From an uncultured Bacteroidia bacterium (GTDB taxonomy: Bacteria; Bacteroidota; Bacteroidia; Bacteroidales; CAJPTX01), in contig CAUUMS010000002.1 in the NCBI GenBank assembly GCA_963546395.1, forward strand, positions 12,585 through 76,584: a stretch of 64,000 nt of DNA, written 5' to 3'. The notes below the pieces were generated by a model, which saw only the letters and a list, made by a program, of their open reading frames with translations, did not search any database and was not told where the DNA came from. Made by a program: the position numbers and the translations under genes. Positions 1-64,000 of the stretch are shown here, one piece after another. Positions within the stretch are counted from its first letter, which is position 1; the number at the start of each line of letters is the position of its first letter.

Positions 1-3000
1 ACGACGAGATAGGGACGGCGGTGAACTACCTCTCCGCGGGGCGGGTGCGCCATGAGCCGCTGCTTTCGGTGCTCAACCTCGACAACCTGAATCCGCAGGG
101 GAACACGGGGCCCGATGGGGTGTTCGACTTCATTGAGGGGGTAACGATCCTCTCGGCCTCGGGGCGGATTATCTTCCCGGAGGTAGAGCCATTCGGTCGC
201 TACCTGGCGGCGAAGATTGGGGATCCGGCCGTGGCTAGTCAGATTGTCTACCCAGAGCTGTATGACTCCACGCTGTCGAGGGCGCAGCAGTCGGCTGAGA
301 AGAATCGCTTTTTGCTCCGGGGCGAGTACCGAGCTAGCAGCAACTCTGAGATTCCGCTCAATGCGCCGAATGTGCCCAAGGGCTCGGTGGTGGTGACGGC
401 GGGCGGTAAGCGCCTGGTGGAGAACGTGGACTACGTGGTGGATTACCTGCTGGGGACGGTGCGGATTATCAACCAGGGGCTGCTGGAGTCGGGGACACCG
501 ATTAAGATTTCGCTCGAGAGCAACCTAGGGGTCGATTTCCAGACTAAGACGCTAATCGGGACGCACCTTAACTATGCGTTCAATGACCGGTTCAATATCG
601 GGGGTACGGTGCTGAATCTGACAGAGCGGCCGCTCACGAAGAAGGTGAGCTATGGGAATGAGGCGATGTCTAATACCATCTGGGGGCTTAACCTGTCGTA
701 TGAGGAGGAGCTGCCGTGGCTGACGCGGGCAATAGACTTTTTGCCGCTGATAGAGACGAAGGAGAAGTCGGCCGTGACGTTCGAGGCTGAGATGGCGCAC
801 TTTATCCCGGGCCAGTCGGGCCATCTGGACAAGCGCGCCTCGGTGTACCTGGATGACTTCGAGGCTAGCAAGTCGACGATAGATCTACGCATGTGGAGTG
901 CCTGGAGCATCGCCAGCACGCCGCAAGGACAGCCGACACTCTTCGCGGAGGGCGATCTGGTGAATGACCTGCGCTACGGCATGGGTCGTGCCCGATTTGC
1001 CTGGTATACCATCGATCCGCTGTTCGTGCGGAATTCGTCGTTGACACCACCCCACATTCGGAATAACCCCGATGCGCAGAGTAGCCACTTTGTGAGGGAG
1101 GTGGAGGAGCAGGAGATATTCCCCAATCGCCAGACGGCGCAGGGGCTACCCACGACGGTACCGGTGCTCAACGTGGCTTACTACCCGACAGAGCGCGGGC
1201 CCTACAACTACGATGTGGATGGGGCTTTGGCCGATGGTAGCTTGTCGCACCCGGAGAAGCGCTGGGGGGGGATGATGCGCGCGCTGCCGCTGACAGACTT
1301 CGAGGGCTCGAATATAGAGTACATCGAGTTTTGGATGATGGATCCCTTCGTGGAGGGAGCCACGGGAGGCGGTGATTTGTATTTCAACCTGGGGAATATC
1401 TCAGAGGACATTCTGCGTGATGGTCGCAAGTCGTTTGAGAATGGGCTCCCGGGGAATGGTGGTTCCGAGGGGGTAGAGACCACGGTGTGGGGGCGTGTGC
1501 CCACGGTGCAGTCATCGGTGATGGCCTTTGACAACAACCAGGCTACGCGTGCGAGGCAGGACGTGGGGCTGGACGGTCTGTCAGATGAGCTGGAGCGTTC
1601 GTTCCATGCGGACTTTGTGCAGCGCACGGAGGTGAAGTTCGGGGCCGATTCGGAGGCTGCCCGCCTGGCTCGTCAGGATCCGTCGTCTGACGACTATCGC
1701 TACTTCCGTTCCACGGCTTGGGATGAGCAGGCGACGGGCATTCTGGATCGCTACAAGTATTTCAACAACACCGATGGGAATAGCCCCACGCCCGAGCAGT
1801 CGAAGGAGAGCTACCCTACGCTGGCCACGACGCTACCCGATGTGGAGGACTTGAACCGGGACAACACGCTGAGCGATAACGAGAGCTACTACCAGTATAA
1901 GGTTTCCATTCGCCCGGGCGATTTGCAGGTGGGCTCCAATTATGTGACAGATAAGGTGGTGGCGCGAGCCAAGCTGGCTAACGGCAGGGAGTCGGATGTG
2001 GCGTGGTATCAGTTCAAGATTCCTGTTCGTGAGTATTCGCAGCGCGTGGGGCATATACAGGATTTCAAGTCCGTGCGTTTCATTCGTATGTTCCTGCGCA
2101 GCTTTAGCCAGCCGGTGGTGCTACGTTTCGCCACGCTTGGGTTGGTGCGAGGCGAGTGGCGACGTTACGATCGCTCCCTACTCGACCCGCAGGAGCAGCT
2201 GGGCGGTGGGGCTAACGCGGCTACGACGTTCGAGGTGTCGGCGGTGAACATAGAGGAGAACAATGCGCGCACACCGGTCAACTACGTCCTGCCCCCCAAC
2301 GTGACGCGGGAGATAGACGCTAGTCAGGCCGTGGAGAATGAGCTCAACGAGCAGTCCATGGAGCTCAAGGTGCTCGACCTGGCCGACGGGGATGCACGGG
2401 CTGCGTACCGATCGGTGGGTTACGACCTGCGGCAGTATAAGAAGCTGGCACTCGATGTGCATGCTGAGGCTGTGCCGGGGCACTCGCTGGCTGACGGGGA
2501 GCTGAGGCTGTTCTTGCGACTGGGAACCGATTACACGAACAGCTATTACGAGTACGAGGTTCCGCTGCGGCTTACGGCACCCGGGTTTTACAGCAACAAT
2601 AGCCAGGCCGATAGGCGGGAGGTGTGGCCTGCGGAGAATGCGTTGGATATAGACCTCTCCATTTTCCGGAAGGCTAAGCTAGCGCGCGATGATGCTGCTA
2701 GGGGCAGCGGCGGTCGCATCACGGCGAGGACACCCTACACGATGTCGGATGGGGATCGGAATGTCATTGTGCTCGGGTACCCCAATCTGGCCGATGTGCG
2801 GGTGCTTATGATAGGTATTCGCAACCCGCGTAAGCGCGATCCGAATGACGATGGCCTTGCCAAGTCGGCGGTGGTGTGGGTGAATGAGCTACGCCTGGCA
2901 CGTATTGCCGACCATGGTGGCTGGGCGGCATTGGCCTCGATGAATGTGAAGATGGCCGACTTCGGTTTGCTCACGCTCTCGGGTCGCATGGAGACTCCAG

Positions 3001-5774
3001 GCTTCGGGGCACTCGAGAGCCGGGTGAACAATCGGGCCAAGGAGACGACGTATCAGTACGATGCGAGTAGCACGCTGGAGTTAGGCAGGTTCTTTCCCAA
3101 GAAGTGGGAGGTTAGCATCCCGATGTTCGTGGGCTACGGCGAGACGTTTGCCAATCCGGAGTATAATCCCCTTGACCCAGATGTGCCATTCAAGGAGGCC
3201 CTGGAGCATATGCCCAACGCCTCGGCGCGCGACTCTTTGCGGCGCATAGCCCAGGACTACACCCGGCGGCGCAGCATCAACTTCACGAACGTGAGGGTGA
3301 ATAAGGTCTCACGTAACCCGATGATATGGGATCCGGCTAACTTCTCACTCTCCTACTCCTACAGCGAGGTGAACGTGCGGAACGTGAAGACGGAGTATCG
3401 CAATCAGATCAATCACCGGGGGGCATTTGCCTATGCGTACAACGCCAGGCCAAAGAGCGTGGAGCCGCTACGCAAAGTGAAGTGGCTCTCAAGTCCGTAC
3501 CTGGCATTGATCCGTGATTTCAATTTTACCTACCTGCCCAAGCAGCTGTCATTCCGCACGGAGATTACCCGGAGTTATCTGGAGCAGCGGCTACGCAATA
3601 TCAATAGCCCGAAGTTGCAGATGCGGCCTACCTATGCCAAGGGCTTCAACTGGCTGCGTAACTACGGCGTGAACTGGGATATCACGCAGAACCTACGTTT
3701 TGACTTCACGGCCAGCAATGTGGCAGTGATCGATGAGCCCGAGGGGCCAGTGGATCGCAATCTCGACCGGGATCTCTACTACCAGTGGCGCGATTCGGTG
3801 TGGCGAGGAGTAAGGCATTTTGGTCGCACTACGCAGTACACCCACAGGGCTGGGCTATCGTATAATCTCCCACTGAGCAAGATTCCGTTCCTGGCGTGGC
3901 TGAGTGCCAGCGCATCGTATAATACCGATTACCGTTGGGATGCAGCTCCTCGGTTGGCTGATACTGTGCGGGTGGTAGTGGGGAATAAGGTGCAGAACGC
4001 AGCAGCGCTCAACGTGACGGCCCAGGCGAATCTGGTGTCGCTCTACTCGAAGATTGGCTATCTGCAACGGGTGAATCAGAATTTTGACCGTCTGGCCAAT
4101 GGCCAATCGTTGCATCAGAAGCAGGAGTTTAGGGATGTTCGCTACGAGCGGGATCGCTTCACCCTGTCGGCAGGCCGCCCACGTACGGTATCCCACTCGC
4201 TCGGCATTGAGGATGTGCGCGTGAAGCTCTTTGACGATCGGGGAGGCGAGGTGCCCTGCCAGGTAGAAGTGCTCAGCGATTCGAAGGTTAGGGTCACATC
4301 TGACGTTGAGGTGCGACGGGGACGCATCGAGGTGACGGGTAAGAAGCCAAAGTCGGACTTCTCGCCTCAGCTCGTGCTGGATGGTGTGCTGCGGGCCCTG
4401 ATGGGGATCCGTAATGTGTCGGCCACCTATGTGCGCAATGACGGTACATTCGTGCCAGGGTACTTGCCAGGCACGAAGCTACTCGGTCTCTCTAGCCTCT
4501 CTGGTAATCCTGCGCCCGGATTTCCATTCATCGCAGGGATTCAGGACCCCGATTTCCCGTGGAGGGCTATTCGGAACGGTTGGCTGGTGGGAGGCTCTGC
4601 CCAGAACGAGGCGTTTAAGATGACCAATAGCACCACCTACAGCTATCGGATATCGGTGGAGCCATTCCCATTTGCACGCTTGGATATCACGGGTACGAGA
4701 ACCTATGCACGCAATCGCACGGAATTCTACCAACAGGTGGCTGGAGGCGACTTCAGGGTGTTGAACCAGGCCGTGAATGGTAATCTGTCCATCACCACGG
4801 TGATGATATCCAGTGCATTCCAGAGCATTTCAAGCCGGAATGGTTATCGCTCTAAGGCCTTCGATCAGTTTGCGGCGAATCGGGCGGTGATAGCACGCCG
4901 ACTGGCCCAGAAACGTGCACAAGGAGGCCAGTACACGCCCACGCCGAAGGCAACGGATCCCGATTACCCCGACGGCTACGGATCGCTAGCGCAGGATGTG
5001 CTGATTCCTGCCCTAGTAGCCGCCTACACAGGGCAAGACGCTGAGAAGGTATCGCTGAATCTGTTCCCAAAGATCCCGCTACCCAACTGGCAATTCACCT
5101 ACGATGGGCTGTCACGCATAGCCGCATTCAAGAATGTGTTGCGGCAGCTGTCATTGCGCCACGGTTACAGGGCGACCTACGTGGTGGGTTCCTACGCCTC
5201 TAATGACCTTTACAGCGAGGGGGGAGATGGTTTCTCCTACGTGCGCAATCTGCAAAATGACTTCCTGCCTAAGTACCAGCTTGGTAATGTGACGTTAGCG
5301 GAGCAGTTTAGCCCGCTGGTGGGCGTGGATATGGCATGGGTGAATTCGCTAACCACTAAGTTTGAGGTGCGTAAGAATCGGTCGCTGAGCCTAAGTCTGG
5401 CCAACAACCAGCTCGTGGATATGGACAGCTGGGAGTACGTGATAGGGGGAGGTTACCGCATTGAGAACCTGCCGCTGCTCTTTAAGAGCCAGCTAGGGGG
5501 GCAGCGCGTCGTAAAGAGCGATCTGCGCCTACAGGCCGATTTTGGCATTCGCAAGACGAGTACCATCTTGCGGCGACTGGCTGAAGGCTCCAATCAGCCT
5601 ACGGCCGGGCAGTGGTCGTATACCATCAAGCTCTCGGCCGATTACATGATCACCGAGCAGATTACGGTGAGAGCCTTCTTTGATAGGATGGTGAACAAGC
5701 CGCTCGTATCCCTGAGTTTCCCCACGGCTAATACTAGCTTTGGTTTCAGCGTGCGCTTTACGCTTGACCAGTAA
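1..5774 (+). CDS. sprA: T9SS translocon / gliding protein SprA (Sov family), C-terminal ~1917 aa; the 5' end lies upstream of the window
   Basis: The frame is open from base 1 (no stop before the listed GTG at 21) to TAA at 5772-5774. Its huge size, beta-rich composition, the YYPTERGPYNYD-type motif and the terminal SFGFSVRFTL strand fit my recollection of SprA/Sov. Confidence 0.85.
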   Translation, partial: DEIGTAVNYLSAGRVRHEPLLSVLNLDNLNPQGNTGPDGVFDFIEGVTILSASGRIIFPEVEPFGRYLAAKIGDPAVASQIVYPELYDSTLSRAQQSAEKNRFLLRGEYRASSNSEIPLNAPNVPKGSVVVTAGGKRLVENVDYVVDYLLGTVRIINQGLLESGTPIKISLESNLGVDFQTKTLIGTHLNYAFNDRFNIGGTVLNLTERPLTKKVSYGNEAMSNTIWGLNLSYEEELPWLTRAIDFLPLIETKEKSAVTFEAEMAHFIPGQSGHLDKRASVYLDDFEASKSTIDLRMWSAWSIASTPQGQPTLFAEGDLVNDLRYGMGRARFAWYTIDPLFVRNSSLTPPHIRNNPDAQSSHFVREVEEQEIFPNRQTAQGLPTTVPVLNVAYYPTERGPYNYDVDGALADGSLSHPEKRWGGMMRALPLTDFEGSNIEYIEFWMMDPFVEGATGGGDLYFNLGNISEDILRDGRKSFENGLPGNGGSEGVETTVWGRVPTVQSSVMAFDNNQATRARQDVGLDGLSDELERSFHADFVQRTEVKFGADSEAARLARQDPSSDDYRYFRSTAWDEQATGILDRYKYFNNTDGNSPTPEQSKESYPTLATTLPDVEDLNRDNTLSDNESYYQYKVSIRPGDLQVGSNYVTDKVVARAKLANGRESDVAWYQFKIPVREYSQRVGHIQDFKSVRFIRMFLRSFSQPVVLRFATLGLVRGEWRRYDRSLLDPQEQLGGGANAATTFEVSAVNIEENNARTPVNYVLPPNVTREIDASQAVENELNEQSMELKVLDLADGDARAAYRSVGYDLRQYKKLALDVHAEAVPGHSLADGELRLFLRLGTDYTNSYYEYEVPLRLTAPGFYSNNSQADRREVWPAENALDIDLSIFRKAKLARDDAARGSGGRITARTPYTMSDGDRNVIVLGYPNLADVRVLMIGIRNPRKRDPNDDGLAKSAVVWVNELRLARIADHGGWAALASMNVKMADFGLLTLSGRMETPGFGALESRVNNRAKETTYQYDASSTLELGRFFPKKWEVSIPMFVGYGETFANPEYNPLDPDVPFKEALEHMPNASARDSLRRIAQDYTRRRSINFTNVRVNKVSRNPMIWDPANFSLSYSYSEVNVRNVKTEYRNQINHRGAFAYAYNARPKSVEPLRKVKWLSSPYLALIRDFNFTYLPKQLSFRTEITRSYLEQRLRNINSPKLQMRPTYAKGFNWLRNYGVNWDITQNLRFDFTASNVAVIDEPEGPVDRNLDRDLYYQWRDSVWRGVRHFGRTTQYTHRAGLSYNLPLSKIPFLAWLSASASYNTDYRWDAAPRLADTVRVVVGNKVQNAAALNVTAQANLVSLYSKIGYLQRVNQNFDRLANGQSLHQKQEFRDVRYERDRFTLSAGRPRTVSHSLGIEDVRVKLFDDRGGEVPCQVEVLSDSKVRVTSDVEVRRGRIEVTGKKPKSDFSPQLVLDGVLRALMGIRNVSATYVRNDGTFVPGYLPGTKLLGLSSLSGNPAPGFPFIAGIQDPDFPWRAIRNGWLVGGSAQNEAFKMTNSTTYSYRISVEPFPFARLDITGTRTYARNRTEFYQQVAGGDFRVLNQAVNGNLSITTVMISSAFQSISSRNGYRSKAFDQFAANRAVIARRLAQKRAQGGQYTPTPKATDPDYPDGYGSLAQDVLIPALVAAYTGQDAEKVSLNLFPKIPLPNWQFTYDGLSRIAAFKNVLRQLSLRHGYRATYVVGSYASNDLYSEGGDGFSYVRNLQNDFLPKYQLGNVTLAEQFSPLVGVDMAWVNSLTTKFEVRKNRSLSLSLANNQLVDMDSWEYVIGGGYRIENLPLLFKSQLGGQRVVKSDLRLQADFGIRKTSTILRRLAEGSNQPTAGQWSYTIKLSADYMITEQITVRAFFDRMVNKPLVSLSFPTANTSFGFSVRFTLDQ

Positions 5775-5798
5775 TGCGCCTGCAAGTAGCACCCGATC

Positions 5799-6290
5799 AT
5801 GAGCTCTATACAGTTTAACTACTTCGCAGACGTTCAGGGCGAATTGATCATCAGGGAAGAGATTCTGCGTGCCTTCCAGGAGCTCCGTATCTCGGACTAC
5901 TTTGGGCAACGAATTTCCGTCATCGATAGGGTGAGTGATTTTGTGTCGCTCGGTGGTGGACGCACGCTGCTCATCGATGCTGAAGGGCGGGTAATTGTGA
6001 AGGGGTCAAATAAGCATGTGAGCGTGTACGAGAACCCCATCATGGAGTATATGCCCTCAATGATCCGGGAGGGGAACGTCTACGTGGAGGGCCGCATTGC
6101 CTACTTTGCTGGGTATGCCTTCCCGGAATTCAGGAAGAAGGTACAGGCACTATTCCGGAAGTTGAAGAAGTGCTGCTGGTGGGATAAGTATTGGCGTTAC
6201 TGGGTGTTTGAATCCATAGGGAATGAGGCCACCGTATTTATCCCCAATCGCCTTGAGCATGTATCCAGGTTCAGAGAGGCTGAGGGCTAG
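5799..6290 (+). CDS. hypothetical protein, 163 aa; first ORF of the small-gene array (candidate immunity protein)
   Basis: ATG-initiated ORF 25 bp after the sprA stop, with no competing long frame. I recognise no family. Confidence 0.5.
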   Translation: MSSIQFNYFADVQGELIIREEILRAFQELRISDYFGQRISVIDRVSDFVSLGGGRTLLIDAEGRVIVKGSNKHVSVYENPIMEYMPSMIREGNVYVEGRIAYFAGYAFPEFRKKVQALFRKLKKCCWWDKYWRYWVFESIGNEATVFIPNRLEHVSRFREAEG

Positions 6291-6307
6291 GGGTTGTTCA
6301 TGATGCT

Positions 6308-6661
6308 ATGATGGCTGAGGATATTGCCGAGGGGTATGCAGCCCTGGTGACAAGGTGTGAGGCACTAGATTATTCGGATCTCGAGGCCACATTCGAGTTT
6401 GCCGATCGGGAGCTATCGCAGATATCGTTGGAGTTGGCCCTGATAGTGATGATCAACGTAGTGATGAGAGCACCTCGCTACTTCGACGAGTATATTTGGG
6501 ATCACTGCTGCATTGTCATTGATGCAGTGGGGAGTCCCAGCACGTATGGCTATCTCCGATCTAAGCACGCTGAATGCGATGACCATAGAATCAGAAGGCG
6601 ATTAGAAGCCCTGTGCGCAATCCTGGAGAGAAAGTACCCTCATCTCTCTGGAGTACAGTAG
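6308..6661 (+). CDS. hypothetical protein, 117 aa, predicted helical
   Basis: ORF packed 18 bp after the previous gene on the same strand. No family recognised. Confidence 0.45.
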   Translation: MMAEDIAEGYAALVTRCEALDYSDLEATFEFADRELSQISLELALIVMINVVMRAPRYFDEYIWDHCCIVIDAVGSPSTYGYLRSKHAECDDHRIRRRLEALCAILERKYPHLSGVQ

Positions 6662-6703
6662 TCATGGGATGGCTGTCTGTGGATGGCGTGCGCAATGTGT
6701 TAG

Positions 6704-6988
6704 ATGATGACAGAGGCAGAGCTAGAGGCTATACAGGCCAGGTGTGGAAGGGCCACCGGTGGGCCTTGGGTTTCCTTTGTCGAGGGGAGGGATCACACGA
6801 GCGGATGCGACTTTATACAGACGGACGGCGAGGATATAACCCTTTCGGGTGCTACAGTCGATGATCAGGATTTTATCGCCGCAGCTCGCCAGGATATCCC
6901 TGCGCTCATAGAGGAGATCTATCGCCTTAGAGCTTTGATACATGCTGCGGGGCTAGTAGATCGAGAGCCACGTGCTGAAGGGGCGTAG
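6704..6988 (+). CDS. hypothetical small protein, 94 aa
   Basis: The N-terminal EAIQARCGRATGGPW motif resembles small phage/island proteins that carry a PGPW motif. It is tightly followed by the next ORF (2-bp gap). Confidence 0.45.
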   Translation: MMTEAELEAIQARCGRATGGPWVSFVEGRDHTSGCDFIQTDGEDITLSGATVDDQDFIAAARQDIPALIEEIYRLRALIHAAGLVDREPRAEGA

Positions 6989-6990
6989 CA

Positions 6991-7791
6991 ATGTGCAATC
7001 GGTATCCGGCGTTTAGCTTTACGGGCTCTAGCACGGAGTATCAAGTTATAACGCCTGAGAACTCTTCAGTCCTCGCAGGATATATGCGGGACAGGGGCCT
7101 AGGGAGACTGATTGTCACGAGCACTGATGACCCTAGTAGTGGTTGGAATGCTACAGAGTTACCCGATTTGAAGGACTTCACCTTTCTCGAGGAGCTCCTG
7201 ATCTATTGGAGCAATGTGAAGAAGCTTGATGGGATTTATTCCTGTGCCAATTTGAGGGTGCTCTGGCTCGATAACGATGATGTCACAGAGGTATTATTTC
7301 CCCGGTTCCCCCATCTTGAAAAGGTGGTCTCATGGAGACGTAGAGGGATAAGTAGCGTTTGGGATGTGCCCACCCTGAAGGTGCTAACCCTGGCTGGCTT
7401 GAAGGATGGCGATCTCAGGTCGGGTTGTGCCCTAGACACCCTAGAAAAGTTAAGGATACTGAAAAGCTCATTAACCGATCTCTCATTGCTCGCAGGGAAT
7501 CGGCAGATCCTATTTCTTGAGTTGCGAGGCCTTAGCAAGATTGAAGATCTGTCGCAGCTCGGCTCGATGACGCAGCTACGACATTTGAGGATAGAGGCTA
7601 ACAGGGTAAAGGACTTCTCATTCCTCAGAGGGCTTGTAAACCTCGAGAGGCTTTACATCTCAAGCAAGGCCGGCGAGATTTCAGTGGAACAGCTTTCGCA
7701 CCTGAATAAGCTACAGGTAGTGAATCTCTCGGGGAATGTGGCAATGCAGACTGTCAACAGGGCACTACGTGAACGATTACAGCTCTCCTGA
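6991..7791 (+). CDS. leucine-rich repeat (LRR) domain protein, 266 aa, no signal peptide
   Basis: Successive ~22-aa LxxLxLxxN-type repeats: LRVLWLDNDDVTEV, LKVLTLAGLKDGDL, LEKLRILKSSLTDL, LFLELRGLSKIEDL, LRHLRIEANRVKDF, LERLYIS. Confidence 0.7.
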   Translation: MCNRYPAFSFTGSSTEYQVITPENSSVLAGYMRDRGLGRLIVTSTDDPSSGWNATELPDLKDFTFLEELLIYWSNVKKLDGIYSCANLRVLWLDNDDVTEVLFPRFPHLEKVVSWRRRGISSVWDVPTLKVLTLAGLKDGDLRSGCALDTLEKLRILKSSLTDLSLLAGNRQILFLELRGLSKIEDLSQLGSMTQLRHLRIEANRVKDFSFLRGLVNLERLYISSKAGEISVEQLSHLNKLQVVNLSGNVAMQTVNRALRERLQLS

Positions 7792-7908
7792 TCCCCGGAG
7801 CTCGGGTGCGTTCTCAGCGTTACGCTGCGTAAAAGAGTTAGTGGCAGAGAGAACGACTGATTACGGGGTGATGATGGAAGGCTGGTCGGTGTGCCCCAAA
7901 GGCTACAG

Positions 7909-8187
7909 ATGATGGATGCGATTGAGACCTGGATCAGAAGCAACCCCGTCATTTTCGGGAAGGTGATATCAACAGCCTGCCTCGTGTTTGGGCTGCTACT
8001 GATCATCGGGGCTATCAGGGATTGGGATTGGCTCTATGCCCCCGATAAGCACTACCAGAACAACTGGGGCATGGGGCAGATAAGCCGCTACATGGGCCGC
8101 GGCAATGCCCGTGTAACGGGTGCCATTGGCGGGGTGATATTCGTTGCGCTCGGCTGCATCTTAGTCTATGCGGCCTTTTTCAAGTAG
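7909..8187 (+). CDS. small two-TM membrane protein, possibly Imm17-like immunity protein
   Basis: Two hydrophobic helices (VISTACLVFGLLLIIGAI and VTGAIGGVIFVALGCILVYAAFF) flank a DWDW...GRGNARV loop. The architecture matches my recollection of the 2-TM Imm17 family. Confidence 0.5.
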   Translation: MMDAIETWIRSNPVIFGKVISTACLVFGLLLIIGAIRDWDWLYAPDKHYQNNWGMGQISRYMGRGNARVTGAIGGVIFVALGCILVYAAFFK

Positions 8188-8288
8188 CATGCATTAGGCC
8201 GCTTGCACTCATCCTGTAGTGTGTAGCAGCCAACGTGATAGGGCGATTGTAGGCGTAGCTATAGACCCGGCAAATAGCACTTGTGAGT

Positions 8289-8861
8289 ATGAGGTACTAC
8301 AGGGTGACGGGTGAGGATAATGGCCTCTGCTTTTATAGTGATAACGCTGAGCTATTGCGCCATTGTCCTCAGTGCAAGCTCATTGTCAACCGCCAGGAGG
8401 CGGCAATGAGCAGTGTGGACGCATTCACCCTAAGGCGGAGATATAATTTCTCATCCTGCCTAGACGGGGAGGTCGTCGTATCGCAGGTATTCGTGGATGT
8501 ATACAGAAATCACAACCTGCAAGGCCTCTCATTTACCGCATTGCCACGGGCGAAGGGCCTTTACCTGTTAGAGTGCACCACGGAGGTAAAATATGACCTC
8601 AGCAATCCCAATCTGGTTCGCCGTCAATTGTGCCCAACGTGCGGCCAGTATATGGAGGTCTCGTGTGTCTGGCCGCTAAGAGTTCTTGCCGAAGAGCGAC
8701 TAGAGCCTAGCACATTTTACAGAACGGATCTGATCGTTGGTGGCATCGTTGGGCGATGGCCTCTAATCCTAGCCACAGATCCTATTCCTCAAATATTCTG
8801 TGACGAGAGGATGAAGGGTATTTACTTCCGGCTGTGCAATAAAAATGGGGACAGCCTTTAG
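8289..8861 (+). CDS. double-CxxC motif protein, possibly SitI6-like double-CXXCG immunity family
   Basis: The MRYYRV start, CPQCK near the N-terminus and CPTCG about 90 aa later give the size and layout of double-CXXCG proteins. Confidence 0.55.
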   Translation: MRYYRVTGEDNGLCFYSDNAELLRHCPQCKLIVNRQEAAMSSVDAFTLRRRYNFSSCLDGEVVVSQVFVDVYRNHNLQGLSFTALPRAKGLYLLECTTEVKYDLSNPNLVRRQLCPTCGQYMEVSCVWPLRVLAEERLEPSTFYRTDLIVGGIVGRWPLILATDPIPQIFCDERMKGIYFRLCNKNGDSL

Positions 8862-8901
8862 GGCCATGAGGTTAAATGATGGACGCATTCGCCGTTGAGC
8901 T

Positions 8902-9252
8902 ATGGCATCTTCCACTGCCACCAGCTACCACGACGAGGAGCTTACCGGGGTGCAATACGACAGGGAGTATCGTCGCCTTACGTTATCATTTCAGTCAGCA
9001 GAGGAGCTTTGCTTTAGCGATGTCGTTCAATTTGAGCTGAACTTCTTCCCCGATCAGAATGTGCTGTTCAGCATCAATGAGTACGCTCTGGACGATATCC
9101 CTCCGGCCGTGCTCGAGGACTATCCATTCCTGGCAAGCTATAGGCAACACCCTCAGGCGGTGTATATCTACCACGTGATCCCATCAGTTGGACTAGAGGG
9201 AGTTATTGTGACGAGTGGGAGGCCCTCCCTCTGCGCACCCTGCGAGCCTTGA
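8902..9252 (+). CDS. hypothetical protein, 116 aa
   Basis: Same-strand ORF in the array. No family recognised. Confidence 0.45.
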   Translation: MASSTATSYHDEELTGVQYDREYRRLTLSFQSAEELCFSDVVQFELNFFPDQNVLFSINEYALDDIPPAVLEDYPFLASYRQHPQAVYIYHVIPSVGLEGVIVTSGRPSLCAPCEP

Positions 9253-9269
9253 GCAATTGCGCCCCAGCC

Positions 9270-9575
9270 ATGCAGGCACTAGAGCACCGGGTACGAGTCG
9301 ACATCGATAATGATAGGGTCTACGACAGCCATCACGTCAAGCTGTCGAGGGAGGACGAGGTTTTGGACTACTCTGGGGCCATAATCCACCTGCGGGAAGG
9401 GATGCGCATTTATCTTTATACCGTGAACGGTGATGCCGAGTGGCCATTTATACTCGCCGAGGGGGTGGTCGTGAGGAACCCCTACGGTGCCTCAACGTCG
9501 TTTACATGGTGGTGCGAGCTGCAAGGCGACCTCATCTATGTGAACGAGCGTGGCCACCCCTGTGGAAACCATTAA
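9270..9575 (+). CDS. hypothetical protein, ~101 aa
   Basis: In-frame ATG at 9270 within the listed 9249..9575 ORF (which begins at TTG). It follows the previous stop closely. Confidence 0.4.
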   Translation: MQALEHRVRVDIDNDRVYDSHHVKLSREDEVLDYSGAIIHLREGMRIYLYTVNGDAEWPFILAEGVVVRNPYGASTSFTWWCELQGDLIYVNERGHPCGNH

Positions 9576-9771
9576 GCATCTTGCCATTGGTCGAGCTAAT
9601 GGACTCGCAGCAGGTAGACTGGCAGACAGGTTGTAGCTTCGGGCTAAATGGCCCGGTGAATGCCGACGCTGAGCATGAGCCCGTGGCCACAATCTGCGCA
9701 CTGGGCAAGTTCGATTGTAGCCTTTTCGTTGTGGATTCACTCGCTGGACAGTGCTGTAAATCTGGGGCGTG

Positions 9772-10107
9772 ATGGGGATGGCCAAAGGAACGGAGAGGTC
9801 AATCGCCCCTAGCGACGAGTACGTGGCGCTCATCGATGCTGGGAGGTGCAGAACACCTCTCGGCTTCCGAAAGGCTCTGGTAGAGGCCTTTTTCCTACCT
9901 GCTGCCGCCGCAGAAAATCTTAACGACATCAACTGGTACATCTTTTCCCCGTGGCTTGGCTTTGCGAGGATAAGGATGATATTTACCAATAGTGGTGGCC
10001 TACGGAAATGCCCCTATTGGGTGGAGATACAAGCCATCCTGGCACTGTGGAAGGCCGATTGGGAGTCCAAGTCCAAGGCCAATCGACTTACCATCGAAAG
10101 CCGATAG
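9772..10107 (+). CDS. hypothetical protein, ~111 aa; weak barstar-like resemblance
   Basis: Last ORF of the array. The FFLPAAAAENLNDINWYIF segment loosely recalls the barstar F-x-P-x-Y-x-G-x-N-x-D-A motif. This is a weak call. Confidence 0.4.
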   Translation: MGMAKGTERSIAPSDEYVALIDAGRCRTPLGFRKALVEAFFLPAAAAENLNDINWYIFSPWLGFARIRMIFTNSGGLRKCPYWVEIQAILALWKADWESKSKANRLTIESR

Positions 10108-10609
10108 GCCAGCACTTGTACTCGTGCAACAAGTCGTCCTCTGAGACGCATTCGAGCCCTATGCTGTTGCCAGCTACGAGCCAGTCTAAAGGCCACCGAG
10201 TGGCCTGCCTCGCAGTGAAGTTCAGGTGGAGTGCGTGGGGTGTCTAGTGCCCTGACGGAATGCGCACAGCGTTGAGCATATCGACTATCTGTACGCCTTG
10301 CGCCCCTGATGAATTTGCGGCAAACAGGGGCTTTTGAACAATGCGGAGGAGCGTGTAGGAGAGGTTGCGCATTGTGTTCGGCGCACCCAGCAATCCGCCT
10401 GACCCGACTTCTCAGGGGGCGACTATGTGCAGACTATCTCCAGGGTAACTGTGGTGTTGCGTTGCGGTATCTAGCGCGTGCGACACATGCGCTCCCATTC
10501 GCCTCTGTCTGTGGAGGCCTATCTGTGACCGATCATGTTAGCAGTGAACGTAAGTGCACCTCTCCCTGTTCTAACGTGCAGAGTGTCCCATCAATGTGAT
10601 GATTGTGCC

Positions 10610-11113
10610 ATGCAGAAACTGAATCTTACAGAGCTATCGGAGAACTTCATTCGGGCCATCGGCCAGGAGTGGATGCTCATCACGGCGGGTACGCCCGAGC
10701 ACTTCAACACCATGACGGCGAGCTGGGGCTGTGTGGGTTGGCTCTGGAATCGCCCTGTGGCGGTAGCCTTTATCCGCCCGGAGCGTTACACCTACGAATT
10801 CGTGGAGAACAGCGACCATTTCACCCTCGCCTTTCTGGGTGAGGAGCACCGGCAGATCCACACCGTGTGCGGGTCGCAGAGCGGTCGGGCAGTGGACAAG
10901 GTGGCTGCCACGGGTCTACAGCCCATTCTCACAGAGCTCGGGCATGTCACGTTTGGGCAGGCCCGTTTGACGCTCGACTGCCAAAAGCTCTACGCAGACA
11001 CCCTCAAACCCGAGAACTTCCTGAGCCAGATCCCCTTCCGGTGGTACGGTGAGGCCGAGGGTGGCTATCACAAGATGTACATCGCCGAGATCCTAGCGGC
11101 CTACACCCGCTGA
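10610..11113 (+). CDS. flavin reductase family protein (FMN-binding split barrel)
   Basis: WMLITAG...FNTMTASWG...RPERYTYEF is typical of flavin reductase-like domain proteins. The start is taken at the MQKLNL ATG at 10610. Confidence 0.8.
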   Translation: MQKLNLTELSENFIRAIGQEWMLITAGTPEHFNTMTASWGCVGWLWNRPVAVAFIRPERYTYEFVENSDHFTLAFLGEEHRQIHTVCGSQSGRAVDKVAATGLQPILTELGHVTFGQARLTLDCQKLYADTLKPENFLSQIPFRWYGEAEGGYHKMYIAEILAAYTR

Positions 11114-11458
11114 TGCGACTAGCATCCGCCGAAACGCCCGTATAGCTCTAGGAATTGGCATCCTGCTCACAGTCGAGGATGTGGCCACTCTGCTTATGTG
11201 CAGCGGCAGTGCCTAGCTAAGCAGCAGGGGGCTTTGGATCTGAAGGGTCTTCGCCAGAGAGCTCGCTCTCCTGTAGCATCCATGGGGACGTGGATTTGCG
11301 CTGGGTAAATCCACTGTTGTATACCCTCAGGGGATGACGACTAGGGTTGTGGCCACGACACTGCGCGCCGTGAAGCGGGAATCACGCAGCATCACGCTTG
11401 CGGTGCGATATCATGATCCCCGTGTTGCGTGGGCCCACCGCCTGCGTCAGCCTGTGAC

Positions 11459-11857
11459 TTACACCGATGCCAGACGCTCGGCAAATTCGTCGAGACCCTG
11501 CTGAATGCGCTTCTTCGCCATCATGCGTAGTAGTAGCGGTACTGCCGCATGTACTGTGATGCGAATGGCCGTGTCGTACTCCCCTACCTCCTTCAGCTGG
11601 ATCCATGCCGTGAAGTTGAGCGGCGAATCCTCTGTTCCCGCTAGCTTGATGGTGCTGTTCGGTGTGCGATCGACAATGCGTAGACCCACCGAGAACTTCC
11701 CCTCCACGGTGAAACGGCACTCATCGTCCGTGGCGTGCACATCGCTCACGTGCTCATTCCCTGCCAGCTGACCCAGGTTCTTGAGCGTCGCCAGGCGTTC
11801 ATACAGCTGCCACGCCGGTCGGCTCGACCGGGTAATCTTGCTCACGTACTTCTCCAT
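11459..11857 (-). CDS. SRPBCC-superfamily protein (CoxG/polyketide cyclase-like fold)
   Basis: A ~132-aa protein lying directly downstream of pyrE, with beta-rich then C-terminal helix composition. The start is taken at MEKYVSK. Confidence 0.55.
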   Translation of the reverse strand: MEKYVSKITRSSRPAWQLYERLATLKNLGQLAGNEHVSDVHATDDECRFTVEGKFSVGLRIVDRTPNSTIKLAGTEDSPLNFTAWIQLKEVGEYDTAIRITVHAAVPLLLRMMAKKRIQQGLDEFAERLASV

Positions 11858-11865
11858 GGAGCCGT

Positions 11866-12498
11866 CTATTGCGCCGCTTTGCCCCACGTCTCAGGGGCCT
11901 GTCGCCACTCGTTGAGTGAGCTCACTGTGTGCGCGTCCAGTTCCCCGCGAGCGGCGAGTAGCTCCACCAGGTGCGGATAGCTCTCCAGCGTGTGGCATGT
12001 CACAGCGGCACGCTCTAGGTTGGCCTTTGCCTGGGGGAAATCGTACGTGAATATGGCCACCATGCCCATCACTTGCACCCCCGCTGCGCGTAGTGCTTCG
12101 ATGGCCCCGAGGCTGCTTCCCCCCGTGGAGATGAGGTCTTCTACCACCACCACGTTCGCCCCCTCGCGTAGCCAACCCTCAATCTGGTTGCCCAGTCCGT
12201 GCTCTTTGGGTTTGGGCCTCACGTACGCGAAGGGGAGCTTCAGGCTGTGCGCCACCAGAGCCCCGATGGCTATAGCCCCCGTGGCCACACCCACGATGGC
12301 CTCTGCATTCGGGTACTCCCTCGCAATGATGGCCAGCATGCCATCGATGATTTTTTGTCTAGCTTCGTGGCTCGAGAGTGCCCTGCGGTTGTCGCAGTAT
12401 ATGGGCGAGAGCCAGCCCGAGGCCCACTGGAAGGGCTTGTCGGGCGAGAGGTGTATGGCTCCTACGGCCAAGAGATCGTCTAGAATAGAAGGCTGCAT
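11866..12498 (-). CDS. pyrE: orotate phosphoribosyltransferase
   Basis: FQWASGWLSPIYCDNR and the PRPP-binding loop VVVVEDLISTGGS. Confidence 0.93.
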   Translation of the reverse strand: MQPSILDDLLAVGAIHLSPDKPFQWASGWLSPIYCDNRRALSSHEARQKIIDGMLAIIAREYPNAEAIVGVATGAIAIGALVAHSLKLPFAYVRPKPKEHGLGNQIEGWLREGANVVVVEDLISTGGSSLGAIEALRAAGVQVMGMVAIFTYDFPQAKANLERAAVTCHTLESYPHLVELLAARGELDAHTVSSLNEWRQAPETWGKAAQ

Positions 12499-13119
12499 AT
12501 GAGCGGTTTATCCATTTACTGTGGCCATCGGCAGCTCTGCGTCTCCGATGCGCCGTGGCATACGCTGTGGGGGCCACACACGCTGCTGCTGGGAGCGGCA
12601 GCCCCTGAACTGGCTCCAAAGGTATTCGAAATTTTCGTCTCCTGCATCCATATAAACCGCGTCTGCATTCTGGGCTCTCCCGATGATGCGCTGCCTAGGG
12701 CTCTGCTGGCACTTTTTACCCCCATCACGGCCTGCGGCGGGGTGGTGCAGAACGACCAGGGGGAGATCCTGATGATTCAGCGTAACGGATTGCCCGACCT
12801 GCCCAAGGGTAAGCTGGAACCAGGAGAAACACTCGAGCAGGCCGCGCTGCGCGAAGTGCAGGAGGAGACCGGGGTGACGGGACTACACATCTTGCGTTCT
12901 CTCACCAGCACCCTACACTGCTACCAGATGGATGGCCGCTGGTGGCTGAAGACTACCCACTGGTACGCCATGCACACCTCCTCTGTCAGCGCGCTCACCC
13001 CTCAGCAGGAGGAGGGCATTAGCGCGGCGGAGTGGCTCTCCGAGTCCCGTGTCCACGAGCTAGCTGGGCGTGCCTACCCCACCATTCAGCAGGTGATGTC
13101 TGCCTTCCTAGCGCAGTGA
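12499..13119 (+). CDS. NUDIX hydrolase with an N-terminal extension
   Basis: Nudix box GKLEPGETLEQAALREVQEETGV. Confidence 0.85.
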   Translation: MSGLSIYCGHRQLCVSDAPWHTLWGPHTLLLGAAAPELAPKVFEIFVSCIHINRVCILGSPDDALPRALLALFTPITACGGVVQNDQGEILMIQRNGLPDLPKGKLEPGETLEQAALREVQEETGVTGLHILRSLTSTLHCYQMDGRWWLKTTHWYAMHTSSVSALTPQQEEGISAAEWLSESRVHELAGRAYPTIQQVMSAFLAQ

Positions 13120-13264
13120 TCTAAAGGCTTACCCCGAGTCTGCGCAGCAATCCTGCGGGCCGTTTCTACGCCGATGGTTGCCTCTCGGTGCGGAGCCTAG
13201 TGCTGCTATCCATTCCCCGTGGCCAGAGCGCATCACGCACTCCTTACACTGCGGTAGCTCGATC

Positions 13265-16042
13265 CTACTCCAGATGACCCCAGTCGTGCCCAACGGCCGT
13301 GTCCACCACCAGCGGCACGCTTAGCCTTGCGGCATTCTGCATGCCATGCACCACGAGAGCCTGCACGCGCTCGAGTTCGTGGGCAGGGCAGTCGAAAATC
13401 AACTCGTCGTGCACCTGAAGTATCAGCTTGCTCTCCAGCTGTGCGATGGTCATATGCTGGTCGATATCCACCATCGCTTTCTTGATGATGTCTGCGGCCG
13501 TGCCCTGTATGGGGGCGTTGATGGCATTGCGCTCCGCAGCCGCACGTTGATTGCTATCGGTCGAATTGATGTCGGGTATCCACCGCTTGCGTCCCCATAG
13601 CGTCTGCGAGTAGCCCAGCTGCCGAGCCTGCTGCACGCTCGTCTGCATGTACCTCTCCACGGCAGGGTAAAGGGCGAAGTAGTCCTTGATGAACTGATTG
13701 GCCTCGCTTACCCCGATGTTGAGCTGCTGCGAGAGCCCGAAGGCCGAGATGCCATACACCATGCCGAAGTTGGTCCGTTTGGCATGCTCGCGTTGCGATG
13801 CAGTTACCGCCTCGGGGTCTATGCGGAAGATCTTAGCCGCCGTGGCCCGGTGGATGTCCTGCCCGTGGCGAAAGGCCTCAACCATTGCCTCGTCCTGCGC
13901 CATATGCGCCATCAGGCGAAGCTCTATCTGCGAGTAATCGGCCGAGAGGAGTACCCCCCCGGGCTGCGCGCTCACGAATGCACCCCGAATGCCCTTACCC
14001 ACGGCACTGCGCACCGGGATGTTCTGCATGTTCGGGCGGCTGGAGCTCAGGCGGCCCGTGCCGGCTACTGCCTGATTGAACTGCGCATGGATGCGCCCAG
14101 TCTTGGGGTTCACCAGCTGGGGGAGAGCATCCACATAGGTACTCAGCAGCTTCTTGCGCTCCCGATAGTCCAGGATGTCCCGCACCACGGGATGCGCGGC
14201 GCTGTACTTTTGCAGCTCCACCTCACTCGTGTTGTATTGCCCCGACTTGGTCTTCTTGGCCTTTTCGGCAATGCGGAGCTGTCCAAACAGGAATTCACCC
14301 ACCTGCTTCGGCGAGTCGATGTTAAGGGTCTCATTGTGCGCTGCGCTGCGAATGCGGTCCGCGAGCGCATTCTGCTCTCCCATCAGCGTATTACGCAACT
14401 CGGCTAGCCGTGATGGATCTAGCGCAATGCCTTGCCACTCCATGTCGGCCAGCACCCGTAGCAGTGGCCGCTCGATGTCGAGGTAAAGGGCCGCAAGGCC
14501 CTCCTCTTCCACGCGAGGCCACAGGGCCTCGTAGAGCTGCAATGCCACGTCGGCATCCTCGGCTGCATACTCTCCCAGCTCAGCTATCGGCACCTGGAGG
14601 ATGGACTGCGGATCGGTCTTCACCTCGGGTACCACCTGCTCGATGGGTATGGGCTGATAGTTCAGCTCCTGCATGGCGAGCAGATCTAGCCCATGCCGCC
14701 CGTCGGGGGATAGCAGGTAGTGCAGTAGCATAGTGTCGTAGAGGGCCCCGTGCACCTCGAGTCCCATCCCCCGGAGCATCAGCAGGTCGAATTTCAGGTT
14801 ATGACCCACGAACTGCTTATCCTTCGATGCCAGCACGCCCTGCACCTTCTCCCGCGCTCCGGCCACGTCGAGGGAGACATTCTCAAGGGGGAGGTACCAC
14901 CCCGAGTGGGGTGCCGTGCTGAACGAAATGCCCACCACCCGGTCGTCCAGGAAGGAGAGACCGGTGGTCTCCGTGTCGATGGCGATGATCTCGGCCTGTA
15001 TCAGCTCGTCCACCATGCTCGCCACCTGCGCATCCGACTCTATCACCGTGTAATTGTGCTCGGTGTCCTGAACAGTGTGCATGGCACGCCCTGCGGTAGG
15101 GAATGCGCCCCCAGCGCTGTTGGGAGCCTGCTCGCTCGCAGCCACCAGGTAGCCCAGCAGATCTTTCCCTAGCGTGCTGAACTCTAGGGCACTCAGCTTG
15201 GCTGTGGCCGTGTCCACCTGTGGAGCTTTGACGCGTAGAGCCTCCAGATCGCCTGGAACAGGGGCATCCCGACGAATCGTCACCAGCATGCGCGAGAGGT
15301 CTAGTCCCTCCCCGGACTGGGCGATGCGCTCGGCCATCTTGGGGGATAGCTTGCCCAGATTTCCGCGCAGCCGCTCGATGGAGCCGTACTTGCTAATGAG
15401 CGTGGCAGCCGTCTTCTCCCCGATGCCCGGCACCCCGGGCACATTGTCCGACACATCTCCCCAGAGGGCGAGGATGTCGATGAATTGCTCTGCCCGCATG
15501 AGCCCATACTTAGCTAGCAGGTCATGCTCGGTGGTGCGCTCGTACTCCTGCCCATTGCGCTTGGGACGCAGAATGCTGGTGTATGGCCCCAGTAGCTGCT
15601 GGTAGTCCTTGTCGGGCGTCAGCAGCACCACATGCGTGTAGGGATCAGCGTAGCGTTGCACGAGCGAGCCAGCCAGGTCATCAGCCTCAAATCCGGGCTC
15701 CTCCAGCATGCAGAGTCCCAGCTCGGGTAGCAGATCTTTAACGACAGTGGCACCATATGATACCGCCTCTGGCGTTGGAGGGCGATGCGCTTTATACTCA
15801 GGGTACTGTGCATTGCGGAATGAGCCCCCCTTGGGGTCGAACACCACGGCCACATGGCTCGGCTGCTCGCCCTTCAGGCAATCGAGTAGGGTGCGTAGCA
15901 ATCCGAAGGCGGCCGATGTGTTACGGCCATCCGAGGTGAGTAGGGGACGATCGCCAAAGGCGAAGTGAGCCCGGTAGAGGAGCGCGTAGGCATCCACCAC
16001 CAGGAGTTTATTCGATGCGGGAAGATCGGGGAAAAGCGTCAA
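13265..16042 (-). CDS. polA: DNA polymerase I
   Basis: 925 aa with a 5'-3' exonuclease N-terminus, a 3'-5' exonuclease region (IAIDTETTGL) and pol A motifs (DYSQIELR, QVHDELIF). Confidence 0.97.
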   Translation of the reverse strand: MTLFPDLPASNKLLVVDAYALLYRAHFAFGDRPLLTSDGRNTSAAFGLLRTLLDCLKGEQPSHVAVVFDPKGGSFRNAQYPEYKAHRPPTPEAVSYGATVVKDLLPELGLCMLEEPGFEADDLAGSLVQRYADPYTHVVLLTPDKDYQQLLGPYTSILRPKRNGQEYERTTEHDLLAKYGLMRAEQFIDILALWGDVSDNVPGVPGIGEKTAATLISKYGSIERLRGNLGKLSPKMAERIAQSGEGLDLSRMLVTIRRDAPVPGDLEALRVKAPQVDTATAKLSALEFSTLGKDLLGYLVAASEQAPNSAGGAFPTAGRAMHTVQDTEHNYTVIESDAQVASMVDELIQAEIIAIDTETTGLSFLDDRVVGISFSTAPHSGWYLPLENVSLDVAGAREKVQGVLASKDKQFVGHNLKFDLLMLRGMGLEVHGALYDTMLLHYLLSPDGRHGLDLLAMQELNYQPIPIEQVVPEVKTDPQSILQVPIAELGEYAAEDADVALQLYEALWPRVEEEGLAALYLDIERPLLRVLADMEWQGIALDPSRLAELRNTLMGEQNALADRIRSAAHNETLNIDSPKQVGEFLFGQLRIAEKAKKTKSGQYNTSEVELQKYSAAHPVVRDILDYRERKKLLSTYVDALPQLVNPKTGRIHAQFNQAVAGTGRLSSSRPNMQNIPVRSAVGKGIRGAFVSAQPGGVLLSADYSQIELRLMAHMAQDEAMVEAFRHGQDIHRATAAKIFRIDPEAVTASQREHAKRTNFGMVYGISAFGLSQQLNIGVSEANQFIKDYFALYPAVERYMQTSVQQARQLGYSQTLWGRKRWIPDINSTDSNQRAAAERNAINAPIQGTAADIIKKAMVDIDQHMTIAQLESKLILQVHDELIFDCPAHELERVQALVVHGMQNAARLSVPLVVDTAVGHDWGHLE

Positions 16043-16092
16043 GTCGCAAGCGTGTGATGAGGGGCTGGGGACAGCCCTCGTTGGTTTGTTGG

Positions 16093-16100
16093 CAAAGATA
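16093..16100 (-). promoter_or_regulatory. candidate Bacteroidota -7 box TATCTTTG for polA
   Basis: Matches the TAnnTTTG consensus on the minus strand, 51 bp upstream of the polA ATG. Confidence 0.4.
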
Positions 16101-16182
16101 GGGAATCCGCATCGAGTGCCTGGGGCTCACTGCGAGGATTGCTCTCAGCGCAGAACGCAGGTGCCGATTGTCCGAAACGCAA

Positions 16183-16190
16183 TACCTTTG
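16183..16190 (+). promoter_or_regulatory. candidate -7 box TACCTTTG
   Basis: Matches TAnnTTTG, ending 34 nt before the ATG at 16225. Confidence 0.5.
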
Positions 16191-16224
16191 CCCGTAGGCT
16201 GCGCAGGCTGGCAGCCATGGTGCC

Positions 16225-16941
16225 ATGGAAGACTCTGGTGCAGTGGGTACGCTCGTGCTGATCCCCTCCCCGTTGGGGGAGGAGTGGGAGGGGCGCACCC
16301 TGCCTGCGTTGGCGTTGGAGCGGGTGCGGGAGTTGCGCTATTTCGCCGTGGAGGAGCTCCGGACAGCCCGTCGTTACCTGGCGAAGCTGGTCATGCCGGT
16401 ACCCATCGGGGAGCTGGAGCTAGAGCCATTCGATCGCCGATCCTCGTTAGCCGATGCGCAACGCTTGCTGGCCCCAGTGCGTGGGGGGCTGTCGCTGGGG
16501 GTCATCTCCGAGGCGGGAGCTCCGGGCATTGCCGATCCGGGGGCCCTGCTTGTGGCCGAGGCGCATCGTTTGGGTATCCCTGTGGAGCCTCTCGTGGGCC
16601 CCAGCAGCATTCTGCTCACCCTGATGGCTAGCGGTCTCAACGGGCAGAATTTCGCCTTCGTGGGCTACCTCCCTGTCGAATCGGCCGCGCGCATCCAGCG
16701 CATTCATCAGCTCGAGCACCGGGCTCAGCGAGAGGGCCAGTCGCAGCTCTTCATCGAGACACCCTACCGCAACGAGTCGCTGCTTCAGCAGCTGCTCACC
16801 AGCCTATTGCCACGCACGCAGCTCTGCCTCGGCTACGGATTGCACAATCCGGGTGGCTGGGTGCGCACAAAGCCCGTGGCGCAGTGGAGGAAAGCGGTTC
16901 CCCACCTGGGTAAAACGCCCACCCTCTTCGCCATCCTCTGA
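16225..16941 (+). CDS. SAM-dependent methyltransferase, tetrapyrrole-methylase (RsmI-like) superfamily
   Basis: ISEAGAPGIADPG and GPSSILLTLMASGL motifs, 238 aa. Confidence 0.8.
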   Translation: MEDSGAVGTLVLIPSPLGEEWEGRTLPALALERVRELRYFAVEELRTARRYLAKLVMPVPIGELELEPFDRRSSLADAQRLLAPVRGGLSLGVISEAGAPGIADPGALLVAEAHRLGIPVEPLVGPSSILLTLMASGLNGQNFAFVGYLPVESAARIQRIHQLEHRAQREGQSQLFIETPYRNESLLQQLLTSLLPRTQLCLGYGLHNPGGWVRTKPVAQWRKAVPHLGKTPTLFAIL

Positions 16942-17104
16942 GGGTCGCCGCTGTTACCACCCCACCCCCTCGCTAAGCTCTGAGAGCCGTTAGGAGCCAG
17001 TGGCCTCTTTCCCGGCTGACGATTCTATACCTCGGGGGTAGTTCTCCACCCTATTTCGATCGCCTCTTTGTGTGTGGAAACGGCTGATCCTCACCGGGGT
17101 AACA

Positions 17105-17193
17105 ACGTAGCAGAACCGTACCAAATCCGTAGCAAGTCCTACCAAATTGGGACTTGATACGTCGTTGCTACGTAGTTGGTACCTCGCGGCTAG
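17105..17193. repeat. intergenic element built from 11-bp phased GTA(G/C/T)CAA units (4 forward, 3 reverse) forming a long imperfect hairpin; copy A
   Basis: Forward units are cgtagcagaac/cgtaccaaatc/cgtagcaagtc/ctaccaaattg and reverse units are ggacttgatac/gtcgttgctac/gtagttggtac. The central 7-bp stem is caagtcc...ggacttg. A second copy lies at 45640-45717. Confidence 0.6.
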
Positions 17194-17540
17194 CTCCTAT
17201 CCCGCATACAATCGATACTTGGGGACATGATTTCTGTGCCATTCTACCCGCTTGTATATCTACGCATCGAACGCTTATTTCGCATCGAATGCGTGCGTAT
17301 GGTTCGTCAGATTGACCAAAAGCCGTTGAGATAAAGCCGAGCGCGCTATTTGCGGGGCTGATGTCGGTAACATTCGCGGGGATGGCTCCGTACCACTGTG
17401 GCGAGGCACCTCCCAGGCAATGCGGGGTGGGCCTCGGGGCGTAGATGCGTTGTTCGAGTCGCAGCGCGCTACGGGCTTGCGGAGAGTCGCATAGGACGTG
17501 GCTGCGAGGGGAGCTAATCCCCCAGCGGGGCAAAAAACGC

Positions 17541-17548
17541 TACCTTTG
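17541..17548 (+). promoter_or_regulatory. candidate -7 box TACCTTTG (extended CTACCTTTGCG)
   Basis: Matches TAnnTTTG, ending 57 nt before the ATG at 17606. Confidence 0.5.
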
Positions 17549-17605
17549 CGTATTCATGGCCTGTAGTAGGCGTTGTTGGCAATCGAATAAATGTTTGAGG
17601 AATAG

Positions 17606-19771
17606 ATGGCTACGTTAGAGACTTTGCGGAATAGGGCGGGCGTGCTGGTCGCCGCCGTGATCGGCCTGGCCCTGCTGGCATTTATCCTGGGCGATTTCAG
17701 CCAGGGGCGTTCGGTGTTCAGCTCCGATAGCGCGGATGTGGGGAGTGTAGACGGCACGGCGCTGAGCTACCAGAACTTCCAGCAGATGTTCGATAATCAG
17801 ATCAACATCATGCAGGCCTACTCGCGTGAGGGGGCCAACACCGAGGCCATGTCGGAGCAGGTGCGCAACCAGGTGTGGGAGCGTTTCGTGCGTCAGCAGA
17901 TGCTCGAGCGCGAGTACGACCTCCTGGGACTGGGCTTCACCACCGATGAGCTCTCGAGCTACATCATCGGCAATGAGATACACCCAGCGGTGCGTCAGAT
18001 TTTCACCAATCCGCAGACCCAAGAGTTCGACCGCCAACAGATGCTCAACTTTCTGCAAAACCTCGAGAGTGGCGTGAGCCCCGAGCAGCGGGCCTACTGG
18101 CTGGAGGTGGAGCAGGAGATCATGGATGAGCGCATGATGCAGAAGTACGTGACGCTGGTTGCGAAGGGGCTGGGGGTAACGAAGTTCGACGTGGCCTTCC
18201 AGGATTCGCTCGCCGCCAGCTCGGTGGATGCGGCCTACGTGTTTAAGCCCTACAGCGCGGAACCCGACTCGCTCTACAAGGTCTCGGAGGCTGAGGCAAA
18301 GGCCTACTACAAGCAGAACCGCGAGAAGTATCGCGACGTGACGCGGCGCGACATGGCCTACGTGAGCTTCCCGCTCAAGCCGGGCGAGCTGGATTTTGAG
18401 GCGGCGCGGGAGGGACTCAGCAAGCTGGCCCAAGAATTTATGGCCACCCCAGAGCCGATGCTCTTCGCGCAGCAGAATGGCGACTACAGGAGCAAGGGTG
18501 CCTGGGTGAGCGAGAGCGACCTCCCGAGCTCTGTGGCTGCCTGGCTGGCCGAGGGTGTGGCCACCGATTCGCTCTCGCCGGTGCTCCGCGAGGGGGATGA
18601 GTTCATGATGGCCCGCCTGATAGGGCGTCGCAGTTTACCCGACTCGGTGAAGGCGCGCCATATCCTCTTCTCGTTCCAGAAATACCCGCAAGCCGTGGCG
18701 CAGCAAAAGGCCGACAGCGTGGCCGACTTGCTACGCGCTGGTGACGGTAGCTTTGCCGCAATGGCGGAGGAGCTATCGGACGATCCCGGCTCCAAGAGCC
18801 AGGGTGGCGACTTGGGCTGGTTTGCCGCGGGACGCATGGTGCAGCCGTTCAATGATGCGTGCTTCGAGGGTCGTAAGGGTGACATCACGGTGGTGACCAC
18901 CACGTACGGGGTGCACGTGATCGAGATAGAGGATCAGGGTGGCAGCTCGCCCAGGTTGCAGGTGGCTATCCTGTCGCGCAAGGCTGAGGCGGGTAACCAC
19001 ACCTACCAGACGGTGTTCAACCAGGCCAGTGCCTTCGCCTCGAATGCGCACGTGGAGGCCCCATCATGGTGGGGACGGCTCACGGGTAAGGGGGCTGCGC
19101 GCAAGGAGCAGGCGGAGCAGATGTTCGATTCGCTGGCCTCTGCGCAGAACCTGTCGAAGCTGATGGCCAACGGCATTGAGAGCACTTGGGCTCGCATCAA
19201 TGGTCTGGACAACTCCCGCGAGATGGTGCGCTGGGCCTATGAGGCCACGCCGGGCGATGTGTCGAAGGTGTTTGAGCTGGGCGACCAATTCGTGGTGGCC
19301 CTGCTGCTACGAGTGCGTGAGAGCGAGGACGGCTACGCAACCTTCGAGGCAGTGCGAGACGATGTGGAGCGCGATGCGCGGCTAGAGATGAAGCGCGAGG
19401 CGCTGGGGCGCCGCTTTGCGGAGGCATTCAAGGGACAGTCAGATATCAATGCGCTGGCTAGCAGCCTGGGCGAATCGGTGCGTCGTGCGGATGGGATCAC
19501 ATTCAACGCCTACGCTTTCGGGCAGGAGGGGTTTGAGCCTGCGGCGGTAGGGGCGGCCTCTGCGCTCAAGGGTGCGCAGGTGGCAGTGCCAGTGGTGGGA
19601 AATGCCGGGGTGTTTGCCATCCAGGCCGAGTCGGTGGGTGCCAATGCGAATCCTGCGCCAGTCGATAGGGCCTCGTTGCAGGATGGGCTGCGTCGCAATG
19701 TGAGCTACGAGGTGCTGGGATCGCTGCGGGACATGTCAGATATACGCGACAATCGGGCGCGCTTCTTCTAG
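17606..19771 (+). CDS. periplasmic chaperone / peptidylprolyl isomerase, PpiD/SurA-like
   Basis: N-terminal anchor helix, SurA-N-like region and a parvulin domain (VKARHILF...GGDLGWF...GVHVIE). Confidence 0.85.
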   Translation: MATLETLRNRAGVLVAAVIGLALLAFILGDFSQGRSVFSSDSADVGSVDGTALSYQNFQQMFDNQINIMQAYSREGANTEAMSEQVRNQVWERFVRQQMLEREYDLLGLGFTTDELSSYIIGNEIHPAVRQIFTNPQTQEFDRQQMLNFLQNLESGVSPEQRAYWLEVEQEIMDERMMQKYVTLVAKGLGVTKFDVAFQDSLAASSVDAAYVFKPYSAEPDSLYKVSEAEAKAYYKQNREKYRDVTRRDMAYVSFPLKPGELDFEAAREGLSKLAQEFMATPEPMLFAQQNGDYRSKGAWVSESDLPSSVAAWLAEGVATDSLSPVLREGDEFMMARLIGRRSLPDSVKARHILFSFQKYPQAVAQQKADSVADLLRAGDGSFAAMAEELSDDPGSKSQGGDLGWFAAGRMVQPFNDACFEGRKGDITVVTTTYGVHVIEIEDQGGSSPRLQVAILSRKAEAGNHTYQTVFNQASAFASNAHVEAPSWWGRLTGKGAARKEQAEQMFDSLASAQNLSKLMANGIESTWARINGLDNSREMVRWAYEATPGDVSKVFELGDQFVVALLLRVRESEDGYATFEAVRDDVERDARLEMKREALGRRFAEAFKGQSDINALASSLGESVRRADGITFNAYAFGQEGFEPAAVGAASALKGAQVAVPVVGNAGVFAIQAESVGANANPAPVDRASLQDGLRRNVSYEVLGSLRDMSDIRDNRARFF

Positions 19772-19819
19772 CGCACCCCGTTGGGGATTTTTGAAGCTAG
19801 GGATTAACGGATTCGGACT

Positions 19820-21505
19820 ATGCAAAAACGTGTTTTATGGGGCGTGCTCCTGCTGGCAGGGCTGGTGGGAACATTCACGGGCTGCCAGTATGCAGAGATT
19901 GCCTCGATGGGGCTGGATGAGACGCGCCCCGGCCTGGTGGGGCCCATGCTCTGCGATACGCTCTCGGTGTCGGAGATGGCTGAGCGGGTGGGCGAGAGCA
20001 CCAAGGTGTACTATCGCAAGGATGACGACGTGGCCTATGTGATCAATTCCGACACGGTGAGGGTTCCAGCTCTCTCGCACATTGCGCTACGTAACACGAA
20101 GAGTGGCCAGCGGGTATTCACCTTCAATGCGGGTGTGCCGACTAGTTTGCCGGTAGAGTTCACGATGATATTCGTGCGCCCGGGCAATCTGGCAAAGGCG
20201 AGGTTCGATGCCAAGCGGTTCGATCTCGTCATCTCTTGCCCCAATGCCCCCGCTGGCACTAGGTCGATCAGGGGGAGAGTGAGCTTCCGTGGAAGCAGCG
20301 CCTCGGTGCCATTCGAGGTGGGCGTGCGACGGGTTACCACGGTGTCGCTCCTCGAGATCAAGGGCGAGGTGCTGAATCTGCTCCATAAGACCGCAGGGAA
20401 GGAGGAGAGGAATCAGCTCATGTTGGATTTCACCAACCTAGAGGTTGTGGGTGCAACCACCGGAGAAGCGAGGCTTGCGATACATGCCGAGGCTGAAGGG
20501 GTGGACATGAAAGAGGCCATTGGCCAATCGGGCATCGGCGGTGAGCGTCTTGTGGGACAGCAGAGCGGCCTTAGCACCGAGATATTCTCCACCACGGTGC
20601 TCGCCGATCAGAGCGTGCCGGACGTATTCTTCGAGCTCGAGGTGCAGAATGCTCCCTTTGATATGAAGCTTAAGGTGGAGAATCTGAAGGCACTCAACTT
20701 CCAGAATAAAGATTTTCTGCCCGATGGTCGGGAGGTTAGGAATAAGCTCCCGCTGGGTGCTAATGCTCTGGATCTTACGCCTGGGGCCACAGGAAACGTA
20801 GTGCCCAAGGGTTCCAAGTCGAAAGTCTTCAGGCTGGATGCGCAGAACTCCAATATCGGTGAACTGTTTGGGCGTGGAGCCAATCGTTTGAGCTTCGCAG
20901 CCATCACTTTTGAGGCCGATGCCCCATCATCTAATAAAGATGAGGTTCTGCCGCTCGCGGTTGACACGGTGCGGCTCATCAAGCGCTGCGGCATGTCCAT
21001 TGACGGGTGGGTGAGGTCGAATCTCATGCGCTCGAGGATGAATGTGGATGCCGACTTCCTCGGTGGCGGGTTTGCCCAGGCCGATGAGAAGGGGGTGCAT
21101 GCCGAGAAGATGAAGCTGGAGTTCGTTATCGCCAACCACATTCCGATGGATGTGTACGCCCGCATGACGTTTGAGGATAAGGATGGCAAGCCGCTGTTTA
21201 CGCTCAACTTCGATCAGGAGAAGTTGGCCCCTGGCATAGCGCCGAGTGAGAAGATGGGGCTCTTTGTGCCGGCGGCTGAGGTGCGCGATGGCTTTGCGGC
21301 AACCGAGCGGACGGCTTACATTGAGATCCCGCTCACGAGGGAGGAGTACGAGCGCGTGGCGCAGAATGCTAGGTCGCTACGCACCGAGTACCTCTTCCGC
21401 ACCGCGGGTGCTGCGGCGGGACAGCGCGTGGCGTTGCGCAAGCAGGATTACCTGCGGGTGAACGTGAGCATGCGGATCGATGGCCGGGTTGACAAACTGA
21501 AGTAA
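19820..21505 (+). CDS. lipoprotein of unknown function, 561 aa
   Basis: Signal peptide with lipobox LVGTFTGC. First gene of a three-gene same-strand set with 16- and 34-bp gaps. Confidence 0.7.
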   Translation: MQKRVLWGVLLLAGLVGTFTGCQYAEIASMGLDETRPGLVGPMLCDTLSVSEMAERVGESTKVYYRKDDDVAYVINSDTVRVPALSHIALRNTKSGQRVFTFNAGVPTSLPVEFTMIFVRPGNLAKARFDAKRFDLVISCPNAPAGTRSIRGRVSFRGSSASVPFEVGVRRVTTVSLLEIKGEVLNLLHKTAGKEERNQLMLDFTNLEVVGATTGEARLAIHAEAEGVDMKEAIGQSGIGGERLVGQQSGLSTEIFSTTVLADQSVPDVFFELEVQNAPFDMKLKVENLKALNFQNKDFLPDGREVRNKLPLGANALDLTPGATGNVVPKGSKSKVFRLDAQNSNIGELFGRGANRLSFAAITFEADAPSSNKDEVLPLAVDTVRLIKRCGMSIDGWVRSNLMRSRMNVDADFLGGGFAQADEKGVHAEKMKLEFVIANHIPMDVYARMTFEDKDGKPLFTLNFDQEKLAPGIAPSEKMGLFVPAAEVRDGFAATERTAYIEIPLTREEYERVAQNARSLRTEYLFRTAGAAAGQRVALRKQDYLRVNVSMRIDGRVDKLK

Positions 21506-21521
21506 ACGGAGGAACGCGAAC

Positions 21522-22940
21522 GTGAAATACCGAATGAGAAAGCTCCTTGGCGGGGCTGCGGTTTTGTTGGCCGGCATGTGCCTCGCACCGATGGGGGCGA
21601 GCGCGCAGACAGAGATGCTGCTGCCCTACACGCAACCCATCTTTCAGTCGACGTGGGCCAATCCGGCTGTGCGTCCTGAGCACCGATTCAGCTTCAGCAT
21701 TGCGCCGCTGTCATCGATCGAGCTGGGGGTCATCAACGATGCGTTTACCATCGGGGGCATTTCGGCTAAGCAAGGCAGCAAGCTGCTTGCGGATCCCGAG
21801 AAGCTGGTGGCTGCTGTGCGTGAGCACAAGCTGAACCATGGGTATGCCGAATTCCAGGCCGATATCTTCCACTTCCGCATGCTATGGCGGAATTGGAACT
21901 TCTGGATTGGGGCGCGCAACGTGTCGACGCTCTCGCTGACCTACCCGCAGCACTTGGTGGAGCTGACCATGTATGGGAACGCCCACTTCCTCGGGAAGAC
22001 GATGCAGTTCTCCGACTTGGCCGTGAGCTCCACCAACTACACGGAGCTGACGTTGGGGGCATCGAAGATCATGGAGAAGTGGGTGGTGGGCGGACGCCTC
22101 AGCCTGCTTGGGGGGACGTTCGATGCGCACACTGAGCTGAAGAAGTTTGAGGTGACGGTGCGGGACGATCGGAATCGCCTCTACCATCACCACGTGGTGG
22201 CTGATGGGCAGGTGCTCATGTCGGGCATCCCCCGCAATGCGGATGGGGGGCCTGCCTTCGGGGATTTTGGTAAGGCGCTGGGCAAGTACAACTACTTCAA
22301 TTTGAGGAACCCGGGGCTGGCATTGTCGGCAGCCGTGGCCTGGAAGCCCGAGAAGAATACGAACGTGACGTTTGCGTTCAGCGACCTCGGCTTCATCCGC
22401 TGGGGCGATGGGCTGAGCACAATGGATCTCAAGGAGGTGGATTACGACTGGACGCGCATGGGTGATCTGGGGCAGATGCTGATGCGCCGCCGGCTCAAGT
22501 GGGACAATGTGCGGAAGAAGATTGAGGAGATCTTGCAGATTGACTCGGCGAAGCTGCGCAGCGGGAGCGCCTACACGACGTGGCTCTCGCCCAAGTTCCA
22601 CCTGATGGGTACCTACCGTGTAGCTCGGCAGAGCGTGGTGGGGGTATCGCTCTCGGGCATTGTGCACAAAGGGGAGTTCTACCCCTCGGCCACGGTGAGC
22701 TTCCAGCAGAGCTACTCGAACCTGATACATGCGCAGGTGGCCTGGAGCTACAATCAGCGCTCGTGGACGAACGTGGGATTTGGGGTGGTCTTCACGCCGG
22801 GGCCGGTGCAGATGTATCTGATATCGGACAACATGCTGGGCTTGATTCTGCCAAAGCATATGCGGGCCACGAATATTCGCATGGGGGTCAACTTTGTGCT
22901 CGGGCCGCTGTATGACAACCATAAACTCACGAACCGCTAG
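21522..22940 (+). CDS. outer-membrane beta-barrel protein, PorP/SprF-like or DUF5723-like (family uncertain)
   Basis: Signal peptide ending ASAQ, an early NPA motif (STWANPAV), alternating beta-strand pattern and a terminal GVNFVLG strand. Confidence 0.6.
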   Translation: MKYRMRKLLGGAAVLLAGMCLAPMGASAQTEMLLPYTQPIFQSTWANPAVRPEHRFSFSIAPLSSIELGVINDAFTIGGISAKQGSKLLADPEKLVAAVREHKLNHGYAEFQADIFHFRMLWRNWNFWIGARNVSTLSLTYPQHLVELTMYGNAHFLGKTMQFSDLAVSSTNYTELTLGASKIMEKWVVGGRLSLLGGTFDAHTELKKFEVTVRDDRNRLYHHHVVADGQVLMSGIPRNADGGPAFGDFGKALGKYNYFNLRNPGLALSAAVAWKPEKNTNVTFAFSDLGFIRWGDGLSTMDLKEVDYDWTRMGDLGQMLMRRRLKWDNVRKKIEEILQIDSAKLRSGSAYTTWLSPKFHLMGTYRVARQSVVGVSLSGIVHKGEFYPSATVSFQQSYSNLIHAQVAWSYNQRSWTNVGFGVVFTPGPVQMYLISDNMLGLILPKHMRATNIRMGVNFVLGPLYDNHKLTNR

Positions 22941-22974
22941 GCCGAGGTTTGTTCACAAGGAATGATATTTCGCT

Positions 22975-25092
22975 ATGAAGTGCAGAAATAGTTTAGCAAT
23001 GCTGCGGCTGGTTGTTCTGTTGTCGGTGCTTGCCTTCGGTGTGGGTACGGCGCATGCGCAGCTTTTCTGGCCTGAGAACCTGGGAGACTCGGTGAATACG
23101 GAGTACCCTGAGGTAAACCCGGTGATGACGAAGGGTGGGGACACGCTTTTCTTCAGCCGTATCAATAGCCCCGACAACCGTTACGGTGCCGAGGATAGCC
23201 AGGACATCTGGATGAGCGTGAAGGGGGCTGATGGAGCCTGGAAGAAGGCTGAGCGGTTGCCCGACGCGGTGAATATTGCCCGCTACAATGCCCTCTACTC
23301 GGTGCTGGCGGACGGAAAATCGTTCCTGATTGCCGGGGTGTTCGATAAGCACGGCAAGATGTGGTTGCGCCGCGGTTTCTCGATCGTCAAGTGCGACCGT
23401 GGGAACTGGAGTAAGCCCGAGCGGGTGCACGTGAAGTGGTTCTACTGGATGAATGAGGGGGATGTGGCGAATGCCTACATGACGCCCGATGGGAAGTACC
23501 TCTACATGGCGATGTCTCGCCGCTATGCGAGCGATCGTTTGGCTATCTACGTGTCGCAACGCCAGAAGGGGAAGGGCTACGTGTTCTCACGCCCTAAGCG
23601 GGTGAAGGGGCCCATGGCCGATTTCTTCTCAGCTGAGACCCCGGTGTACAGCGAGGCGCACGGACGGCTCTACTTCGCTGCCAGGAAGAATGCGGAGGAT
23701 GTGGGCGATGCCAACATTTTCGCCGTATCGAAGTCGGGGCAGAATAATGTGGTGTCTTGGGATAAGCTCGTTCGGCTCTCCGACACGGTGAACACGGCGA
23801 TGTGGGAGTCCTACTTTGTGCCGTCGCCGGATGGCACGCGCGCGCTGCTCTGCAGCGACAAGGAGGGCGGTTTCGGTAAGTCGGACATCTACAACGTGAT
23901 GCTGACGGAGTCCAGGCCGTGGGTTTACGTGAAGGGGCGCATCCTGGATGCTTTCACCAAGGCCCCGCTGCCGATGAGCGCAGCCCCGGTGCTGCTGGTG
24001 AATGGCGAGCAGCATGACTCGATGCAAATGCGTAAGGATTCGGCCTACTTTGAGGGTAAGCTCCCGCTGGGTGAGCGTTACGTCTTCACGGCGCAGCGGC
24101 CCCATTGTACCTCGGACACCCTGGTGGTGGATATGAGCAACGAGCGTCTCTACCACGAGGCGACGGTGGATCTGACGCTGACATCGCTACCCTACGTGCA
24201 CGTGAAGGGTGTGCTGATCAATAGCATTGCGATGGCCCCGATTGAGGCTCGCTACAACCCGACGCTGCTGATTGATGGGCAGCCGGTGGATAGTGCTAAG
24301 ATTGATCCTAAGACATCGGCCTTTAGCGTGAACCTGCCGTTTGGGCGTAAGTACCAGATTGCGGCGAAGGCTGATGAGCACACGAGTCAGCCTGCGGAGC
24401 TGGATCTCACTCGCTACCATGAGTACACGGAAGTGCCATGCAATGCATTCGCTCGCCTGCTGAATGCGAACATGGTGACGCTGAAGGGTACGGTGATCAA
24501 TACCAAGACGGGTAAGCCACTGGAGCCGGGCATCGATGTGAAGATGCGCGTGAATCGGGTGATCTCGGATCTCTTCCGCTACGACAACAAGACGGCTAAC
24601 TACACGATGATGCTGCCGGCTGGGGCGGACTACGACCTGATACCGAGCGTGAAGAATTTCTACAACAAGCTTGAGGTGGTGGATCTGCGGAATGCTAAGC
24701 CGCGCTCGGTGGTGCAGCGTAATTTCTTCGTGATGCCGCTGGAGGTGGGACAATCGGTTGACATCGAGAACATCTTCTTCGAGACGGCTAAGAGCACGCT
24801 GAAGCCTGAGTCATACCGTTCGCTGAATGCTCTTGTAGAGTTCTTCAATGAGTATCCGAACGTGGTGGTAGAAATCGGTGGTCACACCGACAATGTGGGT
24901 GGAGCCTCGTACAACAAGAAGCTGTCTCAAGCTCGTGCGGCCTCGGTGGCTGAGTATATCATCCAGCAGGGGATCAGCAGGGATCGGTTCCGTGCGAAGG
25001 GTTACGGTTTCGACAAGCCTAAGGCGAGCAACAAGACGGCTAAGGGACGTGCCCAGAACCGTCGTGTAGACTTTACCATCCTGGGGATCTAG
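22975..25092 (+). CDS. OmpA-family peptidoglycan-binding protein with TolB-like propeller repeats and carboxypeptidase-regulatory-like domains (PorE-like architecture)
   Basis: Signal peptide and PD40-like repeats (PDGKYLYMA, PSPDGTRALLCSD). C-terminal OmpA_C motif: IFFETAKSTL...GHTDNVG...NKKLSQARA...NRRVDFTI. Confidence 0.8.
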   Translation: MKCRNSLAMLRLVVLLSVLAFGVGTAHAQLFWPENLGDSVNTEYPEVNPVMTKGGDTLFFSRINSPDNRYGAEDSQDIWMSVKGADGAWKKAERLPDAVNIARYNALYSVLADGKSFLIAGVFDKHGKMWLRRGFSIVKCDRGNWSKPERVHVKWFYWMNEGDVANAYMTPDGKYLYMAMSRRYASDRLAIYVSQRQKGKGYVFSRPKRVKGPMADFFSAETPVYSEAHGRLYFAARKNAEDVGDANIFAVSKSGQNNVVSWDKLVRLSDTVNTAMWESYFVPSPDGTRALLCSDKEGGFGKSDIYNVMLTESRPWVYVKGRILDAFTKAPLPMSAAPVLLVNGEQHDSMQMRKDSAYFEGKLPLGERYVFTAQRPHCTSDTLVVDMSNERLYHEATVDLTLTSLPYVHVKGVLINSIAMAPIEARYNPTLLIDGQPVDSAKIDPKTSAFSVNLPFGRKYQIAAKADEHTSQPAELDLTRYHEYTEVPCNAFARLLNANMVTLKGTVINTKTGKPLEPGIDVKMRVNRVISDLFRYDNKTANYTMMLPAGADYDLIPSVKNFYNKLEVVDLRNAKPRSVVQRNFFVMPLEVGQSVDIENIFFETAKSTLKPESYRSLNALVEFFNEYPNVVVEIGGHTDNVGGASYNKKLSQARAASVAEYIIQQGISRDRFRAKGYGFDKPKASNKTAKGRAQNRRVDFTILGI

Positions 25093-25118
25093 CCTAGGAG
25101 ACCCTAAGGGGATAGACT

Positions 25119-25160
25119 AGAGGGAGGGGTTGACCACATGGTCAGCCCCTCCCTCTTTTG
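25119..25160 (+). terminator. rho-independent terminator after the OmpA-family gene
   Basis: 17-bp stem (agagggaggggttgacc / ggtcagcccctccctct, one G-U pair), loop acat, then TTTT. Confidence 0.7.
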
Positions 25161-25492
25161 CTTCACGCATTACTTTGGCGCCGGATTATTGGTGTGCCAA
25201 GGGACGCATCAGGTGTAGCAGTGCGGATTTGTGTCTGGTCTCGGCTATTGTCTCAAGGGGGAGAAAAGTGCAGGGCTACTGTGCGGCATTCACCCGAGGT
25301 GGGGAGTTATGGATGATTGGAAATTTTAATATAACTAATGGATTGGCAATCAGGGCAAAGCGGTGATTCCATGCGTGCTGCCATGCGGCATTGGGGCCTG
25401 CTTGCCGTGAATTATGGCTAACTTGCCGTTCGTGCGGATGCGATCAATGAGGGGGTGTTTCAAGGACTATTTACTCAACTAATAGTAGTTGT

Positions 25493-28400
25493 ATGAGAAA
25501 GTTCTACGCATTTTTCCTTGTACTGCTGCTGTGGCTGCCACTGGGGTTGCAGGCGCAGCAGTGGGTGCAACTCGGTACACATCGCTTTGTGCCGGAGCAG
25601 AATCTTCGTCGGCCACATCGCGGTGCCCTGGATCTAGGCCAGGCCGTGGGCGGATGCCACAATGTGCTGGTGCAGTTCGAGGCGATTCCCAGCGGGAAGA
25701 CGATGAGCGCGCTGCAACAGCAGGGCCTGAAGCTGGGTGACTACGTGGGCGGAAATGCCTACTTCGCCACGGTGGCAGAGGGGACAGATGTGCAGGCCTA
25801 CCGCAAGGCGGGCCTTGTGTCGCTGATTCCCGTGAGGGCTGAGTGGAAGCTATCGCCTCAGCTAGAGGGTGGCCGGGTGCCGAGCCATGCGAAAGTTACT
25901 GAGGGCACGGCCCGGGTGGACATCACATTTGCTAGCAATGTCACGCCACAGGAGGCGCAGAGCGCATTGCAGCGTTTGGGATGCACCGAGGTGAGCGTGT
26001 CGGACATCTTTGCCTGTGCCAGAGTTGTAACGCAGTGCGACCGCCTTGAGGCACTATTGGCTCTGCCGTGGGTGCTGCGCGTGGAACCGATAGAGCCTCC
26101 GTATTCCACGAATAATTACAGCGGGCGTACGTTGGGGCGCGCAAGCGTGCTGAGCATTCCGACTACTTTGGGCGGCCGTGGATTGCGGGGCCGTGGCAGC
26201 CGTGTCGGGGTGTGGGATGGGAATGCAGTGACGCATCCCGATTTTGGCGAACGGGTGCATGTGCAAGAGTATGAGTCTTCGGTGGAGGCGGCGGATCATG
26301 GCACGCACGTGACGGGTACCGTCCTTGGGGCTGGTATGCAGGATCCGGACGGGATGGGGATGGCTCCCGAGGCGCATGCCTGGACGTATAATTTTAATCG
26401 GGGTCGTAATGGTCTGAGCGAGCCCGAGGAGATGAAGAATGCAGCTAAGCGGTTCGGCATTACGCTGACGCAGAACTCCTATGGGCTCTATCTGTCGAAT
26501 GTGTGCGGGCTGTATAAGGATATCGTCTACTCGCTGGCTGATTTCCAGCGTGACCGTTTGGCCTGCGATGTGCCTACGCTGTCGCATGTGTTCGCCGCAG
26601 GGAATGACCAGGCCTCTTGCCCGAGCGTTGTGACTGAGGAGTATGGGAAGCCCGGCTACGGCACGGTGACGATTCGGGCTAAGAATATGATTTACGTGGC
26701 CGCGGTGAATGAGCGGGGCACCATCACCAATTTCAGCTCTATGGGTCCGCAGGATGATGGTCGCCTGTTCCCCATTGTGTCGGCTAAGGGTGAGAGCGTG
26801 TACAGCGTGCGGCCGGTGAGCGGCTACCAGCGTCTGAGCGGTACGTCGATGGCCTGCCCTACCACGACTGGTCACCTGGCTCTGTTGCAGGAGCGTTATC
26901 GCCAGGTCAACTCTGGGGCAAATGTTCGGAATGACGTGCTGAAGGCGATTGTTGCCAACACGGCCAATGAGGCGGGACGTAAGGGGCCTGACTTCACGTA
27001 TGGGTATGGCATCCTGGATGCTGAGAAGGCTGTGCAGGCGATTGAGAATGAGTATTACCTCACGGGAGAGCTAGCTCACGGGGCGAAGGCAACGCATAGT
27101 ATCCAAGTGCCCGCATGGGCGACGGGGCTGAAGGTGATGCTGGTGTGGAATGATCCTCCTATCAGCAAGCCGGTGGAGTGGGGTCAGTCTGTGCTGGTGA
27201 ACGATTTGGATTTGTCGGTGAATGCGGGTGGTACGGACTGGGCACCGTGGGTGCTCAATCCTACCAAGGATCACGTGGAAGACCTGCCCGAGCGTAAGGT
27301 TGATCGGCTGAACAACATAGAGCAGGTGACGCTGTCGTCCGCAGAGCTCAACGGGGCGCAAAAGGTCGAAGTGAATATTGGGGCGCACCGTGTGGCTAAT
27401 GGGGCTCAACGCTACGCGCTGACGTGGTGGTTTGAGCGGGGTGATATGCGCATGCTGTATCCTGCGGCGGGTGAAGTGCTGGAGCCTGAGATGGCGTATG
27501 TGGCCCGGCTGGAGAACCCGCCGGCGAGCTACGACATAGAGCTGTCGTATGACGGTGGTATGACCTACAAGCGGATAGCGCGCATTGCCTCGGGGGATGC
27601 GAACCCGCTGTTCAAGGTGCCAGCCGATGCACCTGCATGTAGCAAAGCTGTGCTGCGCATTGTGGATGCACAGGGGCATTTTGCGGCTAGCCAGGGCGTA
27701 TTCACGATAGCTGCACAGCCTAAGAATTTGCAGTTGAAGACCGGGAATTGCGGCTACGATGGTTGGTCACTGACCTGGGATGAGGTACCCAGTGCCACGC
27801 ACGGGTACGAGATTCTGCTCGGTGATGCAAGCACGGGTATGTGGAAGTCGATAGGGCACACGGATGGGCCCCAGGCAGCTAAGTTTGAGCTCACGGGGGA
27901 TGAGATTCTGCGGATGGTGAAGGAGGCGGGTCGCCCGCTCTTTGCTGTGGCCACTCGTACGCCCGAGGGGCAGTGGGGTAAACGTTCCATTGCTCGGATG
28001 GCAGACCTCTCGGCTCAGCTGCATCCAGCACCGGCTGATTTGCCCATTGTGGAGACGTTCATGCGATTGCCCTCCCCTCTTTTCCGCACCAAGTCGGGTA
28101 AGAATGTGAAGGTGCAGTATGTGCCGCAGAAGATAGGGGATGCACCAGAGGGCTCCAACTACCTTGGGCTGGTGATTAAGGATCGGCTGAAGGATTTCGA
28201 TGAGTCGGACTACTTCGGCGCAAAGAATGCTGATAACGCAGCCGAGCTATTCATGTGTGAGGTAGACCTCACGGGGCATGGTACCACAGTGCTGCACATT
28301 ACGGGGGGGCTAATACCCAGCAACTCCCGAAAGCCTGAGACGGCACAGATGCGAGTGCTGAGCAATGACAAGCCGTTGAAGAGCCAGTATGGGGGTGAGG

Positions 28401-31400
28401 TGCAGATGTTCAAGAAGGGTGTGGACGACTGGTATTTCACCCTGGAAGAGGGCAAACATACCATTCGGATTCAGTTCGTGGGCAAAGAGGTGAACGATCT
28501 GTTTGCAATATCGCGTATAGCGATAGAGCCTGTACGAAAGGAGAGGGATGTCATGCTCACGGTGCTTGAGCGTCCAGAGGATGGTAAGAACCTGGGCGTA
28601 AGTCCGATAAAGCTGCGTGTCACCAACAAGAATTTCCAGCCTGTAAAGGGCGTAGAGATCCGGGGCTATGTGAATGGCAAATGGCAGACTGCAGCCAAGG
28701 TAGAGGAGCTGGCAGGGTTTGCTGACACTGAGGTGACTCTGTCGCTGGATTTGAGCACCCGGGCTGCGATTGGGGAGGTGATGAATATCACCGTGAAGGC
28801 ACAGCTCGATGGGGATGTGAATCCGAAGGATAACGAGGTGAGCGGTAAGGTCATCAACATGGGTTCTGTGGTGACGATGCCCCGATCGGTGGTATCGAAT
28901 GGCTCATTTGGGCAGCAGGTGATAGACCCCAGAGAGACCATTGAGATCACGAAGCCGGTAATCTTCACGGATGACGGGGGGTATTTTGGAACGCATGCCA
29001 CTCGTCAGTCAGCAACCCTAAAGATGCGGCCCAAGGATCCTACTATGCGGGTGCGGGTGACATTCAAGGAGTTTGTCACCGAGAAGGATGAGGCGGTGCT
29101 AGGTGTTTACACGGCCACGGTACCCCCGACGTTGCAGTACACCGGGATTCGGGTGCGTGATCTCCTGACGGGAACGATAACGCAGGGGCCTAGAACCTAC
29201 GTGTCGGAGGCAGAAGATGGAGCTATCACCTTCGTATTCGCTTCCCGTCGCTCCTCTGAAAAGGGATGGGTTGCCGAGGTAGATCTGGTACCAGCCCAGA
29301 ATCCGCTCACGCTGGTGAGTGCCAAGGCGCAGGCATTAGGCACAGATCCGATGGGTAAGGTGCCTGTCGAGGTTACACTGCGTAACAACTGGCAGCAGCC
29401 GCTGAAGAACGTGAGCGTGGTGGTGTGGGATGGTAAGCGTGAGATATTGACCTGGGAGAGGTTGCAAACGTTGGCACCGGGTGAGAGCACTGTAACGCTC
29501 AAGGAGCCGTTTGAAATGCCGTTTGCCACGAATGCGGCCTACGAGGTGTATGTAGAGGGCGACGACTCGGATGGATCCGATAATGTGTTGCCACTGCTTG
29601 CTGCGTACGACCGGTATTGCCAACCCGGGGCAGTGTCTGCAACCAATAAGCTGGCACTGTATTACTTGTCTGTCGCTGGGCAGGAGTTTGAGCCACCGGC
29701 ACCCACCGGGCGCTTGCAGTATCTGCGGCCCCCGAAGATTACCCTCTTCAAGAAGGATGGTAAGGTGGATGTGCATGGTGAGCTGGATTACAATGACACC
29801 CCAGAGGATGCCACGCTTAGCATGTGGGTGGACTGGGATGATGATGGTAAGTTCACCGACGCAGAGCGCACGGAAATCGTTATTGCCAAGGGCAAGATGA
29901 CGTTCCGTGGGCAGCTGGATGTGCCCGCCACTGCGGTTGCTGGTGAGCGACGTGTGCGGATTTCGCTTACGAAGGCCGCAGAAAGCAAAGAGGGGCCCTG
30001 CTTTGACAAGGGTCTCACAGTGGGTGCCCTGCTTGACGTGGTATTTGTGGTGAAGGAGGGAACCGACCCGCTGCGTGGCGATCTTCGACTGAAGCGGGTA
30101 GATGCTGGTAAGCCGGGCGTGAAGCTCCCGGCTGATAGGCAGGTTAAAATCGTTGTCGAAAACCGTTCAAACGCCCTGTACGACGGCAAGGTTAAGGTGC
30201 GGTTGACGGTGGACAATATGCCAGCTCAGGAAGAGGAGATCGCATGCACAATCAAGAAGCAGGATAGCGCAACACTAACCCTTACCAAGAGGGCTGATCT
30301 GTCGGCCCAGGGGCAGCATGTTGTCAAGGTGGAAATCGAGGAGCTACCTGCTGTTGTGAATCCGGAGAATAACGCTGCCGAGGCCCGTGTGTATAACGTG
30401 ATTCCGCAGGAGGCTGAGCGGTATGCGCTGCAAATGGCCAGCGATACGAAACGGGGACGTTACATCTCCACGGCGGAAGTGGGGGATGCTATGGCTGTGA
30501 AGACGCAGCACTCGAATCGCACGATAGAGATGATGGTCAACTTTGATCGTCCGCAGGCGGCGCGATTGATATCTGCCACCGGATTCCACCTCATGAGCTT
30601 CTATGGGCAGGGCGGTCTGCCGGATAATGGGCTCGGGGTGGTGATAGGGCTCAATCACTACGTGGTGACATCGACCCCCGTCATCAAGCCGGGCACATGG
30701 CAACACGTGGCAGTTGTGATCCACGACATCGTGATCGACCGTGTGAATGGCTCGACGTGCTGGGTTGAGATCTTCGTAGACGGCGTTAAGCAGAGCGTGC
30801 TGGTGAGCGGTCTTAGCGCACCCAGTTTCACAGACCTAAAGCTAGCTCCCCGCTTCGACGGGAAGCTGGATGTCCTGCGCACTTGGACAACGCTACGCAG
30901 CCAGGACGAACTACAAGCTAACCGCTACAAATATCTGCGTGAGGCTAGCGGTAAGCTTCCTCAGAACTGTGTGGCTGAATATGCTTTCGATGAGGGGCCG
31001 CACAATGCGATGGCCTACTCTGGGCCGCACGCTGCCCAGATTCAGGTGGAGGATCCGACGCTGATTGAGAAGGATGACAATACGGGTGTCTGGTACAAGA
31101 TTGGGGAACTGATATCACGGTTTGACTTTGCTGGGCAGGTTCGCCAATTTGACCCAGAGCAGGCAGGAGAGCCGTACAAAATCCTATTCCCTCATGGGAC
31201 AGATTTGAGTCAGGTGACGGGGAACGTGATACCCATATGGCCAGAGACGCAGCTTTCCTACGATGGGAAGCCGATAGCACAGGATACGAAGTACGATTTC
31301 TCTGGTGGCAAGACTGTGACCATCACGGCTGAGCGTAAGGGATTGTACGGGAAGGACTACACCCAGACGGTGCGTGTGGTAGCAGAATTGGATAAGGATA

Positions 31401-34400
31401 ATGCCAACACGCTGCTAAGCCTGTCCCTTGAGAAGGCTAAGAACCCAGGGCTGCTGACGGACGTTCAGCCTAAGGCGATAGCCCCGCTCATGGAGCTTGA
31501 TATGCCCGAGGCTGCCGGGCGGCTGAATGACATCACCCAGGTAAAACTCACGTTTACCGTGCCAGCTTCGGCCAAGGCCTTTGCGCAGGGTAAGGAGCTC
31601 GCCAGCGGTGAGACACCGGTAGATCTGACTGACCCGGTTACGATAACGGTGAAGGCTGCGAATGGTGAGGCTCGTGCCTACGTGGTACGGCTTGCCTACG
31701 CACAAGAGATTGAGTGGACTCTGGAGAAGACTGAGTACACGTATGGTGATCAGCCGGTGCCTTTGGTTGCAAAGGCCTCCTCGGGTCTGCCGGTGATCTT
31801 CACATCTGATAATGCGGAAGTAGCAAGTGAGGCGCAAGGTGCCCTGCGGATTGCTCATCCGGGTGCGGCGACGATTTCGGCCCATCAGGCTGGCGGTAAA
31901 CACTTCGCTGCGGCTAAGCAGGTGGACAAGGCTGTGCGTGTGGCCAAGCGTCCGGTGACTGTGAAGCCGAATGTGCGCACTACGTTCGGGGTGCTCTCGC
32001 CATGGACTTACACGTACAGTAATCTCGTCAATGAGGATGATGCACGGTCGTTCCCGGATCCTATGCGCTATGGGGCATTCTCATTGACCAAATTGGATGG
32101 CACTCCGGTGACGTATAGCGAGGCTTTGCCTGTGGGTGAATACAAGCTCGTTGCCGATGCCGCCAAGGCGTATGAGAACGAGCTGTACACCTTTACCCCT
32201 GAAGACGGTTCGCTAATCGTGGAGCAAGGGAGCCATCGTATCTTGGTTGTCTACGTCGTTGATGGGGCGGGGCAACCGCTTGAGGGTGTAATGGTGAATG
32301 CGGGTGCCAAGTCTTACCTCACGGGTCAGGATGGTGTGGCACACGCCATCTGCCAGGAGAAGACGGAGCTGGAATGGGTGGCGACCAAGGAGGGTTACTC
32401 CAAGGAGTCAGGACGCATTTCTATTCCCGAAGGGAAGGACGGTGAGCTCCGAGTGGTACTGCGCTCAGCGCAAATAGAGCTCAGCTACACAGCTGGTGAG
32501 CATGGCTCCCTGGCTGGGATGACATCGCAGCGTGTTGCGAAAGGGGCCAGCGGTGATCCGGTGCTCGCTTTGGCAGACGATGGTTACATGTTTAGCAAGT
32601 GGAACGATGGTGTAACGGAGAATCCGCGTGTGGATCGGAACGTGACCGAGGCGGTGAACGTGAGTGCCATCTTTAGCCCCATTACTTACTCGGTAGAGTA
32701 CGTTCTAGGTGAGGGAGGGAAACTTGTGAGCGGTAGCCTGAAGCAGCAGGTTGCACGTGGTGCAGATGGCTCTCCTGTAGAGGTTGCACCCGCTAGCCAG
32801 GACTACTATCTCGAGGGCTGGAGTGATGGGCAGCATGGGGCCACACACACCGTTAAGAATGTGCAGGGTGATATGCGCATTGAGGCTCGCTTTGCCAAAT
32901 TCCGCACCTTGCCCGATGTCATGGACTTTGAGCGTGGCACACTGGAGGACGGATGGTATACTGTGGGCGAAGGCAGCCAGACAAACCGATTTGTCATAAC
33001 GGACAAGGCCCCCGATCGTGCTGGGAAGTGGAGACTTGATGGGAAGTTTGCCCTCTGCAATAGTGGAAATCTTTCTCCCTATGGGCCTCTGACAATCACC
33101 TACCTCTACACGCCTCGCTACAAGGTGGATGGTGCTGATAAGGATCTCGTCGTGGCATTCGATTACCTCTTCAATCGGCGGGATGGTGATCAACTCATCC
33201 TTGAGTACTCTCTGGATGGTGCAACATTCGTTGAGGCAAAGAATCTCCAGCGGATGGTACAGCCGAAGCGCACCACGGAGATCGTGAAGATTGACAAGGA
33301 TAAGCTGACGGGCCACCAGGATATACAATTCCGCTGGACGTACAAGGCGAGAAAGGGGTATTACACCCTCATCGACAACATTGCCATGTACTGGGATGAG
33401 GCCTCTGCGCACGTGCTTTCTTACGAGGCTTTGCCAAGTGAGGGTGGCACGATTACCCTGGATGGTGCCCCTGTGGCATCTCAGAATGTGAACCGTGGTG
33501 CTCAGGCAAAACCGGTAGTTGCTACGCCCAATGCCGACTTTAAATTCGTTGAATGGCGGCAGCAGGGTGTCGTCCTGGGCACAGATCCTAAGCTCACCCT
33601 TGGTGGGGTCGTGGCTAAGAATGCTACGTATACAGCCTTGTTCCGCCACATGCAACTCGCCCATCTCACCTACAAGGCCATTCCTGCCGTAGGGGGTACA
33701 TTCAGGGTGGGTGATGTGGAAGCTCAGGAGCAAGACGTTACGAAGGGTGAAGACGCTAAGCCAGTCACGGCTGTCCCGCAGAAAGGATACCGTTTCGTGC
33801 GGTGGAACAATACTGGAGCGACAGATCCGATTCTGAAGACCAAGGCTGATGCGGATGCCGAGTACGTGGCGATCTTCGAGCTCCGTCAGTACACGCTCTC
33901 CTTTGCAGTTAAGAGCCAGGGTACGCCCGTACAGCAGGCTCAGATCAATGTGGGTACCAAGGTCGAGCGGACTGATGATCAGGGTGCCTTGAGCGTGTCA
34001 GTTGTACCAGGTGAGTATGCGTTCACGGTGATTGCCGATGGGTACGAGCCTTACTCTGGGACTGCCACGGTGTCGGATGACGATGTGCAGGTCTCTGTGG
34101 AGTTGGTGAAGAAGCAAACCAATGTGGCCCAGGGTAGCACGTTCGTGGTTACCCACGAGGGAGCTCCAGTTGCTGGTGCTATCATCGAGGTGAATGCACA
34201 CAAGCTGACTACCGATGCGAGTGGTTCGGCTACGGTGCTGCTTGCGCCTAGGAACTCGTACCAGTATACTGTCACAGCCGAGGGCTTTGCTCCAGCGTCT
34301 GGCGTACTAGAGCTGGATAATGAGCCTAAGACGGTTAACGTGGCTCTTCAGCGGATTACGTACACTGTGACCTGGTCGATGCCCGAGCATGGGGCTATTA

Positions 34401-34894
34401 CTGTCACGGCTGCTGGTCGCTCCTTGGCAAATGGTGATGCTGTGGTGCAGGGGAGTGAGATCTCTGTAGAGGTCAAGCCCGAAGGTGGCTACAAGCTGGC
34501 CAAGTTGCTTGTGAATGGGGAGGATCGCACGGCTGATGCTGCTCAGGGCGTGCTGACGTTGACGGTGTCTGCAAATGTTACCCTTGAGGCGACATTTGCT
34601 CCTGTGCCCCAGGGCGAGAAGCCCACTCCGCAGCCTCCGACCGAGGTGGAAGATGGGATATTCGCTCAGGTAGTCGCATTCCCGAACCCATTTGTCAACA
34701 ACATCCGTGTACGTGGCTTACAGGGTACTGGGCAAATCCGCCTGCTCGATGTTACGGCAGCGGTGATACTCACCACCCCCTTCGTGAATGGCCATGATGT
34801 TATACTTCAGTTGGCCGATCTGCCTGCGGGAGTATATCTGCTGGTGATAGACAACGGGCGAGCTAATCGCACGATACGCCTCGTCAAGCAATAG
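25493..34894 (+). CDS. giant (3133 aa) secreted S8 subtilase-adhesin, a T9SS cargo
   Basis: Signal peptide and an S8 triad (D242 in VGVWDG, H269 in DHGTHVTGT, S452 in SGTSMACP). These are followed by a LamG-like module, a MAM-like module, several Listeria-Bacteroides-type repeats (GYMFSKWNDG, YLEGWSDG, FKFVEWRQ, YRFVRWNN) and CarboxypepD_reg-like domains. The protein ends in a type-A CTD. Confidence 0.9.
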   Translation: MRKFYAFFLVLLLWLPLGLQAQQWVQLGTHRFVPEQNLRRPHRGALDLGQAVGGCHNVLVQFEAIPSGKTMSALQQQGLKLGDYVGGNAYFATVAEGTDVQAYRKAGLVSLIPVRAEWKLSPQLEGGRVPSHAKVTEGTARVDITFASNVTPQEAQSALQRLGCTEVSVSDIFACARVVTQCDRLEALLALPWVLRVEPIEPPYSTNNYSGRTLGRASVLSIPTTLGGRGLRGRGSRVGVWDGNAVTHPDFGERVHVQEYESSVEAADHGTHVTGTVLGAGMQDPDGMGMAPEAHAWTYNFNRGRNGLSEPEEMKNAAKRFGITLTQNSYGLYLSNVCGLYKDIVYSLADFQRDRLACDVPTLSHVFAAGNDQASCPSVVTEEYGKPGYGTVTIRAKNMIYVAAVNERGTITNFSSMGPQDDGRLFPIVSAKGESVYSVRPVSGYQRLSGTSMACPTTTGHLALLQERYRQVNSGANVRNDVLKAIVANTANEAGRKGPDFTYGYGILDAEKAVQAIENEYYLTGELAHGAKATHSIQVPAWATGLKVMLVWNDPPISKPVEWGQSVLVNDLDLSVNAGGTDWAPWVLNPTKDHVEDLPERKVDRLNNIEQVTLSSAELNGAQKVEVNIGAHRVANGAQRYALTWWFERGDMRMLYPAAGEVLEPEMAYVARLENPPASYDIELSYDGGMTYKRIARIASGDANPLFKVPADAPACSKAVLRIVDAQGHFAASQGVFTIAAQPKNLQLKTGNCGYDGWSLTWDEVPSATHGYEILLGDASTGMWKSIGHTDGPQAAKFELTGDEILRMVKEAGRPLFAVATRTPEGQWGKRSIARMADLSAQLHPAPADLPIVETFMRLPSPLFRTKSGKNVKVQYVPQKIGDAPEGSNYLGLVIKDRLKDFDESDYFGAKNADNAAELFMCEVDLTGHGTTVLHITGGLIPSNSRKPETAQMRVLSNDKPLKSQYGGEVQMFKKGVDDWYFTLEEGKHTIRIQFVGKEVNDLFAISRIAIEPVRKERDVMLTVLERPEDGKNLGVSPIKLRVTNKNFQPVKGVEIRGYVNGKWQTAAKVEELAGFADTEVTLSLDLSTRAAIGEVMNITVKAQLDGDVNPKDNEVSGKVINMGSVVTMPRSVVSNGSFGQQVIDPRETIEITKPVIFTDDGGYFGTHATRQSATLKMRPKDPTMRVRVTFKEFVTEKDEAVLGVYTATVPPTLQYTGIRVRDLLTGTITQGPRTYVSEAEDGAITFVFASRRSSEKGWVAEVDLVPAQNPLTLVSAKAQALGTDPMGKVPVEVTLRNNWQQPLKNVSVVVWDGKREILTWERLQTLAPGESTVTLKEPFEMPFATNAAYEVYVEGDDSDGSDNVLPLLAAYDRYCQPGAVSATNKLALYYLSVAGQEFEPPAPTGRLQYLRPPKITLFKKDGKVDVHGELDYNDTPEDATLSMWVDWDDDGKFTDAERTEIVIAKGKMTFRGQLDVPATAVAGERRVRISLTKAAESKEGPCFDKGLTVGALLDVVFVVKEGTDPLRGDLRLKRVDAGKPGVKLPADRQVKIVVENRSNALYDGKVKVRLTVDNMPAQEEEIACTIKKQDSATLTLTKRADLSAQGQHVVKVEIEELPAVVNPENNAAEARVYNVIPQEAERYALQMASDTKRGRYISTAEVGDAMAVKTQHSNRTIEMMVNFDRPQAARLISATGFHLMSFYGQGGLPDNGLGVVIGLNHYVVTSTPVIKPGTWQHVAVVIHDIVIDRVNGSTCWVEIFVDGVKQSVLVSGLSAPSFTDLKLAPRFDGKLDVLRTWTTLRSQDELQANRYKYLREASGKLPQNCVAEYAFDEGPHNAMAYSGPHAAQIQVEDPTLIEKDDNTGVWYKIGELISRFDFAGQVRQFDPEQAGEPYKILFPHGTDLSQVTGNVIPIWPETQLSYDGKPIAQDTKYDFSGGKTVTITAERKGLYGKDYTQTVRVVAELDKDNANTLLSLSLEKAKNPGLLTDVQPKAIAPLMELDMPEAAGRLNDITQVKLTFTVPASAKAFAQGKELASGETPVDLTDPVTITVKAANGEARAYVVRLAYAQEIEWTLEKTEYTYGDQPVPLVAKASSGLPVIFTSDNAEVASEAQGALRIAHPGAATISAHQAGGKHFAAAKQVDKAVRVAKRPVTVKPNVRTTFGVLSPWTYTYSNLVNEDDARSFPDPMRYGAFSLTKLDGTPVTYSEALPVGEYKLVADAAKAYENELYTFTPEDGSLIVEQGSHRILVVYVVDGAGQPLEGVMVNAGAKSYLTGQDGVAHAICQEKTELEWVATKEGYSKESGRISIPEGKDGELRVVLRSAQIELSYTAGEHGSLAGMTSQRVAKGASGDPVLALADDGYMFSKWNDGVTENPRVDRNVTEAVNVSAIFSPITYSVEYVLGEGGKLVSGSLKQQVARGADGSPVEVAPASQDYYLEGWSDGQHGATHTVKNVQGDMRIEARFAKFRTLPDVMDFERGTLEDGWYTVGEGSQTNRFVITDKAPDRAGKWRLDGKFALCNSGNLSPYGPLTITYLYTPRYKVDGADKDLVVAFDYLFNRRDGDQLILEYSLDGATFVEAKNLQRMVQPKRTTEIVKIDKDKLTGHQDIQFRWTYKARKGYYTLIDNIAMYWDEASAHVLSYEALPSEGGTITLDGAPVASQNVNRGAQAKPVVATPNADFKFVEWRQQGVVLGTDPKLTLGGVVAKNATYTALFRHMQLAHLTYKAIPAVGGTFRVGDVEAQEQDVTKGEDAKPVTAVPQKGYRFVRWNNTGATDPILKTKADADAEYVAIFELRQYTLSFAVKSQGTPVQQAQINVGTKVERTDDQGALSVSVVPGEYAFTVIADGYEPYSGTATVSDDDVQVSVELVKKQTNVAQGSTFVVTHEGAPVAGAIIEVNAHKLTTDASGSATVLLAPRNSYQYTVTAEGFAPASGVLELDNEPKTVNVALQRITYTVTWSMPEHGAITVTAAGRSLANGDAVVQGSEISVEVKPEGGYKLAKLLVNGEDRTADAAQGVLTLTVSANVTLEATFAPVPQGEKPTPQPPTEVEDGIFAQVVAFPNPFVNNIRVRGLQGTGQIRLLDVTAAVILTTPFVNGHDVILQLADLPAGVYLLVIDNGRANRTIRLVKQ
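26090..27050 (+). other. S8 peptidase catalytic domain within the giant ORF
   Basis: The His codon CAT is at 26297-26299 and the Ser codon TCG at 26846-26848. Confidence 0.85.
34649..34891 (+). other. T9SS C-terminal sorting domain (type A, Por_Secre_tail-like)
   Basis: The last 81 aa are ...FPNPFVNNIRVRGL...IRLLDVTAAVI...LADLPAGVYLLVI...RLVKQ. Confidence 0.8.
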
Positions 34895-34920
34895 AGGGCG
34901 AGAGGTTAGCCGATGACTGA

Positions 34921-34949
34921 AGAGGGGGGCATTACGCCCCCCTCTTTTT
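34921..34949 (+). terminator. rho-independent terminator after the giant gene
   Basis: Perfect 10-bp GC stem agaggggggc / gcccccctct, 5-nt loop, TTTTT tract. Confidence 0.85.
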
Positions 34950-35130
34950 ATGCCATCATGTGTACTTCACGCCGGATTACACGTGGCTGCCCCCCATTTC
35001 TCTAGCGTGAAGACATGCCGTAGCCACGTGGCGAGTCACCGAGAACGTTGGGCCTATCGCATGGCGTAGCCTTTTCACGGGCTTACATTTTGCAGGCGAT
35101 CGACGGCTATCCCCTCTTACGCAATTTTGC

Positions 35131-35138
35131 TACCTTTG
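35131..35138 (+). promoter_or_regulatory. candidate -7 box TACCTTTG (CTACCTTTGCG) for tnaA
   Basis: Matches TAnnTTTG, ending 86 nt before the ATG at 35225. Confidence 0.5.
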
Positions 35139-35224
35139 CGACCAGTGGATCTGGGGCCCTAGCGCAAAGCCGTTGCCCCAGTGCCCGGCAGTAAATCTTT
35201 GCAAATCAAATCGAGGACATTGTC

Positions 35225-36598
35225 ATGGAATTACCCTTCTCAGAATCCTTTCGCATAAAGATGGTGGAGCCCATTCGCATGTCCACGCGGCAAGAGCGCG
35301 AACAGTGGCTCAAGGAGGCTCACTACAATGTGTTTCAGCTTCGTGCTGAGCACGTCTTTATCGATCTGCTCACAGACTCCGGTACGGGGGCGATGAGCGA
35401 TAGGCAGTGGTCTGCGCTCATGATGGGTGACGAGAGCTACGCAGGGGCCCGCTCATTCTTCCGTTTCAAGGAAAGCGTCTCTCGTATCACGGGCTTTGAG
35501 CATGTGCTGCCGACCCACCAGGGGCGTGCCGCTGAGAACGTATTCTTCTCAGCTGTGGTGAAGAAGGGGGATGTATGCCCCGGCAACTCTCATTTCGATA
35601 CCACCAAGGGCCACATCGAATCGCGCGGTGCCATTGCGCTCGATTGCACGGTAGACGAGGCCAAGGATACCCAGCTAGAGGTTCCCTTCAAGGGGAATGT
35701 GGATATCGCCAAGCTAGAGAAGGCCCTCAAGGAGTTTCAGGATCGTATCCCGTTTGTCATTGTTACCTGTACGAACAACACGGCTGGCGGGCAGCCCGTG
35801 AGCATGCAGAACCTGCGTGAGGCTTCCGCCGTGGCTAAGAAGTACGGTAAGCGACTGGTCATCGATGGGGCCCGTTTCGCTGAGAATGCCTACTTCATCA
35901 AGACCCGTGAGCAGGGCTATGCTGATAAGAGCATCAAGGAAATTTGCCTTGAGATGTTCTCCTACGCCGATGCCATGACGATGAGTGCCAAGAAGGATGC
36001 CATCGTCAACATGGGAGGTTTCTTTGCCACACGTCATGCTGACTGGTACGACGCTGCCAAGGTGTACTGCATCGTCAACGAGGGTTACATCACCTACGGG
36101 GGTATGAACGGCCGGGACATGGAGGCTCTGGCCGTGGGCTTGGACGAGAATACCGAGTTTGACAATCTCAACACACGTATCCGTCAGGTGCAGTACCTGG
36201 GTGCTAAGCTCGATGAGTACGGGATTCCCTACCAGCGTCCCGCAGGCGGCCACGCCATCTTTGTGGATGCAACCCGCATTCTTACGCATGTACCCAAGGA
36301 GGAATTCCCGGCCCAGACCCTCACCGTGGAGCTCTATCTCGAGGCAGGGATCCGAGGCTGCGAGATTGGCTATATCCTCGCCGACCGCGATCCGCAGACC
36401 AAGGAGAACCGCTTCGGTGGCCTCGACCTGCTGCGTCTTGCCATACCGCGACGCACCTACACCGACAATCATATGAACGTGGTAGCCGCTGCATTGAAGA
36501 ACGTCTTCGATCGCCGCGAGTCCATCACCCGTGGGGTACGCATCATGTGGGAAGCCCCCATTATGCGTCACTTCACCGTTAAGCTCGAACGTTGCTAG
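35225..36598 (+). CDS. tnaA: tryptophanase (beta-eliminating lyase, indole-forming)
   Basis: FIDLLTDSGTGAMS, FDTTKGH, ARFAENAYFIK and MSAKKDA (PLP lysine). These are closer to TnaA than to tyrosine phenol-lyase as I recall the two. Confidence 0.88.
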   Translation: MELPFSESFRIKMVEPIRMSTRQEREQWLKEAHYNVFQLRAEHVFIDLLTDSGTGAMSDRQWSALMMGDESYAGARSFFRFKESVSRITGFEHVLPTHQGRAAENVFFSAVVKKGDVCPGNSHFDTTKGHIESRGAIALDCTVDEAKDTQLEVPFKGNVDIAKLEKALKEFQDRIPFVIVTCTNNTAGGQPVSMQNLREASAVAKKYGKRLVIDGARFAENAYFIKTREQGYADKSIKEICLEMFSYADAMTMSAKKDAIVNMGGFFATRHADWYDAAKVYCIVNEGYITYGGMNGRDMEALAVGLDENTEFDNLNTRIRQVQYLGAKLDEYGIPYQRPAGGHAIFVDATRILTHVPKEEFPAQTLTVELYLEAGIRGCEIGYILADRDPQTKENRFGGLDLLRLAIPRRTYTDNHMNVVAAALKNVFDRRESITRGVRIMWEAPIMRHFTVKLERC

Positions 36599-36608
36599 CC
36601 CAGCTGCC

Positions 36609-37502
36609 ATGTTGCATTCGATGACCGGATTTGGCCTCGGCGAGGCGGAGGGCATATTTGGTGCCCTCAAAGTGGAGATCCGCTCGCTCAACTCCAAATC
36701 GCTCGACATCGGTTCGCTACGGCTGCCTAGTCGCTACCGCAACTTTGAGCCCGAGATCCGCTCGGCCATCACGAATCGCCTAAAGCGCGGTAAGGTTGAG
36801 GTCTACGTGGCCCTGTCCCGCAGTGGTTCCTACACCACAGAGCGGTTGCAGATCAATGGAGCTCTCTTTGCCGAGGGGCTAGTAGCCATCCAGCGTGTTT
36901 GCGAGGAGGCCTGTACCTCGTACTCCGAAGATGCAACCATCTCGTCTATCCTACGCCTCCCGGAAGTCTGGATCACCGAGGAGCAGCCACTCATCGATGA
37001 GGAGCGCAAGGCTTTTGCCGATGCGCTCGGGCAGGCTCTCGAGGCCATCGTGAATTTCCGGGAGACGGAGGGGCGGGCTCTTGCGTCGGATCTTCGGGCC
37101 CAGGTGGAAGATATCAAGCGTTGCCTGGACGGCGTGGAGCAGATGAAGGAGGAGAGGGCTGCCCGCATGAAGGATAGATTCCGTGAGGCACTTGAGGCAG
37201 CACGCGATGCAGACACGCCCCCCGTCGACGAGGCTAGGCTGGCGCAAGAGATTCTCTACCATCTCGAGCGTCTCGATATCAATGAGGAGATCTCACGCCT
37301 TTCGCAGCACTGTCGCTACTTCATCGACACCATGGATGGGGAGCTGTCGCAGGGTCGAAAGCTCTCATTCATTGCGCAGGAGATGGGCCGCGAGATCAAC
37401 ACCATCGGTTCAAAGGCCAATCATGTCGGCATTCAGCGGCATGTAGTCGATATGAAGGACAGCCTCGAACGCATAAAGGAGCAGCTCTTAAATGTGCTCT
37501 AG
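36609..37502 (+). CDS. yicC: YicC-family stress-induced protein
   Basis: MLHSMTGFG start and the C-terminal REINTIGSKAN motif. Confidence 0.85.
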   Translation: MLHSMTGFGLGEAEGIFGALKVEIRSLNSKSLDIGSLRLPSRYRNFEPEIRSAITNRLKRGKVEVYVALSRSGSYTTERLQINGALFAEGLVAIQRVCEEACTSYSEDATISSILRLPEVWITEEQPLIDEERKAFADALGQALEAIVNFRETEGRALASDLRAQVEDIKRCLDGVEQMKEERAARMKDRFREALEAARDADTPPVDEARLAQEILYHLERLDINEEISRLSQHCRYFIDTMDGELSQGRKLSFIAQEMGREINTIGSKANHVGIQRHVVDMKDSLERIKEQLLNVL

Positions 37503-37503
37503 C

Positions 37504-38091
37504 ATGTCAGATTCTTACGCCTTTCCTGGTAAGGCCCTCATCATCTCTGCACCGTCCGGTGCGGGGAAGACGACGCTGATATCCTACCTCCGGGCCCATT
37601 TCTCCCAGCTGGCCTTCTCGGTGTCGGCGTGCAGCCGCTCACCGCGGCCCGGAGAGCAGGACGGAAAGGCCTACTACTTCCTTTCTGTGACGGAGTTCCA
37701 ACGGCGCATCGACCGTGGCGACTTCATCGAGTGGGAGGAGGTATACCCTGGCATGTTCTACGGCACCCTCTACGATGAGGTGCGCTCGCTCTGGGCCAAT
37801 GGCAAGGTGGTGCTCTTCGACATCGATGTCAAAGGGGCCCTCACCCTCAAGCAGAAGTTCGGCTCCACGGCCCTCACCATCTTCATAAAGCCGCCATCCC
37901 TGGAGGCACTGCGCGAGCGACTAAGCCTGCGGGCCACGAATACGCCCGACGACGTGGAGCAGCGCATCGCTAGGGCTGAGCTTGAGTTGCAGCATGCCGA
38001 TCGCTTCGATTGCGTCATCATCAATGATGTCCTAGAGCAGGCACAGCAGCAGATCCTCGGTATCGTGTCCAACTTCCTGGCCTCCAAGTAG
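37504..38091 (+). CDS. gmk: guanylate kinase
   Basis: P-loop SAPSGAGKTT; SxTxR-type region CSRSPRPGEQDGKAYYF. Confidence 0.93.
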   Translation: MSDSYAFPGKALIISAPSGAGKTTLISYLRAHFSQLAFSVSACSRSPRPGEQDGKAYYFLSVTEFQRRIDRGDFIEWEEVYPGMFYGTLYDEVRSLWANGKVVLFDIDVKGALTLKQKFGSTALTIFIKPPSLEALRERLSLRATNTPDDVEQRIARAELELQHADRFDCVIINDVLEQAQQQILGIVSNFLASK

Positions 38092-38107
38092 GGGCCCAGC
38101 CAGCACC

Positions 38108-38656
38108 GTGGAGGTAGGTCTCTACTTCGGCACCTTCGATCCCATCCACAACGGTCACCTCGCCCTTGCGGGCTACGTGTTGGGGCAGCAGCTTGTGGAA
38201 GAGCTGTGGTTTGTCCCATCACCGCAGAGCCCCTACAAGCAGGATCGCCTTATAGCCCCTGCTGCGGATAGGTGTGCAGCCATCCGCAGGGTCATCGATC
38301 GCCTGGCGGATCCGCAACTCGCCCTCTGCGACGTGGAGCTCGAGCTACCTACGCCCTCGTACACCATATGCACGCTCCGCGAGCTACATCGACGTTACCC
38401 CTCCGTGCGTTTCACGCTGGTCATGGGGGCGGATAGTGCAGTTGCTCTACCGCAGTGGCGAGAGGGTAGTACTATTGCGTCTAGCTATCGAGTCCTCGTC
38501 TACCCTCGTCGTGGTCACCCCCTCCCTCCTTCCCTGTTATCCCAATATCCACTCCTTGAGGCTATTGATGCGCCGCTGGTGGAGATCAGCTCTACAGCCA
38601 TCCGTGAGGGCCGTGCCCGTGGCCAGAACATGGACTTCTACACGCCGCTAGTGTGA
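38108..38656 (+). CDS. nadD: nicotinate-nucleotide adenylyltransferase
   Basis: GTFDPIHNGH motif near the N-terminus (GTG start) and the ISSTAIR motif. Confidence 0.9.
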   Translation: MEVGLYFGTFDPIHNGHLALAGYVLGQQLVEELWFVPSPQSPYKQDRLIAPAADRCAAIRRVIDRLADPQLALCDVELELPTPSYTICTLRELHRRYPSVRFTLVMGADSAVALPQWREGSTIASSYRVLVYPRRGHPLPPSLLSQYPLLEAIDAPLVEISSTAIREGRARGQNMDFYTPLV

Positions 38657-38883
38657 TGCCTTGCAGGTGAAACCTTCAGTTGCCTCTGCGACCCGCGCGG
38701 TGCACCGTCCCTCCAAATAGACCAGAAAGGGCCCATACCGTCCCGAAACCACCTCCCTCTCCCACGTACCTTTGGGGGTTGCCCATCGCCCTCTCTTGCC
38801 TCGTTTGCAGGCCTCCTAGCGTCTGCCTGCGACTTGCTCTCGGACTCTACCAATAGCCCTCAGCCGCAGCCTAGGGGCTCAGC

Positions 38884-39810
38884 TCATGCCTCTCCTAGCG
38901 TCTCACCGGGCAAAAATCCATACTCGTACACCTTGGGCATAATACGTATGCGCAGCTCCTCCATTGCGGCTCGCAGCGCATCCAGCAGCCGGCAGTACTC
39001 TGCGTTGTCGCTCTTGCTGTTCATCTTGCCCTTGGCATTGTGCCCCTGGAAGTACAGGCGAATGTCGTAGTAGGCTGCATCCACCAATGCTTTGGGCTGG
39101 CTATGGTAGTATTGCCACAGGGCTCGTCCAGCAGCGAAAACGTCCTGGGCAGCCTCACCAAACTCTATCGGAGCGTTGGGAATTGTAGACTCGCCGCCCC
39201 GGAATAGCCCCCCTTCCATGGGCTCAGCTAGCCGACCTCCCATGTAGTCGGTCATGAAATGGCTTGCAAATAGCCCGTGGGCTCCCACCTCAGCCTCGGT
39301 GAAAGGTATCCAGTGGTTCTGCCCTTTCTCGACGCTAATCCGATTCTTGCTGTTGAATAGGCAGAAGGCCAGACCGTCCCGATTGCGACAGGACAGAAAG
39401 CCCAGCACCTCATCCGCAGCGTGAGTGTGTGACCATCATCCAGTCCGTGATACTGCATCGAGCGTCAATGTTGCCGATCACCTTGTGCCCTTCCAGCTGA
39501 CCCATGCCACCGTACACGTCAGCCTCTACCCGTGTGAATGGTTGAGGCGAGCCCCTGTCTCATGCGCCGAAGCCAATGGGGCAATTCTCATGCACGTCGT
39601 CGAAAGGGCTAGAAATAGCGAGTGCGGCCGTGCCTGGTATGCACCCCAGAACCGGCGAAAATTGTCACCCACTAGCACCTTTAGGGTGAAAAATGCGCCC
39701 AGCGTGCACCTCGTGAGCTCCCATTGCATGCGGGTCGTGTCGTAGGGGCCAAACCAGTCTTGCCCCACCCGCATCTTGAGCTCCTCTTCCCGAATATTAC
39801 CGTACTTCAT
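38884..39810 (-). pseudogene. multiply frameshifted remnant of a ~300-aa conserved hypothetical gene
   Basis: Protein-like sequence runs through at least three or four frames. The pieces are MKYGNIREEELKMRVGQDWFGPYDTTRMQWE..., IPGTAALAISSPFDDVHENCPIGFGA, FTRVEADVYGGMGQLEGHKVIGNIDA and AADEVLGFLSCRNRDG...KVYEYGFLPGE. They are separated by stops at about 39526 and 39412. Confidence 0.55.
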
Positions 39811-39832
39811 GGCTAACCTTAGAGCCGATGCG

Positions 39833-40507
39833 CTACCAGGTGATGGTGCCGCGCCCCTGGGCCTGGAGGTAGGCGTTGGCCTGCTGGAAGTGCCCGCAGC
39901 CAAAGAATCCACGCTGTGCCGACAGTGGCGATGGGTGAGGTGCCGTCAGCACGAGATTCTCTTGCTCATTGATGAGCCGTGCCTTGCGTATGGCGTTGTT
40001 GCCCCACAGCATGTAGGCGCAGTGCGGCACGTGCTCCGAGATGTGGCGTATAATGTAGTCCGTCACCGTTTCCCAGCCTAGCCCGAAGTGCGAGAGGCTC
40101 TGCCCCGCGCGCACGGTGAGCGTCGTGTTGAGCAGGAGCACCCCCTGCCGAGCCCACCGGCTCAGGTCGCCCTCCGTGGAGCATGCCTGCCCGAGCTCGC
40201 TCTGTATCTCCTTGAAGATGTTCTGTAGCGAGGGGGGCAAACTGACACCCTGTGGTACCGAGAACGAGAGCCCCATGGCCTGTCCCGGATTGATGTACGG
40301 ATCCTGCCCCAGAATCACCACCCGCGTCTCTTGGGGCTCAAAGAATGTCAGGGCCCTGAAGATGTTCTCCGTGCTCGGATATATCGTGTACTTGGTGACC
40401 TCGGCCTCCAGTATGCGCGTAAGCTGCCGCAGCGAGCCCTGCGTGTTAGGCGTTTGTAGTACCGATTGCCACCCCGTGGGCAGCTGGGCTATGAGCGTGT
40501 TCAGCAT
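39833..40507 (-). CDS. ung: uracil-DNA glycosylase (family 1)
   Basis: GQDPY, GVLLLN and HPSPLS motifs. The ATG overlaps the upstream stop (TGATG at 40505-40509). Confidence 0.9.
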   Translation of the reverse strand: MLNTLIAQLPTGWQSVLQTPNTQGSLRQLTRILEAEVTKYTIYPSTENIFRALTFFEPQETRVVILGQDPYINPGQAMGLSFSVPQGVSLPPSLQNIFKEIQSELGQACSTEGDLSRWARQGVLLLNTTLTVRAGQSLSHFGLGWETVTDYIIRHISEHVPHCAYMLWGNNAIRKARLINEQENLVLTAPHPSPLSAQRGFFGCGHFQQANAYLQAQGRGTITW

Positions 40508-42084
40508 CACTTGTTCTCCCGGACAAACCGTCCCTTGATGTAACGGTATTGCCATTGGCTTATGATGAGTCGATTCTGTGCCATCCCCTGCTGTTGCATC
40601 GGGATGTCCTCCTCCAGCGTGTGTATAGAGCCCCCCGTGCGGTACGCTATCGTTATGTAGTCCTCATGCGGGGGTAGGGATGTCCTACCGGGTTGTGCCC
40701 CGCACAGCAGCACGTGCACTGGCATCTGCACCTCCCCCAGCAGGGCTATATCGCGCACAGGACTCGTGTTGTCGGCTATCAGCACCAGGCTCGAGGCCTC
40801 TGGGTAGCGAGCCTGTGCGGCCAGCAGGGCCTCCACGTCGTTCTCATCCTCACCGCCACTACATCCGTGCGAGATGCTTCGCAGCAGCGTGTCAACCGTC
40901 TGCTTGAAATTCGGTGGGCTGAAATGGATTCCCCCCGTGCGCCCTAGCACCTTGAGCGAATCGGGCTTGCCGTCCCCGTCGTTGAAGAAGGCACTCCCCA
41001 CGGTTCGTTGGCTATTGTTCGATAGGGTGAGCCACAGCAGGTATTGCTCGATGTGGGGATCCATGCTGCACGTCACATCCACCACGTAGGCGGCCTTGTT
41101 CCACCCATTCCGCAGGAGCGGGCGTAGCACCTCCATGTGGGTGCGTGTGGCGTACTTGGGATCCTCCTTCTGCGCTTCGTGCAGCGACTGGCGTAGCAGG
41201 TAGATTCCCGTCTCCACCTGCTTGGTAATCTTGGGGGTCGGCTTCAGGGGCCGCTGCGGAATGCAGTATGCAATGTTTGGCGATGCGGCTTTAGCCTTAC
41301 GGAAGTGGTGCCGCGCTATGCGCACGCTGTCCTGCCGTGTCTTCATGGCCACACCCTTACGGGCCATCGGCGTTTCGCCCCCCGCATCGGCCTTCGGTTT
41401 GGCGGCCCGTGGGGCCCGTTGCAAGCCCCACTCTAGCTTCAGCTCCGCCGTCTGTAGGGGAGGGCTTGTGGTGAAGGTGTGCGTATCAAAGTTCTCTAAC
41501 CCCCGCACGCTGAAGGTGTAACGATCGCCCAGAGGCACATTCAGCCTGGCTTTCCCCTCCTTATCCGTGGTGGCGCTGAACTGCTCCCCCTTCGAGTTGC
41601 GTGCCGTCAGCTGCTGGTTGACCCACGGCTTCCCCACGCTATCCAGGTAGGTGAACAGCACGAGTCCATTCCCCTCGCTGGCCGTGCGACCCGCCATGCG
41701 CTCGGGGGGAAGCTGTATCTCTACCGACTCGTCCCGGTTGCTCGTCCCCTTGGTGGTGAAAGTGGTGAACTTGCTGAACTTTTCCACGCTCACTGCGTAG
41801 TTAGCCCCCGGCAACAGCGTGACAAATCCTAGCCCGTACTGATTCGTGCTGCATTGCGACGCATCCTTCACGTCAACTCCCGTGAGCCGCACCCGCCCCT
41901 GGTAGGGTTTCCCCTGGGCATCCCGCACCTCTAGCCTCACCACGATGCGCCCGGGTTTACTCCCACGCTTGCCCTGGGTGGAGTGATGTAGCCCCTCACC
42001 GGCCATCAAAGGTCCCGTGCCCAGAAGCAGCAGGCCCACCGCTAGCAGGCACCGCAGGCTCACCCATCTTGCTACGCCTTCCAT
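40507..42084 (-). CDS. secreted protein with two CarboxypepD_reg-like Ig domains and a C-terminal vWA-like domain
   Basis: Signal-like N-terminus from MEGVARWVSLRCLLAVGLLLLG and a MIDAS-like VVDVTCSMD. It overlaps the upstream sensor gene by 13 bp. Confidence 0.6.
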   Translation of the reverse strand: MEGVARWVSLRCLLAVGLLLLGTGPLMAGEGLHHSTQGKRGSKPGRIVVRLEVRDAQGKPYQGRVRLTGVDVKDASQCSTNQYGLGFVTLLPGANYAVSVEKFSKFTTFTTKGTSNRDESVEIQLPPERMAGRTASEGNGLVLFTYLDSVGKPWVNQQLTARNSKGEQFSATTDKEGKARLNVPLGDRYTFSVRGLENFDTHTFTTSPPLQTAELKLEWGLQRAPRAAKPKADAGGETPMARKGVAMKTRQDSVRIARHHFRKAKAASPNIAYCIPQRPLKPTPKITKQVETGIYLLRQSLHEAQKEDPKYATRTHMEVLRPLLRNGWNKAAYVVDVTCSMDPHIEQYLLWLTLSNNSQRTVGSAFFNDGDGKPDSLKVLGRTGGIHFSPPNFKQTVDTLLRSISHGCSGGEDENDVEALLAAQARYPEASSLVLIADNTSPVRDIALLGEVQMPVHVLLCGAQPGRTSLPPHEDYITIAYRTGGSIHTLEEDIPMQQQGMAQNRLIISQWQYRYIKGRFVRENK

Positions 42085-44384
42085 TGTTCGTATGAAAGCT
42101 TGATGATCTTCAGCACCTCGTTGAGCTGATTCTTGATGGGGATGTAGAATTCGGTCAGGTGCACCGTTGTTCCGTCGATTGTCATCTCGCACTCCAGCCG
42201 CTGGCTCGTGCCGTGGCGCAGATTGTGCCAGAAGTCCTCATACTGCATCCGGCTCCAGCCCGGCACAGTGATGGTATCGGCAAAGTGGGAGCCCACCACC
42301 AACTCACGCCGTCGGCCGATGCGTGCTAGGTACCTATCGCTGGCATCGGTGATGAAGCCATCCAGGTTGTACTCCACGTAGTACATCATGCTGGCCAGCG
42401 TGCGGATCAGATTATCCGTCTCTGCGCTGCGCCGAGAGGCCTCCTCTTGGGTAGCGCGTAACGCCTCGAGGTTCTGGTGGAGCTCCTCGTCCCGATTGGC
42501 TAACGCCTCAGCCTGCTCGCGCGACTGTTGTAGCAGCTGCCGGGTGCGTACCCCCACTCGTACGCTGAAGAAGCTTGAGGCCACGGGCAACGAGAGGCTC
42601 CGCAGGAAATCCACCACATGCGGCTCAAACATGTTGAACGATGCAAGCTCGATAACGCCCAGGCTCTCCTCTTCATGCAGGAGGGGGAGGAAGACCAGTG
42701 CCCGCGGTTCCGCCTCGCCCACTCCGGCCAGGATGGTGGAGTAGTGGGGTGGTACATCGGTCACGAGCTGCACCTCGCGCTCCATGGCGCACGCCCCCAC
42801 AAGTCCCACCCCGTAGGGGATGCGATCCTCGAGGTACCGTTTCCGATCCCAGGCAAAGGCACTCTTCAGGTAGTACTCTCGCTCGCCCGTGCGCTGTGCC
42901 AGCTCATCGTCCAGCAGGTAGAGCCCCCCCTGTTGCGCGCCCACGAATTCGATCAGCCTGCGCAGAAGCTGATCGCAGAGCTCATCGAAGTTGTCTGGGT
43001 AGCTCCGTAGCAGCTCGCCAAAGGTGGCTAAGCCCTGACTCGCCCAGGTGCGTTGCGCATTCTCCCGCTCGCGGGCCGCTTGCAGTGCCTGCGCCTCACG
43101 GAGGCTGTTGCGCATCCCAATCAGCGATTGCCCCAGCGTGTCATCCTCGCTCAGCAGGGCGATGTCTTGCGTCAGGTCGCCGTGCCCAATGCGTTCCGCC
43201 AGCCTGTTCTTAGTGCCCAGCCCATCGATGAGCGCATTCAGCGCATGCGCCATGTCCTCAATCTCATTGCCCGTGGCGATGTGGAGCTTGAGATCCTCTG
43301 AGATCGATCCACGCCCCAGCGTTCGCAGCGTGGCCGTGACGGCTTCGATGGGCTTCGAGATGTGGTTCGACACGTTGACCAGAATCACTACCAGCACCAG
43401 CAGTGCCACCAGGCCCACTAGTAGCGCGATGCGTAAGCTCCGGTTGGCCGAGGCCTGAATGACCTCCACCGGCACCCGGATCCCAAGGGCCCAATACACG
43501 TTCGACTGGTACATCTTCACCGGCACGATGGCGATGTAGTGCTGCCGTCCATCCCTGTCCGAGGTGGTGAAGGTGTGGGTGCGCCCCGTCTTGATCGCCT
43601 CACGTAGCCCCTCGCGCGCCGTGGATTGCGGGAACAGAAACTCGATGGGCTTCATCAGCAGCGAGTCGCTCGGGTATGCCGCTATGGTTCCCTCATTCGA
43701 CACCAGGAACGCCGTGCTCCCCTCGTAGGGCTGAAGGCTGAACACCAGCTTTTGCAGCCAGTCCAGCGCAATGTCGCAGGCCACCAGCCCGGCAAACTGC
43801 CCATCCTTGCGCATGGGGGCCGCCACGGTGGTCATCAGCACCCGGTTCGCCAGATTCGTCGACGTGATGTCGAGGTAGGGCTCCCAGATCGAGGCGATAT
43901 TCCTTGCCTTGAACTCTGCGTACTGCCTCGTGTCGCCCGTCAGGCTCAGAATCATGTTCGAGGTGTCGATCCCCCCCTCCGCATTGCGGAGGAAGGCCCG
44001 TGAGACGCGCCCGTAGGGTTTGTTGTAATCCGGCTTGAAACAGGAGAACTCGTACGAGTCCCACAGGGCTATCAGGTCGGGATGCGTGGCGTACACGCGG
44101 CCCATCATGTCTAGATGCTCGCGCTGCCACTGCGCCAGGGGCTTCTCGGTGAAGCTTGAGAACGCATCGGCAAGCGTGGTGCTGGCCGACATGTACTGCT
44201 CGAAACGGCAGCTCACCTCGTAGGCTGCTCGTTCGGCGCTCAGCAGCACCGTCTCATACGTGTCACGGAGGATCACCTCCCGCGTGGAGCTCACAATGTA
44301 GCCCACCGAGGCCACGTAGATGAGCCCCGAGACGGAGAGAACCAGGAACAGAATCTTGTACTTAATGCGTAGCCGAATCGCCAT
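42072..44384 (-). CDS. membrane sensor TM-Cache-TM-HAMP-GAF-coiled coil-PAS with no recognisable output domain
   Basis: Two TM helices bracket a ~280-aa periplasmic region. A HAMP domain (SKPIEAVTATLRTL...IEDMAHALNALI), a GAF domain (GGLYLLDDE...LGVIELASF) and a terminal PAS domain follow. The protein ends right after the PAS. Confidence 0.75.
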   Translation of the reverse strand: MAIRLRIKYKILFLVLSVSGLIYVASVGYIVSSTREVILRDTYETVLLSAERAAYEVSCRFEQYMSASTTLADAFSSFTEKPLAQWQREHLDMMGRVYATHPDLIALWDSYEFSCFKPDYNKPYGRVSRAFLRNAEGGIDTSNMILSLTGDTRQYAEFKARNIASIWEPYLDITSTNLANRVLMTTVAAPMRKDGQFAGLVACDIALDWLQKLVFSLQPYEGSTAFLVSNEGTIAAYPSDSLLMKPIEFLFPQSTAREGLREAIKTGRTHTFTTSDRDGRQHYIAIVPVKMYQSNVYWALGIRVPVEVIQASANRSLRIALLVGLVALLVLVVILVNVSNHISKPIEAVTATLRTLGRGSISEDLKLHIATGNEIEDMAHALNALIDGLGTKNRLAERIGHGDLTQDIALLSEDDTLGQSLIGMRNSLREAQALQAARERENAQRTWASQGLATFGELLRSYPDNFDELCDQLLRRLIEFVGAQQGGLYLLDDELAQRTGEREYYLKSAFAWDRKRYLEDRIPYGVGLVGACAMEREVQLVTDVPPHYSTILAGVGEAEPRALVFLPLLHEEESLGVIELASFNMFEPHVVDFLRSLSLPVASSFFSVRVGVRTRQLLQQSREQAEALANRDEELHQNLEALRATQEEASRRSAETDNLIRTLASMMYYVEYNLDGFITDASDRYLARIGRRRELVVGSHFADTITVPGWSRMQYEDFWHNLRHGTSQRLECEMTIDGTTVHLTEFYIPIKNQLNEVLKIIKLSYEQWKA

Positions 44385-44460
44385 GGCCAATACCTGGGCA
44401 GGGTGTGAAGGGGAGGGCGAGTAGCGTCGCACAGTGCGCCGATGCCTCTACCCTGTTGTG

Positions 44461-44468
44461 CAAAAGTA
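44461..44468 (-). promoter_or_regulatory. candidate -7 box TACTTTTG for the sensor operon
   Basis: Matches TAnnTTTG on the minus strand, 77 bp upstream of the ATG at 44384. Confidence 0.4.
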
Positions 44469-44724
44469 CGAAAAAATGCCGCTGGCAGCCCTCCGTATCT
44501 TCCCTAAGCGTGCGTGCCGCACCTCTCTTTGGTCTGTAGACCGACAAAGCCCACAACCTCCTTTCCCATGAGCTCTGCCAAACATTGCATGTGTAGACAA
44601 TGTACAAATAATATGAGACAGAAACGGGGGTGGCTTGTCAGGTATTATGGGCCGTACGCCCTGGATATCTCGCATTATGTCAAAATTTAATGTCCGTTAG
44701 GGTTGCGTTTCCAAAAGAATCGTC

Positions 44725-44732
44725 TACCTTTG
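44725..44732 (+). promoter_or_regulatory. candidate -7 box TACCTTTG (CTACCTTTGCG) for the ECF sigma gene
   Basis: Matches TAnnTTTG, ending 46 nt before the ATG at 44779. Confidence 0.5.
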
Positions 44733-44778
44733 CGTCGTGCTTGTTTAGACAATGTCAAACGAATAGGGGGACGACGGC

Positions 44779-45279
44779 ATGAACACGACCGAATTTCGCA
44801 ATGAGCTGGTGGCACTGGAATCCAGTTTGCTGCGCTTTGCCCACAGCCTGACCGCTAGCAATGAGGACGCGCTCGATCTGTTGCAGGAAACCTACCTCCG
44901 CGCGCTGATGTTCCAGGACTCGTTCCGTGAGAATACCAACCTGAAGGCTTGGACTTTCACCATCATGCGGAACACCTTCATTAACAACTACCGCAGGCTC
45001 TCGCGCAAGAACACGACCTTCGACGATTCCGATGACCAACGCGTGCTCAACAATCGGATCGGCGAGAGCACGGCTGACGGCGACCTCGCCTACCAGGAGG
45101 TGCTCGGGGCCATCGATAGCCTGAGTGACGACTTCCGCCTACCGCTCCAGATGCATACTCACGGCTACAAGTACCGCGAGATTGCCGATGAGCTCAACCT
45201 GTGCATCGGCACGGTGAAGAGCCGCATTTTCTTCTCACGCCAGAAGCTGATGGCGCAGCTGCCCGGCCACGTCGAGTAG
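44779..45279 (+). CDS. ECF-type RNA polymerase sigma-70 family factor
   Basis: Region 2 (DLLQETYLRA...WTFTIMRNTFINNYR) and region 4 (YREIADELNLCIGTVKSRI). Confidence 0.85.
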   Translation: MNTTEFRNELVALESSLLRFAHSLTASNEDALDLLQETYLRALMFQDSFRENTNLKAWTFTIMRNTFINNYRRLSRKNTTFDDSDDQRVLNNRIGESTADGDLAYQEVLGAIDSLSDDFRLPLQMHTHGYKYREIADELNLCIGTVKSRIFFSRQKLMAQLPGHVE

Positions 45280-45309
45280 GCTGCCCACGTACGTTTCCAA
45301 CTTTGGATG

Positions 45310-45347
45310 CGCCGGCCCCGTGCTGCACGGGGCCGGCGTTTCTGTTT
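45310..45347 (+). terminator. rho-independent terminator after the sigma gene
   Basis: 13-bp stem cgccggccccgtg / cacggggccggcg, followed by a T-rich tract tttctgttt. Confidence 0.8.
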
Positions 45348-45639
45348 CAATGGGTGGTGCTCACCATTCGCGGCGCATACATTCCACCCTCAGCACCCGG
45401 GCCATCTTTACGGGTTGAGCGCGCAGGCCCTGCGTGCGCTCCTCGCGGCATCTCCCTGTCAACGCCGACTCAAAGTCTCGCCACCCCCTAAGCGAGCAGC
45501 TCTAGCGCATGCACTCCGTATGCGATTTGTATTATAGCCGCTGATTATCAGCTATTTCACGTTGCCGTCTCGTGCCCATAAAAGCGGCAGCTCGAGCCTA
45601 TTACGGGCTGGTAGGGTGTCTTGCTAAAACCTATCAGCT

Positions 45640-45717
45640 ACGTAGCACCACCGTACCAACGCCGTAGTAAGTCCCAATTTAGTAGGCCAAAGTGCGGTTT
45701 TGCTACCTCGCAGCTAT
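45640..45717. repeat. copy B of the 11-bp phased GTA(G/C)CAA element
   Basis: Units cgtagcaccac/cgtaccaacgc/cgtagtaagtc align with copy A at 30 of 35 positions. It has the same ttgctac...ctcgc(g/a)gcta right flank but lacks one 11-bp unit. Confidence 0.55.
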
Positions 45718-45773
45718 GGGGTTGAGGGGGCTTTGGCTAGGGGATTGCTCCCAGCGGAGAGGCTTTACGGGGC

Positions 45774-46574
45774 TCAGGTGCCGGGACGATTGCCCCAGAG
45801 GTGGAGCTGTAGGCGGATGGCAAACCGCCAGTTGCGTCGCACGGCAATCGCAAGGGCCGCCTGCTGGCTCTCGGCCATCTCATCGGGGGTGCGGCCCACG
45901 GGCATCACGAAGAGCGGATGTCCCTCCCACCCGCGGAGCCGGCTGAGGTAGAGGGCCTCGATGCGTTGATCGTCCTCCGCATGCCCTACCACAAACTTCA
46001 GTTGCAGGCTCTCAGCCCTCGGGCACGCATCGAGCCACTGCTGTAGGGGGACAATGCAGTCGGCAGCACCGAGGGTGCCCCCGGGCGCAATGGGCTGAAG
46101 CTTGGGCGAGAGGCTGATGAGATCGATGCGCCGAGCAAGGCCGTCGTGGTAGAGGGTGCCATTGCTCTCCACGGTGATGTGGGGCATGCGCTGCGGGCGG
46201 AGTTGACGCAGGTGATCGATGAGCTCAACGAGTCCTTCGGCCTGTAGGAGCGGTTCGCCCCCAGTGATGACCAGGTGTGTAAGCGGCCCGAGGTGTTGGG
46301 CTATGCGCTGTGCGAGGGACAGCGTGCTCTCTTGCCAGGCCAGGCTATCGCTCAGGGCGTGGGGGGTGTCGCACGGAATGGTTTCCCCATTAGGGCCAGT
46401 CCACTGGCAGCGCAGATTGCAGCCCGCAAGGCGTAGGAACAGACTCGGCACGCCGCAGAGGAGACCCTCGCCTTGCAGGGTTCCGCTCTGGGGCAGCCCC
46501 ACACGGCTTAGGGGTTCATGCGGGGGAGAGGCGAGCGGGAAGAGTCCCTCAGGGGAGAGGCGTAGGGTGCCCAT
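45774..46574 (-). CDS. queE: 7-carboxy-7-deazaguanine synthase (radical SAM)
   Basis: LRLAGCNLRCQW...CDTP cluster motif and its position next to queC. Confidence 0.85.
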   Translation of the reverse strand: MGTLRLSPEGLFPLASPPHEPLSRVGLPQSGTLQGEGLLCGVPSLFLRLAGCNLRCQWTGPNGETIPCDTPHALSDSLAWQESTLSLAQRIAQHLGPLTHLVITGGEPLLQAEGLVELIDHLRQLRPQRMPHITVESNGTLYHDGLARRIDLISLSPKLQPIAPGGTLGAADCIVPLQQWLDACPRAESLQLKFVVGHAEDDQRIEALYLSRLRGWEGHPLFVMPVGRTPDEMAESQQAALAIAVRRNWRFAIRLQLHLWGNRPGT

Positions 46575-46578
46575 GCAG

Positions 46579-47250
46579 CTACCCGAGGAGCGGATCTGGG
46601 CTCCCGGCCTCCTGGAAGGCTCGCTGACGCAGTAGGCAGCTGTCGCAGTGACCGCATGGGGTGGTGTCGCCCTCGTAGCATGTCCAGGTGTGCGAGAAGT
46701 CTACACCCAGTTCGAGGCCCAGGCGCACCTCATCGGCCTTGCGCATGTGCAGGAAGGGGGCTACGAGACGTATGGGTTGCCCATGCGTGAGCTTGCGCTC
46801 GGTGCCCTGGTTGATGGCGGCCTCCATGGCCCGCACGAAGGATTCACGGCAGTCGACGTAGCCCGAGTAGTCGGCTTCGCTCACGCCGAGATAAATGGCA
46901 GAGGCACCGATGGATTCTGCGTGCGAGGCAGCTATGGCGAGGAATATCATGTTGCGCGCCGGCACGTACGAGGTGGGTGTCTCGCTGCGCGTCATGTCGC
47001 CGGGCTCGATGGGCGCGTCGTGATGAGTGAGCGAGTTGTCGCCCCACAGGGTGGCATCGAGCTGCACGAGCTTGAAGCTGGCCACGCCGGCGCGTTGAGC
47101 CTGCCAGCGGGCGCAGTCGAGCTCACGGCTGTGACGCTGGCCGTAGGCGAAGGCTAGGGCGTGCACCTGCCCACACTCACGGGCCGCAAGGTGCAGAACC
47201 ACCGTGGAGTCGAGGCCTCCAGAGAGAAGGACTATTGCCGTGCTATCCAT
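46579..47250 (-). CDS. queC: 7-cyano-7-deazaguanine synthase
   Basis: LLSGGLDSTV PP-loop and the C-terminal CGHCDSC zinc motif. The ATG overlaps the fabI stop (TAATG). Confidence 0.92.
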   Translation of the reverse strand: MDSTAIVLLSGGLDSTVVLHLAARECGQVHALAFAYGQRHSRELDCARWQAQRAGVASFKLVQLDATLWGDNSLTHHDAPIEPGDMTRSETPTSYVPARNMIFLAIAASHAESIGASAIYLGVSEADYSGYVDCRESFVRAMEAAINQGTERKLTHGQPIRLVAPFLHMRKADEVRLGLELGVDFSHTWTCYEGDTTPCGHCDSCLLRQRAFQEAGSPDPLLG

Positions 47251-48104
47251 TACTCGAGCATGGGATCTGGGCCGTACTGCGTGTCGAGTAGGCTGCGACT
47301 GTAGACATCCATGGCGCGACGGCTCATGCCCATGCTGCTGAAACCCCCGTCGTGATAGAGGTTCTGCATGGTGATCTTGCGGGTCATGTCGCTGAATAGC
47401 ATCACGCAGAACTGGGCGCACTCGTGGGCATCGGCATTGCCCAGGGGCGACATGCGGTTGGCGAAGTCCATGAGTCCATCAAAGCCCTTAACGCCGCTCC
47501 CTGCAGTGGTGAGGGTGGGTGATTGCGAGACGGTGTTAATGCGCACCTTGCGATCGCGGCCGTAGATGTAGCCGAAGCTCCGGGCGATGGATTCTAGCAG
47601 TGCCTTGGCATCGGCCATATCGTTATAGCCGAAGAGGGTGCGCTGCGCAGCGATGTAGCTGAGGGCTACCACCGAGCCCCATTGCACGATGGCATCATTC
47701 TTCCAGAGCACCTGTAGCAGCTTGTGGAACGAGATGGCTGAGATGTCGAGGGTCTTGGAGAAGAAGTCGTAGTCGAGGTCGTCGTAGGTTTTGTTACGCC
47801 GCACGTTGAGCGACATGCCGATGGCGTGGAGCACGAAGTCGAATTGCCCCCCGAAGTGCGTCATGGCCTGCTCCACCAGGTGTTGCAGATCCTCCATGCT
47901 AGTGGCATCGGCCGCTATCACCGGAGCCTGGCATTTCTCGGCTAGCGCATCGAGGGTGCCCATGCGCATGGCGAGCGGGGTGTTGGTCAGAATGATCTCT
48001 GCCCCCTCTTCTCGGGCCAGCTCGGCTACCTTCCAGGCGATGGAGCGGTCATTGAGCGCCCCGAATATGATACCCTTCTTTCCTTTCAGCAGATTGTAAG
48101 CCAT
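47250..48104 (-). CDS. fabI: enoyl-ACP reductase (NADH)
   Basis: LKGKKGIIFG Rossmann start and the SYIAAQR...K catalytic region. Confidence 0.92.
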   Translation of the reverse strand: MAYNLLKGKKGIIFGALNDRSIAWKVAELAREEGAEIILTNTPLAMRMGTLDALAEKCQAPVIAADATSMEDLQHLVEQAMTHFGGQFDFVLHAIGMSLNVRRNKTYDDLDYDFFSKTLDISAISFHKLLQVLWKNDAIVQWGSVVALSYIAAQRTLFGYNDMADAKALLESIARSFGYIYGRDRKVRINTVSQSPTLTTAGSGVKGFDGLMDFANRMSPLGNADAHECAQFCVMLFSDMTRKITMQNLYHDGGFSSMGMSRRAMDVYSRSLLDTQYGPDPMLE

Positions 48105-48126
48105 GTCGTTTGCTTGCGTTTAGGGG

Positions 48127-49803
48127 CTATGAGTTGAGGTGTGCGGCCGTCAGCAGCTCGCGCGCATTCTGGAGTGCCGCCTCGCCAACGGATTCGCCGC
48201 TTAGCATCTTGGCTATCTCGTGTACGCGCTCTTGCGGGTCGAGGAGGCGAATGCGGGAGTTGGTGCCCTCGGCGTCGCGCTCTTTGTAGACTAGGAAGTG
48301 ATGCTCGCCGCATGCGGCGATCTGGGGGAGGTGGGTGACGTTGATGACCTGAAGGCTCTGCGACATCTCGCTCAGGATGGCCCCCATCTGGGTGGCCACG
48401 AGACCCGAGACCCCATTGTCTATCTCATCGAAGACGATGGTGGGGAGTGCTGTGGAGAGCGCAAGCTGACGCTTGAGGCTCAGCATGACACGCGACATCT
48501 CGCCCCCCGAGGCCACACGGGCCAGGGGCTGAGGGGGAATCTGCGGATTGGCGGTGAAGAGCAGCTGCACCGCATCCGACCCAGTGGGCCCGGGCTCTGG
48601 GGTGGGTGATACGTCGACGCAGAACTGCGCATGCGGTATGCCCACCTGGCGGAGGGTCTCCTCCACATGTTGCCCTAGCAGCGGGGCCGCGGCACATCGG
48701 GCTTCGTGCAGTGCCTGACCAAGGGTATCGAGCTCGGCGCGCTGTTTCCCGAGCGTGGACTCGAGCTCTTGGATCTTCTCGTCGAAGTGCAGGACATTCT
48801 CAATGCGATTCCCCAGCGTCTCTTGCAGGGATAGGAGCTCGGCGATATTCGCGCACCGGTGTTTGGCCATCAGCTGGTGGAGGAGGGCTAGGCGATCTTC
48901 CACTCGCTGTAGCTCGTCGGGGTCGGCATCCGCTTGTGTGAGCCGCTGCTCGATCTCCTGTGCTAGATCCCGGAGCTCAATGCGGACGGAGTCGGCGCGC
49001 TGTTGCAGGCTCTCGGTGGTGTGATCCACACGCGCGCAGCGGTCTAGGTGCGCACGTAGGGTGTGCAGGGCAGTGAGTGCACCCGGGGTGTCCTCGTCTC
49101 CCTGAAGGAGGGCGAGGGCCTGGGTATAATTCTGCATGAGCTCGTCGGCATGGGCGAGCCGCTGCTGCTGGAGCCCTAGCTCTTCTAGCTCGTCGGGCTG
49201 TAGCCGGGCTTGCATGAGCTCCTCATGCTGGTGAAGGGTGTACTCATGCTCGCTGAGGGTTTTGGCTTGCTCGCTCCGTAGCTGCCGTAGCTGCTGGCTG
49301 GTGGCCATCCATTGGCTGTACATCTCACCGTAGCTGCGCACGAGCGGTGTCAACTTGGCAAAGGCATCGAGCACGGAGAGCTGGAATGGGGCATCCTGGA
49401 GCAAGAGGTTGGCGTGCTGGGAGTGGATGTCGATGATGCGCTCAGCGACATCGCGGAGTACGCCCAGGGTGACGGGGACATCGTTGATGAAGGCGCGCGA
49501 TTTCCCGTTGTCGCCCACCATGCGCCGAATGGTGAGCTGGTCGTCGTAGTCGAGCCCATTGGCCTCGAGGAGCGATTGCAGGGAGTACTGGCGGATGTCG
49601 AAAAGAGCCTCCACCACGCACTGCTTCTCGCCCGGGCGAATGACCGAGGCCTCGGCTCGCTGCCCGAGGATGAGTCCCAGAGCGCCGAGCAGAATGGATT
49701 TACCAGCCCCTGTCTCCCCCGTGATGGTGTTGAGCCCTGGGTAGAGGTCGAGATCCAGCGTGTCGATCAGCGCGTAATGCCTAATGTGCAGGTGCCGCAG
49801 CAT
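48127..49803 (-). CDS. recN: DNA repair protein RecN
   Basis: Walker A GETGAGKSIL, long coiled coil, ASGGEMSRVMLSLK signature and Walker B VFDEID. Confidence 0.93.
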   Translation of the reverse strand: MLRHLHIRHYALIDTLDLDLYPGLNTITGETGAGKSILLGALGLILGQRAEASVIRPGEKQCVVEALFDIRQYSLQSLLEANGLDYDDQLTIRRMVGDNGKSRAFINDVPVTLGVLRDVAERIIDIHSQHANLLLQDAPFQLSVLDAFAKLTPLVRSYGEMYSQWMATSQQLRQLRSEQAKTLSEHEYTLHQHEELMQARLQPDELEELGLQQQRLAHADELMQNYTQALALLQGDEDTPGALTALHTLRAHLDRCARVDHTTESLQQRADSVRIELRDLAQEIEQRLTQADADPDELQRVEDRLALLHQLMAKHRCANIAELLSLQETLGNRIENVLHFDEKIQELESTLGKQRAELDTLGQALHEARCAAAPLLGQHVEETLRQVGIPHAQFCVDVSPTPEPGPTGSDAVQLLFTANPQIPPQPLARVASGGEMSRVMLSLKRQLALSTALPTIVFDEIDNGVSGLVATQMGAILSEMSQSLQVINVTHLPQIAACGEHHFLVYKERDAEGTNSRIRLLDPQERVHEIAKMLSGESVGEAALQNARELLTAAHLNS

Positions 49804-49809
49804 GGGGGG

Positions 49810-50736
49810 CTAGGATTGGGGCTTCTTGAGCATGTCGTCGTAACGCTTGGCGTTGGTGTTGTCTATCTCGCGCAGCACGTTGACGGCTTTGGCCCGCTCG
49901 GTGGAGGGCGACTGCTCAAAGGTGGAGATGAGCTCCTCGCGCTTGGCATCGAGGAAGAGCTGAAGGGCGAACATGTCGGGATCGGGCTTCTGGCGATACA
50001 CCTTCTGCACCTCGAGCAAGGCCTGTAGCATCTGCGCCCGACCCTCGTTGAGCTTGTCGGCCATGAGGTCGAGCCCGCGGCGGTGGTAGGTGTACATGGC
50101 GCGGCGCAAGGGCCTATACTTATCGCTGAGCATGTTGGCCGCTATCCAGAAACGGTTCTTGCGGTTCCCCTCGTAGGCTTTCCACCCGCGCTCGGGGGCG
50201 TTTTGGGCATTCTGCACTACCTGCTCGGCTTTCTCGAAGTAGGGAGTGCCCCCGAGGGGTGAGAAGGTGTCATAATCGTACCCGAGCACGATGTACACGT
50301 AGAAGGCGAGGATGGCCGTGAGATTGCTCAGGTGGGCCGATTCGCTGAACTCGAGCTTCTCGTTCTCGATGTACTTGAACTGGATGTTATTATCCAGGAT
50401 GTTGATGAGCGGCGCATTGTAGGAGGTGCCGAAAATGGGGCGGCGCGATTGCACGTTGAGAGTGCCCTTGTACTCGTCGGAGCCCACCTGCTCGTTGAGC
50501 GTGAATATCATGGTGCACTCTATGCGCTCGCTCTCGCTGTAGACATGCTCAGTCCACTGGGTGCTGTTGAGGAACTCGTACAGGGCACTCTGCATGGTCT
50601 GGAAGACATTGCGGTTGGTACCCTGAATCTTCTGCGAGTTGATCTGGATGTTGCATTTGAGCTCTTGCCCCCCGGCAGGGAGCACTGGCAGTGCGAGTGC
50701 CAGCAGTGCGCTGACGATGTATGCAGTAACTTTCAT
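49810..50736 (-). CDS. DUF4835-family protein (annotated in some databases as T9SS-associated PorD, from recollection)
   Basis: Signal peptide, ~300 aa, and the conserved Bacteroidota position between recN and coaBC. Confidence 0.65.
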   Translation of the reverse strand: MKVTAYIVSALLALALPVLPAGGQELKCNIQINSQKIQGTNRNVFQTMQSALYEFLNSTQWTEHVYSESERIECTMIFTLNEQVGSDEYKGTLNVQSRRPIFGTSYNAPLINILDNNIQFKYIENEKLEFSESAHLSNLTAILAFYVYIVLGYDYDTFSPLGGTPYFEKAEQVVQNAQNAPERGWKAYEGNRKNRFWIAANMLSDKYRPLRRAMYTYHRRGLDLMADKLNEGRAQMLQALLEVQKVYRQKPDPDMFALQLFLDAKREELISTFEQSPSTERAKAVNVLREIDNTNAKRYDDMLKKPQS

Positions 50737-51950
50737 TGCCCGGCGGCGGTTAGTAGTTGGGCAAGCTGATCCACGATGTGCTGAGCCAGGGTGGACTTCT
50801 CCTCCACCGGGCGTGGCTCGGCGTGCCCGTCTGCAAAAATGAGGGTGGCTTGATTGGTGCTGCTATCGAAGCCCGAGATGTGGGGTACGGGCGTGTTGAG
50901 CACGCAGAGGTCGAGGCGTTTGCGCTGTAGCTTAGCCAGGGCGTTCGCAGGCCCGTCGTGGGTCTCGAGCGCAAAGCCGATGAGGCGTTGCTGTGGCCCC
51001 TTGGTGGCTCCCAGGCTGGCGGCTATGTCGGGGCAAGCCTCTAGGCTAATCTGCAAGGTGGAGCCCGTGCGCTTTATCTTAGCCGTGGCTGGACTGGATG
51101 GGGTGTAGTCGGCCACCGCAGCAGCCATGATGCCGGCATCCATCTTGGGCCACAGGGCCAGGGCTGCGTCGGCCATCTCCCGGGCTGTAGCCACCTGCGT
51201 GACGTGTACCTGGCTGCTGGGACTGGGGATGTACTGCGCCGGGCCGGTGATGCAGTGCACGGTGGCACCTGCGGCCACTAGGGCCTCGGCCAGGGCAGTG
51301 CCCATGCGTCCGCTGGAGCTGTTGGAGATGTAGCGAACCGGATCGATGTGCTCCCGGGTGGGCCCAGAGGTGAGTAGCACATTGCGCCCAGCCAGCGGCT
51401 TTTGCGTGGGGGCTAGTGCCTGCTGGATGACAGCCAGAATGGCCTCAGGCTCGGCCATGCGCCCCTTGCCTTCGAGTCCGCTGGCTAGAAACCCGGAGTC
51501 GGGCTCAATGGTGCGCACGCCATCCCGCAGCAACTGCGAGATGTTACGCTGGGTGGCGGGGTGCTGGTACATGTCCAGATCCATGGCCGGGGCCACGATT
51601 GTTGGACAGCGTGCCGAGAGGTAGGTGGTGAGTAGCAGATTGTCGCACACCCCAGTGGCCATCTTCGCCATGGTGTTGGCTGTGGCTGGGGCAATGACGA
51701 GCAGGTCGGCCCATAGCCCCAGCGAGACGTGGCTATTCCACTGCCCATCGCTGGGGTTGAAGAACTCTGTCAGAATGGGGTTCTGGCTTAGGGTTGCCAG
51801 GGTGAGCGGGGTGACAAATTCCCTCGCCGTGGGTGTGAGTAGCACACGCACCTCCGCCCCGTTGCGCTTGAGCAGGCGAACGAGGTGGGCGGTCTTATAG
51901 GCTGCAATGCCGCCCGTGATGCCCACGATGATACGCTTGCCACCGAGCAT
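50733..51950 (-). CDS. coaBC: bifunctional phosphopantothenoylcysteine decarboxylase / phosphopantothenate-cysteine ligase
   Basis: GITGGIAAYK flavoprotein N-terminus, APAMD and the SSGRMG ligase motif. Confidence 0.93.
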   Translation of the reverse strand: MLGGKRIIVGITGGIAAYKTAHLVRLLKRNGAEVRVLLTPTAREFVTPLTLATLSQNPILTEFFNPSDGQWNSHVSLGLWADLLVIAPATANTMAKMATGVCDNLLLTTYLSARCPTIVAPAMDLDMYQHPATQRNISQLLRDGVRTIEPDSGFLASGLEGKGRMAEPEAILAVIQQALAPTQKPLAGRNVLLTSGPTREHIDPVRYISNSSSGRMGTALAEALVAAGATVHCITGPAQYIPSPSSQVHVTQVATAREMADAALALWPKMDAGIMAAAVADYTPSSPATAKIKRTGSTLQISLEACPDIAASLGATKGPQQRLIGFALETHDGPANALAKLQRKRLDLCVLNTPVPHISGFDSSTNQATLIFADGHAEPRPVEEKSTLAQHIVDQLAQLLTAAGQ

Positions 51951-51970
51951 CGGGGGAGGGGCGAGGGTGT

Positions 51971-52336
51971 CTACTCGGCAGACAGGGTGTCAGCCTCGTC
52001 GGTAGGTGCTTGCTCGGTGGTGAATTCGACGCGGTGCACCACGTACTCCTGGGTGGCGAGGAGGGCTGGCTTTGCCATGCGCTCGTACTGGCGCGAGAGC
52101 TCTATCTGCTCCTCGTCCTGAAAGATCTCGCGCTCGGGCGAGTCGCCCATGTAGGCAAACTCGTCGAGCTTGCGATGGAGCTCCTGGCTGAGGTCGCAGG
52201 TGATCTGATCGGCCCGGCGTGCTATCACCACCGCAGTCTCGTAGATGTTACCCGTCTGCTCCGCAAGATCCATGACGTTGCGGGTGATGGTGTTGTGAGG
52301 CGCATTCAGCTTGCGGTACTCGAGTATCTTATCCAT
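51971..52336 (-). CDS. rpoZ: DNA-directed RNA polymerase subunit omega (Bacteroidota long form)
   Basis: NIYETAVVIARRA core and its position between bamD and coaBC. Confidence 0.75.
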   Translation of the reverse strand: MDKILEYRKLNAPHNTITRNVMDLAEQTGNIYETAVVIARRADQITCDLSQELHRKLDEFAYMGDSPEREIFQDEEQIELSRQYERMAKPALLATQEYVVHRVEFTTEQAPTDEADTLSAE

Positions 52337-52397
52337 GGGATAGGCGATTTGCTATGTAAGATGCCGTCCGCCCTACGTGGGAATGGGCTGGCAGGGC

Positions 52398-53243
52398 CTA
52401 CTTATTCAGGAATTCGGGGTCGGGTGACTTACCCAGGAACTCCATGGCCCGGCGGTAGTACTGCTTGGCCTCGGAGGCGTACTGGGACTTCGGGAACTCG
52501 CTGATGAAGGAGAGGAACTCATCGACAGACTGCTGATAGCGTTCCCGCTGCTTCTCGGAAATGCTATTCTTCGCCATAAGGTATGAGCTCTTGAGGATGA
52601 GGAATAGCTGCTCCTCGCGGTAGGGGCTGATGGGGTACTTCTCCAGGCTGTACTTGAACGCCACGATGGCCGACCGGTAGAGCTCCTGCCGGTAGTAGGT
52701 CTTGGCTGCATCGTAGTTCTTTTGCATCAGCTTGCTGTAGAGATCCTTCAGGCACTTATCGACCTCGAACAGGTGTGAGCTCTTTGGGAACTGCTCACGA
52801 AACTGCTGAAAGAGGGCGATCGACTTGAGGGTGAGCTCCTGATCGAGCGATGGGCGTGGCGAGGCAAGGTAATTGCAGTAGCCAGCCAGGAAGAGCGCCT
52901 CCTCGTAGAAGGTGCTACGAGGATAATTGGTGGTAAACTGCTCGAATGAGTAACCCGCCAGCATGTAATTCTTGTCGCGGTAGTAGCAGTCGGCCAGGTA
53001 GTAGTAGGCACTATCGGCCCGCGCACTGGCTCGGGAGAGCGGCGCAATCTTCTCGAGTAGCTGGATGGTCTTGTCGTACTTGCCCCGACCGTAATAATCG
53101 AGCGCAGCCTTCCACTGACGCTGCGTGTCGTTGCTCTTGAGTAGCTTCTCGAAATTATTACATGACACCAGCGGCAACACCAGTGCCACTAGCAGAGATA
53201 GCCCGAGGATTCGGGATCCTCGATGTGTATGGAGTTTGTGCAT
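52398..53243 (-). CDS. bamD: outer membrane protein assembly factor BamD
   Basis: Lipobox LPLVSC and TPR-like repeats with Y-rich helices. Confidence 0.8.
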   Translation of the reverse strand: MHKLHTHRGSRILGLSLLVALVLPLVSCNNFEKLLKSNDTQRQWKAALDYYGRGKYDKTIQLLEKIAPLSRASARADSAYYYLADCYYRDKNYMLAGYSFEQFTTNYPRSTFYEEALFLAGYCNYLASPRPSLDQELTLKSIALFQQFREQFPKSSHLFEVDKCLKDLYSKLMQKNYDAAKTYYRQELYRSAIVAFKYSLEKYPISPYREEQLFLILKSSYLMAKNSISEKQRERYQQSVDEFLSFISEFPKSQYASEAKQYYRRAMEFLGKSPDPEFLNK

Positions 53244-53257
53244 AGGTATGTTTGGCG

Positions 53258-53265
53258 CAAAGGTA
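53258..53265 (-). promoter_or_regulatory. candidate -7 box TACCTTTG (CTACCTTTGCG) for the bamD operon
   Basis: Matches TAnnTTTG on the minus strand, ending 14 nt before the bamD ATG, which implies a very short leader. Confidence 0.45.
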
Positions 53266-53332
53266 GGCTTTTTTCAAAAATGCGGTGCCCATTGTGCTAG
53301 CCTGGGAAGAACGTAGTTCTGGGCGATTTTCT

Positions 53333-53340
53333 TACATTTG
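53333..53340 (+). promoter_or_regulatory. candidate -7 box TACATTTG
   Basis: Matches TAnnTTTG, ending 51 nt before the ATG at 53392. Confidence 0.45.
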
Positions 53341-53391
53341 TGGGTAGGGATTGATGCCCGCTATGGGCATCCTAAACCAGCGTATCCGATA

Positions 53392-53937
53392 ATGGCCCAC
53401 ATTATAAGCGTTCGGGGGATGACTCCCCGCATTGGTAAGAATTGCTTTCTGGCCGAGACGGCCGTTATCATCGGCGACGTGGAGATCGGCGACGATTGCA
53501 GCATCTGGTATGGGGCAGTGCTACGTGGCGATGTGAATCCTATTCGCCTGGGCCGCGGCGTGAATGTGCAGGATAACGCCGTGCTGCACACCCTACATCA
53601 GAAGTCGGTGGTTACGGTGGGCGATAATGTCTCCATTGGGCATAATGCCACAGTGCACGGGGCCGATGTGCACGCTGGGGCCTTGGTGGGCATGGGGGCT
53701 ACGGTGCTCGACTATGCCCAGGTGGGTGAGGGGGCTATTGTGGCCGCAGGGTCGCTAGTGCTGAGCAGGTGTGAGATTCCTCCCCGGGCACTGTTTGCAG
53801 GCGTGCCAGCCAAATTTGTCAAGACGCTCACCGATGAGCAGAGCCGTAGTATGGCTCTGGCCACGGCAGAGGGTTACCGGACGTACGCAAGCTGGTTCCT
53901 CGCCCCCGATGTGGTGCGCGAGGAGCGTATGTCGTAG
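53392..53937 (+). CDS. gamma-class carbonic anhydrase-like / hexapeptide-repeat protein
   Basis: Left-handed beta-helix hexapeptide repeats: IGDDCSIWYGAVLRGD, VNVQDNAVLH, IGHNATVHG. Confidence 0.85.
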   Translation: MAHIISVRGMTPRIGKNCFLAETAVIIGDVEIGDDCSIWYGAVLRGDVNPIRLGRGVNVQDNAVLHTLHQKSVVTVGDNVSIGHNATVHGADVHAGALVGMGATVLDYAQVGEGAIVAAGSLVLSRCEIPPRALFAGVPAKFVKTLTDEQSRSMALATAEGYRTYASWFLAPDVVREERMS

Positions 53938-54019
53938 CAGAAGTCCGTACCGACAGCTATTCTGCTCCCTGCGCGCATGTGGAGTGGTAGGGCGACGGGC
54001 CGGGTCGGGAGGAAAGACC

Positions 54020-54685
54020 TCATGGAATCTGCTCTAGGTCTTCGGGTGATAGCACGCTGATAGAGGCTCCGTGCCGTATGATGTGCCCCTTGCGGACGAG
54101 GCTCGTGAGCGCACGGGATAGGACTTCCCGGCTGCATCCAATCAGCTGCGCCAGCTGTGTCTGCCCCAGGGGGAGTGCTAGCGTATCGCCGTGCGCAGAT
54201 TGCCTATGTAGACGGGCGAGTAGGAATGCCGTGCGTCCCTCGACGCTTTTACTCAGCATGGCCTGATGCCATCGCAGCACCGCTTGAGTCTCGCAGGCGC
54301 ATACCTCCGCTAGATGAAAGGCTAGGTCGGGGTTCTTACGGGCCGCATTCAGTAGCACGCTGCGAGGTATTGCCATGATGCGTGCGGGCATGAAGGCTTG
54401 TACCAGGTAAGTCGTGGTGCTATTGCAGAGGGAAGTGGATAGGTTGAGCCACGTCTGCCCGAGTGCCAGCTGTGGCACGGGTGCTTCTTGTGCTCCTATC
54501 GAGGGTTGAATGATTGCTCCGCCCTCCAACAGGTAAATGCAGGGGGCATTGGGTAGCAATGTGGCGTGAAAGCTCTGCTTTTTTGACAGTGTGCTGATGT
54601 TGGCCTGCTCGGCGAGTCGGATGAGCTGCAACGCTGGTAGGAAGCGGAGTTGGGGCATCTGCTGGGCAAACTCAACGGCGGTCAT
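54020..54685 (-). CDS. Crp/Fnr-family transcriptional regulator
   Basis: N-terminal cNMP-like barrel and a C-terminal HTH, TQLAQLIGCSREVLSRAL. The HTH matches the E. coli CRP recognition helix GCSRETVGR, including the R-E-x-x-x-R base contacts. The start is taken at MTAVEF (ATG at 54685). Confidence 0.85.
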   Translation of the reverse strand: MTAVEFAQQMPQLRFLPALQLIRLAEQANISTLSKKQSFHATLLPNAPCIYLLEGGAIIQPSIGAQEAPVPQLALGQTWLNLSTSLCNSTTTYLVQAFMPARIMAIPRSVLLNAARKNPDLAFHLAEVCACETQAVLRWHQAMLSKSVEGRTAFLLARLHRQSAHGDTLALPLGQTQLAQLIGCSREVLSRALTSLVRKGHIIRHGASISVLSPEDLEQIP

Positions 54686-54709
54686 TCGGCGTGACGGTTT
54701 TATTGCCTG

Positions 54710-54725
54710 TGTGATTTTTATCACA
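54710..54725. promoter_or_regulatory. perfect CRP-type palindrome TGTGA-TTTTTA-TCACA in the divergent intergenic region
   Basis: Read directly: tgtga (54710-14), ttttta, tcaca (54721-25). It lies between the crp-like ATG (54685) and the operon ATG (54800). Confidence 0.7.
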
Positions 54726-54799
54726 ATGATAGTAATTTCCGCAGGAATTCGCCGTAAAGTGTGCAACCCTTGGCGGGGTGAAACCGTTCTGGGTGTCGT

Positions 54800-56647
54800 A
54801 TGGAGCGTGCGATGGCAAAGAAGCAGGCGAGCCTGGTGGGAGGCTTGGTGGCGCAGATGGCGGAGAGAGTCATATCGATCGACGACATCGTGTACCTCTT
54901 CGATCAGATTGACAATCAGATTTTGGAGCTGCACCGCTGCTCGTCGGAGGATTTCCTGGGGCTCAATGCCCGATTTAAGGGTTTCTACAAGGATGCGAAA
55001 GGCATTTCAGCCTGCGCCGGCGATCTATTCTTGCTATTTGCCGAGGGGGCTAATCGTCGTCTGATTGCCGACCTCACGGATTTTCACGCGGGGATAGGTC
55101 AGAGCCAGGCGCATCTGGCCGAGCTGCTAGAGTCCAGCCTTTCCACCATGGCACAGATGCGGGCGAGGCTTTCGGCACTATACCTCCCGCTGCGTAACAT
55201 GGCGCAAGCTGTGGGGACACTCAGCCTGCTGCTGACTAATCTCACCCTGGGGCATAAGCCCTTCTTACGCATGGCGCAGCACACGACGGAGAGCTTCAAC
55301 GCACTGCGGGGCGAGGTAGATCACTTTGCTGAGCGTATCAACGGGCTAGGACGCACGGTGCGCCACTACGGAGGCCAGCTGGAGCAGGCCCAGCAGCAGG
55401 TGCAACAGGTGCGCGGAAAGGCCCGGAGGAGCCTCGATGCGGTTCTAAACTCAGTGCATTACGGGCTGCTCCTGTTCGCCGAAAAGCATGCGGAGACTAA
55501 CGCCCGGGTACCGGACATTTCGCAGAAGACGGAAAGCACCTCCAAGAGCATTGCTGGCATCATCACGAACCTCCAGTACCAGGATATCATCCGTCAGAAG
55601 ATGGAGCATATCCAAGCGGCCCACCAGGAGCTGATGGGGCGCCTGCGCACGGAGCGCGAGCATGCTGAAGAGGGCAGCGCAGGGTGGATAGACATGCTCA
55701 TTCAGATTCGGGACATATCGGCGTTGCAATCGGCACAGCTGGTGGCGACGAATCGCGAGTACCAGCATGCCATCGAGACACTGTCGCAGAACTTTCAGAG
55801 CATTGCGCACGACATGGAGACGATAGCGGAGCTCAGTCGTGACACGCTGCGTATGGAGGGTGAGGGCAGTGGCACCACGGCCATTACCGGCTTGCTGGAG
55901 CGTCTCAGGGGGTCTCAGGGAGAGCTGAAGACGCTGACGCAGGTAGTGCCAGAGTTCCATGAATTGCAGGCGGAACTTGTGACTGAAGGGCAGACATTGT
56001 GCGCTGAGATCGAGGTGTGCATGGGCGACTTTCGGCGTATGATAGGCCAGATTGAGCCACTGCTGACGATACCTGAACGTGCGGCTCCCAATGCGAGCTT
56101 CACCATGATAACGCAGCAGATGGGTGCCGTGGTAGATGATCTCGTGGCCAATGCGGATAAGGTGACTACCAATGTGGCGGGCCTGGGAAAGGGTTGCGCT
56201 GCGCTGATGATGTGCGAGAGCGACCTGAAGGAGTCCCTACAGCTATGGAAGAGCTTTGAGGAAGGGGTCGATCGCATGCATGGCATCGGGACGGGTCTGG
56301 CGCAGACGGCTGGGAGGAGCGCAGAGCTGCTTGCGCAGATAGAGGCCATGAGCAAGAAGGTGTCGCATGACACTCGGATTGCGATGTCGGAGATCCGCTA
56401 TTACGATCTGTTCGAGGGTGTGATTGGGGAGATTATTGATGCGCTCAATGCCATCAGCGCACGGATTCGTGAGGAGGTGCGTGGCGAGGGAGCCGCAGGC
56501 AACCTGGAGAAGGTGCGTAGGCACTACACGATGGCGAGCGAGCATAAGATCCATGACTCGTTTCAGGGTGAAGGCGATGTGGATCTATTCGGCGACGAGG
56601 TGATAGACGAACCGGAGGAGGACGACGATGGGCTAGAGCTCTTCTAG
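54800..56647 (+). CDS. 615-aa soluble all-helical coiled-coil protein; non-canonical receptor/scaffold candidate with a CheZ-like YQDIIRQ signature
   Basis: No TM segment or signal peptide. It has NLQYQDIIRQKMEHIQ (D262/Q266), a degenerate second copy IRYYDLFEG, a Q-rich stretch EQAQQQVQQ and the acidic tail EPEEDDDGLELF. It is the first gene of the che-like operon. Confidence 0.7.
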   Translation: MERAMAKKQASLVGGLVAQMAERVISIDDIVYLFDQIDNQILELHRCSSEDFLGLNARFKGFYKDAKGISACAGDLFLLFAEGANRRLIADLTDFHAGIGQSQAHLAELLESSLSTMAQMRARLSALYLPLRNMAQAVGTLSLLLTNLTLGHKPFLRMAQHTTESFNALRGEVDHFAERINGLGRTVRHYGGQLEQAQQQVQQVRGKARRSLDAVLNSVHYGLLLFAEKHAETNARVPDISQKTESTSKSIAGIITNLQYQDIIRQKMEHIQAAHQELMGRLRTEREHAEEGSAGWIDMLIQIRDISALQSAQLVATNREYQHAIETLSQNFQSIAHDMETIAELSRDTLRMEGEGSGTTAITGLLERLRGSQGELKTLTQVVPEFHELQAELVTEGQTLCAEIEVCMGDFRRMIGQIEPLLTIPERAAPNASFTMITQQMGAVVDDLVANADKVTTNVAGLGKGCAALMMCESDLKESLQLWKSFEEGVDRMHGIGTGLAQTAGRSAELLAQIEAMSKKVSHDTRIAMSEIRYYDLFEGVIGEIIDALNAISARIREEVRGEGAAGNLEKVRRHYTMASEHKIHDSFQGEGDVDLFGDEVIDEPEEDDDGLELF

Positions 56648-56677
56648 TCCATGGCTGATAGGTAACCAATATAGGGA

Positions 56678-57019
56678 TTGGCAATGAAGACAGTAAAGCT
56701 GAAGGCGAGCGGCGGAAAAGCCAAGGGAGACGGCATCCTACAGGTGCAGGGCAGCCTGACGCTCGATTGTGTGGAGGAACTCCTGAAATTCTTCCGTGAA
56801 GGGGTGGCGAAGTATCAGAACATCCGGGTGGAGGCCGCAGGCGTGACGGGGATCGATCTCGGCTTTTTGCAGCTCCTGCATGCCCTAGACGAGTGCCAGC
56901 ACGCCAGGGGAAAGACATTGGACGTGTCGCTTGCGTTGGAGCCTGAGATGGCCCAACTGCTACGCCATGCGGGGTTTGCGCATTGGACAGGCCAGTTACA
57001 TGACGGGAATAACAGCTAA
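56678..57019 (+). CDS. STAS-domain protein (anti-sigma-antagonist fold)
   Basis: LQVQGSLTLDCVEEL...VEAAGVTGIDLGFLQLL pattern, 113 aa. Confidence 0.75.
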   Translation: MAMKTVKLKASGGKAKGDGILQVQGSLTLDCVEELLKFFREGVAKYQNIRVEAAGVTGIDLGFLQLLHALDECQHARGKTLDVSLALEPEMAQLLRHAGFAHWTGQLHDGNNS

Positions 57020-57024
57020 GTAGT

Positions 57025-57390
57025 ATGCCTAAGAGGATCTTGATTGTGGATGACTCTGAGAGTATCCGCGAGGTGGTGAGCTTTACACTTGAGAACGAGG
57101 GATTCGATGTGGTAGTGGCCAATGATGGGACGGATGCTCTCACAAAGCTCGATGGCACGCCCGTGGATCTCATCATCACGGATCTCCACATGCCCGAGAT
57201 GGATGGGATCACCCTCATCAAGCACGTGAGGGGTATGGAGCTCTACCAGCGGATCCCCATCCTGTTTCTGACGACTGAGTCCCAGACGAGCAAGAAGATG
57301 GAGGCCAAGGAGGCCGGGGCTACCGGGTGGATCATTAAGCCCTTTGTGCCAGCCAAGCTAATTGCTGCCCTGAATAAAGTGCTACGCTGA
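57025..57390 (+). CDS. cheY: CheY-like single-domain response regulator
   Basis: DD pair (ILIVDDSE), phospho-Asp in IITDLHMPEMDG, T in LTTES and K in IKPF. Confidence 0.9.
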   Translation: MPKRILIVDDSESIREVVSFTLENEGFDVVVANDGTDALTKLDGTPVDLIITDLHMPEMDGITLIKHVRGMELYQRIPILFLTTESQTSKKMEAKEAGATGWIIKPFVPAKLIAALNKVLR

Positions 57391-59495
57391 TGGACGTGAA
57401 AATGGACAGCTTTAGGCAGAAGTTCGTTGAGGAGGCCGCAGATCTCATCGAAAGCCTAGAGAAGACGGTGCTCGAGCTCGAGGAGAGCCCGAGCGATGCG
57501 GATATCGTGCAGCGCGTCTTCCGCATTATGCACACGCTCAAGGGGAACAGCAGCATGTTCGGCTTTGAGCAGATCGACCGCTTCACGCACCAGATGGAGA
57601 CCATCTACGACCTAGTGCGCAGTGGCGACCGTGAAGTCAGCAAGGCGATCCTGGATGTCACCCTGCGCTCTGTGGATCACCTCAAGCGTCTGCTGGAGGA
57701 GGCCGGCGTGGAGAGCGTCCAGCTCATGCGTGAGCAAGATGAGCTGGTGGCCCTGATGGATGGCATCATAGAGGGCCGAGAGGATGGGGAACAGGGTGCT
57801 GACGCTGTGCCAGCTGAAGAGCCTCAGGAGAAGGCCGAGGCTAGTGCGGATGGGTTTGAAACCTTCTACATTCGCTATGCACCAGTCTCCGACATTTTCA
57901 ATAATGGGACGAATCCGCTCTACCAGGTGGACGAGGTGTATGCGTTGGGGCCATGCCGGGTGAAGGTGAACATGGAGCGGGTACCCTCTCTGGAAACCAT
58001 GGAGCCGTCCTACTGCTACACATCGTGGGAGATCGTGCTGGCTACGCAGCAGGGGCGCAATGCCATCGACGATGTGTTCATCTTCGTAGAGGGTGAATCA
58101 GATCTGGAAATCCAGCGTCTCGAGTCGGGCAATCTGCTACAGAATGAGACCTTTGTGAGCGACCTTGATGCACTCTGGGATGGCCGGCCTGGCACAATCG
58201 GGGTGGAAGAGCTGCGCCATATTGTGCCTGAGGCGGTAGTGGTGCCCGAGCGCAAGAAGGAGGGCCTTAATAGGGGAGAGGTGAAAGACGTGGCCATATC
58301 GTCGATCCGTGTGGCCTCGGAGAAGCTCGACGAGCTGATGAATCTCGTCTCCGAGCTCGTGACCACGCAGGCGCGCCTCACCCTGTTCGCCGAGAAGAGC
58401 AATCTGCCCGGGCTCGTGAGCATCTCGGAGAATGTGCAGAAGCTCAGCCGACAGCTCCGCGACATTGCCTTCAGCATTGTCCTGATCCCGATAGACAATC
58501 TGATTACCCGCTTCCACCGTCTGGTGCGCGACCTCTCGAAGGGCCTCAACAAGGATGTCCGCTTCGTGACGGAGGGCTCCGACACAGAGCTTGACAAGAC
58601 GATCATTGAGGGGCTGGCCGATCCGCTGCTGCATATCCTGCGCAATAGCCTGGATCACGGCATAGAGGATGCGGAGACCCGCGAGCGAGCCGGGAAACCA
58701 CGCCAGGGTACGATTTTGCTCAAGGCCTTCTACTCCGGCACTAACGTCATGATACAGGTTTCCGACGACGGGGCTGGTATCGATTCCAAGGCGGTACACG
58801 CTAAGGCGGTGGAGAAGGGAATTATCGCAGCCGATCGGAAGCTCTCCAAGCGTGAGTGCCTCGATATGATATTCACGCCTGGTTTTAGCACCTCGAAGGT
58901 CGTCACCGACGTTTCCGGGCGCGGCGTGGGTATGGACGTGGTGAAGCGTAAGATCGCCGAGCTACGTGGTGAGGTGGAGATAGACTCCGAGAAGGGTGTG
59001 GGCACCACTATCACCATCAGGCTGCCTCTCACGCTATCCATCATCGACGGGTTACTCGTTCGGGTGGCCGATACCTCCTACGTGATCCCGCTCTCTGCTG
59101 TGGATAAGATCTACGCCGTTGAGCACCGCAAGGTGGTCAACCAGTTCAATGACGTGGTCGAGCTGGACGGCGTGCAGATCCCCTTCTTCAATCTGCGCGA
59201 GGAGTTCGAGCTCGCAGAGTTCACGGGGGAGATGGAGCAGGTGGTCGTAGTACACTTCGAGGAGAAGAAGGTAGGCTTCGTGGTGGACATGGTGGTGGGC
59301 GAGTACCAGGCTGTGCTGAAGCCGCTCGGCACGCATTACAAGAACCAGGACATGATATCGGGTGCCACCATCCTGGGCGATGGCACGGTGGCCCTAGTGA
59401 TGGATACGAACCGCAGCATCAAGTACTTCACCAAGCACGAGGAGTTTACACTTGGTGCCGAGAGCGGGACGAACGACGATAACAAGCAAAAGTAA
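57390..59495 (+). CDS. cheA: chemotaxis histidine kinase CheA
   Basis: Hpt motif RIMHTLKGNS (His codon at 57531-33), HATPase boxes (DHGIE, DDGAGID, GRGVGMDVV) and a C-terminal CheW-like domain. The ATG overlaps the cheY stop (TGATG). Confidence 0.93.
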   Translation: MDVKMDSFRQKFVEEAADLIESLEKTVLELEESPSDADIVQRVFRIMHTLKGNSSMFGFEQIDRFTHQMETIYDLVRSGDREVSKAILDVTLRSVDHLKRLLEEAGVESVQLMREQDELVALMDGIIEGREDGEQGADAVPAEEPQEKAEASADGFETFYIRYAPVSDIFNNGTNPLYQVDEVYALGPCRVKVNMERVPSLETMEPSYCYTSWEIVLATQQGRNAIDDVFIFVEGESDLEIQRLESGNLLQNETFVSDLDALWDGRPGTIGVEELRHIVPEAVVVPERKKEGLNRGEVKDVAISSIRVASEKLDELMNLVSELVTTQARLTLFAEKSNLPGLVSISENVQKLSRQLRDIAFSIVLIPIDNLITRFHRLVRDLSKGLNKDVRFVTEGSDTELDKTIIEGLADPLLHILRNSLDHGIEDAETRERAGKPRQGTILLKAFYSGTNVMIQVSDDGAGIDSKAVHAKAVEKGIIAADRKLSKRECLDMIFTPGFSTSKVVTDVSGRGVGMDVVKRKIAELRGEVEIDSEKGVGTTITIRLPLTLSIIDGLLVRVADTSYVIPLSAVDKIYAVEHRKVVNQFNDVVELDGVQIPFFNLREEFELAEFTGEMEQVVVVHFEEKKVGFVVDMVVGEYQAVLKPLGTHYKNQDMISGATILGDGTVALVMDTNRSIKYFTKHEEFTLGAESGTNDDNKQK

Positions 59496-59507
59496 CAAGG
59501 CAAGGCC

Positions 59508-60041
59508 ATGAATGAGCATAAAGGCGAGGGGATGTCAAAGATCAATTCCTATCTCACATTCAAGCTCGGCGAGGAGAAATTTGCAGCCCATGTGAGCAAG
59601 GTGCTAAACATCCTCGAGATGACTCGCATCACGGAGGTACCCAAGTCGCCCGACTACATGACAGGGGTTATCAACCTTCGGGGCTCGGTGCTCCCTGTGG
59701 TAGACACGCGCATCAAGTTCGGCATGACACCCACCGAGTTCACCCCCAACACGTGTATCGTGGTGATGGACATTGACCTCGAGGGGGAATCAGTTTACGT
59801 GGGGGCCCTGGTGGACGCTGTGCAGGCTGTCATCGAGATCGAGGATCAGGATATTCTGCCGCCTCCCTCTCTGGGCACCAAGTACCGCTCGGAGTTCATC
59901 GTGGGGGTGGCCAATGTCAATGACAGCTTCGTCATGATACTGAACATGGACGAGGTCTTTAGCACCGAGGAGATCGTGAGCATCCACGAGCACACGGTGG
60001 AGGCCCCAGAGGCGCAGGAGTCGGAGAACTCGCAGGAGTAA
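59508..60041 (+). CDS. cheW: coupling protein CheW
   Basis: YLTFKLGEEKFA...GVINLRGSVLPVVD pattern. Confidence 0.9.
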   Translation: MNEHKGEGMSKINSYLTFKLGEEKFAAHVSKVLNILEMTRITEVPKSPDYMTGVINLRGSVLPVVDTRIKFGMTPTEFTPNTCIVVMDIDLEGESVYVGALVDAVQAVIEIEDQDILPPPSLGTKYRSEFIVGVANVNDSFVMILNMDEVFSTEEIVSIHEHTVEAPEAQESENSQE

Positions 60042-60104
60042 TCATTCGTTACCACATCCAGAGGCTGCCAGGTGTAGTGCCCGTGGCAGTAAACGAGAAG
60101 AAGC

Positions 60105-60974
60105 ATGGCAGACACAGAGCTTCCGTACGCCGAGCTCCACAATAGCTACCGGGTTGAGCTTGGCGATAGGGACTTCGAGCGCTTGAGTCGGTTCATCTAT
60201 GCCGCCGCTGGGATCAAGATGCCGCCGGCAAAGAGAATCATGCTCCAGAGCCGCCTGCAAAAGCGCCTGCGTGAGCTCAACATCGCCGACTTCACCACCT
60301 ACGCCGACTATGTGCTCAGCGAGCGCGGCCAGCAGGAGGAAATCATCCACATGCTCGATGTGGTCAGCACCAATAAGACCGACTTCTTCCGTGAGCCGGT
60401 GCACTTCGACTTCCTGCGCGATGTCGTGCTGCCCGAGTTCTTTCACGGACAGGATCGGGGTCGCATCAACGTGTGGAGTGCCGGATGCTCTAGCGGCGAA
60501 GAGCCATACACCATCGGCATGGTGATCTCCGATTTCATAGCGGGCCACCCCGGTTGGGATTTTAGCGTCCTGGGCACCGACCTGAGCACTAAGATCCTGG
60601 CTGCTGCCGTCAATGCGGTGTACAAGGAGGAGCGGGTTGAGGGGATCCCATTGGCCACCAAGCGTAAGTATTTCCTGCGGAGCAAGGATCGCGAAAAGGC
60701 CACCGTGCGCATCATCCCCGAGCTGCGACGGCATATGCACTTCCAACGGCTGAACTTCATGGATCCCAGTTACACCATTCACGAGATGTTCGACGTGGTG
60801 TTCTGCCGCAACGTGCTGATCTACTTCGATCGGGCCACGCAGGAGGCCGTCATCCGCAAGCTGTGCACCAAGCTCAAGCCGAATGGCTACTTCTTCCTGG
60901 GCCACTCGGAGTCCATTATGAACATGAATCTACCCCTGGCGCCCATCAAGCCAACCATTTTCCGCAAGAAGTAA
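60105..60974 (+). CDS. cheR: protein-glutamate O-methyltransferase CheR
   Basis: TNKTDFFRE, WSAGCSSGEEPYT and FCRNVLIYF. Confidence 0.92.
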   Translation: MADTELPYAELHNSYRVELGDRDFERLSRFIYAAAGIKMPPAKRIMLQSRLQKRLRELNIADFTTYADYVLSERGQQEEIIHMLDVVSTNKTDFFREPVHFDFLRDVVLPEFFHGQDRGRINVWSAGCSSGEEPYTIGMVISDFIAGHPGWDFSVLGTDLSTKILAAAVNAVYKEERVEGIPLATKRKYFLRSKDREKATVRIIPELRRHMHFQRLNFMDPSYTIHEMFDVVFCRNVLIYFDRATQEAVIRKLCTKLKPNGYFFLGHSESIMNMNLPLAPIKPTIFRKK

Positions 60975-60982
60975 ACGGACAC

Positions 60983-61936
60983 ATGAAACGCGAGGAGTCG
61001 AACATTGCACCGTCCACGGCCGAGTGCCCCCGGCACGCCGCCCTCTCCGATGCTGAGCTGCTCGAAGAGCTACGTCGCCGCATCATGCGCGCCAACCAGA
61101 CGGTGGAGGAGCTCACGAGCCTGAATGAGGAGCTGCGCATTGTCAACAAGAAGCTCGAGGAATCCGAGGAGCTCAAGAGCCACTTCATCAGCAATATCAC
61201 CAACGAGATCATCAATCCCTTCACCTCTATACTGGGCCTGTCCAGGGCGATACTGAGTGTCGATAAGGAGTCGTGGAAGAAGGTAATCTCCATGGTGGCC
61301 CTGATACACGCCGAGGCCTTCAGCCTCGACTTTCAGTTCCGTAACATCTTCTTCGCGGCCAAGCTCGAGGCCGGTGAGGCTCGCCCGGAGGTGTTGAACT
61401 CGAACATTCGTGCCCTCGTAGAGGGGGTCGTGGAGAGCTTTCGCTTCGAGTTGCGCAAGAAACGCCTCAACCTCTCGGTGGTCGACAGCTTGCCTGGCAG
61501 GCCACAGGACGCCGAGCCCTTCATGTTCAAGAGCGATCCAGCCTACATCAAGCTGATACTGGCCAATCTGCTCAGCAATGCGGTCAACTTCAGCTATGAG
61601 GGAGGCGACATCGAGATCGCCTGTGCCTTGCGTGATAACAGGCTCGTGCTCAGGGTGCGCGACTACGGCACAGGCATTGCCCCTGAGCAGCTCAGCTCCA
61701 TCTTCGATCGCTTTAAGCGGGGTGACAACGGCATCAACTCCGTCAACCGTGGCCATGGCCTCGGCCTCTCTGTGAGCAAGGCCGTCATCGATTTGCTCGA
61801 GGGCCAAATCACCGTGGAGAGCGAGCCGGGAGTAGGATCCGTCTTCGAGATCCAGATCCCCGAGGCCACTACCCCCGTGGAGGGATTTGCCTCCGAGGCC
61901 AATGAGATATTCTTCGATGATGAAGAGATATTCTGA
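60983..61936 (+). CDS. soluble HisKA/HATPase_c kinase-like protein with a non-canonical H-box (Asn at the phospho-acceptor position)
   Basis: Coiled-coil N-terminus with no sensor domain. The H-box FISNITNEIINPFTSILG compares with the consensus FlANvSHELRTPLtsIlG. The N box (LLSNAVNFS), G1 (RDYGTGI), F (FDRF) and G2 (GHGLGLS) are intact. The start is taken at MKREES. Confidence 0.8.
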   Translation: MKREESNIAPSTAECPRHAALSDAELLEELRRRIMRANQTVEELTSLNEELRIVNKKLEESEELKSHFISNITNEIINPFTSILGLSRAILSVDKESWKKVISMVALIHAEAFSLDFQFRNIFFAAKLEAGEARPEVLNSNIRALVEGVVESFRFELRKKRLNLSVVDSLPGRPQDAEPFMFKSDPAYIKLILANLLSNAVNFSYEGGDIEIACALRDNRLVLRVRDYGTGIAPEQLSSIFDRFKRGDNGINSVNRGHGLGLSVSKAVIDLLEGQITVESEPGVGSVFEIQIPEATTPVEGFASEANEIFFDDEEIF

Positions 61937-62409
61937 TGGTGGCCATGGCGACACGAGAGACGCACTTCCTCTACCCTGCTGCGCTCTTTGCGAGCCCAAC
62001 ACCCGTCACGGTATCCACCATACTGGGCTCATGCGTGGCCGTATGCCTATTCGATAAAGAGCGAGGCATCGGGGGTATTAATCACTACATGCTCCCATTC
62101 TGGAACGGGCAGGGGCTAGCTAGCCCCAAGTACGGGAACATCGCCATCGAGAAGCTCCTCGAGAAGATGCTCTCGCTCGGTTGCCGCAAGGAGAACCTCG
62201 TAGCCAAGGTCTTCGGTGGGGGCGAGGTCATCGAGACGCACTCCCAGTTCCATATCGGGGCGCGCAACATTGAGCTGGCCACCACCACGCTCCGTGAGCT
62301 TGGCATCCCCCTGGTGGCGCGCAGCGTGGGGGGCCCCAACGGGCGTAAGCTCGAGTTCGACACCGAAACAGGAGCCGTGAGGCAGCGGCTGATCCAGAAA
62401 ACTATTTAG
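61936..62409 (+). CDS. cheD: chemoreceptor glutamine deamidase CheD
   Basis: TILGSCVAVCLFD and INHYMLP motifs. The ATG overlaps the preceding stop (TGATG). Confidence 0.88.
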   Translation: MVAMATRETHFLYPAALFASPTPVTVSTILGSCVAVCLFDKERGIGGINHYMLPFWNGQGLASPKYGNIAIEKLLEKMLSLGCRKENLVAKVFGGGEVIETHSQFHIGARNIELATTTLRELGIPLVARSVGGPNGRKLEFDTETGAVRQRLIQKTI

Positions 62410-62428
62410 CAAGCGAGAGCGATCCTAG

Positions 62429-63514
<1,086 letters not shown>

Positions 63515-63541
63515 CACTGGGTGCCCAGCGCACCAGATGAC

Positions 63542-63579
63542 AGGGGGAATCCGCGCAGGCGAGTTCCCCCTCTTTCTTT
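63542..63579. terminator. candidate bidirectional terminator between cheB and the convergent membrane-protein gene
   Basis: 8-bp stem agggggaa / ttccccct with a 14-nt loop, followed by ctttcttt. Confidence 0.5.
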
Positions 63580-63618
63580 GCCATGGGGAGGCCCCTGAGG
63601 GTGTGTGAAACCCGATCC

Positions 63619-64000
63619 TTACGGCAGCATCAGCGCAAACCCCACCAGCGCGGGCACGAGTACTGATAGCACGAGCCCATGGTAGATAGACACCACCGCA
63701 TTTGCCGGGTGTGTGGCCACCGTGATGAAGGGTAGCACCGTGTCCATGCTTGTAGCTCCAGCTGCGCAGACGGGCGCATAGTCCCCAGCCCAGCGGGCAA
63801 TCAGCGGAGCGAGTAGTAGGGCCATCAGCTCGCGGAACACGTTGCTCAGCAGGGCCAGCGCGCCCACCGTGGGGCTATGCTGCTCGCAGATGATGATGCT
63901 CGACAGGCTGTAGTAGCCAAACCCCGCGCCCACGGCCAGCGCATCCTTCACCATCAGGGAGGGTAGTACGCACCAGGCCACGAGGGCCCCGAGGGCGGTG
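63619..64000 (-). CDS. LysO/YbjE-family (DUF340) membrane protein, C-terminal part; the 5' end lies beyond the window
   Basis: Polytopic hydrophobic sequence with the GATSMDTVLPFI motif. The ORF is open to the window edge. Confidence 0.65.
   Translation of the reverse strand, partial: TALGALVAWCVLPSLMVKDALAVGAGFGYYSLSSIIICEQHSPTVGALALLSNVFRELMALLLAPLIARWAGDYAPVCAAGATSMDTVLPFITVATHPANAVVSIYHGLVLSVLVPALVGFALMLP

Follow-up and report, generated by a model that had tools for sequence, protein, structure and literature searches.

The X615 gene and its chemosensory operon

The window, i.e., the whole stretch of 64,000 nucleotides that was analyzed, carries a chemotaxis-like operon whose first gene encodes a protein of 615 residues, which we call X615 (Table 1); the boundaries and length of this ORF agree with those given in the original prediction. 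X615 heads the block X615-STAS-CheY-CheA-CheW, beyond which lies an adaptation block, and none of the genes in the operon encodes CheZ, CheC, CheX, or FliY. About 12 related loci likewise have the Crp/Fnr-type regulator gene upstream of the operon and on the opposite strand. When operons were sampled via a different gene, X615 was present in all 35 of those with CheY-CheA-CheW, while it was absent from a split variant in which the adaptation block (CheR, the His-less kinase-like protein, CheD, and CheB) stands alone, accompanied by an MCP. The linkage of X615 to Che genes is strict in more than 90 loci. Paralogues from a rumen clade, which retain the motif and the tail described below, are situated away from cheY and cheA, adjoining or near a gene for a CheW-like protein, and they adjoin envelope-related genes (GT2 glycosyltransferase, ApbE).

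Table 1. Genes and protein features of the chemosensory locus; positions are those of the window
Feature	Position	Strand	Description
Crp/Fnr-type regulator	54020..54685	-	Pfam HTH_Crp_2; divergent, upstream of operon
X615 CDS	54800..56647	+	615 aa; alternative start M5 at 54812
N-terminal conserved block, aa 34-73	54899..55018	+	F..ID..I..LH.CSS.DFLGLNA.FK.FYK.AK.IS..A; F52, L44, S48, D51, and K60 invariant or nearly so
Repeat 1, aa 166-287	55295..55660	+	Long helix with the DxxxQ block at its end; AlphaFold2 helix 163-286
Invariant motif block, aa 250-275	55547..55624	+	SIAGIITNLQYQDIIRQKMEHIQAAH; D262 = 55583-55585, Q266 = 55595-55597
Hairpin partner arm, aa 300-328	55697..55783	+	L.QIRDI(S/A).LQ.AQL..(T/A)N(K/R)EYQ.AIE
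Repeat 2, aa 438-554	56111..56461	+	Ends in degenerate copy IRYYDLFEGVIGEI; no Gln at D+4
YTM.SEH.IH block, aa 576-585	56525..56554	+	Y576, T577, and H585 invariant or nearly so
Disordered acidic tether, aa 586-615	56555..56644	+	Internal GDVDLF copy and terminal peptide
Terminal peptide DDDGLELF, aa 608-615	56621-56644	+	Terminal [LVI]-E-[LF]-F conserved
STAS_2 protein	56678..57019	+	Pfam PF13466, E 6e-11; lacks the DSSG phospho-serine, reads IDLGFLQLL
CheY	57025..57390	+	Single receiver domain; Pfam Response_reg, E 6e-29; Trp at the position of E. coli Tyr106
CheA and CheW	57390..60041	+	CheA 57390-59495, CheW 59508-60041; Pfam domains, synteny
Adaptation block	60105..63514	+	CheR, His-less kinase-like protein, CheD, CheB; Pfam domains
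CheR	60105-60974	+	Pfam
His-less kinase-like protein	60983-61936	+	H-box reads FISNITNEIINP
CheD	61936-62409	+	Pfam
CheB	62432-63514	+	Pfam

X615 is a member of an unnamed, uncharacterized family that is restricted to Bacteroidales and comprises more than 300 clusters at 50% identity, each of about 600 residues. Species-level relatives share just 20-50% overall identity, and CheY is 72-92% identical across loci where X615 is 25-50% identical. The source records call these proteins only "hypothetical" or "coiled-coil domain-containing protein," and a literature search found no account of X615 or its operon in Bacteroidales. The Pfam number PF28017 is attached to two of the relatives. The true start is possibly M5, because the closest relative has 611 residues and the first ~25 residues of X615 are variable. 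The protein had been predicted to be soluble and almost entirely helical, and so it appears: the highest 19-residue Kyte-Doolittle mean is only 1.13, which indicates no transmembrane segment, and the AlphaFold2 model is helical throughout except for the loops and the tail.

A Foldseek search of this model against the PDB gave zero matches at E <= 1e-3 and returned only generic helical bundles (AhlB, TTYH, SMC), while phmmer and hmmsearch against PDB sequences yielded coiled-coil or designed-bundle matches only, besides a marginal MCP match in a variable region. Weak matches of this coiled-coil type, which are all that Pfam and NCBIfam also offer, and one of the source labels would suit a generic structural coiled coil that has no specific signaling role and whose DxxxQ motif and tail are chance look-alikes. 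Such a protein would, however, hardly be expected to show the strict linkage to Che genes, the long invariant sequence blocks, which are absent from structural coiled coils, or a type of tail that is common only to other Che-linked proteins, and we therefore consider this explanation very improbable.

The DxxxQ motif, its hairpin, and the internal duplication

The segment LQYQDIIRQKMEHIQ, to which the original prediction drew attention, is found at aa 258-272, and the codons of D262 and Q266 are where they had been placed. Across the family the motif reads LQY[Q/H]DII[R/K]QK, and L258, Q259, Y260, D262, I263, I264, Q266, and K267 are identical in 80/80 species-level relatives; 48 of these have His at position 261, and the other 32, like the protein of the window, have Gln there. 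The prediction was to be given up if D262, Q266, and the terminal peptide were not conserved among orthologues, but in a large family these proved to be conserved better than any other feature, and this ground for rejecting it thus falls away. Among 1286 background proteins encoded in the same loci, a single further family shows the extended pattern [FY][QH]D[LIVM]xxQ.

The helix that bears the motif forms an antiparallel hairpin according to both the AlphaFold2 model, in which helices span residues 163-286 and 294-350, and covariation in the family, where 268-317 is the most strongly coupled pair and the antiparallel band of 251-278 versus 308-335 ranks highest with z ~5.7. On the partner arm, Q310, A312, L314, N318, Y321, Q322, and A324 are kept in 80/80 relatives, while the loop between the arms differs in length through insertions and deletions. 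In the model, this combination of a mid-helix motif, an equally invariant opposite arm, and a variable loop resembles an active site, not the tip of a receptor. A Zn or other metal site composed of H45, C47, H270, and H275 was also considered and dropped, because H45, C47, and H275 vary in distant members.

The proposal of an internal duplication is supported by hhalign, which aligned the N-terminal half with the C-terminal half at a probability of 91% (E 9.5e-7), matching aa 166-287 to aa 438-554; in this alignment LQYQDII stands opposite IRYYDLF. The degenerate copy of the motif, IRYYDLFEGVIGEI, occupies aa 532-545, as described previously. In this copy Y534, Y535, F538, and I545 are kept in 80/80 relatives, and Q never occurs at position 540, which holds K, N, R, or G. 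The motif, the tail, and the duplication are more than chance.

Comparison with known phosphatases and receptors

CheZ is a CheY-P phosphatase in which D143 pairs with the active-site Lys of the receiver and Q147 positions the hydrolytic water. The E. coli CheZ strings quoted in the original prediction and the numbering of these two residues agree with the annotated cheZ record. A helix of X615 also bears D-x3-Q after [F/Y]-Q, with Y260, D262, and Q266 present in 80/80 relatives and position 261 being Q or H, and the flanks of the X615 motif match the extended motif of proteobacterial CheZ, A-x-x-[F/Y]-Q-D-x3-Q, in which Tyr is found in epsilon-proteobacteria (PMC7750401). In X615, as modeled, and in CheZ, whose remote orthologues include H. 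pylori HP0170 and A. caulinodans CheZ, a long hairpin helix bears the motif, which is the best conserved part of a protein that otherwise diverges; in both proteins a flexible linker also leads to a short acidic-hydrophobic peptide with a final Phe, and for both the gene lies next to cheY and cheA. X615 differs, however, in its size (615 aa versus ~214-240 aa), in being an internally duplicated multi-helix protein, in its tail (D-x-[LVI]-E-[LF]-F versus DDLLxSLGF), and in its host range, because CheZ has been reported from Proteobacteria only (PMC7750401) and X615 from Bacteroidales. Moreover, Pfam CheZ (PF04344) gave zero matches for X615 of the window or 27 relatives, and hhalign of a 49-sequence X615 family profile against 5 CheZ sequences gave a probability of 0.1%. 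A 26-residue HMM of the CheZ active site did not rank X615 above background proteins, which limits the resemblance to about seven residues. The likeness to CheZ thus holds for the motif and for the layout with a tethered tail, but no homology of X615 to CheZ is detectable.

An H-DxxxQ motif is reported, in work attributed to Huynh, Noriega and Stewart in 2010, to have a phosphatase role on the DHp helix of HisKA_3 (NarX-type) kinases. In 48/80 family members the X615 motif reads Y-H-D-I-I-R-Q, i.e., H-D-x3-Q, and is borne by one helix of a hairpin, and the D-x3-Q of the HisKA_3 motif also serves the dephosphorylation of response regulators. The H-DxxxQ motif is also cited in PMC3510030. The His of X615 is, however, not conserved, being replaced with Gln in 32/80 members including the protein of the window, and neither a HATPase domain nor a HisKA_3 Pfam match was found in X615. 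CheC, CheX, and FliY are likewise auxiliary CheY-P phosphatases, whose acid/amide pair lies on a helix, and they often occur together with CheD, but they have an alpha/beta fold and the motif D/S-x3-E-x2-N-x22-P, and no similarity of X615 to them was found.

The original prediction also suggested that X615 may be a cryptic receptor or scaffold. X615 shares with MCPs that have NWETF-type tethers a long helical build, a place in a che operon, and a disordered linker with a phi-E-x-F-COOH end. Unlike MCPs, however, X615 has no MCPsignal domain, the best member of its family scoring 20.6 bits against PF00015 in Pfam, where the cutoff is 34.6, and hhalign against 10 Bacteroidales MCP signaling domains gave less than 1%. 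Its hairpin has no conserved tip. The methylation consensus [ASTG][ASTG]xx[EQ][EQ]xx[ASTG][ASTG] occurs nowhere in X615 of the window and at unconserved positions in 14/324 relatives, whereas the same scan detects 1-5 sites per 285-aa fragment in MCPs. The Gln-rich stretch LEQAQQQVQQ (aa 194-203), suggested as a substrate of CheD/CheR, is real and, as conceded at the time, lies outside the strict consensus, but it is peculiar to the protein of the window and is not conserved in relatives. DFLGLNA and IRDIA.LQ.AQL, which look like MCP tips by eye, were treated as chance resemblances since hhalign gives no support for them. In several lineages the operons with X615 also encode canonical MCPs, and these carry x[YF]E[KHNR]F tails themselves. 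The receptor reading is not supported, and we do not regard X615 as the methyl-accepting receptor in its system.

The C-terminal tether and the possible roles of X615

The C terminus of X615 reads EPEEDDDGLELF, as noted in the original prediction, and belongs to a region, aa 589-615, for which the AlphaFold2 pLDDT is below 50. The tether is 20-42 residues long in 289 relatives. At its end, E613 and F615 are found in 78/78 relatives, position -1 thus being F, and 77 of them have L, V, or I at position -4, where the remaining one has F. The C-terminal pentapeptide of receptors is reportedly defined, by Ortega and Krell in 2020, as x-[FWYH]-x-x-[FWYH]; X615 does not fit this pattern because of its aliphatic position -4, whereas MCPs in related loci do, with tails such as GYEKF, EFEKF, and EYEHF. 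In a search of 2112 proteins, E-x-F-COOH tails were confined to X615, the His-less kinase, MCPs, and a TM-GAF-PAS sensor, a distribution that makes CheR/CheB or CheY the candidate partners of the tail. Given that phi-E-x-F resembles the ends of the local MCPs and that the beta-subdomain loop of CheR in this system is as long as that of pentapeptide-dependent CheRs, it may be CheR or CheB, and not CheY, on which the tail docks. When the tail variants were compared by mutual information with the columns of CheY, CheR, CheB, CheW, CheA, STAS, the kinase, and CheD, phylogeny dominated the signal, and no protein stood out.

One possibility is that X615 is a noncanonical array scaffold or kinase-control module. 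As an elongated coiled-coil protein it would then have CheW and CheA as binding partners and use its pentapeptide-like tail to recruit CheR and CheB; it might even couple output-less GAF-PAS or dCache-HAMP-GAF-PAS sensors to CheA as a split receptor. The restricted distribution of E-x-F-COOH tails and the CheR loop agree with this idea, and so do the place of X615 beside CheY, CheA, and CheW in every sampled operon and the CheW-like gene adjacent to or near the rumen paralogues. The duplication loosely recalls receptors with double signaling domains, and some family members show weak matches to MCPsignal or MCP structures (best E 4e-4 and 5e-5), but these lie in variable coiled-coil regions, alongside designed helical bundles. 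The same features that separate X615 from MCPs, i.e., the negligible hhalign result, the hairpin loop with insertions and deletions in place of a conserved tip, the missing methylation sites, the aliphatic position -4, and the co-occurrence of canonical MCPs, make a scaffold of this kind rather unlikely.

The reading that we favor over the others, although tentatively and as less than probable, is that X615 is a functional analogue of CheZ, not its homologue, acting as both an auxiliary response-regulator phosphatase and a docking protein. The invariant Y-[Q/H]-D-I-I-[R/K]-Q on one arm of the antiparallel hairpin would be the active site, where Asp262 might pair with the active-site Lys of the receiver, as D143 of CheZ does, and Gln266 might position the hydrolytic water, as Q147 of CheZ does; the H-DxxxQ of HisKA_3 kinases works in this manner too. 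We infer that the substrate would be CheY-P or possibly CheB-P, and that the acidic tether of 20-42 residues ending in [LVI]-E-[LF]-F-COOH would hold X615 on a Che partner. This reading is supported by the identity of D-x3-Q and its flanks in 80/80 relatives that share only 20-50% of their residues overall, by the rarity of the extended CheZ pattern among the background proteins, and by a CheZ-like disordered tether with an invariant acidic-hydrophobic peptide. The presence of X615 in 35/35 CheY-CheA-CheW operons and its absence from the split adaptation block, together with an operon that encodes no CheZ, CheC, CheX, or FliY, also argue for it. Against it count the absence of similarity to the CheZ profile, a size three times that of CheZ, and the likeness of the tail to MCP pentapeptides, which makes docking to CheR or CheB possible. 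In addition, the entire block of 26 residues is invariant, not D and Q alone, which would fit a binding interface equally well, and the rumen paralogues keep the motif and the tail away from cheY and cheA.

The last two observations would also be expected if X615 were an output target or relay that is bound by CheY-P or the STAS protein through DxxxQ as an interface and signals to a non-flagellar effector, e.g., one in gliding, secretion, or the envelope. The STAS_2 gene directly follows X615 in most loci, the operon encodes no recognizable output protein, and flagella are not known in these Bacteroidales (PMC6275135); the rumen paralogues, moreover, persist next to GT2 glycosyltransferase and ApbE. 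The domains and neighbors of X615 have, however, no tie to motility or secretion machinery, and the exact match to a D-x3-Q phosphatase motif would be left unexplained, so this role appears improbable.

If the phosphatase reading is nevertheless correct, X615, fixed in these operons and yet unannotated, would supply the missing step of signal termination and would carry CheZ-like chemistry beyond Proteobacteria. Bacteroidales would then have independently evolved a CheZ-type D-x3-Q phosphatase on an unrelated, duplicated helical scaffold and extended the logic of the pentapeptide tether beyond receptors, with the tails of four unrelated families, i.e., MCPs, the His-less kinase-like protein, the GAF-PAS sensor, and X615, docking a common Che partner, a combined scenario that is conceivable but unlikely. 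The chemosensory systems of non-flagellated Bacteroidales, which live in the gut, rumen, and mouth, are essentially unstudied, and in the literature found, the che genes of one oral relative are merely listed (PMC6275135). X615, the shared E-x-F tails, and the His-less kinase point to a differently wired pathway, which is directly testable in a cultured species, Perlabentimonas gracilis. The X615 protein of P. gracilis is WP_166362735.1.

Conservation and predicted fold of X615

All strings that the original prediction quoted from X615, the 615-aa product of the first gene in the chemotaxis-like operon, were recovered at their residues and codons, and the E. coli CheZ strings set beside them agree with an annotated cheZ record. 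Among 80 species-level relatives with 20-50% identity to the window protein, L258, Q259, Y260, D262, I263, I264, Q266, and K267 are identical in 80/80, and position 261 is His in 48/80 and Gln in 32/80. A second block (Q310, A312, L314, N318, Y321, Q322, and A324) is as invariant, and Y534, Y535, F538, I545, and Y576-T577...H585 are likewise fixed. The final four residues read [LVI]-E-[LF]-F in 78/78 relatives; this peptide follows a 20-42-residue linker whose sequence varies, and many family members have a second, internal copy of it (GDVDLF). The features noticed in the sequence are real and far from chance. The Gln-rich stretch, proposed as a CheD/CheR substrate region, has no conservation in the relatives.

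Positions of X615 features and of the genes discussed (window coordinates unless a locus from another genome or metagenome, L-number, is given)
Feature	Position	Strand	Remark
X615 ORF	54800-56647	+	615 aa
LQYQDIIRQKMEHIQ	aa 258-272 (D262 codon 55583-85, Q266 codon 55595-97)	+	read from translation
IRYYDLFEGVIGEI	aa 532-545	+	read from translation
LEQAQQQVQQ	aa 194-203	+	Gln-rich; read from translation
EPEEDDDGLELF	X615 C-terminus	+	read from translation
Long helices of X615	aa 27-81, 84-151, 163-286, 294-350, 361-422, 432-531, 534-559		AlphaFold2
STAS_2 protein	56678-57019	+	after X615
CheY	57025-57390	+	
CheR	60105-60974	+	
Kinase-like protein	60983-61936	+	H-box FISNITNEIINP
dCache-HAMP-GAF protein	42072-44384	-	770 aa
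422-aa insert protein	L009:8537-9805; L017:15180-16448		between cheW and cheR
TM-GAF-PAS sensor	L130:12563-14845		end TAFIQNIEVELF
Rumen X615 paralogue	L050:3890-6241		

X615 had been described as soluble and helical, and this is borne out: hydrophobicity averaged over 19 residues nowhere reaches the level of a membrane helix, and the AlphaFold2 model, built from an alignment of 27 relatives (mean pLDDT 77.5), is wholly helical, with a disordered tail (aa 589-615). The suggested internal duplication is supported because hhalign aligns the N and C halves of the family profile at 91% probability (E 9.5e-7), pairing aa 166-287 with aa 438-554 and setting LQYQDIIRQKMEHI over IRYYDLFEGVIGEI; the second motif copy lacks Gln at D+4. 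In a mean-field covariation analysis (324 sequences, Meff 168), the top pair is 268-317 and the top antiparallel band joins 251-278 with 308-335, about 5.7 SD above the band distribution. The band agrees with the hairpin formed by the DxxxQ helix in the model, so the two invariant blocks face each other. They lie about 20-35 residues from a hairpin loop of variable length, unlike the invariant element of MCPs, which is the tip itself, and resemble in this the active site of CheZ, which sits mid-bundle. That an all-helical protein with such blocks is purely structural seems very improbable, and we rank this reading last.

Comparison with chemoreceptors and CheZ

The evidence is against X615 being a receptor, and this half of the original prediction is not supported. 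An MCP-type receptor was rejected on several grounds: for the MCPsignal domain, the highest score in the family is 20.6 bits against a cut-off of 34.6, hhalign gives <1% against ten Bacteroidales MCP signalling domains, and the window protein contains no methylation consensus; just 14 of 324 relatives have one, at positions that are not conserved, while MCP fragments of the same loci have 1-5 sites each. Several lineages have canonical MCP genes, either inside this operon, after CheW and before CheR, or immediately upstream of it, and most of the MCPs with a readable C-terminus end in genuine pentapeptides, x[YF]E[KHNR]F; the pentapeptide ends of MCPs linked to the operon include GYEKF, EFEKF, EYEHF, and AFEKY (L024, L033, L036, L067, L072, L150, and L165). 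The window CheR aligns with the pentapeptide-binding Salmonella CheR without a gap across the beta-subdomain loop, whose length is that of pentapeptide-dependent CheRs; the pentapeptide-independent B. subtilis CheR and P. aeruginosa CheR1 have a 2-3-residue deletion there. Substrates of the usual kind are thus available to the adaptation enzymes of this system.

The CheZ half of the prediction holds up as an analogy of function, not as membership of the family. X615 was rejected as a CheZ homologue since it has no CheZ match in Pfam, its family reaches 0.1% against five CheZ sequences (hhalign), and a 26-residue CheZ active-site HMM does not rank it above unrelated proteins from the same loci. 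The likeness is limited to [F/Y]-Q-D-[LI]-x-x-Q and to the general arrangement, in which a motif midway along a hairpin is combined with a flexible linker and a terminal peptide that is acidic and has Phe as its last residue. This short motif is the extended motif reported as a CheZ hallmark across Proteobacteria, with Tyr in epsilon-proteobacteria (PMC7750401). Locally it is rare: of 1286 proteins, those of a single further family have it. Members with His at position 261 read H-DxxxQ, as in HisKA_3 kinases, whose phosphatase motif this is. The H-DxxxQ motif is cited in PMC3510030. By analogy, X615 might be a CheZ-type auxiliary phosphatase and docking protein, a tentative reading that nevertheless stands first in our ranking.

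Operon linkage and E-x-F tails

The operon, downstream of a divergent Crp-type regulator, runs X615, STAS_2 protein, CheY, CheA, CheW, CheR, histidine-kinase-like protein, CheD, CheB. To avoid circularity, operons were sampled in metagenomes through a different gene, that of the kinase-like protein. CheY-CheA-CheW is present in 35 of the 38 loci with enough upstream sequence, and X615 is first in 35/35 of those. The remaining three have a split form, MCP-CheR-kinase-like-CheD-CheB, with about eleven further cases when shorter contigs are included (split-form loci L130, L132-L135, L140, L143, L147, L154, L155, and L161); it is flanked by housekeeping genes, with no X615, STAS, CheY, CheA, or CheW nearby. 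X615 thus goes together with the CheY-CheA-CheW excitation block and not with the receptor and modifying enzymes. A non-canonical scaffold or kinase-control module is an unlikely reading, second to the CheZ-type one, and an output or relay protein is doubtful to a greater degree and ranked third.

E-x-F C-termini, among 2112 proteins of all fetched loci, are confined to four Che-linked families: X615, the kinase-like protein (...FFD..EE[TIV]F), the MCPs, and a TM-GAF-PAS sensor (...IEVELF). This points to a putative system-wide docking signal, which might bind either CheY or, at the pentapeptide site, CheR or CheB; covariation of tail variants with Che proteins was swamped by phylogeny.

The kinase-like protein has Asn in place of the phospho-accepting His, kept in at least 34 orthologues, and retains the E-x-x-N of the HisKA phosphatase motif, an intact ATPase domain, and a conserved acidic tail (...NE[TI]FFD..EE[TIV]F). 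Within the adaptation block it may serve as a dedicated phosphatase or be a pseudo-kinase. The sensor (also in L034, L042, L045, L145, L150, and L151), encoded just downstream of cheB and followed by a hybrid histidine kinase gene, is a membrane protein of ~760 aa that combines GAF with several PAS domains, lacks an output domain, and has an end of the X615 tail type. The STAS_2 protein reads IDLGFLQLL and lacks the DSSG phospho-serine of anti-sigma antagonists, so classical partner-switching phosphorylation appears unlikely. CheY is unusually conserved, with 72-92% identity across loci where X615 has 25-50%, and has Trp (W102) in place of the E. coli switch residue Tyr106. In some Rikenellaceae-type loci, the MCP position of other lineages is taken by a 422-aa protein with a signal-like N-terminal sequence, at a guess an outer-membrane porin. 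The 770-aa protein encoded 10 kb upstream of the operon has a receptor-like N-terminus, a coiled coil, and a region that matches PAS weakly; it has no MCP signalling domain, and no output domain could be recognised in it.

Distribution of the family

Pfam and NCBIfam gave nothing on X615 beyond sub-threshold coiled-coil matches, and sources name its family only "hypothetical" or "coiled-coil domain-containing protein". There are 226 family matches in species-representative genomes, and an exhaustive profile search returned 307 clusters < 1e-30 and 1142 < 1e-10; the best 150 are mostly about 560-640 aa, with a minority of 350-520 aa that seem partial, and no extra domains were seen among them. 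The closest relatives are from uncultured oral Bacteroidia, including 'Candidatus Bacteroides periocalifornicus' (49% identity), and the range covers Rikenellaceae, Tenuifilaceae, Perlabentimonas, Williamwhitmania, and many rumen and gut Bacteroidales. Experiments are straightforward because there is a cultured representative, Perlabentimonas gracilis (WP_166362735.1).

A rumen clade has an X615 paralogue (26% identity) with motif and tail intact (L057, L069, L075, L077, and other rumen loci besides L050). Its gene follows those of a small membrane protein and a GT2 glycosyltransferase; CheW-like and ApbE-like lipoprotein genes are adjacent or 2-8 kb off, MCP genes are sometimes close, and no cheA or cheY was found in the fetched flanks. 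A 209 kb metagenome contig (L086, ERZ1033933 NODE_4), with 99-100% protein identity of the operon genes and the same gene spacing, is probably from the same or a nearly identical organism as the window and gives a much longer context.

Follow-up and report, generated by a model that had tools for sequence, protein, structure and literature searches.

An open reading frame at positions 60983-61936 (+) of the analysed window, a 64,000-nucleotide stretch of DNA from an uncultured Bacteroidia bacterium, encodes a 317-aa soluble protein, here called HKN, with an asparagine at the position of the phospho-accepting histidine of HisKA-type kinases. The explanation we favour, at a probability of about 0.45, is that HKN is a kinase-dead HisKA-type transmitter that acts as a dedicated phosphatase of CheY~P (or of the CheB receiver) and is paired with CheD in a CheC-like manner. 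The most informative feature of HKN is its obligate pairing with cheD. Since the gene always lies directly upstream of cheD, its product most probably takes the phosphate off CheY, or senses it there, rather than adding it.

The HKN gene starts 9 nt past the stop codon of cheR, and at its end the stop codon shares bases with the start of cheD (TGATG). The protein consists of a coiled coil followed by a DHp and a CA domain. The CA domain, residues 138-293 (61394-61861, +), matched to Pfam HATPase_c (PF02518) with 95.9 bits against a cut-off of 26.4 (2.7e-27). The score for HisKA (PF00512) was 18.3 bits, below the gathering threshold of 26.9, and no precomputed PF00512 match was found in any of 120 close homologues. 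NCBIfam returned generic kinase models only, all far under their cut-offs, and the Pfam scan of HKN gave no match to CheC (PF04509) or CheX (PF13690).

The H-box occupies residues 65-86 (KSHFISNITNEIINPFTSILGL; 61175-61240, +). A preliminary description of the sequence had aligned it to the HisKA consensus without gaps, and this was borne out by phmmer alignments to GacS (7z8n), WalK-type kinases, HK853 and DivL. In the GacS pair, snitNEiinP lies opposite anmsHEirtP in an ungapped match, with Asn74 on the phospho-His. The codon of Asn74, read directly, is AAC at 61202-61204 (+), in agreement with the phmmer register. The residues that follow, E75-I-I-N78 (61205-61216, +), form an E-x-x-N motif of the E/DxxT/N type (PMC3510030) in which Asn78 holds the +4 position. 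The retention of both the Glu and the +4 Asn, as had been described, could likewise be read from the codons (Glu75, 61205-61207; Asn78, 61214-61216; both +).

Conservation of these residues was followed through three sets of sequences. The close set comprised the best 120 homologues (58-73% identity), from Bacteroidales and Tenuifilaceae MAGs and Tenuifilum thalassicum; Asn74, Glu75, Asn78 and His67 were invariant in 121/121 close sequences. The second set comprised 61 orthologous loci from species-representative genomes, spanning Candidatus [Bacteroides] periocalifornicus, Perlabentimonas gracilis, Marinilabiliales-type MAGs (37-39% identity to HKN), a Nitrospira MAG (39%) and a Holophagales MAG (36%). 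At the codon corresponding to 61202-61204, Asn was present in 61/61 loci and His in none, with AAT used in 33 and AAC in 28; judged from the codons, this mix is synonymous turnover under purifying selection. For the widest set, 1.84 billion representatives of 50%-identity clusters were searched exhaustively with HMMER, which yielded about 145 short proteins (~295 aa) with 36-48% identity to HKN. Among these 145, Asn74 was present in 143, Glu75 in 136, Asn78 in 142 and Pro79 in all. Five long matches (P0126, P0252, P0267, P0269 and P0270) carried SHE(I/L)RTP H-boxes; they are canonical hybrid kinases and were placed outside the family. The residues conserved to at least 95% were L58, E62, K65, F68, N74, N78, P79, E111, L115, Q118, N121, A126, E129, G131, D185, N195, N199, G229, F241, R243, F244, G257, G259, G261, L262 and G274.

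An AlphaFold2 model of HKN, built from 46 relatives, had a pLDDT of 82.3 and a pTM of 0.72. Residues 1-22 were disordered and were followed by one continuous helix, residues 23-92 (61049-61258, +), in which a coiled-coil stalk with a weak ZapB coiled-coil match runs into DHp helix α1. Helix α2, residues 98-129 (61274-61369, +), completed a two-helix DHp hairpin ahead of the α/β CA domain. It bears the family signature E111, L115-D-F-Q118-F-R-N121, A126 and E129-x-G131. Beyond the DHp and CA domains the model contained the coiled coil only, with neither a transmembrane segment nor a sensor domain, as had been read from the sequence. The best Foldseek matches were HK853 in its complexes with RR468, followed by DivL (4q20, TMt 0.84), with E-values of ~1e-18 and TMt values of 0.80-0.84; WalK, GacS and the RetS kinase region (6dk7/6dk8) were also matched. 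Identity between DivL and HKN was 28% and was confined to DHp-CA. On the strength of this model, the predicted fold is a canonical DHp-CA.

The ATP-binding boxes, which had been described as intact, were all present: the N box (61565-61591) with N195 and N199, the G1 box (61661-61675) with D227-x-G229-x-G231, the F box (61703-61714) with F241-x-R243-F244 and the G2 box (61751-61771) with G257-x-G259-x-G261, all on the + strand. The ATP lid was modelled with low confidence. The boxes were kept in 88-100% of 144 representatives: N199 and G229 in 100%, D227 in 88% (Asn in 11%), G231 in 92%, and G257/G259/G261 in 98%. One small subclade (L058, L060) has no G1 box, so ATP binding is not universally needed.

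The protein ends in a disordered acidic and aromatic tail (EGFASEANEIFFDDEEIF; 61877-61933, +), with pLDDT <50 for residues 308-317. Its motif is G-N-E-x-F-F, an acidic run and a terminal Phe; the internal motif was found in 114 and the final Phe in 107 of 142 representatives. S. mutans WalK binds its response regulator through an acidic/aromatic C-terminal tail (PMC9087282), and the acidic-Phe tail of HKN may likewise have a docking role. The tail (…NEIFFDDEEIF) was also considered as an NWETF-type tether for CheR or CheB, and it was not classed as such a pentapeptide because position -4 has no aromatic residue; one of the eight MCPs in the same genome does fit the pentapeptide, with the C-terminus DYESF. 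Elsewhere in HKN, a receptor-like CheD substrate motif (A/S-x-x-E/Q-E/Q-x-x-A/S) was sought near LEESEELKS and N74-E75 and was rejected by eye on a register mismatch. By the phmmer alignment, the EESE stretch looks like what ordinarily precedes the H-box in hybrid kinases.

The operon reads, in order, a 615-aa helical protein, STAS, CheY, CheA, CheW, CheR, HKN, CheD and CheB, with the genes upstream of HKN at 54800-60974 (+). Two receivers encoded here are candidate partners of HKN. The first is the single-domain CheY (57025-57390, +; Pfam Response_reg 6e-29), a candidate substrate or ligand that is 72-91% identical across the Bacteroidales loci. The second is the receiver of CheB (REC + methylesterase; 62432-63514, +). 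CheD (61936-62409, +; Pfam CheD 1e-27), of the receptor glutamine deamidase family, is encoded directly downstream of HKN. When the 61 orthologous loci were taken together with five distant metagenomic cluster representatives, HKN was directly upstream of cheD in 66/66, with a median HSP gap of 14 nt. The usual gene order was cheR-HKN-cheD-cheB, and in Nitrospira it was cheB-HKN-cheD. In Holophagales, HKN occurs naturally fused to an N-terminal receiver (REC-HKN, 418 aa), and cheD again follows it. The surroundings of cheA differ in Nitrospira and Holophagales, while the HKN-cheD pair is unchanged.

The genome that contains the window (2.06 Mb, 98% complete) encodes one CheA, one CheW, eight MCPs located elsewhere and about six receivers, and it gave one other HisKA-type kinase match. 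Searches of this genome found no CheC, CheX, CheZ or FliM. CheC and CheX were both missing from 17 of 18 HKN genomes checked, CheC and FliM from 15 of the 16 HKN genomes other than this one, and FliM from 16 of 17 carrier genomes tested; the one genome that departs from this is the Holophagales MAG, which is flagellated. Of 301 genomes sampled evenly from the phylum, 24 carry cheD. HKN was adjacent to cheD in two of these (the present genome and G259), and a small CheC-like ORF without an HKN orthologue was found within ~1 kb of cheD in nine, all of family f29. No genome had both beside cheD, and 12 had neither.

Under the favoured explanation, HKN would be a soluble, dimeric HisKA-type transmitter whose autophosphorylation has been permanently lost because Asn replaces the acceptor His. 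It would keep the DHp surface on which receivers dock, a +4 Asn to position the water for hydrolysis, and a CA domain that binds nucleotide. CheY~P, or possibly the CheB receiver, would bind to helix α1, and its dephosphorylation would be accelerated. HKN would thus be a dedicated phosphatase where CheC, CheX, FliY and CheZ are missing. The HKN-CheD pair, presumably in physical contact, would resemble CheC-CheD of Bacillus and Thermotoga and link the level of CheY~P to receptor modification. Phosphatase catalysis by HKN and the choice of CheY or CheB as its target are what we infer from these parts taken together.

Published mutagenesis of HisKA proteins bears on this explanation. The +4 N/T is needed exclusively for phosphatase activity in CrdS, HK853, HK1190 and HK4262, and the +1 acid serves kinase activity only, in CrdS (PMC3510030). 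[quoted passage not shown] It is not dispensable in every HisKA protein, because PleC H610A lost its phosphatase activity (PMC3510030). An engineered NtrB H139N was a phosphatase only (10.1101/122606). The same water-positioning chemistry is used by CheX and CheC, with a helix-borne E-x-x-N, and by CheZ, with DxxxQ (PMC3510030). The known partner of CheD is the phosphatase CheC, and their binding is strengthened by CheY-P (PMC3513319).

Several observations count against a phosphatase, among them the loss of activity in PleC H610A and a mirror-tree (below) that did not single out CheY or CheD as the partner. Glu75 is 94% conserved in the wide set, although the +1 acid was a kinase-only residue in CrdS. 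The ATP boxes are kept, and a pure phosphatase does not obviously need them. The phosphatases of EnvZ and NtrB are stimulated by nucleotides. Finally, CheD occurs without HKN or CheC in the 12 sampled genomes that had neither, so CheD does not need a partner of either type.

The main rival is that HKN is a pseudokinase in the manner of DivL, whose DHp binds CheY~P without hydrolysing it and which serves as a sensor or scaffold informing CheD, CheA or the receptors by 'reverse' signalling. We regard this as possible, at somewhat less than one chance in three. DivL, in which the His is replaced by Tyr, was the second-best structural match, and it has been described as a kinase repurposed to sense DivK~P (PMC4211667). 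The conserved CA domain and Glu75 fit a conformational switch more easily than they fit the parts of a phosphatase, coupling to cheD would suit a sensor that sequesters CheD, and the subclade without a G1 box also agrees with such a role. Against it, the +4 Asn and Pro79 are conserved almost without exception, as would be expected of a catalytic phosphatase motif, and apart from HKN the pathway contains no protein recognised as a CheY~P phosphatase. As far as the sequences go, both a dedicated phosphatase and a pseudokinase scaffold are compatible with the conserved Asn78 and Pro79 and with the HisKA mutagenesis in the literature.

A more elaborate form of the phosphatase explanation, to which we give rather less credence than to the DivL-like sensor, is that HKN and CheD constitute an adaptation module replacing CheC-CheD in mostly non-flagellated bacteria. 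Docked CheY~P would be hydrolysed with the help of Asn78, and the nucleotide state of the CA domain together with the acidic Phe tail would decide between retention of CheD by HKN and its release. Released CheD would then deamidate and activate receptors. If this were so, a kinase fold working in reverse would couple the level of CheY~P, cellular ATP/ADP and receptor modification.

Both the phosphatase and the DivL-like sensor are considerably better placed than a RetS-like inhibitor, which would form a DHp heterodimer with, or drain phosphate from, the P3 domain of CheA or the one other HisKA kinase of the genome and so modulate kinase output instead of acting on CheY~P; we consider this improbable. 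RetS kinase-region structures were among the fold matches. In a mirror-tree over 45 loci, in which HKN was compared with CheY, CheA, CheW, CheR, CheD and CheB, the HKN distance residuals correlated best with CheA (0.80), in an analysis that does not discriminate, as CheR, CheD and CheW were similar and neither CheY nor CheD was singled out. CheY itself gave r ~0.25 with everything, its distances being noisy, probably from paralogous REC matches. The P3 domain of CheA is of a different family (H-kinase_dim), and the conserved neighbour of HKN is cheD, not cheA, whose order varies in Nitrospira and Holophagales with HKN-cheD fixed.

It had also been suggested that HKN might be a true kinase using a shifted acceptor, namely the His that the preliminary description noted 7 residues upstream of Asn74. 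This residue does exist, as His67 (CAC, 61181-61183, +), two helical turns away on the same face, and in the Bacteroidales clade it would be autophosphorylated and pass its phosphate to CheY or CheB. Apart from its invariance in the close set, His67 was present in 60/61 loci, as CAC or CAT, and Glu75 and the ATP boxes are intact. The invariance within the Bacteroidales clade is little informative because nearly the whole helix is invariant there. Across the wide set, position 67 was His in only 72/145, with Asn in 34, Gln in 14 and Arg, Asp, Tyr, Gly or Glu in the remainder. The Nitrospira orthologue has Asn67 (KTNFLSNIRNEINNP) despite the same HKN-cheD context. Helix α1 was free of His in 55/144 representatives and the whole DHp in 28/144. 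As no DHp His is conserved, a family-wide kinase acting through another DHp His is excluded, and the sequences argue against a functional histidine kinase (EC 2.7.13.3). A HisKA acceptor shifted by 7 residues would be without known precedent, and nothing supports a use of His67 specific to the clade. The shifted acceptor did not hold up at the level of the family, and we rate it as very unlikely.

Less probable still is a role like that of SpoIIAB/RsbW, with HKN as a GHKL Ser/Thr kinase or partner-switching protein whose target would be the operon's STAS protein. A STAS gene does lie in the same operon, and HATPase_c_2 (PF13581) fell borderline below its cut-off (27.1 vs 27.4 bits). Against this explanation, the STAS protein carries Leu (GIDLGF) at the site of the phosphorylated Ser of SpoIIAA-type proteins, and STAS is missing outside the Bacteroidales loci, in Nitrospira, Holophagales and Marinilabiliales-type loci that keep HKN-cheD. 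In addition, SpoIIAB-type kinases are without the complete DHp that HKN possesses.

The earlier caveat that Asn74 might reflect a sequencing error or strain-specific mutation, AAC being one transversion from CAC, can be set aside together with a decaying pseudogene as having next to no likelihood, because Asn has become fixed throughout the orthologues of a multi-phylum family, both of its codons being in use, the frame is intact and strongly conserved, and the protein cluster of the window's own HKN has 12 member sequences on 13 contigs.

HKN thus belongs to a large, multi-phylum and apparently undescribed family, for which T. thalassicum and P. gracilis are cultured carriers. In the searchable full-text literature, which does not cover subscription journals, no description of a His-less kinase-like protein beside cheD was found. 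In databases these proteins appear as 'sensor histidine kinase' or 'HAMP domain-containing histidine kinase', and these kinase names are almost certainly wrong for the family. HKN would represent a natural, evolutionarily fixed HisKA protein that is phosphatase-only or sensor-only, placed in the chemosensory pathways of mostly non-flagellated bacteria. Such a state is known mainly from one natural lineage, that of DivL, and from laboratory mutants such as NtrB H139N and EnvZ H243V. The strict pairing with cheD would provide a testable handle on CheY~P termination in systems without CheC and on CheD beyond the Bacillus paradigm.

Several known systems can be set beside HKN. With CheC of the CheC-CheD pair in Bacillus subtilis and Thermotoga maritima it shares a cheD neighbour and a helix-borne E-x-x-N, and in the sampled genomes HKN and CheC/CheX were each present where the other was missing. 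CheC, CheX and FliY, however, have no sequence or fold kinship with HKN, which is of the GHKL/DHp type and has a domain for binding nucleotide; the likeness to class I CheC in the pairing with cheD would therefore be a functional analogy only. RetS of Pseudomonas aeruginosa is likewise a kinase fold that acts without conventional autophosphorylation, but its His is retained, and it is a large hybrid sensor that targets GacS by heterodimerising with it. Like HKN, DivL of Caulobacter crescentus is a HisKA-type protein that naturally lacks the acceptor His, and it binds a phosphorylated single-domain receiver, as proposed for HKN. Unlike HKN, DivL has Tyr at the His site, is membrane-anchored and carries PAS domains; it controls CckA in the cell cycle with no link to CheD, and HKN is not its orthologue. 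HK853-RR468 of T. maritima, EnvZ of E. coli and CrdS of M. xanthus in their phosphatase state have the same DHp-CA fold, the same H-box register and an E-x-x-N/T followed by Pro, and NtrB H139N has exactly the H-to-N exchange of HKN, engineered there and evolved family-wide here. HKN differs from the bifunctional HisKA kinases in having no sensor or transmembrane segment, in its location in a che operon beside cheD, in Q118 and N121 of helix α2, in the acidic Phe-ended tail and in the sub-threshold HisKA score. On the best-supported comparison, HKN would work most like a phosphatase-locked HisKA kinase, and it looks most like HK853 and DivL.

The HKN gene, which encodes the His-less kinase-like protein directly upstream of cheD, was found in several architectural variants among the orthologous loci. 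The orthologue from a Holophagales MAG (JBBQHW010000004.1; L059:7605-8858) occurs naturally fused to an N-terminal receiver domain, giving a protein of 418 aa, and cheD is still the next gene. The receiver domain retains the DD, D, S and K residues. In this fusion, the H-box sequence is QSHFIDHMRNELNDP, which places Asp at +4. A shorter HKN subclade of 273 aa was represented by two Bacteroidales/Marinilabiliales MAGs (L058:7480-8298 and L060:7986-8804). Here, the G1 ATP-binding box is gone, with …ISNIPTEGIK… in place of DxGxG, while Asn74 at the phospho-acceptor position, Asn78 of the E-x-x-N motif, the N box, the G2 box and the cheD neighbour are all retained. The loss of this box suggests that ATP binding may be dispensable for some HKN members. 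In one Bacteroidales MAG, labelled Rikenellaceae, an additional REC/kinase-like/REC block lies between cheR and the HKN gene (L039:6428-7957); despite this insertion, the HKN-cheD junction is undisturbed.

The first gene of the window's operon (54800-56647) encodes a 615 aa product in which Pfam identified neither MCPsignal nor any other significant domain. The sequence NLQYQDIIRQ is present, matching a CheZ-like DxxxQ, and the acidic C-terminal tail (…DDDGLELF) is similar to that of HKN. Based on the likeness of the two tails, the proteins may share a docking partner. Among the HKN loci, relatives of this first gene were found only in those of the Bacteroidales type. The STAS protein of the operon (56678-57019) has Leu (…GIDLGF…) at the position of the phosphorylated Ser in SpoIIAA-type antagonists, which makes it unlikely that this protein is phosphorylated by a kinase.

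The whole 2.06 Mb genome contains a very small two-component set for its size, with one CheA and approximately six receiver domains. A single other HisKA-type kinase match was found (contig C7, 78668-79021), adjoining a receiver at 79151-79483. Of the eight MCPs, seven stop directly past the signalling hairpin; the other (728 aa; contig C4, around 119872-120375, beyond the window) carries an extended linker rich in Pro and Ala, and its C-terminus, …DSDADYESF, resembles a pentapeptide tether for CheR/CheB. A short distance downstream of the che operon, 2.3-6.3 kb past the window's right end, are second CheR-like (26% identity) and CheB-methylesterase-like (32%) stretches (contig C2, 78876-79469 and 82329-82874), which may be parts of a sensor protein of the CheB/CheR-fusion type.

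In nine genomes of family f29, from the same phylum (G084, G148, G152, G156, G168, G172, G204, G232 and G276), a small CheC-like ORF of 156-176 aa lies within approximately 1 kb of cheD, and none of the nine has an HKN orthologue. Their pairing of cheD with a CheC-like ORF is the complement of the HKN-cheD arrangement in the window.
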